This document shows, one piece after another, positions 1 to 49,890 of a stretch of DNA of 49,890 nt. Made by a program: the position numbers and the translations under genes. Origin of the DNA: Escherichia phage Henu8; the sequence record NC_049853.1; one strand, written 5' to 3'. Below the pieces are notes generated by a model, which saw only the letters and a list, made by a program, of their open reading frames with translations, did not search any database and was not told where the DNA came from. Positions within the stretch are counted from its first letter, which is position 1, and each line of letters opens with the position of its first letter.

Positions 1-180
1 CGCAATCATTGACAATCATGGTTGGATCTGCAAAGGCAGCGCCGCATTCATGATCCATATCCATTTCACCAAGCGCATCATCAAGCGTCCTGATCTTATA
101 TGCCACTTCAAGCGCGGCCTCTTTATTCAGTCCGGCATCTTCTGCTTTTTGCAGTCGCTCAAAAAAACCGTCTTGACTCA
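1..180 (-). CDS. hypothetical protein, partial (C-terminus beyond window start)
   Basis: Minus-strand ATG at 180 preceded by AAGGAG SD (revcomp of 184-189); open frame runs to window edge; N-term MSQDGFFERLQKAEDAGL... Confidence 0.45.
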
Positions 181-290
181 TCTAATAAACTCCTTAATAA
201 CAGCAATAATAATTACAAGCCCAGCAGTAAAAACAAGCAAACCCACAAGGCCAATCATAACACCAAATAAAATATCAAGCGTCTTAATCA
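177..290 (-). CDS. small hydrophobic peptide (37 aa, single predicted TM)
   Basis: Minus ATG at 290, translation MIKTLDILFGVMIGLVGLLVFTAGLVIIIAVIKEFIR; stop TGA overlaps ATG of downstream gene (ATGA coupling); below ORF-track size cutoff. Confidence 0.35.
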
Positions 291-303
291 TTTATTCACC
301 ATT

Positions 304-329
304 GATAAAACGGGAGGCGGCAACCTCCC
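304..329 (-). terminator. putative rho-independent terminator after gene 339..566
   Basis: GGGAGG-N6-CCTCCC hairpin followed on minus strand by GTTTTAT. Confidence 0.4.
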
Positions 330-338
330 ATTGATTAA

Positions 339-566
339 TCATACAGCCTTCCAGCTTTCAATAAACATGCTGTTTTCTTCCAGAAGTTTAATCAATTCTT
401 CGCGTGTATATTTGCGGATTTTACTACCAGGATGCGAGCCAACAACAAACACACCTTTACCACTCGTGATTGTTAACTGGTTGATTACGCAAGATTTATC
501 CATCTTAATGGCGACGCGGTGATGTGCATCAACAGTGTGCATTATGTTAGTGACTTTGGCTTTCAT
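339..566 (-). CDS. hypothetical protein (75 aa)
   Basis: ORF track; GAGGA SD 7 nt upstream of ATG; preceded by conserved promoter motif. Confidence 0.6.
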   Translation of the reverse strand: MKAKVTNIMHTVDAHHRVAIKMDKSCVINQLTITSGKGVFVVGSHPGSKIRKYTREELIKLLEENSMFIESWKAV

Positions 567-598
567 TATGCGATCCTCATTAGTTGTAGATGCGATTA

Positions 599-642
599 AT
601 ATACCAATCAGCAGCGCATCGTTTTTAACAAAAAGTGCTATT
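599..642 (-). promoter_or_regulatory. conserved phage promoter motif + -10 (TATATT)
   Basis: Minus-strand AATAGCACTTTTTGTTAAAAAC at 621-642 followed 16 nt downstream by TATATT; contains stop TAG of gene 638..928. Confidence 0.5.
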
Positions 643-928
643 CAACAACAGATCCAGTTAAAGAGATAAGCTGCCTTGTGATCTTGTGTCTGCGATACTG
701 GCGCGCAACAACCGGAAGATTTTCACCGCTTTGATGACCGAAGCAGATCGGCAACTCACCCTCAATAGAGCGGAATCCGCCAAATTCAAGATCCCGCACT
801 GGCTTTGAGCGCCACGCTTCAATAAATCCGCGTTCGTCACGCGTGATATAGCGGTATATGTTCGGGAGGGGCAATTGTATCCCCTCAAAATCCACGGTAT
901 CTGTATAGCTGTAAAACTTAGAACTCAT
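638..928 (-). CDS. hypothetical protein (96 aa)
   Basis: ORF 638..988 trimmed to internal ATG at 928 which has GGAG SD and overlaps stop of upstream small ORF. Confidence 0.5.
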   Translation of the reverse strand: MSSKFYSYTDTVDFEGIQLPLPNIYRYITRDERGFIEAWRSKPVRDLEFGGFRSIEGELPICFGHQSGENLPVVARQYRRHKITRQLISLTGSVVE

Positions 929-1070
929 AGTCAACAACTCCAAATTCGTTAACAATTTGCGCCTTATAGAAGCCGCCATTTTTCGCAAGGTTGTAGCAGG
1001 CCGCTACAGTTTCAAATTCGCGCACTTCAGGCTGGCTGTTTTCGTGTTCCCAGGTGATCAGAGTAACCAT
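918..1070 (-). CDS. hypothetical small protein (50 aa)
   Basis: Manual translation MVTLITWEHENSQPEVREFETVAACYNLAKNGGFYKAQIVNEFGVVDYEF; GAGGA SD 7 nt upstream; stop overlaps next start; not in ORF track (<60 aa). Confidence 0.45.
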   Translation of the reverse strand: MVTLITWEHENSQPEVREFETVAACYNLAKNGGFYKAQIVNEFGVVDYEF

Positions 1071-1103
1071 TTTCAAATCCTCGCATTCGTTGTCGATGTG
1101 TGT

Positions 1104-1150
1104 AATGTACAGGAATACGAGGATTGAGTTTTAACAAAAAGTGCTATTTA
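1104..1150 (-). promoter_or_regulatory. conserved phage promoter motif + -10 (TACATT)
   Basis: Minus-strand TAAATAGCACTTTTTGTTAAAAC (1128-1150) with stop TAA of gene 1148..1414 embedded; 18-nt spacer then TACATT. Confidence 0.45.
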
Positions 1151-1414
1151 GTCGATAAGTTCAATTTCTGGCAATCCGGTTGATGGATGCTTGACACAAA
1201 ATGCAAGCGGCTCATTGAACATGCCGCCATAGAATCCCAGCGCAGCCAGATCATCACCTTCAACGAATACCAGGTTTCCGCTACGGCTAACGTGCGACAC
1301 GTTGACGACAACCGGAAAATCACGGTTTTTAAATTCAGGGCGAAGGCCGTAACAACCACTATTTAGGAGCCTGGCCTTTCTTTTTACTGGAACAGGTGCA
1401 TTCATTTTAGCCAT
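1148..1414 (-). CDS. hypothetical protein (88 aa)
   Basis: ORF track; start overlaps stop of upstream gene (operon coupling). Confidence 0.6.
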   Translation of the reverse strand: MAKMNAPVPVKRKARLLNSGCYGLRPEFKNRDFPVVVNVSHVSRSGNLVFVEGDDLAALGFYGGMFNEPLAFCVKHPSTGLPEIELID

Positions 1415-1646
1415 GTTTAACCGCCTTCAAAACATCACATGATTCGTTAATAAATTTTGCCATGCGCTTATCATCACCAACAGGGATTAGCGCGTTAAAC
1501 TCGCGCTTGCTACTGAATACCGTCACTTTATGGAATGATGCGAACGGCATCGACGGGAACTCGACTGTTTGCGTCAAGATCCGCAATCCCATCTTTTTGG
1601 CCCTTACCTGGGCCTCGGCAAGTTCAAAATCCACTTCACTAATCAT
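1407..1646 (-). CDS. hypothetical protein (79 aa)
   Basis: ORF track; 4-nt overlap with upstream gene 1643..1915. Confidence 0.6.
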   Translation of the reverse strand: MISEVDFELAEAQVRAKKMGLRILTQTVEFPSMPFASFHKVTVFSSKREFNALIPVGDDKRMAKFINESCDVLKAVKHG

Positions 1647-1915
1647 TTCTTGATCTCCTCAGCAATAAACTTCAATACCTGGCGCAAGAAAACTTCGTTG
1701 TTGATAGTCGCTGGCAATTCTTCTTTCACTTCTTGCGGCAGGTAAACGTTGCCATGCCAGGTCAAGCAATCGTAGTTGATGCGATAAGAGCAAAGCCACT
1801 CGCAATCGTTATCCGCTTCCCAAATGCAGAGTTGCAGAACATCACCGAAATCCTCAACAGTCAGATCCAGACCGTGACGCTTTGCGAAGTTGAAAGTGGT
1901 TTTGCTGATGTTCAT
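1643..1915 (-). CDS. hypothetical protein (90 aa; Cys/Trp-rich)
   Basis: ORF 1643..1954 trimmed to ATG at 1915 (GGGGA SD 5 nt upstream); promoter motif immediately upstream. Confidence 0.5.
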   Translation of the reverse strand: MNISKTTFNFAKRHGLDLTVEDFGDVLQLCIWEADNDCEWLCSYRINYDCLTWHGNVYLPQEVKEELPATINNEVFLRQVLKFIAEEIKK

Positions 1916-1952
1916 TGCTGTCCCCTGAATGGTATCTCGTTTCGATGTGTGC

Positions 1953-1998
1953 ATTATGCCGAATCCAGTCAGGCACGTTTTAACAAAAAGTGCTATTT
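1953..1998 (-). promoter_or_regulatory. conserved phage promoter motif + -10 (CATAAT)
   Basis: Minus-strand AAATAGCACTTTTTGTTAAAAC at 1977-1998, 18-nt spacer, CATAAT (revcomp of 1953-1958). Confidence 0.5.
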
Positions 1999-2247
1999 CT
2001 CAACTGGCGATTATTCAAACTATTCCATTAATCAGGAATAACAGGAATAACTCATTCGCGATCACCTGGATTGTGAGACTTTGAGTTTGGTCAATTTTAA
2101 TCAGTTGATTAACTTTTTGTGTGGAGGGGATAGAGAAACGCGGCCCTCTTGCGTCCTTTCCGGCAATCCTGGCGCGCGCATCTGTTATTTCTGTTCCCTG
2201 CGTTATCGCAATCAAGCCTCCGCACTTTTAGATAACAGAATCGGCGT

Positions 2248-2470
2248 TCATCAACAAAAAGAACAAAATAAAATTTATATATATACCCATAAAATCAATA
2301 AGTTAGTTATATATGTATTTATATTTGTTATTTACTGTTGAGCTTGTTCTATGGGTATATGGTGGAGTGGTATTGTTTGTGGTGATATGTATGTGTGATT
2401 GTATATTTTTTAATCAATTGTGATGTGTGGTGATTTTTGTATGTATATATATAGGTATGGGGCAATCCTC
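2248..2470. repeat. TA/TG-rich element, copy A (homologous to 31921-32150)
   Basis: Shared blocks CAAAAAG.AACAA.AATA, ATATATATAC, AAATCAATAAGTTAG, GGTGATTTTT; many GTGAT/TGTGA units; sits in a ~590-bp region without a convincing ORF. Confidence 0.55.
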
Positions 2471-2585
2471 CGTCAACCAAGTCAACAAGGTCATTTTTAA
2501 CAGAAAAACCAATTACTTAACTGAAGCATTTTGTTATCTTTAAACGCGCCACATTCCAAAAATTGTTATTAAAACACAAAATATA

Positions 2586-2614
2586 TTGACATGTATGAAA
2601 GGCAAGGCAATAAT
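2586..2614 (+). promoter_or_regulatory. sigma70-like promoter (TTGACA-17-AATAAT)
   Basis: TTGACA at 2586-2591, 17-nt spacer, AATAAT at 2609-2614, upstream of first plus-strand gene. Confidence 0.5.
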
Positions 2615-2650
2615 GCATCCAGTTTAAACGCAACAAAAGGAGTAGACGCC

Positions 2651-3121
2651 ATGAGCGAAGAAAATATTAGCACCATGTCGCGTAGTGAGTTCTGCGATAT
2701 GCTTCGCAGCCTTGGCGCGGCAATTGGTAGCGGCGAGCGTAACAATGTATTCATGCCAGCACTTTTCTTGTGCGCTAACGTGGAGAACGGCGACGCAATT
2801 ACAGCATCGTACATGCGCCAGGTTGTCAACCGTGTGCCAGAAGTAAAGCAAAAAGGCGTGATCAGCATTAAGCGAAAGGTGACTGATGAGGGTGATGGCT
2901 TTGTGTTTACGCTCACTGAAGCCAAAAGCAAGCCTCGCGTGCTGACTGGAGACGATATAGCGAAACTTGAAATCAAGTGGCGAGCAAAGTTTATTGCTCA
3001 ACTTCTGAAAACTCAGCCGAGAATCAGCGATCTTGAAGGCGAGCGCCTGGAGGGTGCGGCAATCGCACTTGAGCGAATGAATGAAATGCTTAACGAGATG
3101 GTAAAGATGGGGGATGAATAA
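2651..3121 (+). CDS. hypothetical early protein (156 aa)
   Basis: ORF 2591..3121 trimmed to ATG 2651 with AAGGAG SD; the 2591 ATG lies inside the promoter -35. Confidence 0.6.
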   Translation: MSEENISTMSRSEFCDMLRSLGAAIGSGERNNVFMPALFLCANVENGDAITASYMRQVVNRVPEVKQKGVISIKRKVTDEGDGFVFTLTEAKSKPRVLTGDDIAKLEIKWRAKFIAQLLKTQPRISDLEGERLEGAAIALERMNEMLNEMVKMGDE

Positions 3122-3381
3122 TGAATAAGGCATTAATTGGAGTTTTGGTTGCAATCGCTACCCTGACCGGATGCGAAAAGGCATCTGAATCAACAGTTGT
3201 CGTAGGCGTGAGGTCGGATTTTAAAGTCGGTCGCCTGTTTACTGTTGATGGATGCACTGCGTACCGATTCTATGACAACGGTCGAGCAATCTATTACACC
3301 AATTGTAATGGCGCAACGGATAGCACATACCGGAGCGGCAAAAACGTAATGCACCAACAAGTCACAACAGATGTTAAATAG
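3121..3381 (+). CDS. putative lipoprotein (86 aa)
   Basis: N-terminus MNKALIGVLVAIATLTGC = signal peptide plus lipobox (LTGC); GGGGGA SD. Confidence 0.6.
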   Translation: MNKALIGVLVAIATLTGCEKASESTVVVGVRSDFKVGRLFTVDGCTAYRFYDNGRAIYYTNCNGATDSTYRSGKNVMHQQVTTDVK

Positions 3382-3421
3382 CACTTTTTGTTAAAACGCC
3401 AGGTGCAAATCCTGGCATAAT
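3376..3421 (+). promoter_or_regulatory. conserved phage promoter motif + -10 (CATAAT)
   Basis: AAATAGCACTTTTTGTTAAAAC (stop TAG embedded), 18-nt spacer holding inverted repeat GCCAGG..CCTGGC, then CATAAT at 3416-3421. Confidence 0.55.
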
Positions 3422-3453
3422 AGCCTCATCGAAACGAGATTGAGGAAAACAAA

Positions 3454-3639
3454 ATGGCACGTCGCATCACCAAAGACCTTAAAGTCCTGAACAAAGAAAA
3501 CGTAGTTAAAATCCTGGTCATCTGGGGATACAACGAAGAAACAGCAAAGCAGAAGGTAGAGGCAGGTTATGACCTGGCTGTAAAAGCAATGCCAAACGAC
3601 GACGCCAAAGGCATTGCAAACTATGTGGCTTTCTTTTAA
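3454..3639 (+). CDS. hypothetical protein (61 aa)
   Basis: ORF track; GAGGAAA SD. Confidence 0.55.
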   Translation: MARRITKDLKVLNKENVVKILVIWGYNEETAKQKVEAGYDLAVKAMPNDDAKGIANYVAFF

Positions 3640-3654
3640 TTAGCGGGTGAATAA

Positions 3655-3840
3655 ATGAAAACGAAATTAGTCCATAAATCAGAAATCAAGATCGGCGATA
3701 CTGTGATTCACAACGGCGAGCTTAGAACTGTTGGCAAAGAGTCAATAAGCCACGATGAATTTATGGGGATCTTGTTGTTCGGTGACTCTTATCGGTTGGG
3801 CTATAAAATGGTTGAGCTTGTGGAAGAGGTCAAATTCTAA
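3655..3840 (+). CDS. hypothetical protein (61 aa)
   Basis: ORF track; stop TAA directly abuts promoter motif. Confidence 0.55.
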   Translation: MKTKLVHKSEIKIGDTVIHNGELRTVGKESISHDEFMGILLFGDSYRLGYKMVELVEEVKF

Positions 3841-3884
3841 ATAGCACTTTTTGTTAAAACGCCAATCTAAAAACCTGGCATAAT
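3841..3884 (+). promoter_or_regulatory. conserved phage promoter motif + -10 (CATAAT)
   Basis: ATAGCACTTTTTGTTAAAAC at 3841-3860, 18-nt spacer, CATAAT 3879-3884; followed by conserved leader ACATAGGGCGGC. Confidence 0.55.
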
Positions 3885-3925
3885 GCATCACATAGGGCGG
3901 CACGGGCCGCAGTAACGAGGATAAT

Positions 3926-4111
3926 ATGATGAAATGCTTCACCACAAAAACAGAATGCGAAACCTATATCAAAGCCCAATATGGGGAATGTGCCTTTCAG
4001 GTTGGCGTAATATTCGCCTATCGCGTCAAGCCAATCGAAGCGAAGGCTTTTGGCGACCTGGTTGAAGGTTCATACATGGCCAGTAACGAGTTCGACGAGG
4101 TAACGCGTTGA
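3926..4111 (+). CDS. hypothetical protein (61 aa)
   Basis: ORF track; GAGGA SD. Confidence 0.55.
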   Translation: MMKCFTTKTECETYIKAQYGECAFQVGVIFAYRVKPIEAKAFGDLVEGSYMASNEFDEVTR

Positions 4112-4320
4112 TGAACTACATCCCAAAATGCCTCAGGGGGACACCTAAGGCAAAAACGAAGCCGCGCAGGCAGGCGATAAAGGAAGCCCAAGTGGCGGCG
4201 TTCAATCAGGCAATTAGCGTCGTGCTGGACAAGTGCCGAATTGAAAAATCTGAAAGGATGAAAGCGAACATGTACGCCGCAGTAAGCGAAATAGCGCGAC
4301 TGCGAGACAGTGTTAAATAG
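4108..4320 (+). CDS. hypothetical basic protein (70 aa)
   Basis: ORF track; ATGA overlap with upstream gene. Confidence 0.55.
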   Translation: MMNYIPKCLRGTPKAKTKPRRQAIKEAQVAAFNQAISVVLDKCRIEKSERMKANMYAAVSEIARLRDSVK

Positions 4321-4378
4321 CCAACCATGCCCCACTTCACGTTGGGCCAATAACTAATAACAGAGGTAAAATTCTGAA

Positions 4379-4422
4379 TAGCATTTTTTGTTAAAACTCA
4401 AAAACGATAACCAGGCATAATA
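4379..4422 (+). promoter_or_regulatory. conserved phage promoter motif + -10 (CATAAT)
   Basis: ATAGCATTTTTTGTTAAAAC at 4379-4398, 18-nt spacer, CATAAT 4417-4422; followed by leader ACATAGGGCGGC. Confidence 0.55.
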
Positions 4423-4474
4423 AATAACATAGGGCGGCGCGGCGTCGCCCACAAAACCAATCAGGAGAAACACC

Positions 4475-5362
4475 ATGTTAAAACTTGCTAACATTAAATT
4501 TCCGATCACCTTCGAATCTCGCGGCGTTGGTCACTTCATGTTTTCCGACGAAAATACATGCACTAAGTTTAACGAATACGGCAAGCCTGATGTTTCAACA
4601 ATGGAGATTGAGAACTTCATTGATGCGCATAACAAGCACTACAACTCACTCAAAGACTACGCCTACGCAATGCCAGGCTATACATGTTTCCACTACAAGC
4701 CATATAAAGGCCAGGTGCTTCCAGTTCGCTCACCAGAACGCGCAGAGATTCATACGGTCGAGATGAAAACCTGCGACTACAAGAAATTGTGGTGCTTAAA
4801 CGTGGATAATATCAAGTATCCGATTGTTTTTCATTGTGGCGGTTCAACAATCAGGTACACATCTCGCGACAATGGCGTTTATAGCGATGGTCAGAAATCC
4901 GAGTTGAAAGTTGATTTCTTTGTTAATGGTCATAACAAATTCAATCCACACAACGAAAAAGATAAGGTGTATTACGTGGAAGATATTACAAAACACTTGT
5001 TTGGAGAAACTCCATTCGGCGGCGGAAAGACGTCAATTCAACAAATCATTGGCGAGGAGATCCACAAGGCAGCCGTTAAAATGAAAGCGCCTGGAGGCTG
5101 GCGTATTGACAAGAGCGCCTTTGCCTATCAAGAAATCGTAACTCAGGGCGCAATTGAACATATGCCAGTTGCAGCCACGCTAAAAGGCGTCCAAATTGCT
5201 GATGGCGCATGGTTTGAATTAACGGCAAAACCAAAGACGATCGAGATTCATGATGACGTTGTTATTCTTCTTCTTCACTATGGCAGCGCGAAAAGCCGGA
5301 CGGTTGCAGGAGAGATCAGCATCAAGCGCGGAACGATGGTTAAGTGGAAGGTTAAAGTGTAA
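4475..5362 (+). CDS. hypothetical protein (295 aa)
   Basis: ORF track; AGGAGA SD; no motif recognised by eye. Confidence 0.65.
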   Translation: MLKLANIKFPITFESRGVGHFMFSDENTCTKFNEYGKPDVSTMEIENFIDAHNKHYNSLKDYAYAMPGYTCFHYKPYKGQVLPVRSPERAEIHTVEMKTCDYKKLWCLNVDNIKYPIVFHCGGSTIRYTSRDNGVYSDGQKSELKVDFFVNGHNKFNPHNEKDKVYYVEDITKHLFGETPFGGGKTSIQQIIGEEIHKAAVKMKAPGGWRIDKSAFAYQEIVTQGAIEHMPVAATLKGVQIADGAWFELTAKPKTIEIHDDVVILLLHYGSAKSRTVAGEISIKRGTMVKWKVKV

Positions 5363-5405
5363 ATAGCACGAATTGTTAAAACTCAAATGTGGGGCCAGGT
5401 ATAAT
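5363..5405 (+). promoter_or_regulatory. conserved phage promoter motif (variant) + -10 (TATAAT)
   Basis: ATAGCACGAATTGTTAAAAC following stop TAA; 17-nt spacer; TATAAT at 5400-5405. Confidence 0.5.
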
Positions 5406-5435
5406 GGCCTCACTTTCAACGAAGGGGATAAAGCG

Positions 5436-5681
5436 ATGATTATTGAACAGCATTTTCTTTGCGTTAAGAGCAATAGACCATTCTTCACGCCTGGAAAGAT
5501 GTACCAGGGCAAGAAGAATGGCAAGGACGGTCATTCTTATCACGTCCATTGCAATAACGGTAGCAAGTTCTACCTGAATGGATGCGGCGGCACTAAGATT
5601 ATGGCATTTGATCACGTAATTGCTGAATTTGAGCAAATCACCGACGCTGAATTTGAGGAAGTGAAAGATGGAAACAAATAA
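5436..5681 (+). CDS. hypothetical protein (81 aa)
   Basis: ORF 5373..5681 trimmed to ATG 5436 (AGGGGA SD; upstream ATG would sit inside promoter). Confidence 0.55.
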   Translation: MIIEQHFLCVKSNRPFFTPGKMYQGKKNGKDGHSYHVHCNNGSKFYLNGCGGTKIMAFDHVIAEFEQITDAEFEEVKDGNK

Positions 5682-5889
5682 GCGCGTTAAGCACAAGTTT
5701 ATTGATAATCATGGCGATGCACTTGAGGTATACAAGTTCGGCGATCGCGTGTTTATTGATGGCACGTTTCAAGGTGGAAGTATGCCGGATTTTAGGTCGA
5801 TACTCACCATTGACCAGGTGCGCAAGCTGGCGGATAAGTTAAATGATCTGGCAGATGAAATCGAATACAAGCAAATTCATTTTAATTGA
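5668..5889 (+). CDS. hypothetical protein (73 aa)
   Basis: ORF track; GAGGAAG SD; overlaps upstream gene. Confidence 0.55.
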   Translation: METNKRVKHKFIDNHGDALEVYKFGDRVFIDGTFQGGSMPDFRSILTIDQVRKLADKLNDLADEIEYKQIHFN

Positions 5890-5900
5890 TAGGTTTTATA

Positions 5901-6440
5901 ATGAAAAAATACGAATTTGAACTTTGGGGCAGTAAATACCATTTTTCCACGAGCAAGCCGATTGTTATCGTTGACCTGGACGGCACGTTATCAGACGGAA
6001 CGCATCGCTTGCACCTGCTTCCGAAAGAAGATTTGCACCTTACAGAAAGCTGGTCTGAGTTCAATAAGGCGGCTGTTGGCGATTCGCCGATTAAGAGCAC
6101 GGTTGCAGTGGTTAACGGTTTGTGGATGTCAGGATTTGCCATCGTTATCCTGACCGGACGCAGCGATGAAGTGATGGCTGACACCTGCGACTGGTTAAAT
6201 TATAACGGCATCAAGTACGATGCGTTAATCATGCGCCGCAAGGAAGACAACCGCAAAGACACAATCATCAAAGAAGAAGTATTGCGCGCTATCGGACTGG
6301 AAAACATTGTGTGCGCTTTTGATGATTCGCCGAACGTGGTTAAGCACTTCCGCAGCCTGGGAATCACAACCTATCAGGTCACGGAATACGACAAGCCACA
6401 TAATCATATCCAATCGCATGGCGTGGAGGAATTGAAATGA
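5901..6440 (+). CDS. HAD-superfamily phosphatase (polynucleotide 3'-phosphatase-like)
   Basis: N-terminal VIVDLDGTL (DxDGT HAD motif I), later GRS and terminal FDD motifs. Confidence 0.6.
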   Translation: MKKYEFELWGSKYHFSTSKPIVIVDLDGTLSDGTHRLHLLPKEDLHLTESWSEFNKAAVGDSPIKSTVAVVNGLWMSGFAIVILTGRSDEVMADTCDWLNYNGIKYDALIMRRKEDNRKDTIIKEEVLRAIGLENIVCAFDDSPNVVKHFRSLGITTYQVTEYDKPHNHIQSHGVEELK

Positions 6441-6622
6441 CCTGGTTACTTGTATTTTTAGTTGTTTTCTTTTATATTTCAGGATTATTCATCTTCCGCG
6501 CATTGGTTAAAGAGTGTGATTGCACTGATAAAGATCAGCCTCTTGTTCTGATGTTCTGGTTTGTGTGGTTTTGGGTGGCGCTTTACCAGATTGTACGGGA
6601 TGAAAGCGGCTTTAAGTGGTGA
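6437..6622 (+). CDS. small membrane protein (61 aa, two hydrophobic segments)
   Basis: ORF track; GGAGGA SD; LLVFLVVFFYISGLFIF and LVLMFWFVWFWVALY segments. Confidence 0.5.
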   Translation: MTWLLVFLVVFFYISGLFIFRALVKECDCTDKDQPLVLMFWFVWFWVALYQIVRDESGFKW

Positions 6623-6817
6623 TTCTTACTATAGCGCATTCATGCAGTGCGCTATGTTTGAGATAACAACATGAGATCATGAAGATGCGAAACTTCGAAA
6701 AAATCGTATCCAAAAAGAAGCGATACAGCTACCACGAGCACCAAGAGATGAATCAACGCTATCGCAATAAGCGCCAGCGCAAAGGTAAACATTACGGTAA
6801 ACATGGAGAAAATCAAT

Positions 6818-7408
6818 ATGAAACGCGACATTATCATTCTTAACGGACCGCCAGGAGTTGGCAAAGATACGCTTGCGGCATACTTAACGGGTCATCGTTA
6901 CGCAGCGGTTAAAGCGTCTTTTAAACAGCCTATGTTCGATATTGCATTCTCCATGCTTGGCGTTTACAGATATGACGAGTTCATTGATCTGTATAACGAC
7001 CGCGAGCAGAAAGAAAAGCCTCAAGCAATCTTGCAAGGCAAGTCTCCGCGACAATTCATGATCTGGATTAGTGAAGAAGTCATGAAGCCGGCTTTTGGCG
7101 AGCAATATTTTGGGAATCGCATGGTTGAGCAAGTACACGAGATGTACAGAGATTTGGCTGTTGTAATTAGCGATGGCGGATTCCCTGAAGAAATCAAGCC
7201 GCTCGTTAAGGCAGGCCATGAAGTTCACATTTGCCGACTGCATCGCGAAGGTTTCACGTTTGATGGCGATTCGCGAAACTATATTGACCTGAGCGGATAC
7301 CATCACCGCGTCAAGCATTACGACTTCACAATGACTGATGGCGAGCCAGAAAAGACTGTTGACGAGATCATCAAAACTGTCCAGTGGAAACACATTAAGA
7401 TCAAATAG
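6818..7408 (+). CDS. P-loop nucleotide kinase (dNMP kinase / polynucleotide kinase-like)
   Basis: Walker A GPPGVGKDT near N-terminus; GGAGA SD before ATG 6818 (trimmed from 6803). Confidence 0.6.
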   Translation: MKRDIIILNGPPGVGKDTLAAYLTGHRYAAVKASFKQPMFDIAFSMLGVYRYDEFIDLYNDREQKEKPQAILQGKSPRQFMIWISEEVMKPAFGEQYFGNRMVEQVHEMYRDLAVVISDGGFPEEIKPLVKAGHEVHICRLHREGFTFDGDSRNYIDLSGYHHRVKHYDFTMTDGEPEKTVDEIIKTVQWKHIKIK

Positions 7409-7448
7409 CACGAATTGCTAAAAGCGGGGCGCAATGCCTCGCTATAAT
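7405..7448 (+). promoter_or_regulatory. conserved phage promoter motif (variant) + -10 (TATAAT)
   Basis: AAATAGCACGAATTGCTAAAAG with embedded stop TAG; 18-nt spacer; TATAAT 7443-7448. Confidence 0.5.
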
Positions 7449-7479
7449 GCAAACACCAATCAACGAGAGGAATTGGAAC

Positions 7480-7881
7480 ATGTTAGAGCTTAACGACATT
7501 CGCGTTGGAACAAAATTTCGCGTAACCTGGGCAGATGAATATTGCGGCGTTAGCAGGGGGCAGGTTGTTACGGTGGATAGTATTTATCGCGGATGCAGCA
7601 AAGACTTTCGCCGCCCACGCATCAAGAATGGCTATATCATTACTCGCCGTTTTGGCTTTGATCATTATTGCGTAGTGGCGACTCAAGGAGTTTTGATTGA
7701 GCTTCAGCGAATCAGCGATCATCGCGGCTGTCATGTCAAAACAACGAAGATACCATCTCAGCGATCGCGATACGATGCGCGCAGGATGCGCAGGCTTGCA
7801 CGAAACGCGATCAAGTTCAAAAAGCATGGTGGTAACTTTTACCGAATGTACAAAGGGATTGCGCGAAATGCTGGAAAATAA
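7480..7881 (+). CDS. hypothetical basic protein (133 aa)
   Basis: ORF 7447..7881 trimmed to ATG 7480 (GAGAGGA SD); the upstream ATG overlaps the -10 box. Confidence 0.55.
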   Translation: MLELNDIRVGTKFRVTWADEYCGVSRGQVVTVDSIYRGCSKDFRRPRIKNGYIITRRFGFDHYCVVATQGVLIELQRISDHRGCHVKTTKIPSQRSRYDARRMRRLARNAIKFKKHGGNFYRMYKGIARNAGK

Positions 7882-7980
7882 CAACAACGCAACCAATCCA
7901 AAGCCGCCATTTGATTTTCATGAAATCATGATTGTGTTATTCTTGATTCTCTTAGTTGTTTATTCAGTGAGGGCCGCAAT

Positions 7981-8244
7981 ATGGTTTTTAATGCACTAAA
8001 ACGAATCTTTAAACCTGAATACCGGATCGTTGCTTGCACAGAATGTAAGATTTATTACCTGCAACGCCGCCGCGTTATTAGTGGGGATTGGGAATATCTT
8101 ACGGATGATGCTTTCGGCTTTTGGGCTATGGAGTTCAATAGCTACAGCGAAGCGCGTGAATACGCTAAAAAGTTGCACAAGTTCAGACCTTACAAGCTGC
8201 GTTTGCTGGTTGTCAAAAAATGCGATGTGTGGGATCACGAATGA
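7981..8244 (+). CDS. hypothetical protein (87 aa, Cys-x2-Cys pair)
   Basis: ORF track; GAGGG SD. Confidence 0.5.
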   Translation: MVFNALKRIFKPEYRIVACTECKIYYLQRRRVISGDWEYLTDDAFGFWAMEFNSYSEAREYAKKLHKFRPYKLRLLVVKKCDVWDHE

Positions 8245-8420
8245 AAAGAGTAATTATCATTTTTATTGCCCTTATCGCTGGTTGCTACCTGGCATATAAT
8301 TATAGCGGCATTGTTGAGTCAATCGGCGGGTTGATTATCTTCATGGCTGGCGGGTATGCTGGCTATTATGATGGATTCGAAAACGGAAAGCGTTACATGC
8401 TGACCGGAAAAAAGAAGTAA
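8241..8420 (+). CDS. small membrane protein or lipoprotein (59 aa)
   Basis: ATGA overlap with upstream stop; MKRVIIIFIALIAGCY (possible lipobox IAGC) and Gly-rich hydrophobic segment. Confidence 0.45.
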   Translation: MKRVIIIFIALIAGCYLAYNYSGIVESIGGLIIFMAGGYAGYYDGFENGKRYMLTGKKK

Positions 8421-8463
8421 TGTTAACCGCGCCGCTTCGGTGGCGCTAAAAGGAGGAAACAAA

Positions 8464-8751
8464 ATGGCTAAAAGCAATCGTAAAATGTTGATTAACGCAT
8501 TCGAAAAGGCGGCGTTTGAGCGTGGTTGGAATGACTCATTTCACACGGCAAACTGTATCCGCCGTTACGGATTCAAGAATTGCCGCTCATGGGCGCGTCA
8601 AATGGCTTCATGGTATGATCTTGATGCACATTACCTTGATATGGATTGCGCCCTGGTTGAAATGATTGAGCAGGCCGCACTAGAGGATCGACCATTAACG
8701 CAATCTGATTTTGACGATTTTGTGCGCGATGAAATCTATTACATGAGCTAA
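8464..8751 (+). CDS. hypothetical protein (95 aa)
   Basis: ORF 8440..8751 trimmed to ATG 8464 with AAAGGAGGAAA SD. Confidence 0.6.
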   Translation: MAKSNRKMLINAFEKAAFERGWNDSFHTANCIRRYGFKNCRSWARQMASWYDLDAHYLDMDCALVEMIEQAALEDRPLTQSDFDDFVRDEIYYMS

Positions 8752-8794
8752 TAGCACTTTTTGTTAAAACTTCCGCGAGGGCATTTGTTAAAGT
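8751..8794 (+). promoter_or_regulatory. conserved phage promoter motif + weak -10 (TAAAGT)
   Basis: TAATAGCACTTTTTGTTAAAAC with stop TAA embedded; 18-nt spacer; TAAAGT. Confidence 0.35.
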
Positions 8795-8826
8795 GTCCTC
8801 ATTGAAGCGAAGCAGAGGAAATCAAA

Positions 8827-9039
8827 ATGAAAATTCGAATCACCAGGGTTGACATTGACCGCAATGACGGAAGCATTACCCTTGAGCAATGCGGATTCAA
8901 AGTTGGTGACATTGTAGAGGTTGACGGATTCTTTCGCGATGGTTCTTACTGCGTGTTAGCAATCCGCAACACGGAAGAAATTCGAATCGGTGATAACATC
9001 GGCGTAAACCATGACGAATGCGAGGTAGTAGAGGAATGA
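8827..9039 (+). CDS. hypothetical protein (70 aa)
   Basis: ORF track; GAGGAAA SD. Confidence 0.55.
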   Translation: MKIRITRVDIDRNDGSITLEQCGFKVGDIVEVDGFFRDGSYCVLAIRNTEEIRIGDNIGVNHDECEVVEE

Positions 9040-9344
9040 TCACGATTAACCTTTCAGAAGAGCAAGCAAAGAAACTCCTGCATGCTGTAGGTTCTCGTGC
9101 ACTTTGCGGATCAACTGATGAAATGATGATTGATCATGAGGTTGCAAGGGAGCTTTTTACTCAGCTTGAGCAAAAATTCTCACCACGTCCGACTGACACG
9201 GCAGAAACTGCAAAATGGCTTGCTGAGAATGGATACACGGCTTTAAAAGTTCATAACTGGAAGCGAAAGAATGAAAGCATGGAGTCGGCATTTGCCAATT
9301 ACGCCAAATCAGTTGCAAAGCAGGTAACGGAGAAATATAAATGA
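9036..9344 (+). CDS. hypothetical protein (102 aa)
   Basis: ORF 9018..9344 trimmed to ATG 9036 (ATGA overlap with upstream stop). Confidence 0.5.
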   Translation: MITINLSEEQAKKLLHAVGSRALCGSTDEMMIDHEVARELFTQLEQKFSPRPTDTAETAKWLAENGYTALKVHNWKRKNESMESAFANYAKSVAKQVTEKYK

Positions 9345-9655
9345 TTTACATTCACTACTACCATATCGGGACAAACGAAAACAAGCAGGAGCGCAGAACA
9401 ATTTGTGACACGCTCGACGATGCGAAATCACAGCAACAGGTTTTAGGCGGTGTAATTCAGGCTTTTGAGCCAGTGGAAGACATAGAGTACCGAGAGCACT
9501 TGAAAGAGATTTTTGTTGATGAAATTTCATCACTAATCGACGACATGACAAATCACGGGCCTGGTTCTCCGTGGGAAGAAGCTGGATCGACGGAGTGGGA
9601 TTGTGCTAAGGTTGCAACGCTTAACAACTTTCGTGAGTTGCTCGACGATTTTTAA
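9341..9655 (+). CDS. hypothetical acidic protein (104 aa)
   Basis: ORF track; GGAGA SD; about 22 Asp/Glu versus 8 Lys/Arg by manual count. Confidence 0.55.
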   Translation: MIYIHYYHIGTNENKQERRTICDTLDDAKSQQQVLGGVIQAFEPVEDIEYREHLKEIFVDEISSLIDDMTNHGPGSPWEEAGSTEWDCAKVATLNNFRELLDDF

Positions 9656-9725
9656 TTAAAATTGAATGCCTCATACAGCGAACAGGACGCATTTTGACGA
9701 GGCATTTTTTAGGTAAGGTGATTCA

Positions 9726-9854
9726 ATGGATAACTACATAAAACCGTCGCAGTGGTGCGCACAGAAGCAAGAGGAAGCATTAGAGCGCGGAGATACTGAA
9801 ACAGCAATGCACTATTTCGAAATGTACAACTTGTGGAAGGGTAGAGGTCTGTAA
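9726..9854 (+). CDS. hypothetical small protein (42 aa)
   Basis: Manual: AAGGTG SD, ATG 9726, MDNYIKPSQWCAQKQEEALERGDTETAMHYFEMYNLWKGRGL; stop TAA overlaps ATG of next gene; below ORF-track cutoff. Confidence 0.45.
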   Translation: MDNYIKPSQWCAQKQEEALERGDTETAMHYFEMYNLWKGRGL

Positions 9855-10084
9855 TGTTTGGAATGAACGAAGCACAATTCAACGCTGCAAAACGCCAGGC
9901 TAAGAAGTGCGGCGAGGCAATGAAGGCGGATGTTGAAAAGCGCGGGAAGTATGTTGATGAAGTTATGAAGGGCATTATTGCCGAACATTACCAGCCAGTT
10001 GCGCCAATGCTGACAATTACCCAATTCATCTGGTTGTGTGGTTATCTTCGTGGTAGATGGGGAAACGCATTTGACCGCGAATGA
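9854..10084 (+). CDS. hypothetical protein (76 aa)
   Basis: ORF track; translationally coupled to upstream small ORF. Confidence 0.55.
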   Translation: MFGMNEAQFNAAKRQAKKCGEAMKADVEKRGKYVDEVMKGIIAEHYQPVAPMLTITQFIWLCGYLRGRWGNAFDRE

Positions 10085-10231
10085 TTGACAACGATTTCCT
10101 GATTGGTTAGCATATTCAGCGTTTACATAAGAGCGGCATTAGTGCCGAACGGGTGGCGCGGTTGCCACGCAACAACGGCGATATGCAGGTTTTTACCGTA
10201 AGACGTATCGCCTTTTTTTATAGGTGAATAT

Positions 10232-10465
10232 ATGGAAAAGTACAAATTAACTTTCATGTTTAATGGCATGGTGATGAATCCCTTAAATGGTTACGCTTGC
10301 AATAGCTTTTCTGTTACCGTTAATGAGGATGAAATTGATGATGATGGAAAATTCATTCGAATTGGTGAATACTTGTACCCAGTGCACAATATCAATTGCA
10401 TCAAACGCGAGATCGTAAAAGATGAAGTACAATGTAAGGTTGACGATCAGGCGAATGGGGCGTAA
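10232..10465 (+). CDS. hypothetical protein (77 aa)
   Basis: ORF track; AGGTGA SD; preceded by TTGACA-17-TAGCAT promoter-like sequence at 10087-10115. Confidence 0.55.
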   Translation: MEKYKLTFMFNGMVMNPLNGYACNSFSVTVNEDEIDDDGKFIRIGEYLYPVHNINCIKREIVKDEVQCKVDDQANGA

Positions 10466-10607
10466 TTGCTCGTCATGTAGACAGAGTTTTGAATGTGAGG
10501 TTGAGGCGCGCGGAGAGCTTGAGGCAGCAGCAAGAGCAAAAGAGTTGTCCGGCGCTAATCAAGACACTCACCAGTTTTCAATAGATCTTGTAAGGAAAAT
10601 ATCATGA
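10422..10607 (+). CDS. hypothetical Cys-rich small protein (uncertain start)
   Basis: ORF track; overlaps upstream gene by 44 nt, no clear SD; end coupled to next gene. Confidence 0.35.
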   Translation: MKYNVRLTIRRMGRNCSSCRQSFECEVEARGELEAAARAKELSGANQDTHQFSIDLVRKIS

Positions 10608-10843
10608 GTTCTGTAATTATTGGTTTGGTTGCTTTAATCATTGGTGTTCTAATCGGCTTTGTCGCTGTATCTTTCGTGGTGGCTGTTGGTGTTCGCTATA
10701 AGTCAAAAAAAGGTGAATTTGCTTTAGCGTTTTGGGATGAAGAGCAGAAAGTTTGGCAGGTTCGCGGTCACTATTTATCAATCGGTGGCAGGATTCACAG
10801 CACTATGAAAACAAATCCAGAAAAAGTAAAATACAAGTATTGA
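10604..10843 (+). CDS. membrane protein (79 aa, N-terminal TM)
   Basis: ORF track; AAGGA SD; MSSVIIGLVALIIGVLIGFVAVSFVVAVGV hydrophobic N-terminus. Confidence 0.55.
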   Translation: MSSVIIGLVALIIGVLIGFVAVSFVVAVGVRYKSKKGEFALAFWDEEQKVWQVRGHYLSIGGRIHSTMKTNPEKVKYKY

Positions 10844-10850
10844 CCAACTA

Positions 10851-10875
10851 CCCGCCAAATGGCGGGTTTTTTATT
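10851..10875 (+). terminator. rho-independent terminator
   Basis: CCCGCC-AAAT-GGCGGG hairpin followed by TTTTTTATT. Confidence 0.6.
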
Positions 10876-10923
10876 GCCTGCAATTTGTCTATAATGAGGC
10901 TTTGTTATAAAGGAGGGCGCATT

Positions 10924-11445
10924 ATGGCTAAAAACGTTGAGCCAGCAGTAAAGGCTTGCAATTTTAAAAAACTATATAATAAGCAATATGGCGATATAGC
11001 AAAAATGACAAAGGCGCACAAGTACACGCCGGAGCAGGTATTTGATCTGGCTGTCCGTTACTTTACTTGGGCTGAGGAAAACCATATACAGGCTGCGGAA
11101 ACGGCATCCTTTCAGGGTGACGTATACGAAAGCAAGATTCACAAGCCGCGCGTGTTCACCTTAAACGGATTCCGCTTATTCGCTGGCCTTTCTGCTTCCG
11201 TGCTTGAAAAATGGCGACGCGAGCCAGGATTCAGCGATGTTATGGACTTTATCGACGGAGTTGTTTACGAGCAAAAATTCCAGCTTGCCGCAAACAATAT
11301 TGTTAACGCAGGATTCATTGGTAAAGAGATCGGCATTGAAAAGCCAGCTACCGTTACCATTGAGAATAACACAAGCGCCAGCGTTGACGCTGTAACGGCG
11401 GAGGAAGTCAAAGAGGCGGTAATTGACATTCTGGAGAAGATATAA
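10924..11445 (+). CDS. terminase small subunit (by position)
   Basis: ORF 10753..11445 trimmed to ATG 10924 with AAGGAGG SD; immediately upstream of and overlapping the large terminase ATG. Confidence 0.5.
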   Translation: MAKNVEPAVKACNFKKLYNKQYGDIAKMTKAHKYTPEQVFDLAVRYFTWAEENHIQAAETASFQGDVYESKIHKPRVFTLNGFRLFAGLSASVLEKWRREPGFSDVMDFIDGVVYEQKFQLAANNIVNAGFIGKEIGIEKPATVTIENNTSASVDAVTAEEVKEAVIDILEKI

Positions 11446-13013
11446 TGCTAATTTGGGAAGACTTAACAGCGGCGCAAAAACGCGCCGTTAAGGAAATGAG
11501 CGAATATTCATTCGAAAAGATGATCCGCATTTGGTTTCAACTTCTCCAGGGGCAAAGGTTCTTAGGAAACTGGCATTTCAGTTACCTATGCAGCGAAGTT
11601 GAAAAAATCATCAAAGGCGAGTCACAGAATGTAATTTTCAACATAACGCCAGGCAGTGGTAAAACAGAGATATTCTCGATCCACATGTCACCTTATGCGT
11701 CATTGAAAAGTAAGAAGGTGAGAAATCTTAATTTGTCGTTTAGTGATGGCCTTGTCCAGCAGAACAGCAACCGCATCAAAGAGATTATTGGTTCTCCAGA
11801 ATGGCAGGAGCTATGGCCTGGAAAGCTGGCAAAGGCGAGCGCAAAGGATTTGATTGTAACCGATGGCGGCAAGGTTAAATTGCAAGTTAACTCGCGTTCT
11901 ATCGGTGGTCAGGTTACTGGTCTGCGTGGCGGCTACATGGACGGTGGATTTACTGGTATGCTGGTTCTTGATGATCCAGACAAGCCGGATGATATGCTTT
12001 CTAAGGTGAAGAGAGAAGCCGGACACATGCGCCTAAAGAACACGGTGCGATCGCGTCGAATGAAGGACACCACGCCAATTGTGATGGTTCAGCAACGTCT
12101 ACACGTCAATGATTCAACATGGTTCATGACAAACTGCGGCATGGGCGGCATCCAGTTTAAGGTGGTCAGTATTCCGGCGCTCGTTACTAAGGAATATCGC
12201 GAAACGCTTCCTGATTGGTTAAAGCCTGAGTTTGATCGCGATGTTTTGTCCAGTAAGCCAGTGATGATTGATGGCGTTGCTCATTATTCATTCTGGCCTG
12301 CTAAAGAGAGCGCTGAGGAATTACTTGCACTTCGCAATGCTGATCCTTACACGTTCGCTAGTCAGTATCAGCAACAGCCTGTTGCGCTTGGCGGTAACGT
12401 GTTTAAAACAGAGTGGTTTCAGTATTACGGCAGCAGCGAGAAATGCACGCTACCAAAACCGGATCGCTTTGAATATACATTTATCACGGTTGATACCGCA
12501 CAGAAAACAGGGGAGCTTAACGACTACTCCGTGATCTGTTATTGGGGGATGTATAAAGATCGCGTTTACTTCATTGATGGTGTTCGCGGAAAATGGGAAG
12601 CACCAGACCTTGAGACTAATTTTGTTGCGTTCGTTAATCAGTGCTGGAAGCGCAATAAAGAATGCGGAACGTTGCGAAGGATTCATGTTGAAGATAAGTC
12701 ATCTGGCACTGGCTTGATTCAGAGCGCAGCGAAAAAAATCATGATCAAGATCAATCCCGTTCAGCGAGATAAAGATAAGGTTACGCGAGCAATGGACGCA
12801 GCGCCAGTAATGCGCGCCGGACGCGTGGCACTTCCAGAATCGCATCCTATGCTGGCTGAAATACTTGCTGAGGTTGCGGCGTTCACATTCGATGATTCGC
12901 ATCCTAATGATGATATTGTTGATAACATCATTGATGCGGTTAACATTGAAATGAACATGGCAGATGATCCGGTTGGAAGAATGAAAAAATTGGCAGGCTT
13001 GCGGAACAAATAG
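11445..13013 (+). CDS. terminase large subunit
   Basis: 522 aa; N-terminal ATPase with Walker A-like PGSGKT and Walker B-like VLDDPD, then nuclease-sized C-terminal half. Confidence 0.75.
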   Translation: MLIWEDLTAAQKRAVKEMSEYSFEKMIRIWFQLLQGQRFLGNWHFSYLCSEVEKIIKGESQNVIFNITPGSGKTEIFSIHMSPYASLKSKKVRNLNLSFSDGLVQQNSNRIKEIIGSPEWQELWPGKLAKASAKDLIVTDGGKVKLQVNSRSIGGQVTGLRGGYMDGGFTGMLVLDDPDKPDDMLSKVKREAGHMRLKNTVRSRRMKDTTPIVMVQQRLHVNDSTWFMTNCGMGGIQFKVVSIPALVTKEYRETLPDWLKPEFDRDVLSSKPVMIDGVAHYSFWPAKESAEELLALRNADPYTFASQYQQQPVALGGNVFKTEWFQYYGSSEKCTLPKPDRFEYTFITVDTAQKTGELNDYSVICYWGMYKDRVYFIDGVRGKWEAPDLETNFVAFVNQCWKRNKECGTLRRIHVEDKSSGTGLIQSAAKKIMIKINPVQRDKDKVTRAMDAAPVMRAGRVALPESHPMLAEILAEVAAFTFDDSHPNDDIVDNIIDAVNIEMNMADDPVGRMKKLAGLRNK

Positions 13014-13043
13014 CACGAATCGACAAACCAATATATAATCAAA

Positions 13044-13069
13044 GGCTGGTAAATCCAGCCTTTTTTATT
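13044..13069 (+). terminator. hairpin plus T-run (terminator or attenuator) between terminase and portal
   Basis: GGCTGG-TAAAT-CCAGCC followed by TTTTTTATT; preceded by TATAAT at 13034-13039 and a degenerate copy of the promoter motif. Confidence 0.45.
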
Positions 13070-13081
13070 GGAGGAAAGATA

Positions 13082-14362
13082 ATGAGTAAATCACGAATCG
13101 TTAAGGCTGATGGCTATAACGAGATCTTTAAAGGCGAGAATTGCAAATCGCGAGTAGAGCAACCATTCTACATGCAATCAATGCCATACAAGACACTTGC
13201 TGACTTTTACGAAAAAGACGGCCTGGCAAAAAGGGTTATTGACGTAGTACCAGAGGAAATGGTTTCCCCTGGCTTCACGGTTGACGGCGTGGCAGACGAG
13301 GCAGCATTTCGTTCTTTGTGGGATGAGAAGCGATTGAATGCAAAAATTATTGATGCGCTTTGCTGGTCGCGTTTGTTTGGTGGATCTGCAATCATTGCTC
13401 TTGTTCAGGATGGGCGAGCGCTCAAATCACCTGTAAAGCCTGGTGCCATGTTGGAGGATGTGCGAGTTTACGATCGCTATCAGATTCGCGTTGAAGCGCG
13501 CGAAACTAATCCCCGCAAGGTTCGCTATGGTGAGCCAGTGCTTTACACTGTAACGCCAGGCGGAGACTTGCCGGAATACCAGGTACACTACACGCGAGTT
13601 TGCATTATCGACGGTGAGCGGATACCTAACGCAAAGCGACGCAGCAATGACGGCTGGGGTGAGTCAGTTCTTAACAAGCGGCTTGTTGAGGCTATTGTTG
13701 ATTATAACTATTGTGAAACATTAGCGACGCAATTATTGCGGCGGAAGCAGCAGGCAGTATGGAAGGCTAAAGGACTTGCTGACTTGTGCGATGATGAAGA
13801 AGGTGTTAGCGCGGCACGCTTGAGACTTGCGCAGGTTGACGATGAGGGCGGAGTAGGCAAGGCCATTGGTATTGATGCGGAGGATGAGGAATATGATGTT
13901 CTTAACTCTGACATTAGCGGCGTTGATTCTTTTCTGGAAAAGAAAATGGATCGCGTAGTTTCCCTTTCAGGTATTCATGAAATCATCCTGAAAAATAAAA
14001 ACGTTGGCGGCGTTAGCGCAAGCCAAAACACGGCGCTTGAAACATTCTATAAACTTATTGAGCGAAAACGCGTCGAGGATTACAAGCCTATCCTTGAATT
14101 TCTATTGCCGTTCATCATTAGTGAGCAGGAGTGGAGCATTGAGTTTTCACCATTGAGCGTGCCTAGCGATAAAGATCAGGCTGAAATTCTTAATAAGAAT
14201 ATCGACTCAATCAGCAAGGCTATTGATGGTCAGTTCCTTGATGTTGAAGAAGCGCGCGACACGTTGCGAGCAATCGCCCCAAGCGTTAAACTAAAGGACA
14301 CTAATAAAATCAAGCTGCCGGAGCCAACGGAGCCGGAGCCAGGCACACAGGGGAATGAGTAA
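13082..14362 (+). CDS. portal protein
   Basis: 426 aa directly after the large terminase; GGAGGAAAG SD; acidic C-terminus. Confidence 0.65.
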   Translation: MSKSRIVKADGYNEIFKGENCKSRVEQPFYMQSMPYKTLADFYEKDGLAKRVIDVVPEEMVSPGFTVDGVADEAAFRSLWDEKRLNAKIIDALCWSRLFGGSAIIALVQDGRALKSPVKPGAMLEDVRVYDRYQIRVEARETNPRKVRYGEPVLYTVTPGGDLPEYQVHYTRVCIIDGERIPNAKRRSNDGWGESVLNKRLVEAIVDYNYCETLATQLLRRKQQAVWKAKGLADLCDDEEGVSAARLRLAQVDDEGGVGKAIGIDAEDEEYDVLNSDISGVDSFLEKKMDRVVSLSGIHEIILKNKNVGGVSASQNTALETFYKLIERKRVEDYKPILEFLLPFIISEQEWSIEFSPLSVPSDKDQAEILNKNIDSISKAIDGQFLDVEEARDTLRAIAPSVKLKDTNKIKLPEPTEPEPGTQGNE

Positions 14363-15126
14363 TGAAAGTGAAGGGCGTCGTTAAACAATGGCGCTTTCCT
14401 GAAGCAAGCGAGCGGCAATTTAGCCGCTCAATTCAGGAGGCAATTAGAGATCTTGTGGTTCTCATGCGCAAGCGAACAAAAGCGATGAAGTTTGACGCAA
14501 CAGATAATGAGATCAACAGCGCAGAAGATGAAATTAACAGCCTGGCAACTGACCTTATAGCTGGCATTATTTCAACTCTTCCGGCAATCGCGTTGACCAT
14601 CTATAAATTCAATGCGAAGCAGTTTATCAATGTTGCCAAGTCAACTGGCGGAAAGGATAATACGGCGGTAATTGTTTTGATCGCGGTTGGCGCTAACGCT
14701 AACGAGGATTGGTATCAGACGCTCTACGGTCAATGGCACGGGCTTACAGAATCATCGCTAAGGAAGTTATTCACAAACATTGTTTCTGATTGGTCAACAA
14801 ACATTCGCAATGCAAACTTTCGCGGAAGCAATGATAAACAGGTTAATGATCTTGCAGAAAAGAGATTTGCTGTTTATAGCTCTTGGGGCAAAACAAGATC
14901 AGAAAACATTATCGGCGCGTGGAATAGTCGCCTGATGCGCCAGCGCCTTTATGATGCTAAGGTGACTCATTATTTCTGGCATGGAATGTTAGATGATAGA
15001 GAGCGCTTGCAGCATGTGTTATGGGAAGGTAAAAGAATAGCGCTTGATGCAATTCATGATTTCCCTGGTGAGCCGTGGGGTTGCCGTTGCTGGGCGATTC
15101 CAGATTGGAATAATAAAGGAGAGTAA
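14362..15126 (+). CDS. head morphogenesis / minor capsid protein
   Basis: 254 aa; start overlaps portal stop; position portal to scaffold. Confidence 0.45.
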   Translation: MKVKGVVKQWRFPEASERQFSRSIQEAIRDLVVLMRKRTKAMKFDATDNEINSAEDEINSLATDLIAGIISTLPAIALTIYKFNAKQFINVAKSTGGKDNTAVIVLIAVGANANEDWYQTLYGQWHGLTESSLRKLFTNIVSDWSTNIRNANFRGSNDKQVNDLAEKRFAVYSSWGKTRSENIIGAWNSRLMRQRLYDAKVTHYFWHGMLDDRERLQHVLWEGKRIALDAIHDFPGEPWGCRCWAIPDWNNKGE

Positions 15127-15130
15127 ATTA

Positions 15131-16243
15131 ATGAAGGCAAAACAAAGATTTGATAGCGTCCAGGTTAAGGCGCATTTTGATGATAATGGCTTTTTAGTGG
15201 ATCGCCCAATTGTGGCGCGAATTGGCTTGCAGGAGTACCGCACACCGTATGGAATCAGACGAGAGTTCCGTCCAGCGTCCGAGGTGTTCAAGGCTGATTC
15301 CCTTGCTACGTTCGCAGGCAAGCCGATCACTATCGGTCACGTCACAGTGACGCCAGATAATGCGGATCAGGTTGTTGTTGGTTCATGCGCTGGTGCTGGT
15401 GTTCCAAATGGTGTTGGCGTTGAAGTTCCGTTAAGCATTTACTCAAAGCGAGCAATTGAGAGCGCAAAAAAGAAAGACACGGCGGAAATTTCAGTTGGTT
15501 ACACATCGGTTGATATTGACAAGCCAGGCTGGGGTAATAATAAAACCGGTGATTACTTGTTTGAGGAAGATCTAAAGGAAGACTGGGAGCCTGATTCTCC
15601 TGATTGGGTTAAATTTGACGCCATTCAGACGAATATCCGTGTTAATCACATTGCACTTGTCTTTCGCGGTCGTGCTGGCATTGCCAAATTAAATCTTGAT
15701 AGTGAACAGGATTTTCCGTATAGTGACGAGGTTCTAAATGACAAAGGAGATGAGGAAATGACAGTAAAAATTAAACTTGATGGCGCGGTAGAATTTGATG
15801 TTCCAAAGGCCGTTGCTGATCATATTGAGGCGTTAAAGGCAGATGCAAAAGCTGCAACCGAAAAAGCTGATGGCCTTGAGGCCGAGCGCGACGCCCTGAA
15901 AACTAAAGTCGATGGCATTCCGGCGCAGATTGCAGAAGCTGTTAAGAAGGCAAAGACTGACGCAGAAGAACACGCCAAGCTGGTTGCAGATGCAACTGAA
16001 ATTGGCATCAAGTGTGACGGCTTGGACGCTAAAGCGATCAAGGTTGCTTACGTCAAAGAAGTCACTGGCGCTGATATTTCAGAAAAAGCCGATGCATATA
16101 TTGAAACAGCTTTTGACCTTGCGAAGCAGTCTGATAAAATGGCGGCGCAGCGTAAATCTGTTAAGGGCGATTCTTTCGAATCTGGCAAGGGTGAAAAAAC
16201 CGACTCCCTTGATCCGACTGCGCGTTTGAAAAAACTTAAATAA
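15131..16243 (+). CDS. capsid scaffolding protein (possibly protease-scaffold)
   Basis: Trimmed to ATG 15131 (AAAGGAGAG SD); C-terminal Ala/Lys/Glu-rich coiled-coil-like region typical of scaffolds. Confidence 0.5.
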   Translation: MKAKQRFDSVQVKAHFDDNGFLVDRPIVARIGLQEYRTPYGIRREFRPASEVFKADSLATFAGKPITIGHVTVTPDNADQVVVGSCAGAGVPNGVGVEVPLSIYSKRAIESAKKKDTAEISVGYTSVDIDKPGWGNNKTGDYLFEEDLKEDWEPDSPDWVKFDAIQTNIRVNHIALVFRGRAGIAKLNLDSEQDFPYSDEVLNDKGDEEMTVKIKLDGAVEFDVPKAVADHIEALKADAKAATEKADGLEAERDALKTKVDGIPAQIAEAVKKAKTDAEEHAKLVADATEIGIKCDGLDAKAIKVAYVKEVTGADISEKADAYIETAFDLAKQSDKMAAQRKSVKGDSFESGKGEKTDSLDPTARLKKLK

Positions 16244-16255
16244 GGAGAAATAAAC

Positions 16256-16768
16256 ATGGCTACAATTGGAGCAAGTTATTTTGCTGTAATGTCTCGTGCG
16301 TTACCTGGTCAGGTTTCTGACACTTCAGCTTATAATATTGATGGCGCTTGTGTTCTTGAGAATGCGGCAGGCAATCAGAATCAGTCTGTTTTTGTTGGTG
16401 TGGCGGTCCAGCATGGCGGCGTTGATGCGATGGGTAATAAACTGATCAAGCCTATGGCGGCAAGCGGCAAGGCTTACGGCGTTGCAATTCGATCTCACTT
16501 TCAGACAACTTCGGCTGAAGGTCGAATGATTTATGAATCTGGCGGCGGAATCAACGTAATGACTGAAGGGCGTGTTTGGATGTTGGCTAAAGACGCATCC
16601 GCGCCAGCGTTCGGCACTACAATCAAGCTGTCTGATGATGGTCAGGTTGATACAGGGTCTGGCACTATCGAAACAAACTGGATCGCAACTGGTGACTTTA
16701 CCGAGTTTCAAGGCTTGAAGCTGGTAGAGGTTCAGGTGCAAAAAGTTCCGGCAGTTTCAGCAGGTTAA
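16256..16768 (+). CDS. head structural protein (candidate decoration protein), paralogue 1
   Basis: 170 aa; AAGGAGA SD; shares GVAV...G.VWML...AP.FG...DG motifs with the next gene. Confidence 0.5.
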   Translation: MATIGASYFAVMSRALPGQVSDTSAYNIDGACVLENAAGNQNQSVFVGVAVQHGGVDAMGNKLIKPMAASGKAYGVAIRSHFQTTSAEGRMIYESGGGINVMTEGRVWMLAKDASAPAFGTTIKLSDDGQVDTGSGTIETNWIATGDFTEFQGLKLVEVQVQKVPAVSAG

Positions 16769-16775
16769 TAAATAT

Positions 16776-16800
16776 GGCGCTCACTGAGCGCCTTTTTTAT
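16776..16800 (+). terminator. rho-independent terminator
   Basis: GGCGCTC-ACT-GAGCGCC hairpin followed by TTTTTTAT. Confidence 0.55.
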
Positions 16801-16813
16801 ATTTGGGGTTATC

Positions 16814-17248
16814 ATGAGTGATTATTCAGTCATTGTTGGCGCTGAGTCGCCAGGGTGCATGGTCGATTCTTCAATAATGGTGATTAACGGATCTTTCGTG
16901 TGCGGAGATGAATTTATTGCGCCAGGTAAGATTGTGCGACTATCACATATAACAAATGGATACAAAATAGCAAGTGTTAATGGTGATCTCGTTATTGGCG
17001 TGGCAGTAAGACCGCCGGACTCGTGCATATATGAGGAGGGTGATCCAGTTAATGTGGTTAGTAGAGGTAGTGTGTGGTGCTTAACTTCTGAGAGCGAAGC
17101 GCCAGAATATGGAGATAAAGTATTTGTAACGCAAGATGGAGATGCGGCATACAGTGAAGGCGACTTGCTGAATGGTTGGATCTTTACTGGCGAACATGTA
17201 AAGGTTGATCGTGATTCATATATTGTCGGGGTAAGCATTAGCGCATAA
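16814..17248 (+). CDS. head structural protein, paralogue 2
   Basis: 144 aa; compare GVAVRPPD...GSVWCLTSESEAPEYGDKVFVTQDGD with GVAVQHGG...GRVWMLAKDASAPAFGTTIKLSDDGQ in 16256..16768. Confidence 0.5.
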   Translation: MSDYSVIVGAESPGCMVDSSIMVINGSFVCGDEFIAPGKIVRLSHITNGYKIASVNGDLVIGVAVRPPDSCIYEEGDPVNVVSRGSVWCLTSESEAPEYGDKVFVTQDGDAAYSEGDLLNGWIFTGEHVKVDRDSYIVGVSISA

Positions 17249-17331
17249 CACAAAATTATGTTGCACGTTTAACAAAAAATGCTATCATTGGGGCGTTACA
17301 TACTAACAGCCTTTATATATGGAGGAAGAAA

Positions 17332-18306
17332 ATGGAAAAAGAAAAATTTGATCAGCTAGATGCGGATATTGTTTCTAGCCATCTGGCTACTCGCGGCGTT
17401 AAGGGTGATGCTTCTGATATGGGTATCTGGACGGCGCAAGAGCTTCACAAGATCCGCTCAACTGCTTACGAGAAAGAGTATCCGGCTGGTTCAGCGCTTC
17501 GTGTGTTCCCTGTAACTAATGAGCTTTCTGATACTGATAAGACTTTTGAATATCAGATGTTTGACAGGGTTGGTTACGCAAAAATTATCGCTGATTACAC
17601 CGACGATCTGCCAACTGTTGACGCTTTAATGTCAAGCGAGTTTGGCAAGGTGTTCCGCCTGGGTAATGCGTTCTTGATCTCCATTGACGAAATCAAGGCT
17701 GGTCAGCGCACTGGTAAGAGCCTTTCCACTCGCAAGGCAAACGCAGCGCAAAACGCTCATGATCAGGAAGTTAACCGCCTGGTGTTTAAGGGTTCAAAGC
17801 CGCATAAGATTCTTTCGGTGTTTGAACACCCTAACCTGACAAAGATCGTGTCAACTGGATGGTTGAGCAACGATGAGAACACCAAGTTCCCCGAGACGGC
17901 TTCGGACGATCTTGAAAAGGCGATCGAAACCATCGAGAAGATCACCAATGGTCAGCACCGCGCAACCAATATCCTGATCCCGCCGTCTATGCGCAAGGTT
18001 CTTTCCGTTCGAATGGAAAACACCACTGAAAGTTATCTGGAATACTTCCAGAAACAAAACAGCGGAATCACCATTGACTCAATCGCAGAGCTTGAGGATA
18101 TTGATGGCACAGGAACTAAAGGTTGCCTGGTATATGAGAAAGACCCGATGAACATGTCGATCGAAATTCCAGAAGCATTTAACATGCTTCCGGCGCAACC
18201 AAAAGATCTGCATTTCAAAGTTCCGTGCACTTCAAAATGTACTGGCCTGACGATTTACCGTCCGTTTACGCTAGTGCTTATTACTGGCTTGAAAAAATCA
18301 GGTTAA
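17332..18306 (+). CDS. major capsid protein
   Basis: 324 aa; strong SD TGGAGGAAG; own promoter region and terminators on both sides; position and size fit an HK97-fold MCP. Confidence 0.65.
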   Translation: MEKEKFDQLDADIVSSHLATRGVKGDASDMGIWTAQELHKIRSTAYEKEYPAGSALRVFPVTNELSDTDKTFEYQMFDRVGYAKIIADYTDDLPTVDALMSSEFGKVFRLGNAFLISIDEIKAGQRTGKSLSTRKANAAQNAHDQEVNRLVFKGSKPHKILSVFEHPNLTKIVSTGWLSNDENTKFPETASDDLEKAIETIEKITNGQHRATNILIPPSMRKVLSVRMENTTESYLEYFQKQNSGITIDSIAELEDIDGTGTKGCLVYEKDPMNMSIEIPEAFNMLPAQPKDLHFKVPCTSKCTGLTIYRPFTLVLITGLKKSG

Positions 18307-18318
18307 TCGTATAACATT

Positions 18319-18350
18319 GGGGAATCCTTAACTGGATTCCCTTTTTTATT
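18319..18350 (+). terminator. rho-independent terminator after capsid gene
   Basis: GGGGAATCC-TTAACT-GGATTCCC hairpin followed by TTTTTTATT. Confidence 0.65.
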
Positions 18351-18362
18351 GGAGGTTATGAA

Positions 18363-18635
18363 ATGGCTAAAGAAAAAACTGTAACGCTAAAGGTTTCCGG
18401 CGTGTGCCTTATCATTGTTGATGGGGAGCATTATCATCCAGGCAAAGAGTTTGACGTAGAAGAATCAAAATTGAAAACAAGCGCGTTTGAATATCTAATT
18501 GCAAAAGGCGATCTGGAGGTTAAAGACAACTCAGCATTGAACGAAGAAATCAAACAGAGCGCAGCAAGCAAACGTAAAAAAGACCCACGAGAGGGCAAGA
18601 GCAAAGCCGAACTTGAAGACGGCGGCATCTATTAA
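18363..18635 (+). CDS. hypothetical structural-module protein (90 aa)
   Basis: ORF track; GGAGG SD; Lys/Glu-rich C-terminus. Confidence 0.5.
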
Positions 18636-18682
18636 TAAAGAGGGCGCTTATAGCGCCCTTTGTCATATCTGGAGGAAACAAA

Positions 18683-19099
18683 ATGGTTGATGAATTTTTC
18701 ACTGACGCAGAAATCACGCAGCAAATCGTAAAATTAGCGCCACCGATGAAGCAGATTGATCCAGATTTAATGGTGGCATGGATTGAGCTTGCAAAGGAGT
18801 TTGTTTGCAAGAAGCGGTTTAAAGAGTCATATCCTAAAGCGGTTGCCCTTTATACTTTGCACCTTATGACGCTTGACGGAGCTATGAAGCAAGAAGGGGA
18901 AAGCGTAGAGAGTTACTCGCGGCGCGTGGCGTCATTTTCCCTGACTGGTGAATTTAGCCAGACATTTGATCGCGTGTCCGGCGATTCAAGCGGAAAAGAG
19001 ATTAGACAAACTCCGTGGGGCAAAATGTATGAGACGTTAAATAGAAAAAAAGGCGGTGGATTTGGCCTTGTTACTGGATTTCGGAGGCGCTGCAAATGA
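18683..19099 (+). CDS. head-tail connector / adaptor protein
   Basis: 138 aa; GGAGGAAAC SD; position between capsid and tail genes. Confidence 0.45.
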
Positions 19100-19467
19100 A
19101 CTATAACGAGATCGCAAGAATGGCAACCGAAGGAATTAACTTCTTTAGTGATAGCAACGGTGAGTTTAAGTGCATAACGCAGCGTGGAAGCGTTGAAATC
19201 ATCGGAGGCGAAGAAGTACAAAAGCCAGAGATTAGTGTAATGATTAAAGGTTTAATTCGCTCCCCAAAAGTACGCGAGGTTGACGGCGAGACAATACGAG
19301 TAACCGATAAGCTGGGAGTTTTTAACAATAAGGTTGAAATTAAGAACGGGTATCATATTGATGTTGATGGTGAATTATATGTTGTAGTTGAAGCAAGACC
19401 AATCAGACAAACCAATGTCACAGTTGCTTATCGGCCTATTTTGAGAAGGATTTCCGTGCATGGCTAA
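19096..19467 (+). CDS. head-tail joining protein
   Basis: 123 aa; overlapping start/stop with neighbours. Confidence 0.4.
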
Positions 19468-19903
19468 AAACTACACGATAAGGGAATTTCACGGCAACAT
19501 TGATGCGTGGATAAACGCCGTTGATAATGGACTAAAAGATTGCGTGGAATTGTTCGCCGAAAAAGTACACACAGATTTGGTTAAGCGTTCTCCGGTAGAT
19601 ACTGGTCGTTACCGTGCAAACTGGCAGGTAACAGCAAACAAGCCGCCATTGTATGCGCTTAACCAGTACGATAAGCACGGCGACAAAACGATCGCGGAAG
19701 GCAAGCGCGCCATATACGCAATATTACGAGGTGGCGGAGCAGTAAGAGCCATTTATTTTTCCAACATGCTTATTTATGCTAACGCGCTTGAGTACGGTCA
19801 TTCAAAACAAGCGCCAGCGGGTGTGCTTGGGATTGTAGCTGTTAAGTTGAGATCTTATATGGCTGAAGCAATAAAAGAGTCGAGGGCTAAAAATGCACTA
19901 TGA
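19460..19903 (+). CDS. neck / tail completion protein
   Basis: 147 aa; overlaps neighbours; by position. Confidence 0.4.
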   Translation: MAKNYTIREFHGNIDAWINAVDNGLKDCVELFAEKVHTDLVKRSPVDTGRYRANWQVTANKPPLYALNQYDKHGDKTIAEGKRAIYAILRGGGAVRAIYFSNMLIYANALEYGHSKQAPAGVLGIVAVKLRSYMAEAIKESRAKNAL

Positions 19904-20291
19904 ATTAATGCTATCGGCGCGTAAGGCGCTGGCGACTGAATACGAAAGCAGATTCATGATCGCTTATGAAAACGTAGAGTTTACGCCACCTGGTGACGGT
20001 TCGCCGTGGTTGAAGTTTGACTATACCGAAGTTGACACAGAATACTTGTCATTGGATCGCAAATGCGTTTCTTATATCGGAATGATTCAGGTTGGTATTG
20101 TGTTTCCACCAGGTTACGGAACTGACAGGCCGCGTGTTCTAGCTAAAGAGATTGCGCAATTCTTTTACGATGGTAAAATGTTGGAGCACGGTTATATATA
20201 TGAGGGTGCAAGAGTTCACAAACCGCTCAAGAGTGAAAGCGGATGGCTTCTCCCTATAAGGTTTTATGTTCGAATTGAAAAAAAGGAGTAA
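19893..20291 (+). CDS. tail terminator / completion protein
   Basis: 132 aa; immediately upstream of the major tail gene. Confidence 0.4.
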   Translation: MHYELMLSARKALATEYESRFMIAYENVEFTPPGDGSPWLKFDYTEVDTEYLSLDRKCVSYIGMIQVGIVFPPGYGTDRPRVLAKEIAQFFYDGKMLEHGYIYEGARVHKPLKSESGWLLPIRFYVRIEKKE

Positions 20292-20296
20292 AAATT

Positions 20297-20959
20297 ATGC
20301 ATTTACCAAATGGATCGCAAATTTTCGTTGAGAGCAATCGCGGAAGCGAAATCCAAGCAACAGCAGTGTCAAACGCTAAAGATCCTGTATTCACCGTTGC
20401 ATCTGGCGGCACTGCGTACAAGAAAGGTGATTATGTTATCATCACTGCGTCTTCTTGGGGTAAGCTAATTGATCGCGTTATGCGTGTAAAGAATAACGGT
20501 GAAGAAACGAGCGTGACTCTTGAAGGTGTAGATACTACTGATCAGAACGTTTTCCCGTCTGGCGGTACTGCATCTTTTGCCAAAATTGATGCATGGACTG
20601 AGATCCCTTGCGTTCAGGACTTGTCGCAGGACGGCGGCGAACAGCAATACTACACTTATCAGTGTTTGGCAGACGATCAGGAACAGCAGTTACCTACCTA
20701 TAAGAGCGCCGTTTCTCTTACCTACACTTTTGCGCACGAATACGATAACGCGATCTATCCGTTACTTCGTGCAGCAGATGAATCCGGCGCTGTGACGGCG
20801 CTTCGTATGTATGTACCAAAAGCAAAAGAGATGCGTTGCTGGGCTGGTGTACTTTCGTTTAACGAAATCCCGCAGACCACAGTTAACGAAATGGAAACTG
20901 TTTCCCTGTCTGTATCCCTGAAAGGTCGATTCACCTTCCTACCTTCTCAAGTAGCATAA
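20297..20959 (+). CDS. major tail protein
   Basis: 220 aa; AAGGAG SD; followed by a strong terminator and then the chaperone and tape-measure genes. Confidence 0.6.
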   Translation: MHLPNGSQIFVESNRGSEIQATAVSNAKDPVFTVASGGTAYKKGDYVIITASSWGKLIDRVMRVKNNGEETSVTLEGVDTTDQNVFPSGGTASFAKIDAWTEIPCVQDLSQDGGEQQYYTYQCLADDQEQQLPTYKSAVSLTYTFAHEYDNAIYPLLRAADESGAVTALRMYVPKAKEMRCWAGVLSFNEIPQTTVNEMETVSLSVSLKGRFTFLPSQVA

Positions 20960-20965
20960 TCACAA

Positions 20966-20990
20966 GGGGCGTTGCGCCCCTTTTTTTGTT
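20966..20990 (+). terminator. rho-independent terminator after major tail gene
   Basis: GGGGCG-TTG-CGCCCC hairpin followed by T7. Confidence 0.65.
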
Positions 20991-21058
20991 ACTGTACAAT
21001 CAAGCTACACGATTCATAATCAATTCTTTTAACAAAAAGTGCTATCAAGGGGAAAGAA

Positions 21059-21376
21059 ATGTCAAAAATGAAATTGACGATTGGGCCGCTTCCTGACTTT
21101 AAATTACCAGTGAAATTTGCAATGCCTAACGGAGAAGATCAAACAATTATCTTCACAGTTCGCCACCGCAAAACAAGTGAGATTCACGAGCGCTACACGT
21201 CAGATACTCCAATGAGCGATGTTGAAATGATCACCTTCCTTGCTTCCGGTTGGAATCTTGATGATGAATTTAACGAAGAAAATATTAAACAGCTTCTTGA
21301 TTACTACCCAGCGACAGCAATCGGATTAACTAGCGCATACATGAAAGCGCTTGCGGGGCAGCGAGTAAAAAACTAA
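21059..21376 (+). CDS. tail assembly chaperone (G-like)
   Basis: 105 aa, immediately upstream of the tape-measure gene; ends in slippery heptamer A AAA AAC. Confidence 0.65.
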   Translation: MSKMKLTIGPLPDFKLPVKFAMPNGEDQTIIFTVRHRKTSEIHERYTSDTPMSDVEMITFLASGWNLDDEFNEENIKQLLDYYPATAIGLTSAYMKALAGQRVKN

Positions 21377-21687
21377 AAAGGGCGGTTTACCTGTTTTATC
21401 AGAAACCGCCGACAGATGCAGAGCTTGAGGCCGTTGGCCTTACAAGGGCAGACTATGAAGGGGAAGATCCGCCAGAGGTTATATTTGATGAAAGCATGAT
21501 GCAATCATGGGATATATTTTGCGCAATGCAAACGCAATGGAGATGTTCTGGCGGTGGCGCTTACGGGTTTGATTATAATGTCTTGCCTATGCTTTTTGAG
21601 ATTTACAAGGTTGAGGATCGCGAGATGGCGCTAAACGACTTGCGAATCATGGAGCAAAAAGCACTTGAAATGATGCATTCAAAATAA
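21059..21687 (+). CDS. tail assembly chaperone frameshift product (GT-like), -1 slip at 21367-21373
   Basis: A_AAA_AAC in zero-frame register just before stop; the -1 frame stays open from 21373 to 21687 with no independent start signal. Confidence 0.55.
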
Positions 21688-21710
21688 GCGCCTACGGGCG
21701 CTTTTTTATT
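21686..21710 (+). terminator. rho-independent terminator-like hairpin
   Basis: AAGCGCC-TACG-GGCGCTT followed by TTTTTATT. Confidence 0.5.
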
Positions 21711-21726
21711 ACCTGGAGGATTAATA

Positions 21727-24399
21727 ATGTCAGAACAATACGCAGGCTTGACGCTTGGGGTTGATGTTTCTCAACTCAACAATGCTGTAAAGTCTTTGCA
21801 GCAATTCAAGAAGGCAAACGACGACGCAAAGGGAAGCGTTGAGAGTTTTGTTGATTCAGAGGTTGTTGCAAGACAAAGAGCCAAACAACTGGCTGAGGAA
21901 TTGGCAAAGCAGAAGCAAGAATTTAAAGCAATTCAGTCGGCAATAGATCCGACAGCAAGCAAAATGGATAAGTTGCGCCAGGCAGCAACACAGCTTGATG
22001 CGCTTTGGAAAAAAGGAATTGTGCCGGATGATACATTCTTTGAGTTAGGATCAATTCTTGAGACGCAGCAAAACAAACTGATCGCAACTAAAAAGGCGCT
22101 AACTGAAGAAGGCCGCGCGGCGCTTGAGGAAGCAAAAAACAAGGCAAGGGCAGAGGCTGAGGCAAGAAAGTTTATTGCGGCATTGCAGGCGCAAGCTGAC
22201 GCAGCGGAAAAAACAAAATCAGAGCTTGTCGAAATGAGAGCCGCACAACTTGGAGTTAGTGCAGAGGCAGCGCCATTTATTGCAAAAATGAAGGAGCAGG
22301 AAAAACAAGCCTCAAAACTTGGCGTTTCTATGGGGCAGTACAAGCAAGCAATGGCGCAATTGCCAATGCAGATCACTGACGTTGTTACTTCTCTTGCTTC
22401 AGGTATGCCAGTATGGATGATCGCAATCCAGCAGGGTGGGCAAATCAAGGACTCATTCGGCGGTGTTGCTAATACGTTTAAAGCGCTAATGACATTTGTC
22501 ACGCCTTTAAGTGTAGGAATGACGGCGCTGACTGGTGCTCTTGGTTATGCTGCATATAATGCATACAAAGCAAATGCACAATTGAAGGAGATCACAAAAA
22601 CCGTTCAGGAGGCAACTGGTCTTTCCGGTGATTTTGCGGAGCGGATTGCAACTGGAATCCAGGCGCTATCTGACAAGACATGTGAGAGCGCCGACAATCT
22701 GGCAAAGGCATACATAAGCACTAAGGATGGAGCAACCGAGGCAATACAAAAACTCGTCGATGTTGGATTTACCTATGACGAAGCAAAGGCAAAAGTAAAC
22801 GAATACAAAAACGCATCAAGTTTTGTAAGTCTTAACAATGAAATTGCTGATCACAAAAACAAGGTTCTTGAGCTTGGCGATTCATGGTATGCGGTCTTAA
22901 AAGCAAAACGTGATTATGCTTCACCGTCCGGTGGTCTGTTGGGGAAAGAGCTTGGTTATGTGAATCCAATGCTGCAATTTGCGAAGAACACCTATGAGGA
23001 TATAGGAAAGATCGTAAAAGATGCGAATAAGGATATGGCGGAACGAGCAGCACGCATCGACAGAGAAAACCTTTCCTTAAACAGAGTTCGAGCGGCGCAA
23101 GAGGCTTTAAATAAAGCCATAGAGGATCAGAAGAACGTAGCAAGGACAGCAGACGAAGAATTGAAAAAGCGCGCGGCTGAGAACGTGGAGTTCAGGCGAA
23201 AAGAGCTTGAGGAGGCGAAGAAGGCGCAGCAGCAAAAGGAGAAAGTTGGTGGAGTTGTAAAAGCACCAACAGAGCATCTTGATAAGGAGCTATATGTTCT
23301 CAAGGCGCAACTTGAAACGCTGAAAGAGCACCGAACTGTAAATGATGTTATTTCACGCCAGAGGCAATCTTTGTGGAGCATTGAAAAGCAGATCCAGATC
23401 CTTGAGGAAGCGCAAAGTAAACGCAAGCTGACAAAAGCGGAACAGGCGTTACTAAACGAGCAAAAAGCAGTTATTGCTATGGCAAAAGAAAAGGCAGAGA
23501 TAGGCGATCAGATTGTTTTGCAACAGAGAAAGAACAAGCAATACCAGGAAGGGCTTAAATTCATTCAGCAAACATCAGATGCTATTGACGCTATGAACTT
23601 GCGACAGTCTGGAGCTACAGATCTGCAAATCCAGCGAGAGCTTGAGTTGAAGAAGTTGCGAACTGATTATGTTGCTGGCGGCGGTAGTATCGACGATGAA
23701 ATTTATCAGCAGATGGAAGCAAAGCTGAAGGAGTATTACGCCACTGAGGATCAGCTTAGAAATAACTGGATTGCAGGAGCAAAAAACGCATGGGAGGTTT
23801 ACGGACAAGATGCAATGGATATGTACGGCAACGTGCAAGATATTGCAAGCGAGGCGCTCAACGGTCTAACCAACCAAATGGCTACATTCCTTGCAACAGG
23901 AAAGGCAAACTTTAAGAGCTTCGCAACGTCAATCATCCAAATGATTATCCAGATGATCACGAAGATGGTTATCTTTAATGCCATATCTGGTGCGATTGGA
24001 GGTGACACTTGGACGATTGGAAGCCTTCTTAAAAATGTTGGATTTGCAACTGGTGGATACACTGGCGACGGCGGGAAGTATGAGCCAGCAGGTGTTGTCC
24101 ATAAAGGCGAGTTTGTCATGACAAAGGAGGCCACGAAGCGGATCGGAGTTGGAAATCTTTACAAAATGATGCGCGGTTATGCAAATGGCGGCGTTGTTGG
24201 CGGCACTTCATACACTGGCGGCGGAGTTTCATCTGGAGCAACAAATCTTAATATTGGCGGGATCAGCGTTGATATTAACAACGGAAGCGATCCGAAAGGG
24301 TTGGAGACTGGCGTAAAAATGATTTTCACTGATATGATTAAGCGTTCCTGTACGCAGGGTGGGGAAGTTTACGAATTTGTTATGTCTAAGCGGGGGTGA
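21727..24399 (+). CDS. tail tape measure protein
   Basis: 890 aa, Ala/Gln/Lys/Glu-rich coiled-coil sequence, hydrophobic segment, Gly-rich C-terminus; follows G/GT. Confidence 0.85.
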
Positions 24400-24752
24400 T
24401 AGTGAAACTTGAGCAATTCAAATGGTGCACGCAAACGCAAGGAGGCGGCGGCACTATGACCACATCAAATAACGACAGGGAAATCTCATTTGGTAATGGT
24501 TACACTCAGGTTGCGTCAGGAGGGTTTAACACGGTACGCAGGGAGTTTTCCATTGTCTATGTTGGCAAGGATTACAGAGACGTTGTTGACTTCCTGAATG
24601 GACACAGGCTGAAGCCGTTTTTATGGTTTATGCCTGACGGTCAACCTGGTCTATTCAGGGTAAAATCTGGTAGCGTTGGATTAACTCCAATATCAGCAAC
24701 CGTTCAGGAAGTGAAAGCAACATTTACTGAGCAATTTACATCAATGCAATAA
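24396..24752 (+). CDS. minor tail protein (lambda M-like)
   Basis: 118 aa; GTG start overlapping tape-measure stop; first of an M-L-K-I-J-like series. Confidence 0.5.
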
Positions 24753-24756
24753 TTCA

Positions 24757-24782
24757 AGCCGCCTTTGTGCGGCTTTTTTATT
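24757..24782 (+). terminator. rho-independent terminator-like hairpin
   Basis: AGCCGC-CTTTGT-GCGGCT followed by TTTTTTATT. Confidence 0.5.
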
Positions 24783-24813
24783 GATGATACAATGCAAGAA
24801 AGGAGGTGCAATC

Positions 24814-25575
24814 ATGGCTAATGAAACAACAGGTCGCGCGGATCTTGAAAATTGTCTGCAAAGCCTTTACCCTGGCGAGATTATCACGCTAATTGAGATT
24901 GACGGCACAAAGTTTGGCGCAAACATTTACCGCATACACAATGAGAACATCTCATACACTGCGGAAGAATTATTGCAGGCGCGAGAAACTGGAGTTCTTC
25001 CGCCGAAAGAGATTACATTCCGTGGCGAGGTTTACGGCGCGCGCCCGTTTGGAATATCTGGAATCAACTTCACAAGCAACGGAAAGGCTGATAAGCCACA
25101 ATTGATACTATCAAACCTTGATAGCCAGGTGAGCGCGATGATTCGCAACTTTAACGGCATGATGCAAGCTAAGGTCACAATCTGGATCACGCCAGCGGAA
25201 TTAATGGGGAAAGATGGCAGCATTAAAGATGGAGCCTCAAGAAAGCTGGTTTACTACATTGAGCGCCCAAGCCATTACAATAGAATGATGGCGAAATTTG
25301 ACCTGACATCGCCTTATGATATGGATGGAATAATGATTCCTCCGCGAATAACTCAAAGCGTTTGTTATTGGGCGCAGCGTGGATGGTATCGAAGCGGAAA
25401 AGGTTGCGGATACAATGGATCGCGAATGTTTGACAAAGACAACAATCCTATAACCGATCCATCTCAAGACTTTTGCGCAGGAACTGTAACAGCGTGCAAA
25501 CTTCGTTTTGGTGCAGATAAGCAGCTTGATTTTGGCGGCGCACCAGTAGCAAGCCTGTTAAGGAGAAATCAGTGA
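24814..25575 (+). CDS. minor tail protein (lambda L-like)
   Basis: Trimmed to ATG 24814 (AAGGAGG SD); C-terminal Cys cluster (C-x...C-x...C-x5-C) as in Fe-S-binding L-type tail tip proteins. Confidence 0.6.
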   Translation: MANETTGRADLENCLQSLYPGEIITLIEIDGTKFGANIYRIHNENISYTAEELLQARETGVLPPKEITFRGEVYGARPFGISGINFTSNGKADKPQLILSNLDSQVSAMIRNFNGMMQAKVTIWITPAELMGKDGSIKDGASRKLVYYIERPSHYNRMMAKFDLTSPYDMDGIMIPPRITQSVCYWAQRGWYRSGKGCGYNGSRMFDKDNNPITDPSQDFCAGTVTACKLRFGADKQLDFGGAPVASLLRRNQ

Positions 25576-26306
25576 TGATTAGTGCAAAAATAAAACTTGA
25601 AATAATGCAGCACGTAAAAGATGAATACCCGCGCGAGGCGTGCGGGGTTATCACTCAAAAATCACGCGTGCAAAAATACCACCGCGTAACCAACGTGCAT
25701 GATGATCCTGAAAATCATTTTGAGATGAACGCAATTGAATACGTTGAGGCGTGTGAAAGTGGCGAGCTTATTGCTGTTGTGCATAGCCACACTGGAGACG
25801 GGGCAAGTACAATTCCAAGCGCCCATGATACATGCATGTGTGATGAGATGGGTGTTTCATGGGTTATTGTGTCATGGCCAGAAGGTGATATGAGAATAAT
25901 TGAGCCTGAATCTCGTCCTCTGATTGGTCGCCCGTGGTCGCTTGGGGCGTATGATTGCTGGGGGCTTATTATGGCATGGCACAAGCAACATGGCGTTATC
26001 CTGAATGATTTCAGGAAACCATATGAATGGTGGAAGCCTGAGCACGGCGAAAATCTTTACCAGGAAAATTATCTGAAAGAGGGTTTTGTTGAAACAGGAG
26101 AGCCGCCAAAACCTGGTGATATGGTTATCTTTCAGCTTTCCGCGCCAGTGTGGAATCATGCAGGCATTTATCTTGGCAACAATCAATTGCTTCATCATGC
26201 CTTTGGCAAGTTGTCAAGGGTTGATTTGTATTCTGGATGGTATCAGGAACATGCAAAAATGGTTTGTAGACATAAGGATCTGAAATATGACTTTGAAGGT
26301 AATTAA
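25575..26306 (+). CDS. tail assembly protein (lambda K-like; JAB/MPN + NlpC/P60)
   Basis: EACG...HSHTGDGAS (MPN/JAMM-like) followed by DCWG...H (NlpC/P60-like Cys-His); AAGGAG SD. Confidence 0.75.
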   Translation: MISAKIKLEIMQHVKDEYPREACGVITQKSRVQKYHRVTNVHDDPENHFEMNAIEYVEACESGELIAVVHSHTGDGASTIPSAHDTCMCDEMGVSWVIVSWPEGDMRIIEPESRPLIGRPWSLGAYDCWGLIMAWHKQHGVILNDFRKPYEWWKPEHGENLYQENYLKEGFVETGEPPKPGDMVIFQLSAPVWNHAGIYLGNNQLLHHAFGKLSRVDLYSGWYQEHAKMVCRHKDLKYDFEGN

Positions 26307-26883
26307 ATTATCTGGATCTTTAGGCCGAAGATTTGGAGTATTTCATAAGCTGGCTGTTGATTCATACCCCGAAGCAATACGCGCACTATCTTCGCAGGTG
26401 GAAGGATTCAAGGACTACATGCAAAGCGAAGTAGGATCGCGAATGCGTTACGCTGTATTTGTTGACGGTAAGAATGTAGGACAGCACGATGAAAAAGCGT
26501 GGCAATGCGCAAAGGAAGTGAGGATTATTCCAATCCCAACAGGTTCAAAGTCTGGCGGGTTGTTTCAGGTTGTTCTTGGCGCGGTTATTATGGCGACTGC
26601 ATTTTTCACTGGCGGCGCTTCACTTGCGTTAATGGGTGCTTTTGCATCGTCTGCCTTTATGATGGGTGGAGCAATGGTACTTGGCGGAGTAATGCAAATG
26701 ATCTCACCGCAGCAAGGAGGATCAAGATTGTCATCCCAATCAGCAGAAAACAAGCCGTCTTATGCTTTCGGTGGCGCTGTTAACACAACGGCAGCAGGAT
26801 ACCCAATACCATTGCCATATGGTCAAAGGACCGTCGGCGGAGCTATCTGGTCGGCTGGCAGCTATGCAGAGGACAAGGCTTAA
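26287..26883 (+). CDS. tail assembly protein (lambda I-like)
   Basis: 198 aa; overlaps the K-like gene; Gly/Ala-rich hydrophobic C-terminal half. Confidence 0.55.
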   Translation: MTLKVIKLSGSLGRRFGVFHKLAVDSYPEAIRALSSQVEGFKDYMQSEVGSRMRYAVFVDGKNVGQHDEKAWQCAKEVRIIPIPTGSKSGGLFQVVLGAVIMATAFFTGGASLALMGAFASSAFMMGGAMVLGGVMQMISPQQGGSRLSSQSAENKPSYAFGGAVNTTAAGYPIPLPYGQRTVGGAIWSAGSYAEDKA

Positions 26884-26892
26884 TATAAAAGA

Positions 26893-26918
26893 GTCGCGCG
26901 TTGCGCGGCTTTTTTTTT
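26893..26918 (+). terminator. rho-independent terminator-like hairpin
   Basis: GC-rich hairpin GCGCG-TTG-CGCGG followed by T8. Confidence 0.5.
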
Positions 26919-26963
26919 GCCCGTATAATTCAACAAATCAAATAGCACAAAAGGTGAAAAAGA

Positions 26964-29900
26964 ATGGCTGAAAATATGATAACGGGAAGTAAGGGTGGAT
27001 CATCAAAACCTTATGTTCCGAAAGAGATGGAAGATAACCTGATCTCAATCAACAAAATCAAAATCCTTCTTGCCGTTTCCGATGGCGAGTGCGATCCAGA
27101 TTTTACACTTCGCGATCTGTATCTTGATGATGTTCCGGTAATTGCAGACGACGGAACTGTTAACTACCAGGGTGTGAAAGCTGAATTTCGACCTGGAACG
27201 CAGACGCAAGATTACATCCAGGGGTTTACTGACACATCAAGCGAAGTGACGCTGGCGCGTGACATTACGACGACAAATCCTTATGTAATTTCTGTAACCA
27301 ACAAAACATTATCGGCTATCAGAATAAAAATGCTAATGCCAACAGGCATTAAGCAAGAGGATAACGGCGATCTTGTGGGTGTTAAGGTCACTTATGCTGT
27401 TGATATGGCTGTTGACGGAGACTCTTACAAAGAAGTATTGCGAGACACCATCGAAGGTAAAACACGTTCAGGTTACGACAGAAGCCGAAGGATTGACCTT
27501 CCGGCATTTAATGATCGCGTATTGCTTAGGGTTAGAAGGGTTACGGCAGACAGCGCATCATCTCGCGTTACTGATTTGATTAAGCTACAAAGTTACGCTG
27601 AGGTTATTGATGCAAAATTCCGTTATCCTCTGACTGGTCTTGTTTACGTTGAATTTGACAGCGAATTGTTCCCAAACCAGATCCCTAACATTTCAATAAA
27701 GAAGAAATGGAAGCTGATTAATGTACCAAGCAACTATGACCCTGTATCTAGAGAGTATAGAGGTTCATGGGATGGAACGTTCAAGAAAGCGTGGTCGAAT
27801 AATCCGGCGTGGGTGCTTTATGACATTATCACAAACCAGCGATATGGATTAGATCAGCGAGAACTTGGTGTACAGGTTGATAAATGGAGTCTTTACGAGG
27901 CGGCGCAATACTGCGATCAGAAAGTTCCTGACGGGAAAGGCGGTACAGAGCCGCGTTATCTATGCGACGTTGTGATTCAAAGCCAGATTGAGGCTTATCA
28001 GCTTATTCGTGATATTTGCTCAATCTTCAGAGGCATGAGCTTTTGGAATGGAGAGAGCTTGTCAATCGTCATTGATAAGCCGCGCGATCCGTCGTACATC
28101 TTCACAAATGACAATGTTGTTGATGGTGATTTTCAGTACACAACAGCAAGTGAAAAGAGCATGTACACGCAGTGCAACGTGACGTTCGATGACGAACAAA
28201 ACATGTATCAGCAGGACGTAGAGGGCGTATTCGACACAGAGGCCGCATTGCGATTTGGATACAATCCTACAAGCATAACCGCGATCGGATGCACACGCAG
28301 GAGTGAGGCTAATCGGCGCGGTCGATGGATACTAAAAACCAACTTGCGCAGCACTACGGTAAACTTTGCTACTGGACTGGAAGGCATGATCCCATCAATA
28401 GGTGATGTGATTGCTATTGCTGACAATTTTCACAGCAGCAACCTTAAATTAAACCTATCAGGGCGCGTGATGGAAGTTTCCGGCTTGCAGGTGTTCGTTC
28501 CATTTAAGATTGACGCGCGACCAGGTGATTTCATTATCATCAACAAGCCGGACGGAAAGCCAGTTAAGCGCACAATCTCAAAAGTAAGCGGCGACGGAAA
28601 AACCATTGAACTAAACATTGGGTTTGGGTTTGAAGTTAAACCGGATACAGTTTTTGCAATCGACCGCACTGATATTGCATTGCAGCAATACGTTGTAACG
28701 AGTATCGGCAAAGGTGATGATGATGATGAATTTACATACTCCATCACGGCTGTTGAATATGACCAGAACAAATACGACGAGATTGATTACGGAGTAAACA
28801 TTGACGACAGGCCAACTTCAGTTGTCCAGCCTGACACAATGGCAGCACCGGAAAACGTGCAAATATCCTCATACTCGCGAATTGTCCAGGGTGCAAGCGT
28901 TGAAACAATGGTTGTGTCGTGGGATAAAGTACCTTACGCATCGCTGTATGAAATGCAATGGCGAAAAGGTGATGGCAACTGGCTGAATACACCACAGACC
29001 GCAAACAAAGAAATTGAGGTTGAAGGTATTTATTCAGGAAACTACCAGGTAAGGGTTAGATCTGTTTCCGCTTCAGGTTCTACTTCTCCGTGGTCCAGAA
29101 TTGTGACAGCATCACTGACTGGTAAGGTAGGAGAGCCAGGCGCGCCAGTTAACTTAACAGCATCCGACAATGAAGTGTTTGGCATTCGTGTTAAGTGGGG
29201 GATGCCAGAGGGGAGCGGGGACACGGCATACATTGAGCTTCATCAGTCGCCGGATGGAACGGCTGAAAACTCAAGCCTGCTAACGCTGATCCCGTATCCA
29301 CAATATGAATACTGGCACGGTACGCTTCCGGCTGGTCATGTTGTCTGGTATAGAATCCGCAGCGTTGACAGAATAGGCAACGTTTCCGGCTGGACTGATT
29401 TTGTTAGAGGCATGGCTTCAGATGATGTTGAGGCTGTTTTAGGAGATATTCTTGATAAGATTTTTGATACTGAAGCAGGTCAGGATCTTAAAGAGAACGC
29501 CATTGACAGTGCAAACAAGATAAAGGACCAGGCTCAAGCAATCATCCAGAATGCTCTTGCTAATGATGCTGATATTAAGTGGACGCGAGTACAAAATGGA
29601 AAGAGAAAGGCTGAATATGGTCACGCTCTTGAACTTATAGCCACAGAGACTGAGGCACGAGTTACGCAGATTGAAGAGTTGAGGGCGTCAATCGACGAGG
29701 ATATTGTTTCAAGCATAAAGACAGTGCAGGAGGCTATAGCCACAGAATCTGAAACGCGATCAACTCAAATAAATGCTTTGGATTCAAAATTCACAACTGA
29801 AATTGACGGTGTAAAACGCGATACAGCCGCAAGCATTAATCAGGTGAATCAAACCATTGCCAATGAGTCAGAATCGCGCGCGCAGGCCGTTAACGCGCTT

Positions 29901-30542
29901 GATGCGAAGTTCACAAAGGAGATCGAAGATTTAAACGGAGTCATTAAGACTGAGGTTGAGGCTAACATCTCTGAAGTGAAACAGGCTATCGCTAACGAGA
30001 CAGAAGCAAGGGTGCAGGCTGACCAGGCGTTAACAGCTAAATTTGGAGACGTTGAATCTGCATTATCTCAAAAACTTGATTCGTGGGCTGGCGTGTCGTC
30101 TGTTGGTGCTAAATACTCAATGAAATTGGGGTTAACATACAACGGTCAACAGTACAGCGCGGGGATGGTGATGCAGCTTTCGCAGAGTTCATCCGGCCTT
30201 ATTTCGCAAATTTTGTTTGATGCGAACAGGTTCGCCATCATGACAAGTTCGACTGGCGGGGTGTATACGCTGCCTTTCGTGGTGGAAAATAACCAGGTAT
30301 TCATTAACAGCCTGTTAGTTAAAAACGGTTCAATTACAAATGCTATGATCGGTAATTATATTCAGTCGAATAACTTTGTTGCCAATCAGCAGGGTTGGAG
30401 GCTGGATAAAAACGGCAGATTTGAGAACTACGGTTCTACATCTGGAGAAGGGGCCATGAAGTTGACAAACGAAACGATAAGTGTACGAGACGCAAACGGG
30501 CGCTTGCGTGTTCAGATTGGTAGGCTTACTGGTACTTGGTAA
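26964..30542 (+). CDS. tail tip / host specificity protein (lambda J-like)
   Basis: 1192 aa, last and largest tail gene; fibronectin-III-like middle region; C-terminal ~35-aa coiled-coil repeats (...TE.R.TQI..L...I... IA.ESE.R...). Confidence 0.8.
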   Translation: MAENMITGSKGGSSKPYVPKEMEDNLISINKIKILLAVSDGECDPDFTLRDLYLDDVPVIADDGTVNYQGVKAEFRPGTQTQDYIQGFTDTSSEVTLARDITTTNPYVISVTNKTLSAIRIKMLMPTGIKQEDNGDLVGVKVTYAVDMAVDGDSYKEVLRDTIEGKTRSGYDRSRRIDLPAFNDRVLLRVRRVTADSASSRVTDLIKLQSYAEVIDAKFRYPLTGLVYVEFDSELFPNQIPNISIKKKWKLINVPSNYDPVSREYRGSWDGTFKKAWSNNPAWVLYDIITNQRYGLDQRELGVQVDKWSLYEAAQYCDQKVPDGKGGTEPRYLCDVVIQSQIEAYQLIRDICSIFRGMSFWNGESLSIVIDKPRDPSYIFTNDNVVDGDFQYTTASEKSMYTQCNVTFDDEQNMYQQDVEGVFDTEAALRFGYNPTSITAIGCTRRSEANRRGRWILKTNLRSTTVNFATGLEGMIPSIGDVIAIADNFHSSNLKLNLSGRVMEVSGLQVFVPFKIDARPGDFIIINKPDGKPVKRTISKVSGDGKTIELNIGFGFEVKPDTVFAIDRTDIALQQYVVTSIGKGDDDDEFTYSITAVEYDQNKYDEIDYGVNIDDRPTSVVQPDTMAAPENVQISSYSRIVQGASVETMVVSWDKVPYASLYEMQWRKGDGNWLNTPQTANKEIEVEGIYSGNYQVRVRSVSASGSTSPWSRIVTASLTGKVGEPGAPVNLTASDNEVFGIRVKWGMPEGSGDTAYIELHQSPDGTAENSSLLTLIPYPQYEYWHGTLPAGHVVWYRIRSVDRIGNVSGWTDFVRGMASDDVEAVLGDILDKIFDTEAGQDLKENAIDSANKIKDQAQAIIQNALANDADIKWTRVQNGKRKAEYGHALELIATETEARVTQIEELRASIDEDIVSSIKTVQEAIATESETRSTQINALDSKFTTEIDGVKRDTAASINQVNQTIANESESRAQAVNALDAKFTKEIEDLNGVIKTEVEANISEVKQAIANETEARVQADQALTAKFGDVESALSQKLDSWAGVSSVGAKYSMKLGLTYNGQQYSAGMVMQLSQSSSGLISQILFDANRFAIMTSSTGGVYTLPFVVENNQVFINSLLVKNGSITNAMIGNYIQSNNFVANQQGWRLDKNGRFENYGSTSGEGAMKLTNETISVRDANGRLRVQIGRLTGTW

Positions 30543-30585
30543 AATCAAAGCGGGGCATTTGCCCCGCATTTATGGAGGTTTAATA

Positions 30586-30891
30586 ATGGCTGAATATGGT
30601 GTTTCAACGTGGGATGCTAACGGGAAGTATAACAACTACGGAATCAAGCCAGTTTCCGTTGTTGGTGTCATTAGCCTTGCCGCTGGTCAGACAAGCGGAT
30701 CGTGGAGCTTTAGCATTCCAAGTGGTTTTAAGGTTGGGTATGTTGTTTCACTTGATGAAGGTGCCAGGGGAGTTGGAAGGGAAATAGTAGCATCTGGAAA
30801 TACAATAAGAATTAATCCTACATCGTCAATTGGTGCAAATAGGTATTCTTCTTCAAAGTGCGAGTTAGTTGTTTTTCTTGAGAGGGTTTAA
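30586..30891 (+). CDS. hypothetical tail-associated protein, MAEYG paralogue 1 (101 aa)
   Basis: Trimmed to ATG 30586 (GGAGG SD); N-terminus MAEYGVSTWDANGK. Confidence 0.5.
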   Translation: MAEYGVSTWDANGKYNNYGIKPVSVVGVISLAAGQTSGSWSFSIPSGFKVGYVVSLDEGARGVGREIVASGNTIRINPTSSIGANRYSSSKCELVVFLERV

Positions 30892-30892
30892 A

Positions 30893-31534
30893 ATGGCTGA
30901 GTATGGAGCAATGTTATCTTTATCAAATGGGAATCCATTTGTCACACCAAAATCAACGCCATTTTGCTTATATGGCAAGTACACTTATTCATCTTCAGGT
31001 ACTTCTGCCTATCATAGTGCAAGCGCAAATATACCAGTAAACCAATCTTATCCATGCATGGCATTTATAAAAACAACAAACACACAGCAGCCAACTGCAT
31101 TAATAGCTTACAGGAATGGTGGCAACATTTATGTAAACGGAGGCAATCCATACGGGCAATCATTTACAATGACTGTTTATATATTTGCCATATTCCCTCA
31201 AACTCTACCCAAATATGGTATGGCTATATGGGATGCAAGCGGAAAGTTGGTTTTAACTAATGAAAGCAGGGTGCTAACAGATCTTGTTACAATTGGTACT
31301 CCTGGTTCTTCAGGTGGAACGAATATAGATCAAACGTTATCTGGTTCTTATGCCGTTTGCCCTTCAAGGCTTGGTGCGGTTATAGGTATGGGCGCTTCTG
31401 ACATATATACATCATGCAGGTATAATGGTTCAAGCACAAGGATCGGTGCAGCAAGGACAACGCCAGGAACAGGTTCTATAACAAATAACGGAAATTCAAT
31501 AATTGCAATAAAGACTGATATTTACGACCAATGA
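30893..31534 (+). CDS. hypothetical tail-associated protein, MAEYG paralogue 2 (213 aa)
   Basis: Trimmed to ATG 30893; N-terminus MAEYGAML and internal KYGMAIWDASGK repeat matching paralogue 1; Ser/Gly/Thr/Asn-rich. Confidence 0.5.
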   Translation: MAEYGAMLSLSNGNPFVTPKSTPFCLYGKYTYSSSGTSAYHSASANIPVNQSYPCMAFIKTTNTQQPTALIAYRNGGNIYVNGGNPYGQSFTMTVYIFAIFPQTLPKYGMAIWDASGKLVLTNESRVLTDLVTIGTPGSSGGTNIDQTLSGSYAVCPSRLGAVIGMGASDIYTSCRYNGSSTRIGAARTTPGTGSITNNGNSIIAIKTDIYDQ

Positions 31535-31566
31535 AAAAAGGGGCTTTCGCCCCTTTGTTTTTATTT
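31534..31566. terminator. bidirectional rho-independent terminator between convergent genes
   Basis: A-run, GGGGC-TTTC-GCCCC hairpin, T-run. Confidence 0.65.
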
Positions 31567-31792
31567 ACAGACTGCAATCAGCGTTTTTAAAGTTATCAAT
31601 ACTTACCCACTGAAAATTAAACGGATAGCCAGCCTTAACAAGAGTGCGTTCGCCAACTCGCTTTACTCCAAAAATAGCAACTGAATACTGCATACCGCTA
31701 TTTTCATAAATAGCCGTGCATTCACGCTTAGGCATATTTGCACATCCAGTCAGGGCAATGGCTGCAATCAAAACGGCGATTAACTTTTTCAT
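31565..31792 (-). CDS. cor: Cor-like superinfection-exclusion lipoprotein
   Basis: 75 aa; MKKLIAVLIAAIALTGC signal peptide plus lipobox; GAAGGAG SD; convergent with tail genes and driven by its own promoter. Confidence 0.55.
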   Translation of the reverse strand: MKKLIAVLIAAIALTGCANMPKRECTAIYENSGMQYSVAIFGVKRVGERTLVKAGYPFNFQWVSIDNFKNADCSL

Positions 31793-31823
31793 CTTGGTAT
31801 CTCCTTCGTTGTTGTTGGTTGCA

Positions 31824-31867
31824 ACTATACACGATCTTGCGATTGGCGTTTAGCAAAAAGTGCTATT
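31824..31867 (-). promoter_or_regulatory. conserved phage promoter motif (variant) + -10 (TATAGT) for the cor-like gene
   Basis: Minus-strand AATAGCACTTTTTGCTAAAC, 18-nt spacer, TATAGT. Confidence 0.5.
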
Positions 31868-31920
31868 CTTGTTCTTTTTGTTATCCTGTGTTCTCAAATC
31901 TGCGGAGTCTTAAATTTAGC

Positions 31921-32150
31921 TCAAAAAGTGAACAACAATAGAGCGCAATGCATACAGATAAATATATATACATACATATAAATCAATAAGTTAGTAGTAT
32001 ATATATTCATGTTTGTTCTTTATTGTTATCTATGTTTTGTGTGATTTTGTGTGTCTGGTGATTTTTCTGTGATTATGCATGTGTCAGTGGTTATGTGTGT
32101 CTATATATCTATATCCGGCGCAAATGGAGGAACAAGAGAACAAAAATACA
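31921..32150. repeat. TA/TG-rich element, copy B (homologous to 2248-2470)
   Basis: Same shared blocks as copy A (AAATCAATAAGTTAG, ATATATATAC, GGTGATTTTT, GTGAT units); in a ~500-bp region without an ORF. Confidence 0.55.
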
Positions 32151-32237
32151 ACAAAGGTATTTATCAATCACTTACATGTGAATTTTGTTATCCAATTCTC
32201 CTAGAACGTTGTTAGAACAGAAAAAACAAAATAACCA

Positions 32238-32265
32238 TTGACTAAACGCATTAAATAGCTAAAAT
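32238..32265 (+). promoter_or_regulatory. sigma70-like promoter (TTGACT-16-TAAAAT)
   Basis: TTGACT 32238-32243, TAAAAT 32260-32265, upstream of the exonuclease gene. Confidence 0.5.
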
Positions 32266-32294
32266 GCAGGCATACCAACCAACGAGGGAAAATC

Positions 32295-33356
32295 ATGAAT
32301 AAGTTTATGGCGTACACCAGCGAAGAAATGAGTAACGAGCTTTATCACGATCCAGAAGCGTGGACGGCTGATTATGTTAGCGGTTCAAGCCTGGCAGAGA
32401 TTTACAGCACATGCCCGGCAGCGTGGAAGTTCAAGCCGCGTGATGACAAGAGCAAGGCGCTAGTTTTCGGTACGCAGTCGCATACCAACTTTGAAAGCAA
32501 GGAGCTTTTCGAAAAAACCTATCGCCGTGCGCCAGCGCCAGAAGACTTTAAGGATCTGATAACCAGCCAAACGGCGCTTGCTGCAAAGCTAAAGTCATTT
32601 GGCCTGAAAGGTACAACAGGAAAGACTTACCCTGAACTTATAAAAATGATGGTTGACTGCGGAGAAGACCTTAACGTCATGTGGTTAATCGACATGATCG
32701 CAGAAAGTCAGGCCAGGGCCGATGGGGTTCAGTTAATCGAAGCTAAAGATTACGATTCGTGCGTGGCAATGCGCCAGGTTCTGGAATCAATACCGGAACA
32801 TAACGCATGTATGAATAGCAAGACGGCACAACGTGAATTATCGTTGTTCGGTGAAATTAACGGCGTAAAAGTCAAAGTGCGATGCGATCACGTTGACGTA
32901 ACAAAGAACGTCACCGCAACGCTGATTGATGGTTACGATGAAAAAGGTCAGCCGATTTGCCGCGATATTATTTATCCAGAAGCTATTGTGATCACTGACT
33001 ACAAAACAACAATGAGCGCTAATCCTGTTGAGTTTATGCGCCTGGCTTACAATCACGGCTATTATTTGAAAATGGCGTTGCAATGTGATTTATTCAGAAA
33101 GGCGTATCCAGAAGAAAATCGACCTATAGTTGTGCGACTGTTAGCGCAAGAGAAGAAAGAGCCTTATTTGCCGTTGGCTTTCCGCATGAACAGTGAGCAA
33201 TTGAAGATAGGGCGCATTCAGTACATGAGCGTAATTAACCAGTTTGCCATGTGCCAGCAACATGACGTTTGGCCTTCGTATTCAAACGGCGAGCCGGAGG
33301 TTTGCCTTGATACTCCTGATTGGGTGCGACGCCAGTTTAAGCAATATCTTATTTAA
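32295..33356 (+). CDS. recombination exonuclease (PD-(D/E)XK family)
   Basis: 353 aa; ...VITDYKT... (D-x-K core) after acidic residues; first gene of an exonuclease, Erf, SSB series. Confidence 0.6.
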   Translation: MNKFMAYTSEEMSNELYHDPEAWTADYVSGSSLAEIYSTCPAAWKFKPRDDKSKALVFGTQSHTNFESKELFEKTYRRAPAPEDFKDLITSQTALAAKLKSFGLKGTTGKTYPELIKMMVDCGEDLNVMWLIDMIAESQARADGVQLIEAKDYDSCVAMRQVLESIPEHNACMNSKTAQRELSLFGEINGVKVKVRCDHVDVTKNVTATLIDGYDEKGQPICRDIIYPEAIVITDYKTTMSANPVEFMRLAYNHGYYLKMALQCDLFRKAYPEENRPIVVRLLAQEKKEPYLPLAFRMNSEQLKIGRIQYMSVINQFAMCQQHDVWPSYSNGEPEVCLDTPDWVRRQFKQYLI

Positions 33357-33437
33357 ACAGCACAAATAGCTAAACAAATGAAAAATGCGGTGTTATAATT
33401 CACCGCATAAGTTAACAACAAGCGTAAGGAAATAAAC

Positions 33438-33716
33438 ATGGAAAACAAACAAGTGTCAGAGGTAGCAGTTCATATCAATAATTTTGCAACTGGGATGGCT
33501 ATGTTGCTTCGTGACTTTGTGGCGCCGCTTGATCCAACGGCAGGCGCAGAAGAAATGGAGTACATCAGAAAAGTAATGGATGCAGTCGATAACGTCGTAC
33601 TTGTTGCAACAATGAGCGAAGACAACGAGGAAGCAATCAAGGCGGTAAAAGAAAGTTCTGATCGCATGATGGAAAATATGATTAAATTACATACCAAAGA
33701 AGAAACAAAACATTAA
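33438..33716 (+). CDS. hypothetical acidic protein (92 aa)
   Basis: ORF track; AAGGAAA SD; TATAAT at 33394-33399 upstream. Confidence 0.5.
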   Translation: MENKQVSEVAVHINNFATGMAMLLRDFVAPLDPTAGAEEMEYIRKVMDAVDNVVLVATMSEDNEEAIKAVKESSDRMMENMIKLHTKEETKH

Positions 33717-33761
33717 CAGCAATAAGGCGGCGAAAGCCGCCATTAATTACGGGAATTAATC

Positions 33762-34418
33762 ATGAAACTATCAGAGCAATTCGACAAGGTTTTACCAGCA
33801 CTGCATAAGGCGCGTAGTTTGTTTGTAAAGGTGAAGAAGGATAAGCAAAACACGCACCTCAAAAACCGTTACGCAACGCTTGATTCCGTACTTGATGCAA
33901 TCACTCCAGCATTGAATGATAACGAGCTAATGTTGATGCAGGACATGATTGAAAGCGAACAACCAAACAGAATCAAGGTTGAGACAACAGTTCTTCATGT
34001 TTCCGGTCAGTGGGTGAAATTTTACGCAGAGCTACCAATCGTTAAAAACGATCCTCAAGGTGTCGGATCTGCATTCACATACGCACGTCGTTATGCAGCA
34101 GCAGCTGCATTTGGCTTAAGCCAGGCAGACGATGATGCGCAGATTGCCGTTAAATCTGCAAACGACTGGAAGCGTGACATTGAGAAATGCGAAAGCGTAA
34201 ACGAATTACAAGAAGTGCTCAAATCAGCATGGAAGGCAAGCGATCCGGCAAGCAAGCAGGTAATTAAAGAGCATTACGAAAAACGCAAAGCAGAGCTTGA
34301 GATCGGAAAAGCACGAGGATTTAATCCAGCGCAACCAAAACAAAATCTTGCCGCTCAAGACGTTGACACAAAAAACGACGAGCAAGTAAAATCACAAAGT
34401 ATCACTGATTTTGAATAA
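33762..34418 (+). CDS. erf: ssDNA-annealing protein (Erf-like)
   Basis: 218 aa; sits between exonuclease and SSB; N-terminal region resembles Erf-type annealing proteins as recalled from memory. Confidence 0.55.
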
Positions 34419-34425
34419 TTGACAT

Positions 34426-34447
34426 GGGGCGCTTGCGCCCCTTTCTT
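34426..34447 (+). terminator. terminator-like hairpin
   Basis: GGGGCGC-TT-GCGCCCC followed by TTTCTT. Confidence 0.45.
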
Positions 34448-34462
34448 ACAGGAGTATAAAAC

Positions 34463-34915
34463 ATGCATATTATTACTGGTGAGATCCGAAAAGAGCCGCG
34501 AGTAAAGCAAATGCCTAACGGCAGCACACTTTATGTGGTTGAACTTTCAGAGCGATACAAAGATAAAGATGGAAACTGGCAATATACAAACTACAGTTTC
34601 TTTTTTAATGCCAAAACAGAAGGTCTTAATGGTTGGTATGCTGAGGCGTTCCAGGTTGGCAAGGTTATTTCTGTATCTTGCGACACGCTGCGCATTGAGA
34701 CGCGTGAATATAACGGAAAGATGTATTCAAGTTTAATGCCAGGAGGATTTGCAAATCTTATCTTCAGTCAGCGCGGGGAAAGCCAGCAACAATATCAGCA
34801 GCGAACGCAAGGAGGATGGGGCCAACCACAACAACAGAATCAACCGCAACAACCGCAACAGCCAAGACAAAGCAATCAGCCTCCTATGGACTTTGACGAC
34901 GACATTCCTTTCTGA
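34463..34915 (+). CDS. ssb: single-stranded DNA-binding protein
   Basis: 150 aa; Gln/Pro/Gly-rich linker and acidic C-terminal tail DFDDDIPF typical of bacterial and phage SSB. Confidence 0.85.
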   Translation: MHIITGEIRKEPRVKQMPNGSTLYVVELSERYKDKDGNWQYTNYSFFFNAKTEGLNGWYAEAFQVGKVISVSCDTLRIETREYNGKMYSSLMPGGFANLIFSQRGESQQQYQQRTQGGWGQPQQQNQPQQPQQPRQSNQPPMDFDDDIPF

Positions 34916-34945
34916 TCAACAAAGGGGCATTACGCCCCTTTTTCA
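34915..34945. terminator. bidirectional terminator between convergent ssb and minus-strand cassette
   Basis: A-rich, AGGGGC-ATTAC-GCCCCT hairpin, T5. Confidence 0.6.
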
Positions 34946-35187
34946 CTTTCAGCCATCCCAAGCACGGCAATAACCTTAACAGCAATTCGCTTTGCAAGTT
35001 CAGTTTGATGAGCGTTAAGTTTCCCAGTGGTCATTATTGACAACATTCCGCTCATACTTCCAAGCCCGTTAAAATCTGACATTGCCGATTTCATGATTGA
35101 TATTGGTGAGTGACCTTCATCAGCTATTGTGTGCGCTCTCTCTGACAGGTCTTTAACTACCTGATCAATTCCTTCACTTTTCGTCAT
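34930..35187 (-). CDS. hypothetical protein (85 aa), second gene of cassette
   Basis: ORF track; AAGGA SD; hydrophobic/Gly-Met-rich middle (GLGSMSGMLSIMTTG). Confidence 0.5.
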   Translation of the reverse strand: MTKSEGIDQVVKDLSERAHTIADEGHSPISIMKSAMSDFNGLGSMSGMLSIMTTGKLNAHQTELAKRIAVKVIAVLGMAESEKGA

Positions 35188-35223
35188 TTGCTTTTCCTTC
35201 AGGAGTTGATTGCTGTTATGGCA

Positions 35224-35313
35224 TTACAGGCCACCAACAGCACCGCCAAGACCAGCCGCGCCAGCTTCGCCACCAAAACCACCACCAGTAGGGAGTAAAG
35301 TCATATCTGACAT
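35224..35313 (-). CDS. Gly/Ala-rich small peptide (29 aa)
   Basis: Manual: minus ATG at 35313 with AGAGGAA SD 7 nt upstream; MSDMTLLPTGGGFGGEAGAAGLGGAVGGL; below ORF-track cutoff. Confidence 0.45.
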   Translation of the reverse strand: MSDMTLLPTGGGFGGEAGAAGLGGAVGGL

Positions 35314-35452
35314 AGTAAATTCCTCTTTGACGTTAAAAAAAATTAAAATTAAAAAAAGTTTGCAACATTTATGTTACGACAAAGAGTATGCGCCTAACTG
35401 TCAGGAATAGATATAAAACATTTGTAAGCGATATGTCAGCAAATGGCATAAA

Positions 35453-35484
35453 GACGAAAAAAGGCGCAGCCTAAACCGCGCCTT
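35453..35484 (-). terminator. rho-independent terminator after tail fibre gene
   Basis: Minus strand: AAGGCGC-N10-GCGCCTT hairpin followed by T-run. Confidence 0.65.
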
Positions 35485-35498
35485 GTGGTTATTTTTTG

Positions 35499-37799
35499 TT
35501 AACTCTCAAGAGTTGTTGGCTTGTTGATCAATGCAGAAACAACCGCTTTCAGTTCTGCAACCTCCTTTTCAAGTTTGCTTATGCGATCATCGCTTTCACG
35601 GCACACTTTCACCAGCAATCCAGTAACAGCGCCATAATCAACAGATAAGAATCTTTCCTCGCCAACTAACTGATTTCCATCCTTAGTTGGACCAGCAAGA
35701 TCCGTGTACTGAGTGAATCCGCCAACCGCTTCCGGTATTGCCTCCATTACTTCTTGAGCAATTACCCCAGCATAAGGTAAACCATTCTCCTTAAGCGTGT
35801 AAGTGTATCCGCTCATTTTGCGCAATGATTCAGTTGCGTTCTCAATCTCCTCAATGTTGTCCTTAAGATCTCTGTCAGATGCTTGATTGAATGCTGTCGC
35901 ATTTACATGGCCGTTAACTTGAAGATACTTTGAGTTATCTTTATTTAACTGACAGTAAAAACCCCACCCAGGGCCGTTATCGAAAGACCACTCAATAACT
36001 GACGGTCGATCGTTACCGTTCCCCCACAATGAGAAGGTTGCAGGATTTGATGAGTTACCATCATTAAGCATTTTGAAATACTTGCCACTCGGTCGGTCGA
36101 TCTCCAAGCTAGACGCCTGGATATATGCTTTTCCCGCAAAGTTCTTAGTCCCCAGCACAACCCCGTCGGTGTGCAATTCAACCTTAGAGGACGTAATATC
36201 GTTCAGGAACAGTGCGCTAGTACCGGTGTCCTTCCCTAAAAACCAAAGACGTGTTCCTGCTGAGTTGTACCCTGTTACGTGCAGTGGTTGGTTGTTTGTT
36301 GACGCTGTTCCGTCGATCCGGAAGCCACCATTAGCGGTTGTAACTTTAATGCTGGGTACGGTCATAGCAAATGTGCCACTGGCTGCAAGACCGTTATACG
36401 CGATCAGCTTGTTGTCATATGCAATCTCACCATTGTCCCTTAATTGCAAGAATTTATTAGATACTGAGTTGGAAACAGATACATCATTAGGCCATGTGCG
36501 AAGAACTGCGCGCTTTCCGTTCCCTCTAGCCTCCACCGAAGAGCCAGCAACAACATTGTTACCAATAATTTCACCACCAAAAGAAACGTCTCCGCCTGGA
36601 GTGAGTAACATGCATCTTTTGATCAGCGCTGAATTGTTTCTATAAGAATAGATCGCGTAATTCGGGCCATAAAAGCCAGCCCTAAAACCAGGTTGACCGT
36701 CAGCGGATAGGTAAACAGTCCAGCAACCACTACTAGATTCATCCGACGAACGTTGAATTTTTACCGCGTCTTGACTTCCTTTGAATAATTGAGAGCCAAC
36801 AAAAGTGTTTGAAACATTTAGACCAGGAGCATCAAGATTCTTTCTTGCTCCAGGAGCATTTTTCGCACCTGTTCCACCTTTATTTATTGGCAAAGCTACA
36901 TCAGATTTCGATGTAGAATCCCACATCCCCCAATCGCCATTATTTTTTACGAAAATCCGCTTTGTTCCATCAGCACTTGAAACAACAGTTTCACCATTTA
37001 CATCATTGCCTTGCAATAATCTGTCTACGCTTAGGTTTTTTCTTGCTTCACCTTTATCTTCGACATCGCTAAGGTTGTTGTTTTTGTTAAGAATATTTGC
37101 AGGATTTATGCTATCTGCATATTCTTTCGCCTTATCTTCAGAAGCCTTAGCGGCATTTTTTGAATCCAGAGCATCAGAAGCAGATCTTGCAGCTTCGCTC
37201 TTGCTTGCATTGGCTGAATTCTCTGAATTTTTGGCATTTGTCTCCGACGTCTTTGCTGCATTCTGAGAAGCGAGCGCAGCATCCTGAGAATTTTTAGCGG
37301 CATTCTTGCTTGCATTGGCTGCATTTTCAGATGCTTTAGCGTTAGTCTCCGATGCTTTAGAGTTTGTCTCCGAAGTCTTTGCGGCGGCAGCGCTTTGTTT
37401 TGCTGATTCAGCGCCTTGCTTGACTTGATTTACAAGATCTTTCAATCCTTCAAGATCAAAGTCTCTAAAAAATTCAATTGCATCCGCGATCTCTGTTTCT
37501 TTGCTTTGATAGTAACGCAATGTTTCAGCTACATCTTGAGCAAGACCATCAACAGTTATTGAGTCATGAAGTAAGATCGCGTAATTTGAACGGGTAACTA
37601 CCGCGCCACCAGTTGTAATTGCACGAATGCTTGTATCGTTAATAACTTCAGTTATCACGGCAATCTGCAACGGCTGAGTTAAAAATACAATAGTTGCACC
37701 AGGGCGAATGAGCGTTAGTTGCTCTCGCCATTTTGTGTCGTATCCAGTGATATAACCTTGCGCGTCCATTGACGCTTGTCCTGTTCTGTAAATTGCCAT
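35499..37799 (-). CDS. tail fibre protein with C-terminal intramolecular chaperone (S74-like) domain
   Basis: Trimmed to ATG 37799 (GGAGA SD); Ala/Ser/Asn-rich tandem repeats ([22 protein letters not shown]...); C-terminal [15 protein letters not shown]...[17 protein letters not shown]. Confidence 0.75.
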
Positions 37800-37860
37800 G
37801 CGCTTTCTCCAATGTTGCATGTTAATGTCAATGAAGATAATAGCATTTGCTAAGGCCAAA

Positions 37861-37883
37861 AAAAACCCCGCAATGCGGGGTAA
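37861..37883 (-). terminator. rho-independent terminator after primase gene
   Basis: Minus strand: CCCCGC-ATT-GCGGGG hairpin followed by T8. Confidence 0.65.
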
Positions 37884-37897
37884 AGTAGCAGTGACAT

Positions 37898-38830
37898 TTA
37901 GAGAATTGATTCAGGTTTGAAAACCTTCCTCTCTATCCCTTGCCTGTAATTATCATTAATCGGCATCATAATTTCAAGACCTCTTTCCTCTGCGGCAATG
38001 ATAGCGTCACGATCTGTGCTCTTACAGACAACTCGCATTCTTCTGTTGCCTTTATACCTGTAAGCCACAATCTCAATGTTAGTCGCATCAAAGCAGGCCC
38101 AAACCTCTTGACCAGTTGCAAGGTGAATATGTTGCGCATCAATCCAGTCAACGCAAAGATAGATAGTCTTATCTGTGCTTCCTGTTCTCACAACCGACCC
38201 GCGCGTGTAATCCTTAGCGAGAAAAGATTTATTTCCTTCTTCATCAATGAAAAGCACATTGCACATTTCATCATCAATCTCATCTGAGTGTACCAGGTAA
38301 CATGGCAACGCGTGAATGTATCGACCATCTTTAACGCCGCATTCATAATAACCATCTTCAGGCGGATATATCCCTTCATATGTACTTAACGGCGTGCGAT
38401 CAAATTTTAGTGTTTTTGACATAACGCGCTCGCAGCATTCATGGCTTGCCTGTTTCCCAAACGAATAACCAGAATCACGAGATACTCGCTTATTTGCCTT
38501 GATCCTATAGTCCTGAGGAACTTTTCCAAGAAAGCGGCCCAAAATATTGATCACTTCGCCGTAAGGTTCTCCGGTTAGCTTCATGATCCAACCAATTCCA
38601 GTATCGTTTCCGCACACATTGCAGATAGCGCCGCCGTCGCCTTTTTTATCTCCAAGTTTATCAGTCCATCTAAAGCGATCCTTTCCGCCGCAGTGTGGGC
38701 AAGATTGATGCTTGCCGTTAAAAACTTCATTTGGAAGACCGCAAATACTTTGTAGCGCCTCACGCCATAATCCCTGCATATATGGGAGAACATCTTCCTT
38801 TTGATAAACCATAAAGTTTTCGTTGTTCAT
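37898..38830 (-). CDS. putative DNA primase (zinc-ribbon)
   Basis: Trimmed to ATG 38830; CPHCGG...CNVCG zinc ribbon near N-terminus; position adjacent to the helicase. Confidence 0.5.
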
Positions 38831-38885
38831 ATGCACCTCAAACAAAAAAGCCTGACAGATGATAACATCATGCCAGGCATTGTTT

Positions 38886-39359
38886 TTAGCAATTAGTGCT
38901 TTCAGGTTTATACAGGAATCCGCCAGGCTCATAATCTGACATTCTTACCACTCGCAACATTTCACGCTTATCACATCTCTTTGTGAGCGGTTTGCCATTG
39001 GAATCAAATCGCAGATCTGGACGGCAGAATGACGCGCGATAGCCTTGACAGCCATACTTTTTGTAATCGTTATGCACCTTTTGAGCGCCAGCGGCTGAAA
39101 TCATACCGCGAACTCGCCACTGATTTACAGTTTGCTGGCTAACGTTAAGACGTTTTGCCATTGCTGACACACTTCCGTAATACTCAATAAGGATGTCAAG
39201 TCTCGCTTTTAGTCCGGCGCGCACTTCATCTTTTAAAACATAGTATCCAGTAGGGCGCTTGCGCTTCTTCTTATCTTTACCCCGTCGAGTTCCGTTATTG
39301 CCATTAATTGTGCGCTTGTCAATCTTGCCAGTTGATACTGCGATTCGCTGTTCTTTCAT
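38886..39359 (-). CDS. HTH DNA-binding protein
   Basis: 157 aa; GGAGA SD; helix-turn-helix-like AKRLNVSQQTVNQW; basic Lys/Arg-rich N-terminus. Confidence 0.55.
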   Translation of the reverse strand: MKEQRIAVSTGKIDKRTINGNNGTRRGKDKKKRKRPTGYYVLKDEVRAGLKARLDILIEYYGSVSAMAKRLNVSQQTVNQWRVRGMISAAGAQKVHNDYKKYGCQGYRASFCRPDLRFDSNGKPLTKRCDKREMLRVVRMSDYEPGGFLYKPESTNC

Positions 39360-39372
39360 TACTCATTCTCCA

Positions 39373-39415
39373 ATAGCATTTTTTGTTAAACGATGATTTA
39401 ATGATTGTGTATTAT
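39373..39415 (+). promoter_or_regulatory. conserved phage promoter motif + -10 (TATTAT), divergent region
   Basis: ATAGCATTTTTTGTTAAAC, 18-nt spacer, TATTAT 39410-39415. Confidence 0.5.
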
Positions 39416-39448
39416 ACACGCCAAATGGCATTACTCAAAGGTTTTAGA

Positions 39449-41488
39449 ATGATTCCAAACATTGAAAAGCAAATATCAGCACTTGGTGAAGCGGTAATTA
39501 AATCCATTCAGGAGCGATTCACTGTTGGCGATATTGTGCCTTACCCTTACCAGTGCGTTGCATACGCTGAGATCGCAAGGCGTATGAAAAATTATGAGCA
39601 TCCATTCTTTGTTAAAGCGTCCGTATCGGCTGGCAAAACATTGATGTTTGCAATGGTTGCTCACCAGTGCCGGAAAATGGGATTGAAAATGATGGTCCTT
39701 GCTCGCCAGGCTGAGATTGTGGATCAGGATTCTGAAGAGATAACAAATCTTGGAGTGCCGAACTCCATCTATTGTGCAGGACTGAAGACAAAAAGCGCAT
39801 ACTTTCCGATCGTTGTTGGTTCTGAGGGAACTGTAGTTAATGGGCTGTTTAAAGCGCTTGGCGACTATGTTCCGCACGTTATCGGTATTGACGAGTGTCA
39901 CCAGGTGGATTGGGAAGATCTTGCCGACGCAATAGAGAAAGACGAATCATTTTTACAAATGACGACGAAGAAAGGCGAAAAAGTACCAAATCCAGATTAT
40001 GACATAACGAGCGATAACGAATGCAAAGAGTTCCTGATTGGTGAGGATGGCTTGCCAATGGAGGGAACAGGCCGCACACAATACACTGTCATTATCATGG
40101 AAATGATGCGCCGCTGCCGGAAAACATATGGTCATGAACTGCGCATATTTGGAATGACTGGATCGGAGTTTCGCGGCTTAGTCCCGATCTTGGTGGAAGA
40201 CAAAAAACAGAAAGGATTCTGGCGTGAACAGGTTACTAATATTGACACCAACTACCTGATCAAATTCGGTTCTGTTGTGCCAACAAATTTTGGCGACGTT
40301 GGCGATCTAGGGTATGACCTTTCAGAGTTTGAGGCATCCAGTGAGGATGGAGTTGCAGACTTTGACGCTAAAACGCTTCGCAGGATGGAACAAAAAATTC
40401 ATGAAGAAGCTACCATGACAAAGCGCATCATGGCGAAAGTTCACGAGATCTGTAAAAAACGCAACGGCGTACTTGTGACATGTGCAGGAGAAAGGCATTG
40501 CAAAGAGGCAGCGGCATCATTGCCACCTGGAACGACTTACAGGATCATTACTGGTAAGACTGGCGACAACCAGCGCAAGGAGTGGTTGAAAGAAGCATAC
40601 GAGGGAAAGGTAAAATACATCTTCCAGGTTCAGGCGCTAACTACTGGCGTTAACGTGCCGTTTTGGGATACGTCTGTTATTCTGCGTAAGATTGGATCGC
40701 TAACTTTGCTGATTCAGCTTTTAGGACGCGGAATGCGACTTCTTAAGAAATGGCATAAGGAACAAGGATTCAAGAAAGATGATCACCTTGTTATGGATTT
40801 TTCAGGAACGATGGACGAGTTAGGTGAGCTTTATTTTGACCCGATACTGGAACAGGCGCAACATCAGAAGCGATTCAGGAACGGTAAAGATCCGAAGCCT
40901 TGTCCTGTTTGTGGAACTCTTAACAGCTATTATGCTCGTCGTTGTATGCACGTAGACGAAAACGGCAACAGATGCGAGTGGTTCTTTAAATTCAGGACAT
41001 GTGATGATCAGATTGACCCGCGCACTAAAAAGATTATTCATCGAGGCTGTGGAACTAAAAATGATATTGCGGCCAGGGTGTGCAGACATTGCGACATGTC
41101 ATTGATTGACCCTAACGAGAAGTTAAGCGGAAAGCACTACACAAAAAACGACTGGTTCCAGGTGCAATCTTTCTCGGTTGACATGACGAAAAACCAGAAA
41201 GGGATAATATTTAATTATGAGCTTTCCGATGGCATAGACACTTTCAGGGCGAGAGAGATATTTTTCCCTGAATCTGAGAGCCAAATTTGCCGCGCAAAAT
41301 GGCGAAGCGTTGCTCTTAAGCACATACCAGATCGCCGTGTTGCTGGCATGGTGGCGAGCTATCGTAATGCACGTAAAATCATGCAATATGTGAATCACAT
41401 CATGCCACCATCGCGTGTAACTCACCGCAAGACTAGCAAGGGTGAAGATAATTTGTACAAGAAGGACTTTAATTATGGCAATGACTGA
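39449..41488 (+). CDS. ATP-dependent helicase (SF2, DECH box) with C-terminal zinc-ribbon region
   Basis: Trimmed to ATG 39449; Walker A-like SVSAGKT, DECH motif, C-terminal CPVCG...C...CEW...C...C..C..CRHC cysteine cluster. Confidence 0.7.
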   Translation: MIPNIEKQISALGEAVIKSIQERFTVGDIVPYPYQCVAYAEIARRMKNYEHPFFVKASVSAGKTLMFAMVAHQCRKMGLKMMVLARQAEIVDQDSEEITNLGVPNSIYCAGLKTKSAYFPIVVGSEGTVVNGLFKALGDYVPHVIGIDECHQVDWEDLADAIEKDESFLQMTTKKGEKVPNPDYDITSDNECKEFLIGEDGLPMEGTGRTQYTVIIMEMMRRCRKTYGHELRIFGMTGSEFRGLVPILVEDKKQKGFWREQVTNIDTNYLIKFGSVVPTNFGDVGDLGYDLSEFEASSEDGVADFDAKTLRRMEQKIHEEATMTKRIMAKVHEICKKRNGVLVTCAGERHCKEAAASLPPGTTYRIITGKTGDNQRKEWLKEAYEGKVKYIFQVQALTTGVNVPFWDTSVILRKIGSLTLLIQLLGRGMRLLKKWHKEQGFKKDDHLVMDFSGTMDELGELYFDPILEQAQHQKRFRNGKDPKPCPVCGTLNSYYARRCMHVDENGNRCEWFFKFRTCDDQIDPRTKKIIHRGCGTKNDIAARVCRHCDMSLIDPNEKLSGKHYTKNDWFQVQSFSVDMTKNQKGIIFNYELSDGIDTFRAREIFFPESESQICRAKWRSVALKHIPDRRVAGMVASYRNARKIMQYVNHIMPPSRVTHRKTSKGEDNLYKKDFNYGND

Positions 41489-41894
41489 TAAAGGCGATTA
41501 TCTGGAGTTTTACGAAAGAGATCCGACGGATACGCTAAAGGAGGAATCACACCAGATCGGGGCGTTTCAATGGTTAACTTATGCTCATCATGAATTGCTG
41601 GCATGGCATACGAAAAACGAGGGTGACAAGGGGATCGCCACCGCAATGATGGATCAGCAAGCCGGACTCGTTAAGGGCGTAAGTGATTTTATCATCCTGA
41701 TTGGATTAAAAGGCCGTTACCCTTTCGCGGCTATTGAGATGAAACGCGTCAATAAGTCTGGCAAGGGAAAGGCTTCACCAGTCAGCAAGGATCAAAAAGC
41801 CTTCTTGCGCCGCGTGCGTGAGCTTGGCGGATTCGCTGCCGTAACATACGGATACAAGCAATTTATGATCGCGGTCGAATACATGATGAAATAG
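41475..41894 (+). CDS. VRR-NUC-type nuclease (PD-(D/E)XK)
   Basis: Trimmed to ATG 41475; ...VSDFIILIG...AAIEMKR... (D...E-x-K) core. Confidence 0.55.
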   Translation: MAMTDKGDYLEFYERDPTDTLKEESHQIGAFQWLTYAHHELLAWHTKNEGDKGIATAMMDQQAGLVKGVSDFIILIGLKGRYPFAAIEMKRVNKSGKGKASPVSKDQKAFLRRVRELGGFAAVTYGYKQFMIAVEYMMK

Positions 41895-41934
41895 CACTTT
41901 TTGTTAAAACAGGCGCGAAGGATTGCGCCATAAT
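41891..41934 (+). promoter_or_regulatory. conserved phage promoter motif + -10 (CATAAT)
   Basis: AAATAGCACTTTTTGTTAAAAC with stop TAG embedded; 18-nt spacer with inverted repeat GGCGC..GCGCC; CATAAT 41929-41934. Confidence 0.55.
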
Positions 41935-41968
41935 AACACCAGTTCAACAGGCAACAGGTAATTAAGAA

Positions 41969-42670
41969 ATGAGTAAAGAAACTGAAGTGACATTTGAACA
42001 AATAGAACGAGAAACATTCATTGGCAATGCTCTTGCTACTGGAGGCCATTACCAGGCCGTTAAACCAAATCAATATTATAAAGTCACTGGCAACCGCTAT
42101 AACGGCAGCAATACGCCGGACGTTGTGCGAGATTTGTGGTCTACGCCGTCTGAGCTTGTCGCATGGATGGAAATCGAATACGGTGATTATGACATCGACG
42201 CGGCGGCAAGCAAAGAAAATGCTGTATGTGAAAAATTCTACAGCAAGGAAACAAATTGCTTAAAGCGTTGGTGGGGTAGTAATAAGCATATATGGCTTAA
42301 TCCACCGTACAGCAATATTACGCCATTTGTTAAGAAGGCGATTGAGCAAATGGAGCACAACAACCAGATCGACATTCTGTTACCTTGCGACACATCGACA
42401 GGATGGTTTTATGAGGCACAACAGAAAGCAGCGGAAATAATCTGGATCACTGGCGAAGTTTACCAGGAGGACGGAACAGAATATTCCCGCACCGGACGCC
42501 TGGCGTTCACTTCAGCGCTTACAGGTAAACCAGTGCAGGGTAACAATAAAGGAAGCGTTATTTTCATCATGCGCGAACTTAAAGAAGGTGAGCAGCAGAA
42601 AACGCGATACGTTAAAATCAGCGACATTTGCCCTTCAGTGGCAGATCGTCGCGCACGGAAACGGAGCTAA
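41969..42670 (+). CDS. dam: DNA N6-adenine methyltransferase (phage Dam-type)
   Basis: 233 aa; NPPY catalytic motif (WLNPPYSN). Confidence 0.75.
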   Translation: MSKETEVTFEQIERETFIGNALATGGHYQAVKPNQYYKVTGNRYNGSNTPDVVRDLWSTPSELVAWMEIEYGDYDIDAAASKENAVCEKFYSKETNCLKRWWGSNKHIWLNPPYSNITPFVKKAIEQMEHNNQIDILLPCDTSTGWFYEAQQKAAEIIWITGEVYQEDGTEYSRTGRLAFTSALTGKPVQGNNKGSVIFIMRELKEGEQQKTRYVKISDICPSVADRRARKRS

Positions 42671-42674
42671 AACC

Positions 42675-42932
42675 ATGCAGAAAGAAAGAAGAGTTTTACT
42701 TAATGAATATGGCGAATTTCTTTTGTATCGCGCTATGGTATGCGATGCGCTTGATAAAAACCCCAACGTGAAAAAGATGATTGATTGCGATCCGTGGGAA
42801 TTTTCAAGCGCATTAGATATGAGCTTTGAGGAGACAAAAAAACTCCCGCTTGAAAAATGGAACGAGCAAATCAGAAATGACATGCAAGAATTTGTCGATT
42901 CGTGGAATTTTCAGCACGGAATGATCCACTAA
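42675..42932 (+). CDS. hypothetical protein (85 aa)
   Basis: ORF 42588..42932 trimmed to ATG 42675 just after the dam stop. Confidence 0.45.
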   Translation: MQKERRVLLNEYGEFLLYRAMVCDALDKNPNVKKMIDCDPWEFSSALDMSFEETKKLPLEKWNEQIRNDMQEFVDSWNFQHGMIH

Positions 42933-42975
42933 TAGCACTTTTTGTTAAAACGCCCGGCCTTGTGTCGGGCATAAT
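42932..42975 (+). promoter_or_regulatory. conserved phage promoter motif + -10 (CATAAT)
   Basis: TAATAGCACTTTTTGTTAAAAC with stop TAA embedded; 18-nt spacer; CATAAT 42970-42975. Confidence 0.55.
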
Positions 42976-43007
42976 TATTTCATCAAAACGAACAAGAGGA
43001 AAATAAA

Positions 43008-43187
43008 ATGGTTGTTTACGATCCACGCGCTTTTAAAATTGCTCAAGAAGTTTCACGCGAATCTGTTGCTGGCGGTTCGGTTAACGGCTATCAGTTTGAT
43101 TGGTCGGCAGCAATGACCTTGCTTAAGGTTGCATATGGTCACGCGCCAATTGAAACAGCGGAGGAATATTATAAGCATGAAGGTTGA
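43008..43187 (+). CDS. hypothetical protein (59 aa)
   Basis: Manual: AGAGGAAAA SD, ATG 43008, MVVYDPRAFKIAQEVSRESVAGGSVNGYQFDWSAAMTLLKVAYGHAPIETAEEYYKHEG; below ORF-track cutoff. Confidence 0.5.
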   Translation: MVVYDPRAFKIAQEVSRESVAGGSVNGYQFDWSAAMTLLKVAYGHAPIETAEEYYKHEG

Positions 43188-43419
43188 ACAAGGTAGGCAG
43201 GCCGTATGGGATCACGCAAAGGAGTGCGGGATCTCCGAAGACATAGCCAGGATAGCGAAATATTTTGATATTGCTGACATAAGCATTATCAGCGGAGACA
43301 AAATGACATTTCTCAATGAGCGACCGCGCAAGATGCATCGCGTACCTGCAATACCAACAAAGATTGATTTCAAAGAGGCTATGGCGAAAATTCGCGATCC
43401 GCGCAAATACTACAAATGA
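43177..43419 (+). CDS. hypothetical protein (80 aa)
   Basis: ORF 43129..43419 trimmed to ATG 43177 (GGAGGA SD); overlaps upstream stop. Confidence 0.5.
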   Translation: MKVEQGRQAVWDHAKECGISEDIARIAKYFDIADISIISGDKMTFLNERPRKMHRVPAIPTKIDFKEAMAKIRDPRKYYK

Positions 43420-43509
43420 GGATTATTATCATGTGGCGTTTGTTACTTTTGCCCTTACCTGTTATGATGGCGATCTCTATTGTATACGTTGTAATAATGA
43501 GAGCGTGAC

Positions 43510-43983
43510 ATGTGGAGTAAGATATTAAAATACGAAAATGGAATTTTAATCTGGAAGATTAAAACAAGAAAAGTGAATCCTGGAGATGTTGCTGGATGTA
43601 AAAATAGCAGGGGATATATAGTTTTTAACTATAAAGGGAAACAATATAGGGCGCACCGTGTTATTTGGCAAATTCACAACGGGGATATTCCGTCAAACAT
43701 GGAGATTGATCACATAAACCATGATAAAACTGACAACAGGATCGAAAATCTTAGGCTTGTTGATAGAACAGAAAACGGACGCAATCAGTCAAGGAGAAAT
43801 GACAATTCCAGTGGTTTTTGTGGTGTTCATTGGCACAAACCATTATCAAAATGGTGTGCAAGAATTAGGGTGAATGGTAAACTTGTGCATCTTGGATATT
43901 TTGATAAACTTGATGATGCAAAAATAGCAAGGATTGAAGCCAATAAAAAGTTTAACTTTCACGAAAATCACGGGGGAGAATAA
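43510..43983 (+). CDS. HNH homing endonuclease with AP2-like DNA-binding domain
   Basis: 157 aa; AHRVIWQIHNGDIPSNMEIDHINHDKTDNRIENLRLV (HNH core) then GVHWHKPLSKWCARIRVNGKLVHLGYFD (AP2-like); AT-rich coding sequence. Confidence 0.8.
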   Translation: MWSKILKYENGILIWKIKTRKVNPGDVAGCKNSRGYIVFNYKGKQYRAHRVIWQIHNGDIPSNMEIDHINHDKTDNRIENLRLVDRTENGRNQSRRNDNSSGFCGVHWHKPLSKWCARIRVNGKLVHLGYFDKLDDAKIARIEANKKFNFHENHGGE

Positions 43984-43988
43984 TTGCA

Positions 43989-45101
43989 ATGAAAATTAAA
44001 ATAAGCGATGAACAATTTATCAATGAGCGCAAGCAGGGAAAGACATATAAGCAGATCGCTAATGAGTATGGCATGAACGTTCGCAGCATTGAGCGACGAG
44101 CGGCACGATTAGCAAAGCAAGGTAAAGTTACAACCATCGGATCGCCTGGTTTTGGTGTTACTGGAGAATCAAAGCTAATTGATAAAGATGGCAATGTGGT
44201 TATGACATGGATTAAGACAAGTAAGGACCGCGAACAGTTAGAAGCATTAATGCAGGCCGCTATGGATGCATTTAGCGAAGAAGTTCCTAGACTTGATCCG
44301 CAACCAGAATCAAAAAAGGATTATAGCGAGACGTTATCACTGTATCCGATCTTTGATATGCACTTGGGCGCAATGGCGCATAAGCATGAATGCGGCGAGA
44401 ATTGGGATACAGCAACAGCAGAGCGCGTAATGAATAATTTCATTGATTATTCCATCCAGTGCGCGCCGGATAGTGAAAAGGCTGTTTTGCTGATTGGTGG
44501 TGACATGCTGCATAGTGACGGCTTGGAAGCAGTGACACCTGCAAGCGGTCACGTATTGGATCAAGATAGTCGATACGCAAAACTTGTTTATGTTGCCATA
44601 CGGTCAGTGCGTAGAGCAATTACAAAGCTGTTATCAAAACACAAAAACGTCGAGATTCAGATCATTGAAGGCAACCACGACCAAAGCGGCATGATCTGGT
44701 TGCGCGCAGCAATGGCGGCAGCATATGAGAATGAGCCGCGAGTGCATGTTGATGTTTCTCCGCGAGTAGTTCATCACACACAATATGGCAAAACATTCCT
44801 GGCATACCATCATGGGCATACTATCCGCAAGCCTGAAACATTACTAATGATGTGCGCGGCAGACTGGCGCGAAGACTTCGGAAATTCAAAAATGATGTAT
44901 GCTCACGTAGGGCACTGGCATCATCAGACAGTAACTGAAACAAGCCTTGGTATTGTTGAAGTGCATAGCACTATGGCGGCAAAAGATGCATATGCGGCGC
45001 GCGGTGGATGGCGTTCTCGTCGCCGTGCGGCTGTTATTGTTTATGATAAAGAATACGGAGAAGTAGGGCGATTTATGCATTATCCAGAAATGGCTGGTTG
45101 A
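43989..45101 (+). CDS. calcineurin-like metallophosphoesterase with N-terminal HTH
   Basis: 370 aa; GGDMLH ... GNHD ... GHWHH metallophosphatase motifs; N-terminal KTYKQIANEYGMNVRSIERR HTH-like. Confidence 0.65.
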   Translation: MKIKISDEQFINERKQGKTYKQIANEYGMNVRSIERRAARLAKQGKVTTIGSPGFGVTGESKLIDKDGNVVMTWIKTSKDREQLEALMQAAMDAFSEEVPRLDPQPESKKDYSETLSLYPIFDMHLGAMAHKHECGENWDTATAERVMNNFIDYSIQCAPDSEKAVLLIGGDMLHSDGLEAVTPASGHVLDQDSRYAKLVYVAIRSVRRAITKLLSKHKNVEIQIIEGNHDQSGMIWLRAAMAAAYENEPRVHVDVSPRVVHHTQYGKTFLAYHHGHTIRKPETLLMMCAADWREDFGNSKMMYAHVGHWHHQTVTETSLGIVEVHSTMAAKDAYAARGGWRSRRRAAVIVYDKEYGEVGRFMHYPEMAG

Positions 45102-45144
45102 ACTTTTAATCATTAAAATATAAATATAAATCATCAATTTAATT

Positions 45145-45176
45145 GGGCGTGGCATTTTGCTTCGCCCTTTTTTTAT
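45145..45176 (+). terminator. rho-independent terminator before lysis cassette
   Basis: GGGCG-N13-CGCCC hairpin followed by T7. Confidence 0.55.
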
Positions 45177-45247
45177 TCCTTTTTGTGCGTTCAATGGTTA
45201 GGATACAATCAATTAATTGTTGACTTTTATATACAGGAGATCTAATC

Positions 45248-45463
45248 ATGAAAGATTTTTTAAACGCTGCAACTTCCGGCACTGGCGGCGCGTCAATCAC
45301 TGGCGCGGTAACTGGTCAAACAACCATTGCAATAGCCAGCTTCGTTTTGATGGCTGCATTTGGTATGTGGGGCGCTTATCTTCGCTGGCGTGATAGTAAG
45401 GCGCTACGTGACGCGCTTGAATGCGGTGATATTAAGAAAGCTATTGAGATCAGAGGTAAATAA
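45248..45463 (+). CDS. holin
   Basis: 71 aa; AGGAG SD; hydrophobic core with charged C-terminus; directly upstream of the endolysin. Confidence 0.65.
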
Positions 45464-45951
45464 TGAGTATAAAACAAAGAGTGACCGCTGCGGCTTTTGG
45501 CGTTGCTCTTGCCCTTACTTCTCCGCTACTGGAGGAAATAGAAGGAGTAAAACATAAGCCTTACAAAGATATTGCTGGGATATGGACGGTTTGCGCCGGA
45601 ATAACTGGACCTGACGTAATACCAGGCAAAACGTACACACAAAGAGAGTGCGATGCGCTACTGGCAAAGCATATCAAGATCGCAAAGGATGAAGTTGATA
45701 AACGTGTGAAGGTTGACATTCCTGATACAATGCGCGCGGCGATGTATTCATTCACATACAATGCTGGCACTGGTGCTTTTAGAAATTCAACTATGCTTAA
45801 GCTGATTAATAACGGTCGTTATATGGAAGCGTGCAATCAGTTATGGCGATGGACAAAATACACCAATCCAAAAACAGGAAAGAAAGAAACGTCTAAAGGA
45901 CTGCGCAACCGCCGCGCGGTGGAATTTAAATATTGCATTAAGGATCTGTAA
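45463..45951 (+). CDS. endolysin (lysozyme-like muramidase), possible SAR N-terminus
   Basis: 162 aa; E-x8-D-x5-T catalytic triad spacing ([19 protein letters not shown]); N-terminal Gly/Ala-rich weakly hydrophobic segment [17 protein letters not shown]. Confidence 0.8.
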
Positions 45952-45953
45952 TC

Positions 45954-46340
45954 ATGAGAAAGTTATCAGCAATCGCGATCGCTGTTATTTTGTCTGGATG
46001 TTCAAGCGTTACGCCACTGACCGGATTGATAGGAAGCAAGCCTGAGATAACAGCACAGGCAGGAGCAGAGAACGTAAAGCAGACCGTTGGCGTTACCGCA
46101 AAGCAGGACACCAGTACAAAACAGGAAACTACAATAAAGGAATCTGCGGTTGATAAGGTGGACACGTCCAGCAAGAAGGATTTCACTACATCAACCATTC
46201 AGGCTAACACCATCAAGGCTGATAAAATCCAGGTCGTGCAAGGTAATAACGGCAGATGGTACGACCCCATAATCATATGCGTGGTTGTGCTCATTGTGCT
46301 GATTTGGCTTTACTGGAGGGAAAAGAAAAAGGAGGCTTAA
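45954..46340 (+). CDS. unimolecular spanin (lipoprotein with C-terminal TMD)
   Basis: 128 aa; lipobox ILSGC at N-terminus; C-terminal TMD PIIICVVVLIVLIWLYW plus basic tail; last gene of the lysis cassette. Confidence 0.7.
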   Translation: MRKLSAIAIAVILSGCSSVTPLTGLIGSKPEITAQAGAENVKQTVGVTAKQDTSTKQETTIKESAVDKVDTSSKKDFTTSTIQANTIKADKIQVVQGNNGRWYDPIIICVVVLIVLIWLYWREKKKEA

Positions 46341-46356
46341 CGCCTCCTTTGTTATT
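46321..46356. terminator. bidirectional terminator between lysis cassette and convergent minus-strand operon
   Basis: A-run, AGGAGGC-TTAAC-GCCTCCT hairpin, T-rich. Confidence 0.55.
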
Positions 46357-46546
46357 CAATACGCTTTACAGTAACCAACAAAACGCCGTCCTCATCACAC
46401 AAATTATGCTCTGATATATCAAACGCTCGCATGTCAGAATGAATGAGCGTTAACATTGCGTGCATGAAATCGTCATGTGAGATTGAACTTACGGCGCAGA
46501 ACTTCAATATTTTGTCTATTAGCATTTGACGTAAACAATTCTTCAT
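46352..46546 (-). CDS. hypothetical protein (start uncertain)
   Basis: ORF track; overlaps 3' end of upstream gene by 74 nt, internal ATGs possible. Confidence 0.3.
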   Translation of the reverse strand: MKNCLRQMLIDKILKFCAVSSISHDDFMHAMLTLIHSDMRAFDISEHNLCDEDGVLLVTVKRIE

Positions 46547-46865
46547 CGCTCATTTCTCCGATCCGTAAAACATCCCTTACCCATTCGTTTTGCATACCTT
46601 CAAGGCTGTAAAGTTCAAACGAGAAAGGGCGATTTGCCGATCCTTTCTTACACCAGAACTTTCCACCAACTCCATCAAGATAACCAGCGGTCATCATTCT
46701 TGCGCAAAACTCTTTTGAAACAGCAGTCGCAAACATTCTCGGCGTAAACCCTGCGGCCCTTGCGAGCCGCTCACATTCTCTATGCTGAAATATAAATTTT
46801 GCTATATGTTGACGTGTAAACCATTCGAATGACTCACACCAGCGATACAGATCCAGAAGAAACAT
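46473..46865 (-). CDS. hypothetical protein (130 aa)
   Basis: ORF 46473..46871 (GTG) trimmed to first ATG 46865; GGGGTGA SD; overlaps stop of upstream gene. Confidence 0.5.
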   Translation of the reverse strand: MFLLDLYRWCESFEWFTRQHIAKFIFQHRECERLARAAGFTPRMFATAVSKEFCARMMTAGYLDGVGGKFWCKKGSANRPFSFELYSLEGMQNEWVRDVLRIGEMSDEELFTSNANRQNIEVLRRKFNLT

Positions 46866-46867
46866 AA

Positions 46868-48451
46868 TCACCCCAACAATGTTGGATTTACGAAAACAAC
46901 GCCATTAATCACACAAATATAATTTCTTTCTTCAAGCATCGGCAGCAGTTGCGTTTCCATGCGCTTCATTACGCCAGCCTGACCAACAAACGGCTTAACT
47001 TTTCGTGCTGCCTCATATATGGCGCGCACATTCAAGATTCCCTTATTAGCCTTGCCGTGTCGAGTGATGATCTCGATTAGTTTACCCATTTCAGCATCAT
47101 CACCAGCGTAGCCAGAAGCGTTGGCGGCGCTAATGTATGTTTTGCTCAACTCGCTAAACATCAGTAATGCTTCCTGAACGGTTTCAACTTCAATCTCTTT
47201 CGACTTCTGAGGGTATCCGCCAGGATTAAACCAGTTGCGGATAGTGTGCAAAACTGAAGCAATCCTGATCACCTGCTTATCCATTTTGCCAAGCGCGCCG
47301 CGCAGCATTGTATGCGAATACTTTCCTCCATCGGCAAGGTGCGGCTCCATCTCCTGACGAGCCATGTTAAGCACTCGCATTGCTGATTTGCTGATCTTAA
47401 GCTGGATGTTTGATTCGCTCATGATGTTATGGATCAGCTTAAAATATTGACTTTTCAGTTCTCCATCAACAGGCTCATAAGTCGAATCACCGTTATCATC
47501 AACAAACTTTCTACGGCCTAAAAATGATTCCTCACGTACAAGCAAATAACGCTCACTTACACCGATACCGCGCGATCCTGCATCCATGATGGCATTGATT
47601 GTTTCATCCTGGGCAATTACGGCCATACAGCCAAGAGCTTTAAAACTCATATTGTTGTCAGCGTTTGCACGAGCTATAGAAACATGACCATGATCCCATG
47701 CTTTTAGCACAAGTTCGCTGTTGGTTTTACGTTCGCTATTGGCATATGTCAGACCTAAAAGGCTGTTAATACTCGTTGCCTCGTCTGAAATTACAGCAAA
47801 GTTTCCCTGGCGGTTGTTGATTCTTGCAAGTCCTTCCGGCGTTGTGTCTGAGACAGGGAAAACAATGTCACACATCTTTTCCAGCTTTTCTTCCAGATCT
47901 TCTTTCTCCTGGTACAGAGATTCCATATCAGCTCCGGAACGCTCGCTTTTCATTTCCTTTGCAAGACCTGCCAACTTTGCCTGAATCTTTTTTCGTTCCT
48001 TCTTTCGCTGATCATTAATTCTTTCCACCTCAGCAACCATAGGAGCAAGTGCCAGGCTGTTAACGGCAGATTTACCAGTTGAAGGAGGCTGACTTGTAAC
48101 AACATAAAGAGCGGTCGGCTGATCCGTTCCGTGATACTCAACAGTGAAGCGTCCAAGCATTGCAGCAGACACGCAGCCGATAAAATGCATATATGCCGAT
48201 GATTCAGGGAACTGAACTGATCGAGCAATGTTGCGCGCCAACTTTCCAACAACATCAACATCATTGCCAAGAGAAATTACAGGGTAGCGATCGTTTCCGT
48301 TATTAACATCATTAACCTCACCCCAAAAGCTGGACGATTGACGGTATCCGTTTGCCTGAATGGACACGCGCACCGGAGACAATCCTTGTGCATCAGCTAA
48401 TTCGATAATTTGTTTTGGTGTTAGTTTATTGGTTTCAAACGAAAAATTCAT
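46868..48451 (-). CDS. large early P-loop protein (527 aa, function unknown)
   Basis: Trimmed to ATG 48451 (AAGGAG SD, 9-nt spacer); Walker A-like TSQPPSTGKS; Lys/Glu-rich coiled-coil segment. Confidence 0.6.
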   Translation of the reverse strand: MNFSFETNKLTPKQIIELADAQGLSPVRVSIQANGYRQSSSFWGEVNDVNNGNDRYPVISLGNDVDVVGKLARNIARSVQFPESSAYMHFIGCVSAAMLGRFTVEYHGTDQPTALYVVTSQPPSTGKSAVNSLALAPMVAEVERINDQRKKERKKIQAKLAGLAKEMKSERSGADMESLYQEKEDLEEKLEKMCDIVFPVSDTTPEGLARINNRQGNFAVISDEATSINSLLGLTYANSERKTNSELVLKAWDHGHVSIARANADNNMSFKALGCMAVIAQDETINAIMDAGSRGIGVSERYLLVREESFLGRRKFVDDNGDSTYEPVDGELKSQYFKLIHNIMSESNIQLKISKSAMRVLNMARQEMEPHLADGGKYSHTMLRGALGKMDKQVIRIASVLHTIRNWFNPGGYPQKSKEIEVETVQEALLMFSELSKTYISAANASGYAGDDAEMGKLIEIITRHGKANKGILNVRAIYEAARKVKPFVGQAGVMKRMETQLLPMLEERNYICVINGVVFVNPTLLG

Positions 48452-48480
48452 TGATGATAACTCCTTTTTTTGATGCGGCA

Positions 48481-48525
48481 ATAATACCGCACCAATGCTA
48501 CCCGCATTTAACAAAAAATGCTATT
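48481..48525 (-). promoter_or_regulatory. conserved phage promoter motif + -10 (TATTAT)
   Basis: Minus-strand AAATAGCATTTTTTGTTAAA with stop TAG of gene 48521..48742 embedded; TATTAT about 20 nt downstream. Confidence 0.45.
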
Positions 48526-48742
48526 TGATCCGCTCTATGCTAACTAAGATTTTTTCTGGTTCCCTTGCGCTATTGCAATGCGCGGTTACAGAATCAGCAA
48601 AATCAAAGTAAAGTGATTTGTGATATGATAATCCAATCAGCCACCCAACCATTGTTTTCTTTATTGGCCTGACTATATCGCCAGGCTTGAAGGTTTTTGT
48701 TGCCGAATGAGTCACCTTATAGCGATATTCAGCCTTGATCAC
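48521..48742 (-). CDS. hypothetical protein (73 aa, GTG start)
   Basis: ORF track; GTG overlapping TGA of upstream gene; GAGG 10 nt upstream. Confidence 0.45.
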   Translation of the reverse strand: MIKAEYRYKVTHSATKTFKPGDIVRPIKKTMVGWLIGLSYHKSLYFDFADSVTAHCNSAREPEKILVSIERIK

Positions 48743-49125
48743 TTATACATAGCCTCAAACAAATGACAGCCACCAGCGGAAAATCCAACTTCTTCGCGGT
48801 ATAGCGTCCAGCGGTCGCCAGCTTCATCAAACACATAACCAGCAACAGCGCCAAGCGCGCGGCCTTGCTCAATCTGGTAGCGCTTTCCTTCTTTGAAATG
48901 CTTTTTACACGGGATCTTGTGATCTACAAAGGTGCATTTAATTGTTTTTGTCTTGATATGACGATAGTCAGATTCAACAGCGTTTTGCCACTTGCTACCC
49001 TTTGTAATGCTCTTTACCTGGAATTGTTCCAACTCGATCACATCATCGCTACCAGCAATTTTTTCGTATACAGCTTTATAACGACAGTTCATCAAAACGT
49101 TGGTTTTATTGCAGATAACTTTCAT
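48739..49125 (-). CDS. hypothetical protein (128 aa)
   Basis: ORF track; AAGGAG SD; preceded by promoter motif. Confidence 0.55.
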   Translation of the reverse strand: MKVICNKTNVLMNCRYKAVYEKIAGSDDVIELEQFQVKSITKGSKWQNAVESDYRHIKTKTIKCTFVDHKIPCKKHFKEGKRYQIEQGRALGAVAGYVFDEAGDRWTLYREEVGFSAGGCHLFEAMYK

Positions 49126-49156
49126 CGTTTATTTCTCCTTTCGTTTCGGTGAAGTG

Positions 49157-49200
49157 ATTATGCCAGGCTTTTACACCTGGCTTTTAACAAAAAGTGCTAT
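49157..49200 (-). promoter_or_regulatory. conserved phage promoter motif + -10 (CATAAT)
   Basis: Minus-strand AAATAGCACTTTTTGTTAAAAG with stop TAG embedded; 18-nt spacer with GCCAGG..CCTGGC inverted repeat; CATAAT. Confidence 0.55.
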
Positions 49201-49890
49201 TTTGCGTTTGCTTCAAAGACGGCGCGAGCAAAACCGCGCGGTGTGAGGGAGCGGATCATCTTTGTGCGAGATGATTTTCCGCCAGTTTTGACCCAACCAG
49301 GATTATCCTTGTTGTCCTCTTTCGGAAGGATTGTTGCGCGCGGAGGAATAACAAATCCGTTTCCAGTCCAAAGGCATGTTTTCTTAAAGTACCGATCCCG
49401 CGCCGGAATAATATCAGGAAAGTCGGGATGTTTATCATCTTCCGACAGATAGCCAGCATAATCGCACGGATGGAACGTATAATCAGGCTTGCGCCATAGC
49501 GTTGACAGCTTGCCTACAGGATTCTCTATCATGTACGGAACACCGAAATAATCAGCAATTTGCGCAGCAATTTTGCAAGTGTCGGCGGCCTCATCCTGGA
49601 ACGCTGGATTCTCAAGGCGTTTTTTGGTCCAATGGCGAGATCCGCTATTTGCAAGGTCAGTGCACGGCGGAAATGCCATAATGAAATCAGGCTTGCCCCA
49701 ATTTTCAAGTTTTGCGGTATATTTGAATAGCTCATCAATCCACACATTAACGTAAAAAATATTATCATGGATTATGCGCACTGACTGGTAATCACCGTGA
49801 TCGCCACCGTCAGAATTAAAGCAAATGCATTTATATCCAGCATCAGCCCAATCTTTAACGGCTTTACCAGATCCATCAAACAAAGAGAAT
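49197..49890 (-). CDS. DNA methyltransferase-like protein (C5-cytosine MTase-like PC and ENV-like motifs), partial, N-terminus beyond window end
   Basis: Open to window edge; FPPCTDLANSG (PC motif-like) and MIENPVG (ENV-like) about 45 aa apart. Confidence 0.4.
   Translation of the reverse strand, partial: FSLFDGSGKAVKDWADAGYKCICFNSDGGDHGDYQSVRIIHDNIFYVNVWIDELFKYTAKLENWGKPDFIMAFPPCTDLANSGSRHWTKKRLENPAFQDEAADTCKIAAQIADYFGVPYMIENPVGKLSTLWRKPDYTFHPCDYAGYLSEDDKHPDFPDIIPARDRYFKKTCLWTGNGFVIPPRATILPKEDNKDNPGWVKTGGKSSRTKMIRSLTPRGFARAVFEANAK

Follow-up and report, generated by a model that had tools for sequence, protein, structure and literature searches.

Genomic context of the gene

The window analyzed here is the whole 49,890-nt sequence of Escherichia phage Henu8 (NC_049853.1), the genome of a T1-like coliphage (Drexlerviridae, Tempevirinae, Hanrivervirus), of which a 24-kb stretch shares 97.3% identity with phages JLBYU09 and JLBYU41. 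The features of this genome that bear on the gene studied here are as follows:

34463..34915: SSB
37898..38932, minus strand: stand-alone T7/DnaG-type primase (Pfam Zn_Ribbon_Prim, E = 2e-12)
39383..41488: SF2 helicase, divergent from the primase
46328..46350, minus strand: intrinsic terminator closing the leftward operon (9-bp stem, 5-nt loop, T-run)
46473..46871, minus strand: 130/132-aa ORF downstream of the DUF3987 gene (ATG at 46865 or GTG at 46871)
46868..48451, minus strand: putative helicase gene of the DUF3987 family (AAA+, SF6, MCM-like; 527 aa plus stop codon)
49197..49883, minus strand: methyltransferase-like gene (PHROG 757)

The longest form of the DUF3987 gene in the ORF list spans 46868..48514 (minus strand) and would give 548 aa from a TTG start, and the ATG at 48451 gives a 527-aa protein. 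Because this ATG has an AAGGAG Shine-Dalgarno sequence 9 nt upstream and the homologs are 520-531 aa long, 46868..48451 was taken as the correct gene, and the 527-aa minus-strand protein proposed in the initial annotation was thus confirmed by the ORF list, start codon, ribosome-binding site, and homolog lengths. The gene is 97.2% identical at the DNA level to its counterpart in phage aalborv, from which it differs by 43 synonymous changes and 1 non-synonymous change; the resulting dN/dS of 0.006 indicates a real gene and no chance ORF. We conclude that it is a functional core gene of T1-like phages under very strong purifying selection.

The same annotation had placed this gene, as the largest, in a leftward operon with the methyltransferase-like gene and several small proteins, and the ORF list and PHROG matches agree. 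In this leftward string, the gene is preceded by ORFs of 128 and 73 aa and followed by ORFs of 130/132 and 64 aa, and the terminator (46350..46328) faces the end of the convergent spanin gene. The stop codon of the DUF3987 gene overlaps or abuts the start of the 130/132-aa ORF (TGATTATG), which belongs to PHROG 2794, is 76% identical to SECphi27 gp10, and was found in T1-like phages only; the RefSeq record of aalborv does not annotate it, and other phages list it as 'YdbL'. Its product has a predicted winged-helix-like fold and, speculatively, may be a DNA-binding partner or regulator. Plesiomonas phage phiP4-7 has an ORF of about 130 aa as well, but no similarity between it and the 132-aa ORF of Henu8 was found, so the pairing of the putative helicase with a small protein is not demonstrably conserved beyond Drexlerviridae. 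Similarly positioned in SECphi27 is the counterpart of another small ORF, the 128-aa ORF at 48739..49125 (minus strand; PHROG 2684) two genes upstream of the DUF3987 gene, which shares 74% identity with SECphi27 gp13, also of 128 aa.

Henu8 carries two DNA methyltransferase-like genes, one of the Pfam Dam family (41969..42670, plus strand) and the one in the leftward operon (49197..49883, minus strand), which matched PHROG 757 'DNA methyltransferase' and gave no Pfam match at E <= 0.01. A search for iterons, palindromes, and origin-like repeats across 46000-49890 returned only short two-copy chance repeats, and a promoter scan found fewer sites than in shuffled sequence.

Assignment to the DUF3987 family

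Profile searches placed the protein in Pfam family DUF3987 (PF13148) with a score of 149.6 bits (E = 1.8e-43; gathering cut-off 27 bits), residues 82-431 aligning to profile positions 3-350 of 364, and the same match was found in all 32 aligned relatives. An end-to-end match was obtained to PHROG 2373 'DNA helicase' (E ~1e-245), and the C-terminus also matched PHROG 7327. The motifs that characterize the family were found as GKS at residues 126-128 and DE at residues 223-224. The profile score, these motifs, and the C-terminal winged helix described below all fit, and the 527-aa protein is a DUF3987 member. The initial reading of the gene was therefore right in part: a P-loop protein with a coiled-coil-like segment, largest in its operon, was correctly described, and its supposed lack of a family and of a known function gave way to full-length membership of DUF3987 and PHROG 2373 'DNA helicase'. 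An outcome named in advance as evidence against that reading, namely that profile searches would reveal a known family with an ordinary role in replication, is essentially what we obtained, although DUF3987 itself is only lightly characterized.

Other searches were uninformative. NCBIfam returned nothing meaningful for the 527-aa protein, Pfam MCM (PF00493) gave no match at E <= 1, and searches of PDB sequences, with the single protein or with a 32-sequence profile, returned chance coiled-coil matches only, with no MCM and no relative; no solved structure of the DUF3987 family was detectable among PDB sequences. Since these PDB sequence searches gave chance matches only, the link to MCM proteins drawn below rests on fold comparison and the literature. 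An origin in a defence system was rejected, as PADLOC gave only a compositional match to a JetC coiled coil.

Predicted structure and conserved motifs

An AlphaFold2 model was built from the 32-sequence alignment (33-99% identity) and was confident (mean pLDDT 88.6, pTM 0.86). The following elements were recognized in the model and in the sequence (all on the minus strand):

Residues 1-80 (48212..48451): small helical N-terminal domain (helices 12-22, 26-34, 37-42, and 67-79)
Residues ~83-410: predicted AAA+ core
Residues 119-128 (48068..48097): Walker A/P-loop TSQPPSTGKS, from the sequence and alignment
Residues 127-192 (47876..48073): Lys/Glu-rich helical hairpin growing from the Walker A helix
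Residues 218-224 (47780..47800): Walker B strand FAVISDE (strand 218-222, followed by D223 and E224)
Residues 256-271 (47639..47686): beta-hairpin before sensor 1, with R261 (strands 256-259 and 268-271)
Residues 278-283 (47603..47620): sensor-1 region VIAQDE, at the end of strand 274-280
Residues 297-303 (47543..47563): GVSERYL with putative arginine finger R301, just before strand 302-306
Residues 383-392 (47276..47305): lid/sensor-2 region LRGALGKMDK (helices 381-388 and 390-406)
Residues 422-446: long connecting helix
Residues ~450-527 (46871..47104): predicted C-terminal winged-helix domain

The Walker A-like TSQPPSTGKS noted earlier is thus present, and the description as a P-loop ATPase holds; within it, Q121, P122, G126, K127, and S128 are invariant in the alignment. 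To quantify conservation more broadly, 146 family representatives were aligned with hmmalign and the 136 that are near full length were counted. K127 of Walker A, the Walker B glutamate E224, R261 of the beta-hairpin, G297 and R301 of GVSER(Y/F), and K389 of the lid were each present in 136/136 relatives, Q281 at the sensor-1 position in 135/136, and R384 of the lid in 97/136. The motifs run in the order Walker A, Walker B, hairpin, sensor 1, arginine finger, and lid, an order and spacing that we take to parallel the MCM layout, and the SER(F/Y) motif resembles the MCM arginine finger SRFD. VIAQDE (278-283) was considered as Walker B and rejected, because MCM spacing and strand order require ISDE (221-224) as Walker B and Q281 as sensor 1. 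By position in the MCM motif order, we infer that the beta-hairpin at 256-271 would contact DNA in the central channel as the equivalent of the MCM pre-sensor-1 hairpin; R301 would, judging by position only, act in trans as the arginine finger.

The Walker B aspartate varies across the family, being Asp in 50 of the 136 relatives, Ala in 48, and Ser in 30, with Henu8 carrying the canonical DE. Replacement by Ala or Ser, found in 78/136 (57%) with the next glutamate invariant, is unusual for AAA+ ATPases.

What had been noted as a Lys/Glu-rich coiled-coil segment (residues ~140-195) corresponds to a predicted long helical hairpin with helices at 127-169 and 173-192 (pLDDT 85-96). Because the spacing between Walker A and Walker B has a median of 93 residues among 146 relatives and the Pfam profile spans the hairpin unbroken, this element is a hallmark of the family and no peculiarity of Henu8. 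The N-terminal residues 1-80, by comparison, lie outside the Pfam match (82-431) and are occupied by other modules in relatives.

Distribution and existing annotation

By tblastn, homologs were detected in 919 phage records, with a near full-length copy in 898; the records include those of Tls ('yfiJ: putative ATPase') and Rtp (rtp67, 'conserved protein'). The 527-aa protein is 100% identical to a 'putative helicase' of phage egaa and 99% identical to a 'DNA helicase' of phage herni. An exhaustive profile search collected 6,016 representatives (at 50% identity) at E <= 1e-3, of which 406 at E <= 1e-30; a second word-indexed profile search recovered the same 167 clusters as the first, the distant relatives coming from the exhaustive search only. 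The DUF3987 family is therefore large.

More than 20 GenBank records within MG065640-MG065688, named 'Campylobacter phage' (host Campylobacter jejuni), carry the gene; it is about 96.5% identical in DNA to that of the E. coli phage, and the protein reaches 99.8% identity. These records resemble T1-like coliphage genomes, so their host label is probably erroneous or stems from contamination.

Labels for the gene differ among T1-like records, ranging over 'hypothetical protein', 'DUF3987', 'putative ATPase', 'DNA replication protein', and 'DNA helicase', and in papers on T1-like phages the name 'the helicase' is usually given to the SF2 protein next to the primase alone. The gene is already catalogued and annotated, and for its family a functional prediction has been published and validated biochemically in one case. 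The main value of our finding is annotation, and it does not represent a new kind of system. As a predicted ring helicase with an MCM fold, the DUF3987 protein is a concrete candidate for the replicative helicase in the T1 group, where replication is poorly understood; it also provides a bacterial-virus model, easy to purify, for a family that lacks a solved structure.

Association with primases and other replication genes

The Henu8 primase (37898..38932) matched PHROG 510 'DNA primase' at profile positions 3-316 of 667 only, and since this is just the N-terminal half of the profile, it has no fused helicase half. Further replication and recombination genes of the phage encode a VRR-NUC-like nuclease, Dam, a RecE-like exonuclease, Erf, SSB, and a phosphoesterase; no DNA polymerase gene was found in the phage genome by Pfam and PHROG scans, and no separate initiator or helicase-loader gene was recognized among the genes scanned. 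Directly upstream of the phosphoesterase/DNA-repair exonuclease gene lies a homing endonuclease-like ORF with HNH_3 and AP2 domains (43510..43983, plus strand).

In Henu8 the DUF3987 gene lies about 8 kb from the primase, past the lysis cassette and in a separate leftward transcription unit. Its homologs in phiP4-7 (33% identity) and Klebsiella phage GP-1 (36%) adjoin a primase/SF2 helicase/exonuclease/SSB module at a distance of 0.2-1.4 kb. Among the long relatives recovered by the exhaustive search, one carries an N-terminal DnaG-type CHC2 zinc ribbon (P0274) and another a BT4734-type AEP domain (P0350). A third relative of 666 aa (P0307) joins a DnaB N-terminal domain (PF00772, E = 2e-22) to a DUF3987 motor, with no RecA-like DnaB C-terminal domain, and from its domain matches it appears to be a natural chimera of an SF4 N-terminus and an SF6 motor. 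As it combines these two parts, P0307 gives a direct hint that a DUF3987 module can replace the DnaB motor at the fork.

These associations agree with published work. Kazlauskas et al. (2016; PMC4889955) described the DUF3987 proteins of phages as divergent helicases of SF6 that are related to MCM, carry a winged helix at the C-terminus, and are often fused to or encoded beside AEP or DnaG primases, and proposed them as replicative helicases; they also reported that dns of phage N4 is a DUF3987-AEP fusion essential for replication. The same prediction for DUF3987 was made in a 2018 survey of AEPs (PMC5862659). In a 2025 study (PMC11724360), AgaPH, a PriCT-DUF3987 protein of Seonamhaeicola sp. 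S2-3, was purified; it eluted as an oligomer, bound its primase-polymerase, and unwound 5'-overhang and forked DNA, indicating 5'-3' polarity, and it is the only DUF3987 member for which ATP-dependent 5'-3' unwinding has been shown. Among T1-like phages, a re-annotation of TLS (PMC11447400) named only the SF2 protein adjoining the primase as a helicase and reported T1 and TLS to be without a DNA polymerase. Our literature search found no paper assaying a T1-like DUF3987 protein, and a search on T1 genetics (replication mutants, requirements for host dna genes, and MCM-like proteins) returned nothing among the papers searched.

Proposed function and alternative explanations

We consider it very probable that the DUF3987 protein is some kind of helicase or translocase. 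Our preferred reading, to which we give a rough probability of 0.6, is that it is a ring-forming AAA+ replicative fork helicase with an MCM fold that operates with the phage primase, SSB, and host DNA polymerase III. The computed basis for this is family membership, the MCM-like fold, the catalytic residues, purifying selection, and primase linkage or fusion in relatives; from it we infer ring assembly, polarity, cooperation with the primase and Pol III, and the part that the protein plays in Henu8 replication. Mechanistically, the protein would assemble into a ring, most likely a hexamer, in which ATP would be bound at the Walker A lysine K127, hydrolyzed with the Walker B glutamate E224, and sensed by Q281 together with the arginine finger R301 of the neighbouring subunit. 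Hydrolysis would then drive the R261 beta-hairpin along single-stranded DNA in the central channel. The helicase would work with the separate T7/DnaG-type primase, its presumed partner, and the phage SSB, and primed templates would be handed to host DNA polymerase III, since no polymerase is encoded by the phage itself. By analogy with AgaPH, the only assayed family member, the polarity is probably 5'-3', an uncertain extrapolation because AgaPH is distant and runs opposite to MCM. The charged helical hairpin and the C-terminal winged helix are probably elements for docking proteins or DNA. A further elaboration, possible if on the doubtful side, is a chimeric replisome combining an MCM-fold ring of archaeal/eukaryotic type with reversed 5'-3' polarity, a zinc-ribbon/Toprim primase of bacterial type, and captured host Pol III, in which the hairpin or the N-terminus would dock in place of the tau and DnaG contacts of DnaB and the 130-aa protein would serve as an origin or loading factor.

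Several observations speak against a fork helicase, namely the location of the gene roughly 8 kb away from the primase, in another operon that it shares with a methyltransferase and small ORFs, the absence of the MCM N-terminal OB/zinc collar, and the absence of origin-like iterons near the gene. The SF2 helicase (39383..41488) could drive the fork instead, as it is divergently paired with the primase and is usually called 'the helicase' (PMC11447400). Were the fork driven by the SF2 helicase or host DnaB, the DUF3987 ring might serve recombination-dependent replication, branch migration, or the processing of concatemers, similar to ComM or MCM8/9, with the RecE-like exonuclease, Erf, and the VRR-NUC-like nuclease as partners. 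We regard this as unlikely, since DUF3987 fusions to primases and to the primase-binding N-terminal domain of DnaB point to unwinding coupled to priming, as do the published primase-helicase interaction (PMC11724360) and the need for N4 dns in replication (PMC4889955), and since replicative MCMs outscored ComM in the fold comparison.

An initiator-helicase overlaps with the replicative helicase reading and, taken separately, seems to us improbable. Here the winged helix, with or without the 130-aa protein, would recognize the origin, and the AAA+ ring would melt it and load itself, as in SF3 or the Rep proteins of SaPI and P4. The C-terminal winged helix, the translationally coupled small winged-helix protein downstream, the structural neighbours SaPI5 primase-helicase and SCCmec Cch, and the failure to recognize an initiator or loader gene among those scanned would all suit such a role, but no iterons or AT-rich origin-like repeats were seen in or beside the gene, no origin repeats were reported in TLS (PMC11447400), and winged helices of the MCM family often make protein contacts and not sequence-specific ones with DNA. 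We consider it very improbable that the protein is an AAA+ ATPase other than a helicase, such as a remodeller of the MoxR/RavA type or a factor for host takeover or anti-defence, expressed with the methyltransferase in a putative early operon. The gene was not implicated in an Avs/STAND paper (PMC13581612) or in an escape-mutant preprint (10.1101/2022.08.27.505566).

Comparison with known systems

The closest known systems are the DUF3987 helicases themselves, including AgaPH, N4 dns, and the SF6 protein of Mycobacterium phage Corndog, whose family profile is matched over its full length. For the Corndog protein, a profile-profile match to Pfam MCM (PF00493) with a probability above 95% has been reported. 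With these helicases the Henu8 protein shares Walker A, the Walker B glutamate, the putative arginine finger, the helical insert past Walker A, the C-terminal winged helix, and occurrence in a phage or mobile element that also encodes a primase. Unlike AgaPH and N4 dns, it has no fused PriCT or primase domain and carries a helical N-terminus of about 80 aa instead, and unlike relatives with an adjacent AEP, its primase is of the T7/DnaG type and lies about 8 kb away; helicase function is here a prediction.

In the fold comparison of the AlphaFold2 model, the nearest structures to the AAA+ core, of the pre-sensor-II-insert clade, were MCM proteins, with replicative MCMs ranking above ComM. Sequence identity to archaeal MCM, MCM2-7, and MCM8/9 is only about 12-15%. 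Where MCM has an N-terminal OB-fold/zinc collar, the Henu8 protein has an all-helical domain of about 80 residues, and in relatives this place (residues 1-80) is taken by a primase, PriCT, or DnaB_N domain. A helical hairpin insert of about 40 residues between Walker A and Walker B is absent in MCM, and MCM runs 3'-5' whereas AgaPH, the one assayed DUF3987 member, runs 5'-3'. Lacking the OB/zinc collar, the Henu8 protein is, as modelled, MCM-like in its motor fold and not an MCM orthologue. SCCmec Cch (DUF927) and the SaPI5 primase-helicase Rep belong to other Pfam families, and their structural matches were far weaker than those of MCM. Lastly, T7 gp4 and DnaB (SF4) have a RecA-like motor where that of the Henu8 protein is AAA+, and the latter has no fused primase, yet the proposed job would be the same, that of a ring helicase that cooperates with a zinc-ribbon/Toprim primase and probably moves 5'-3'.
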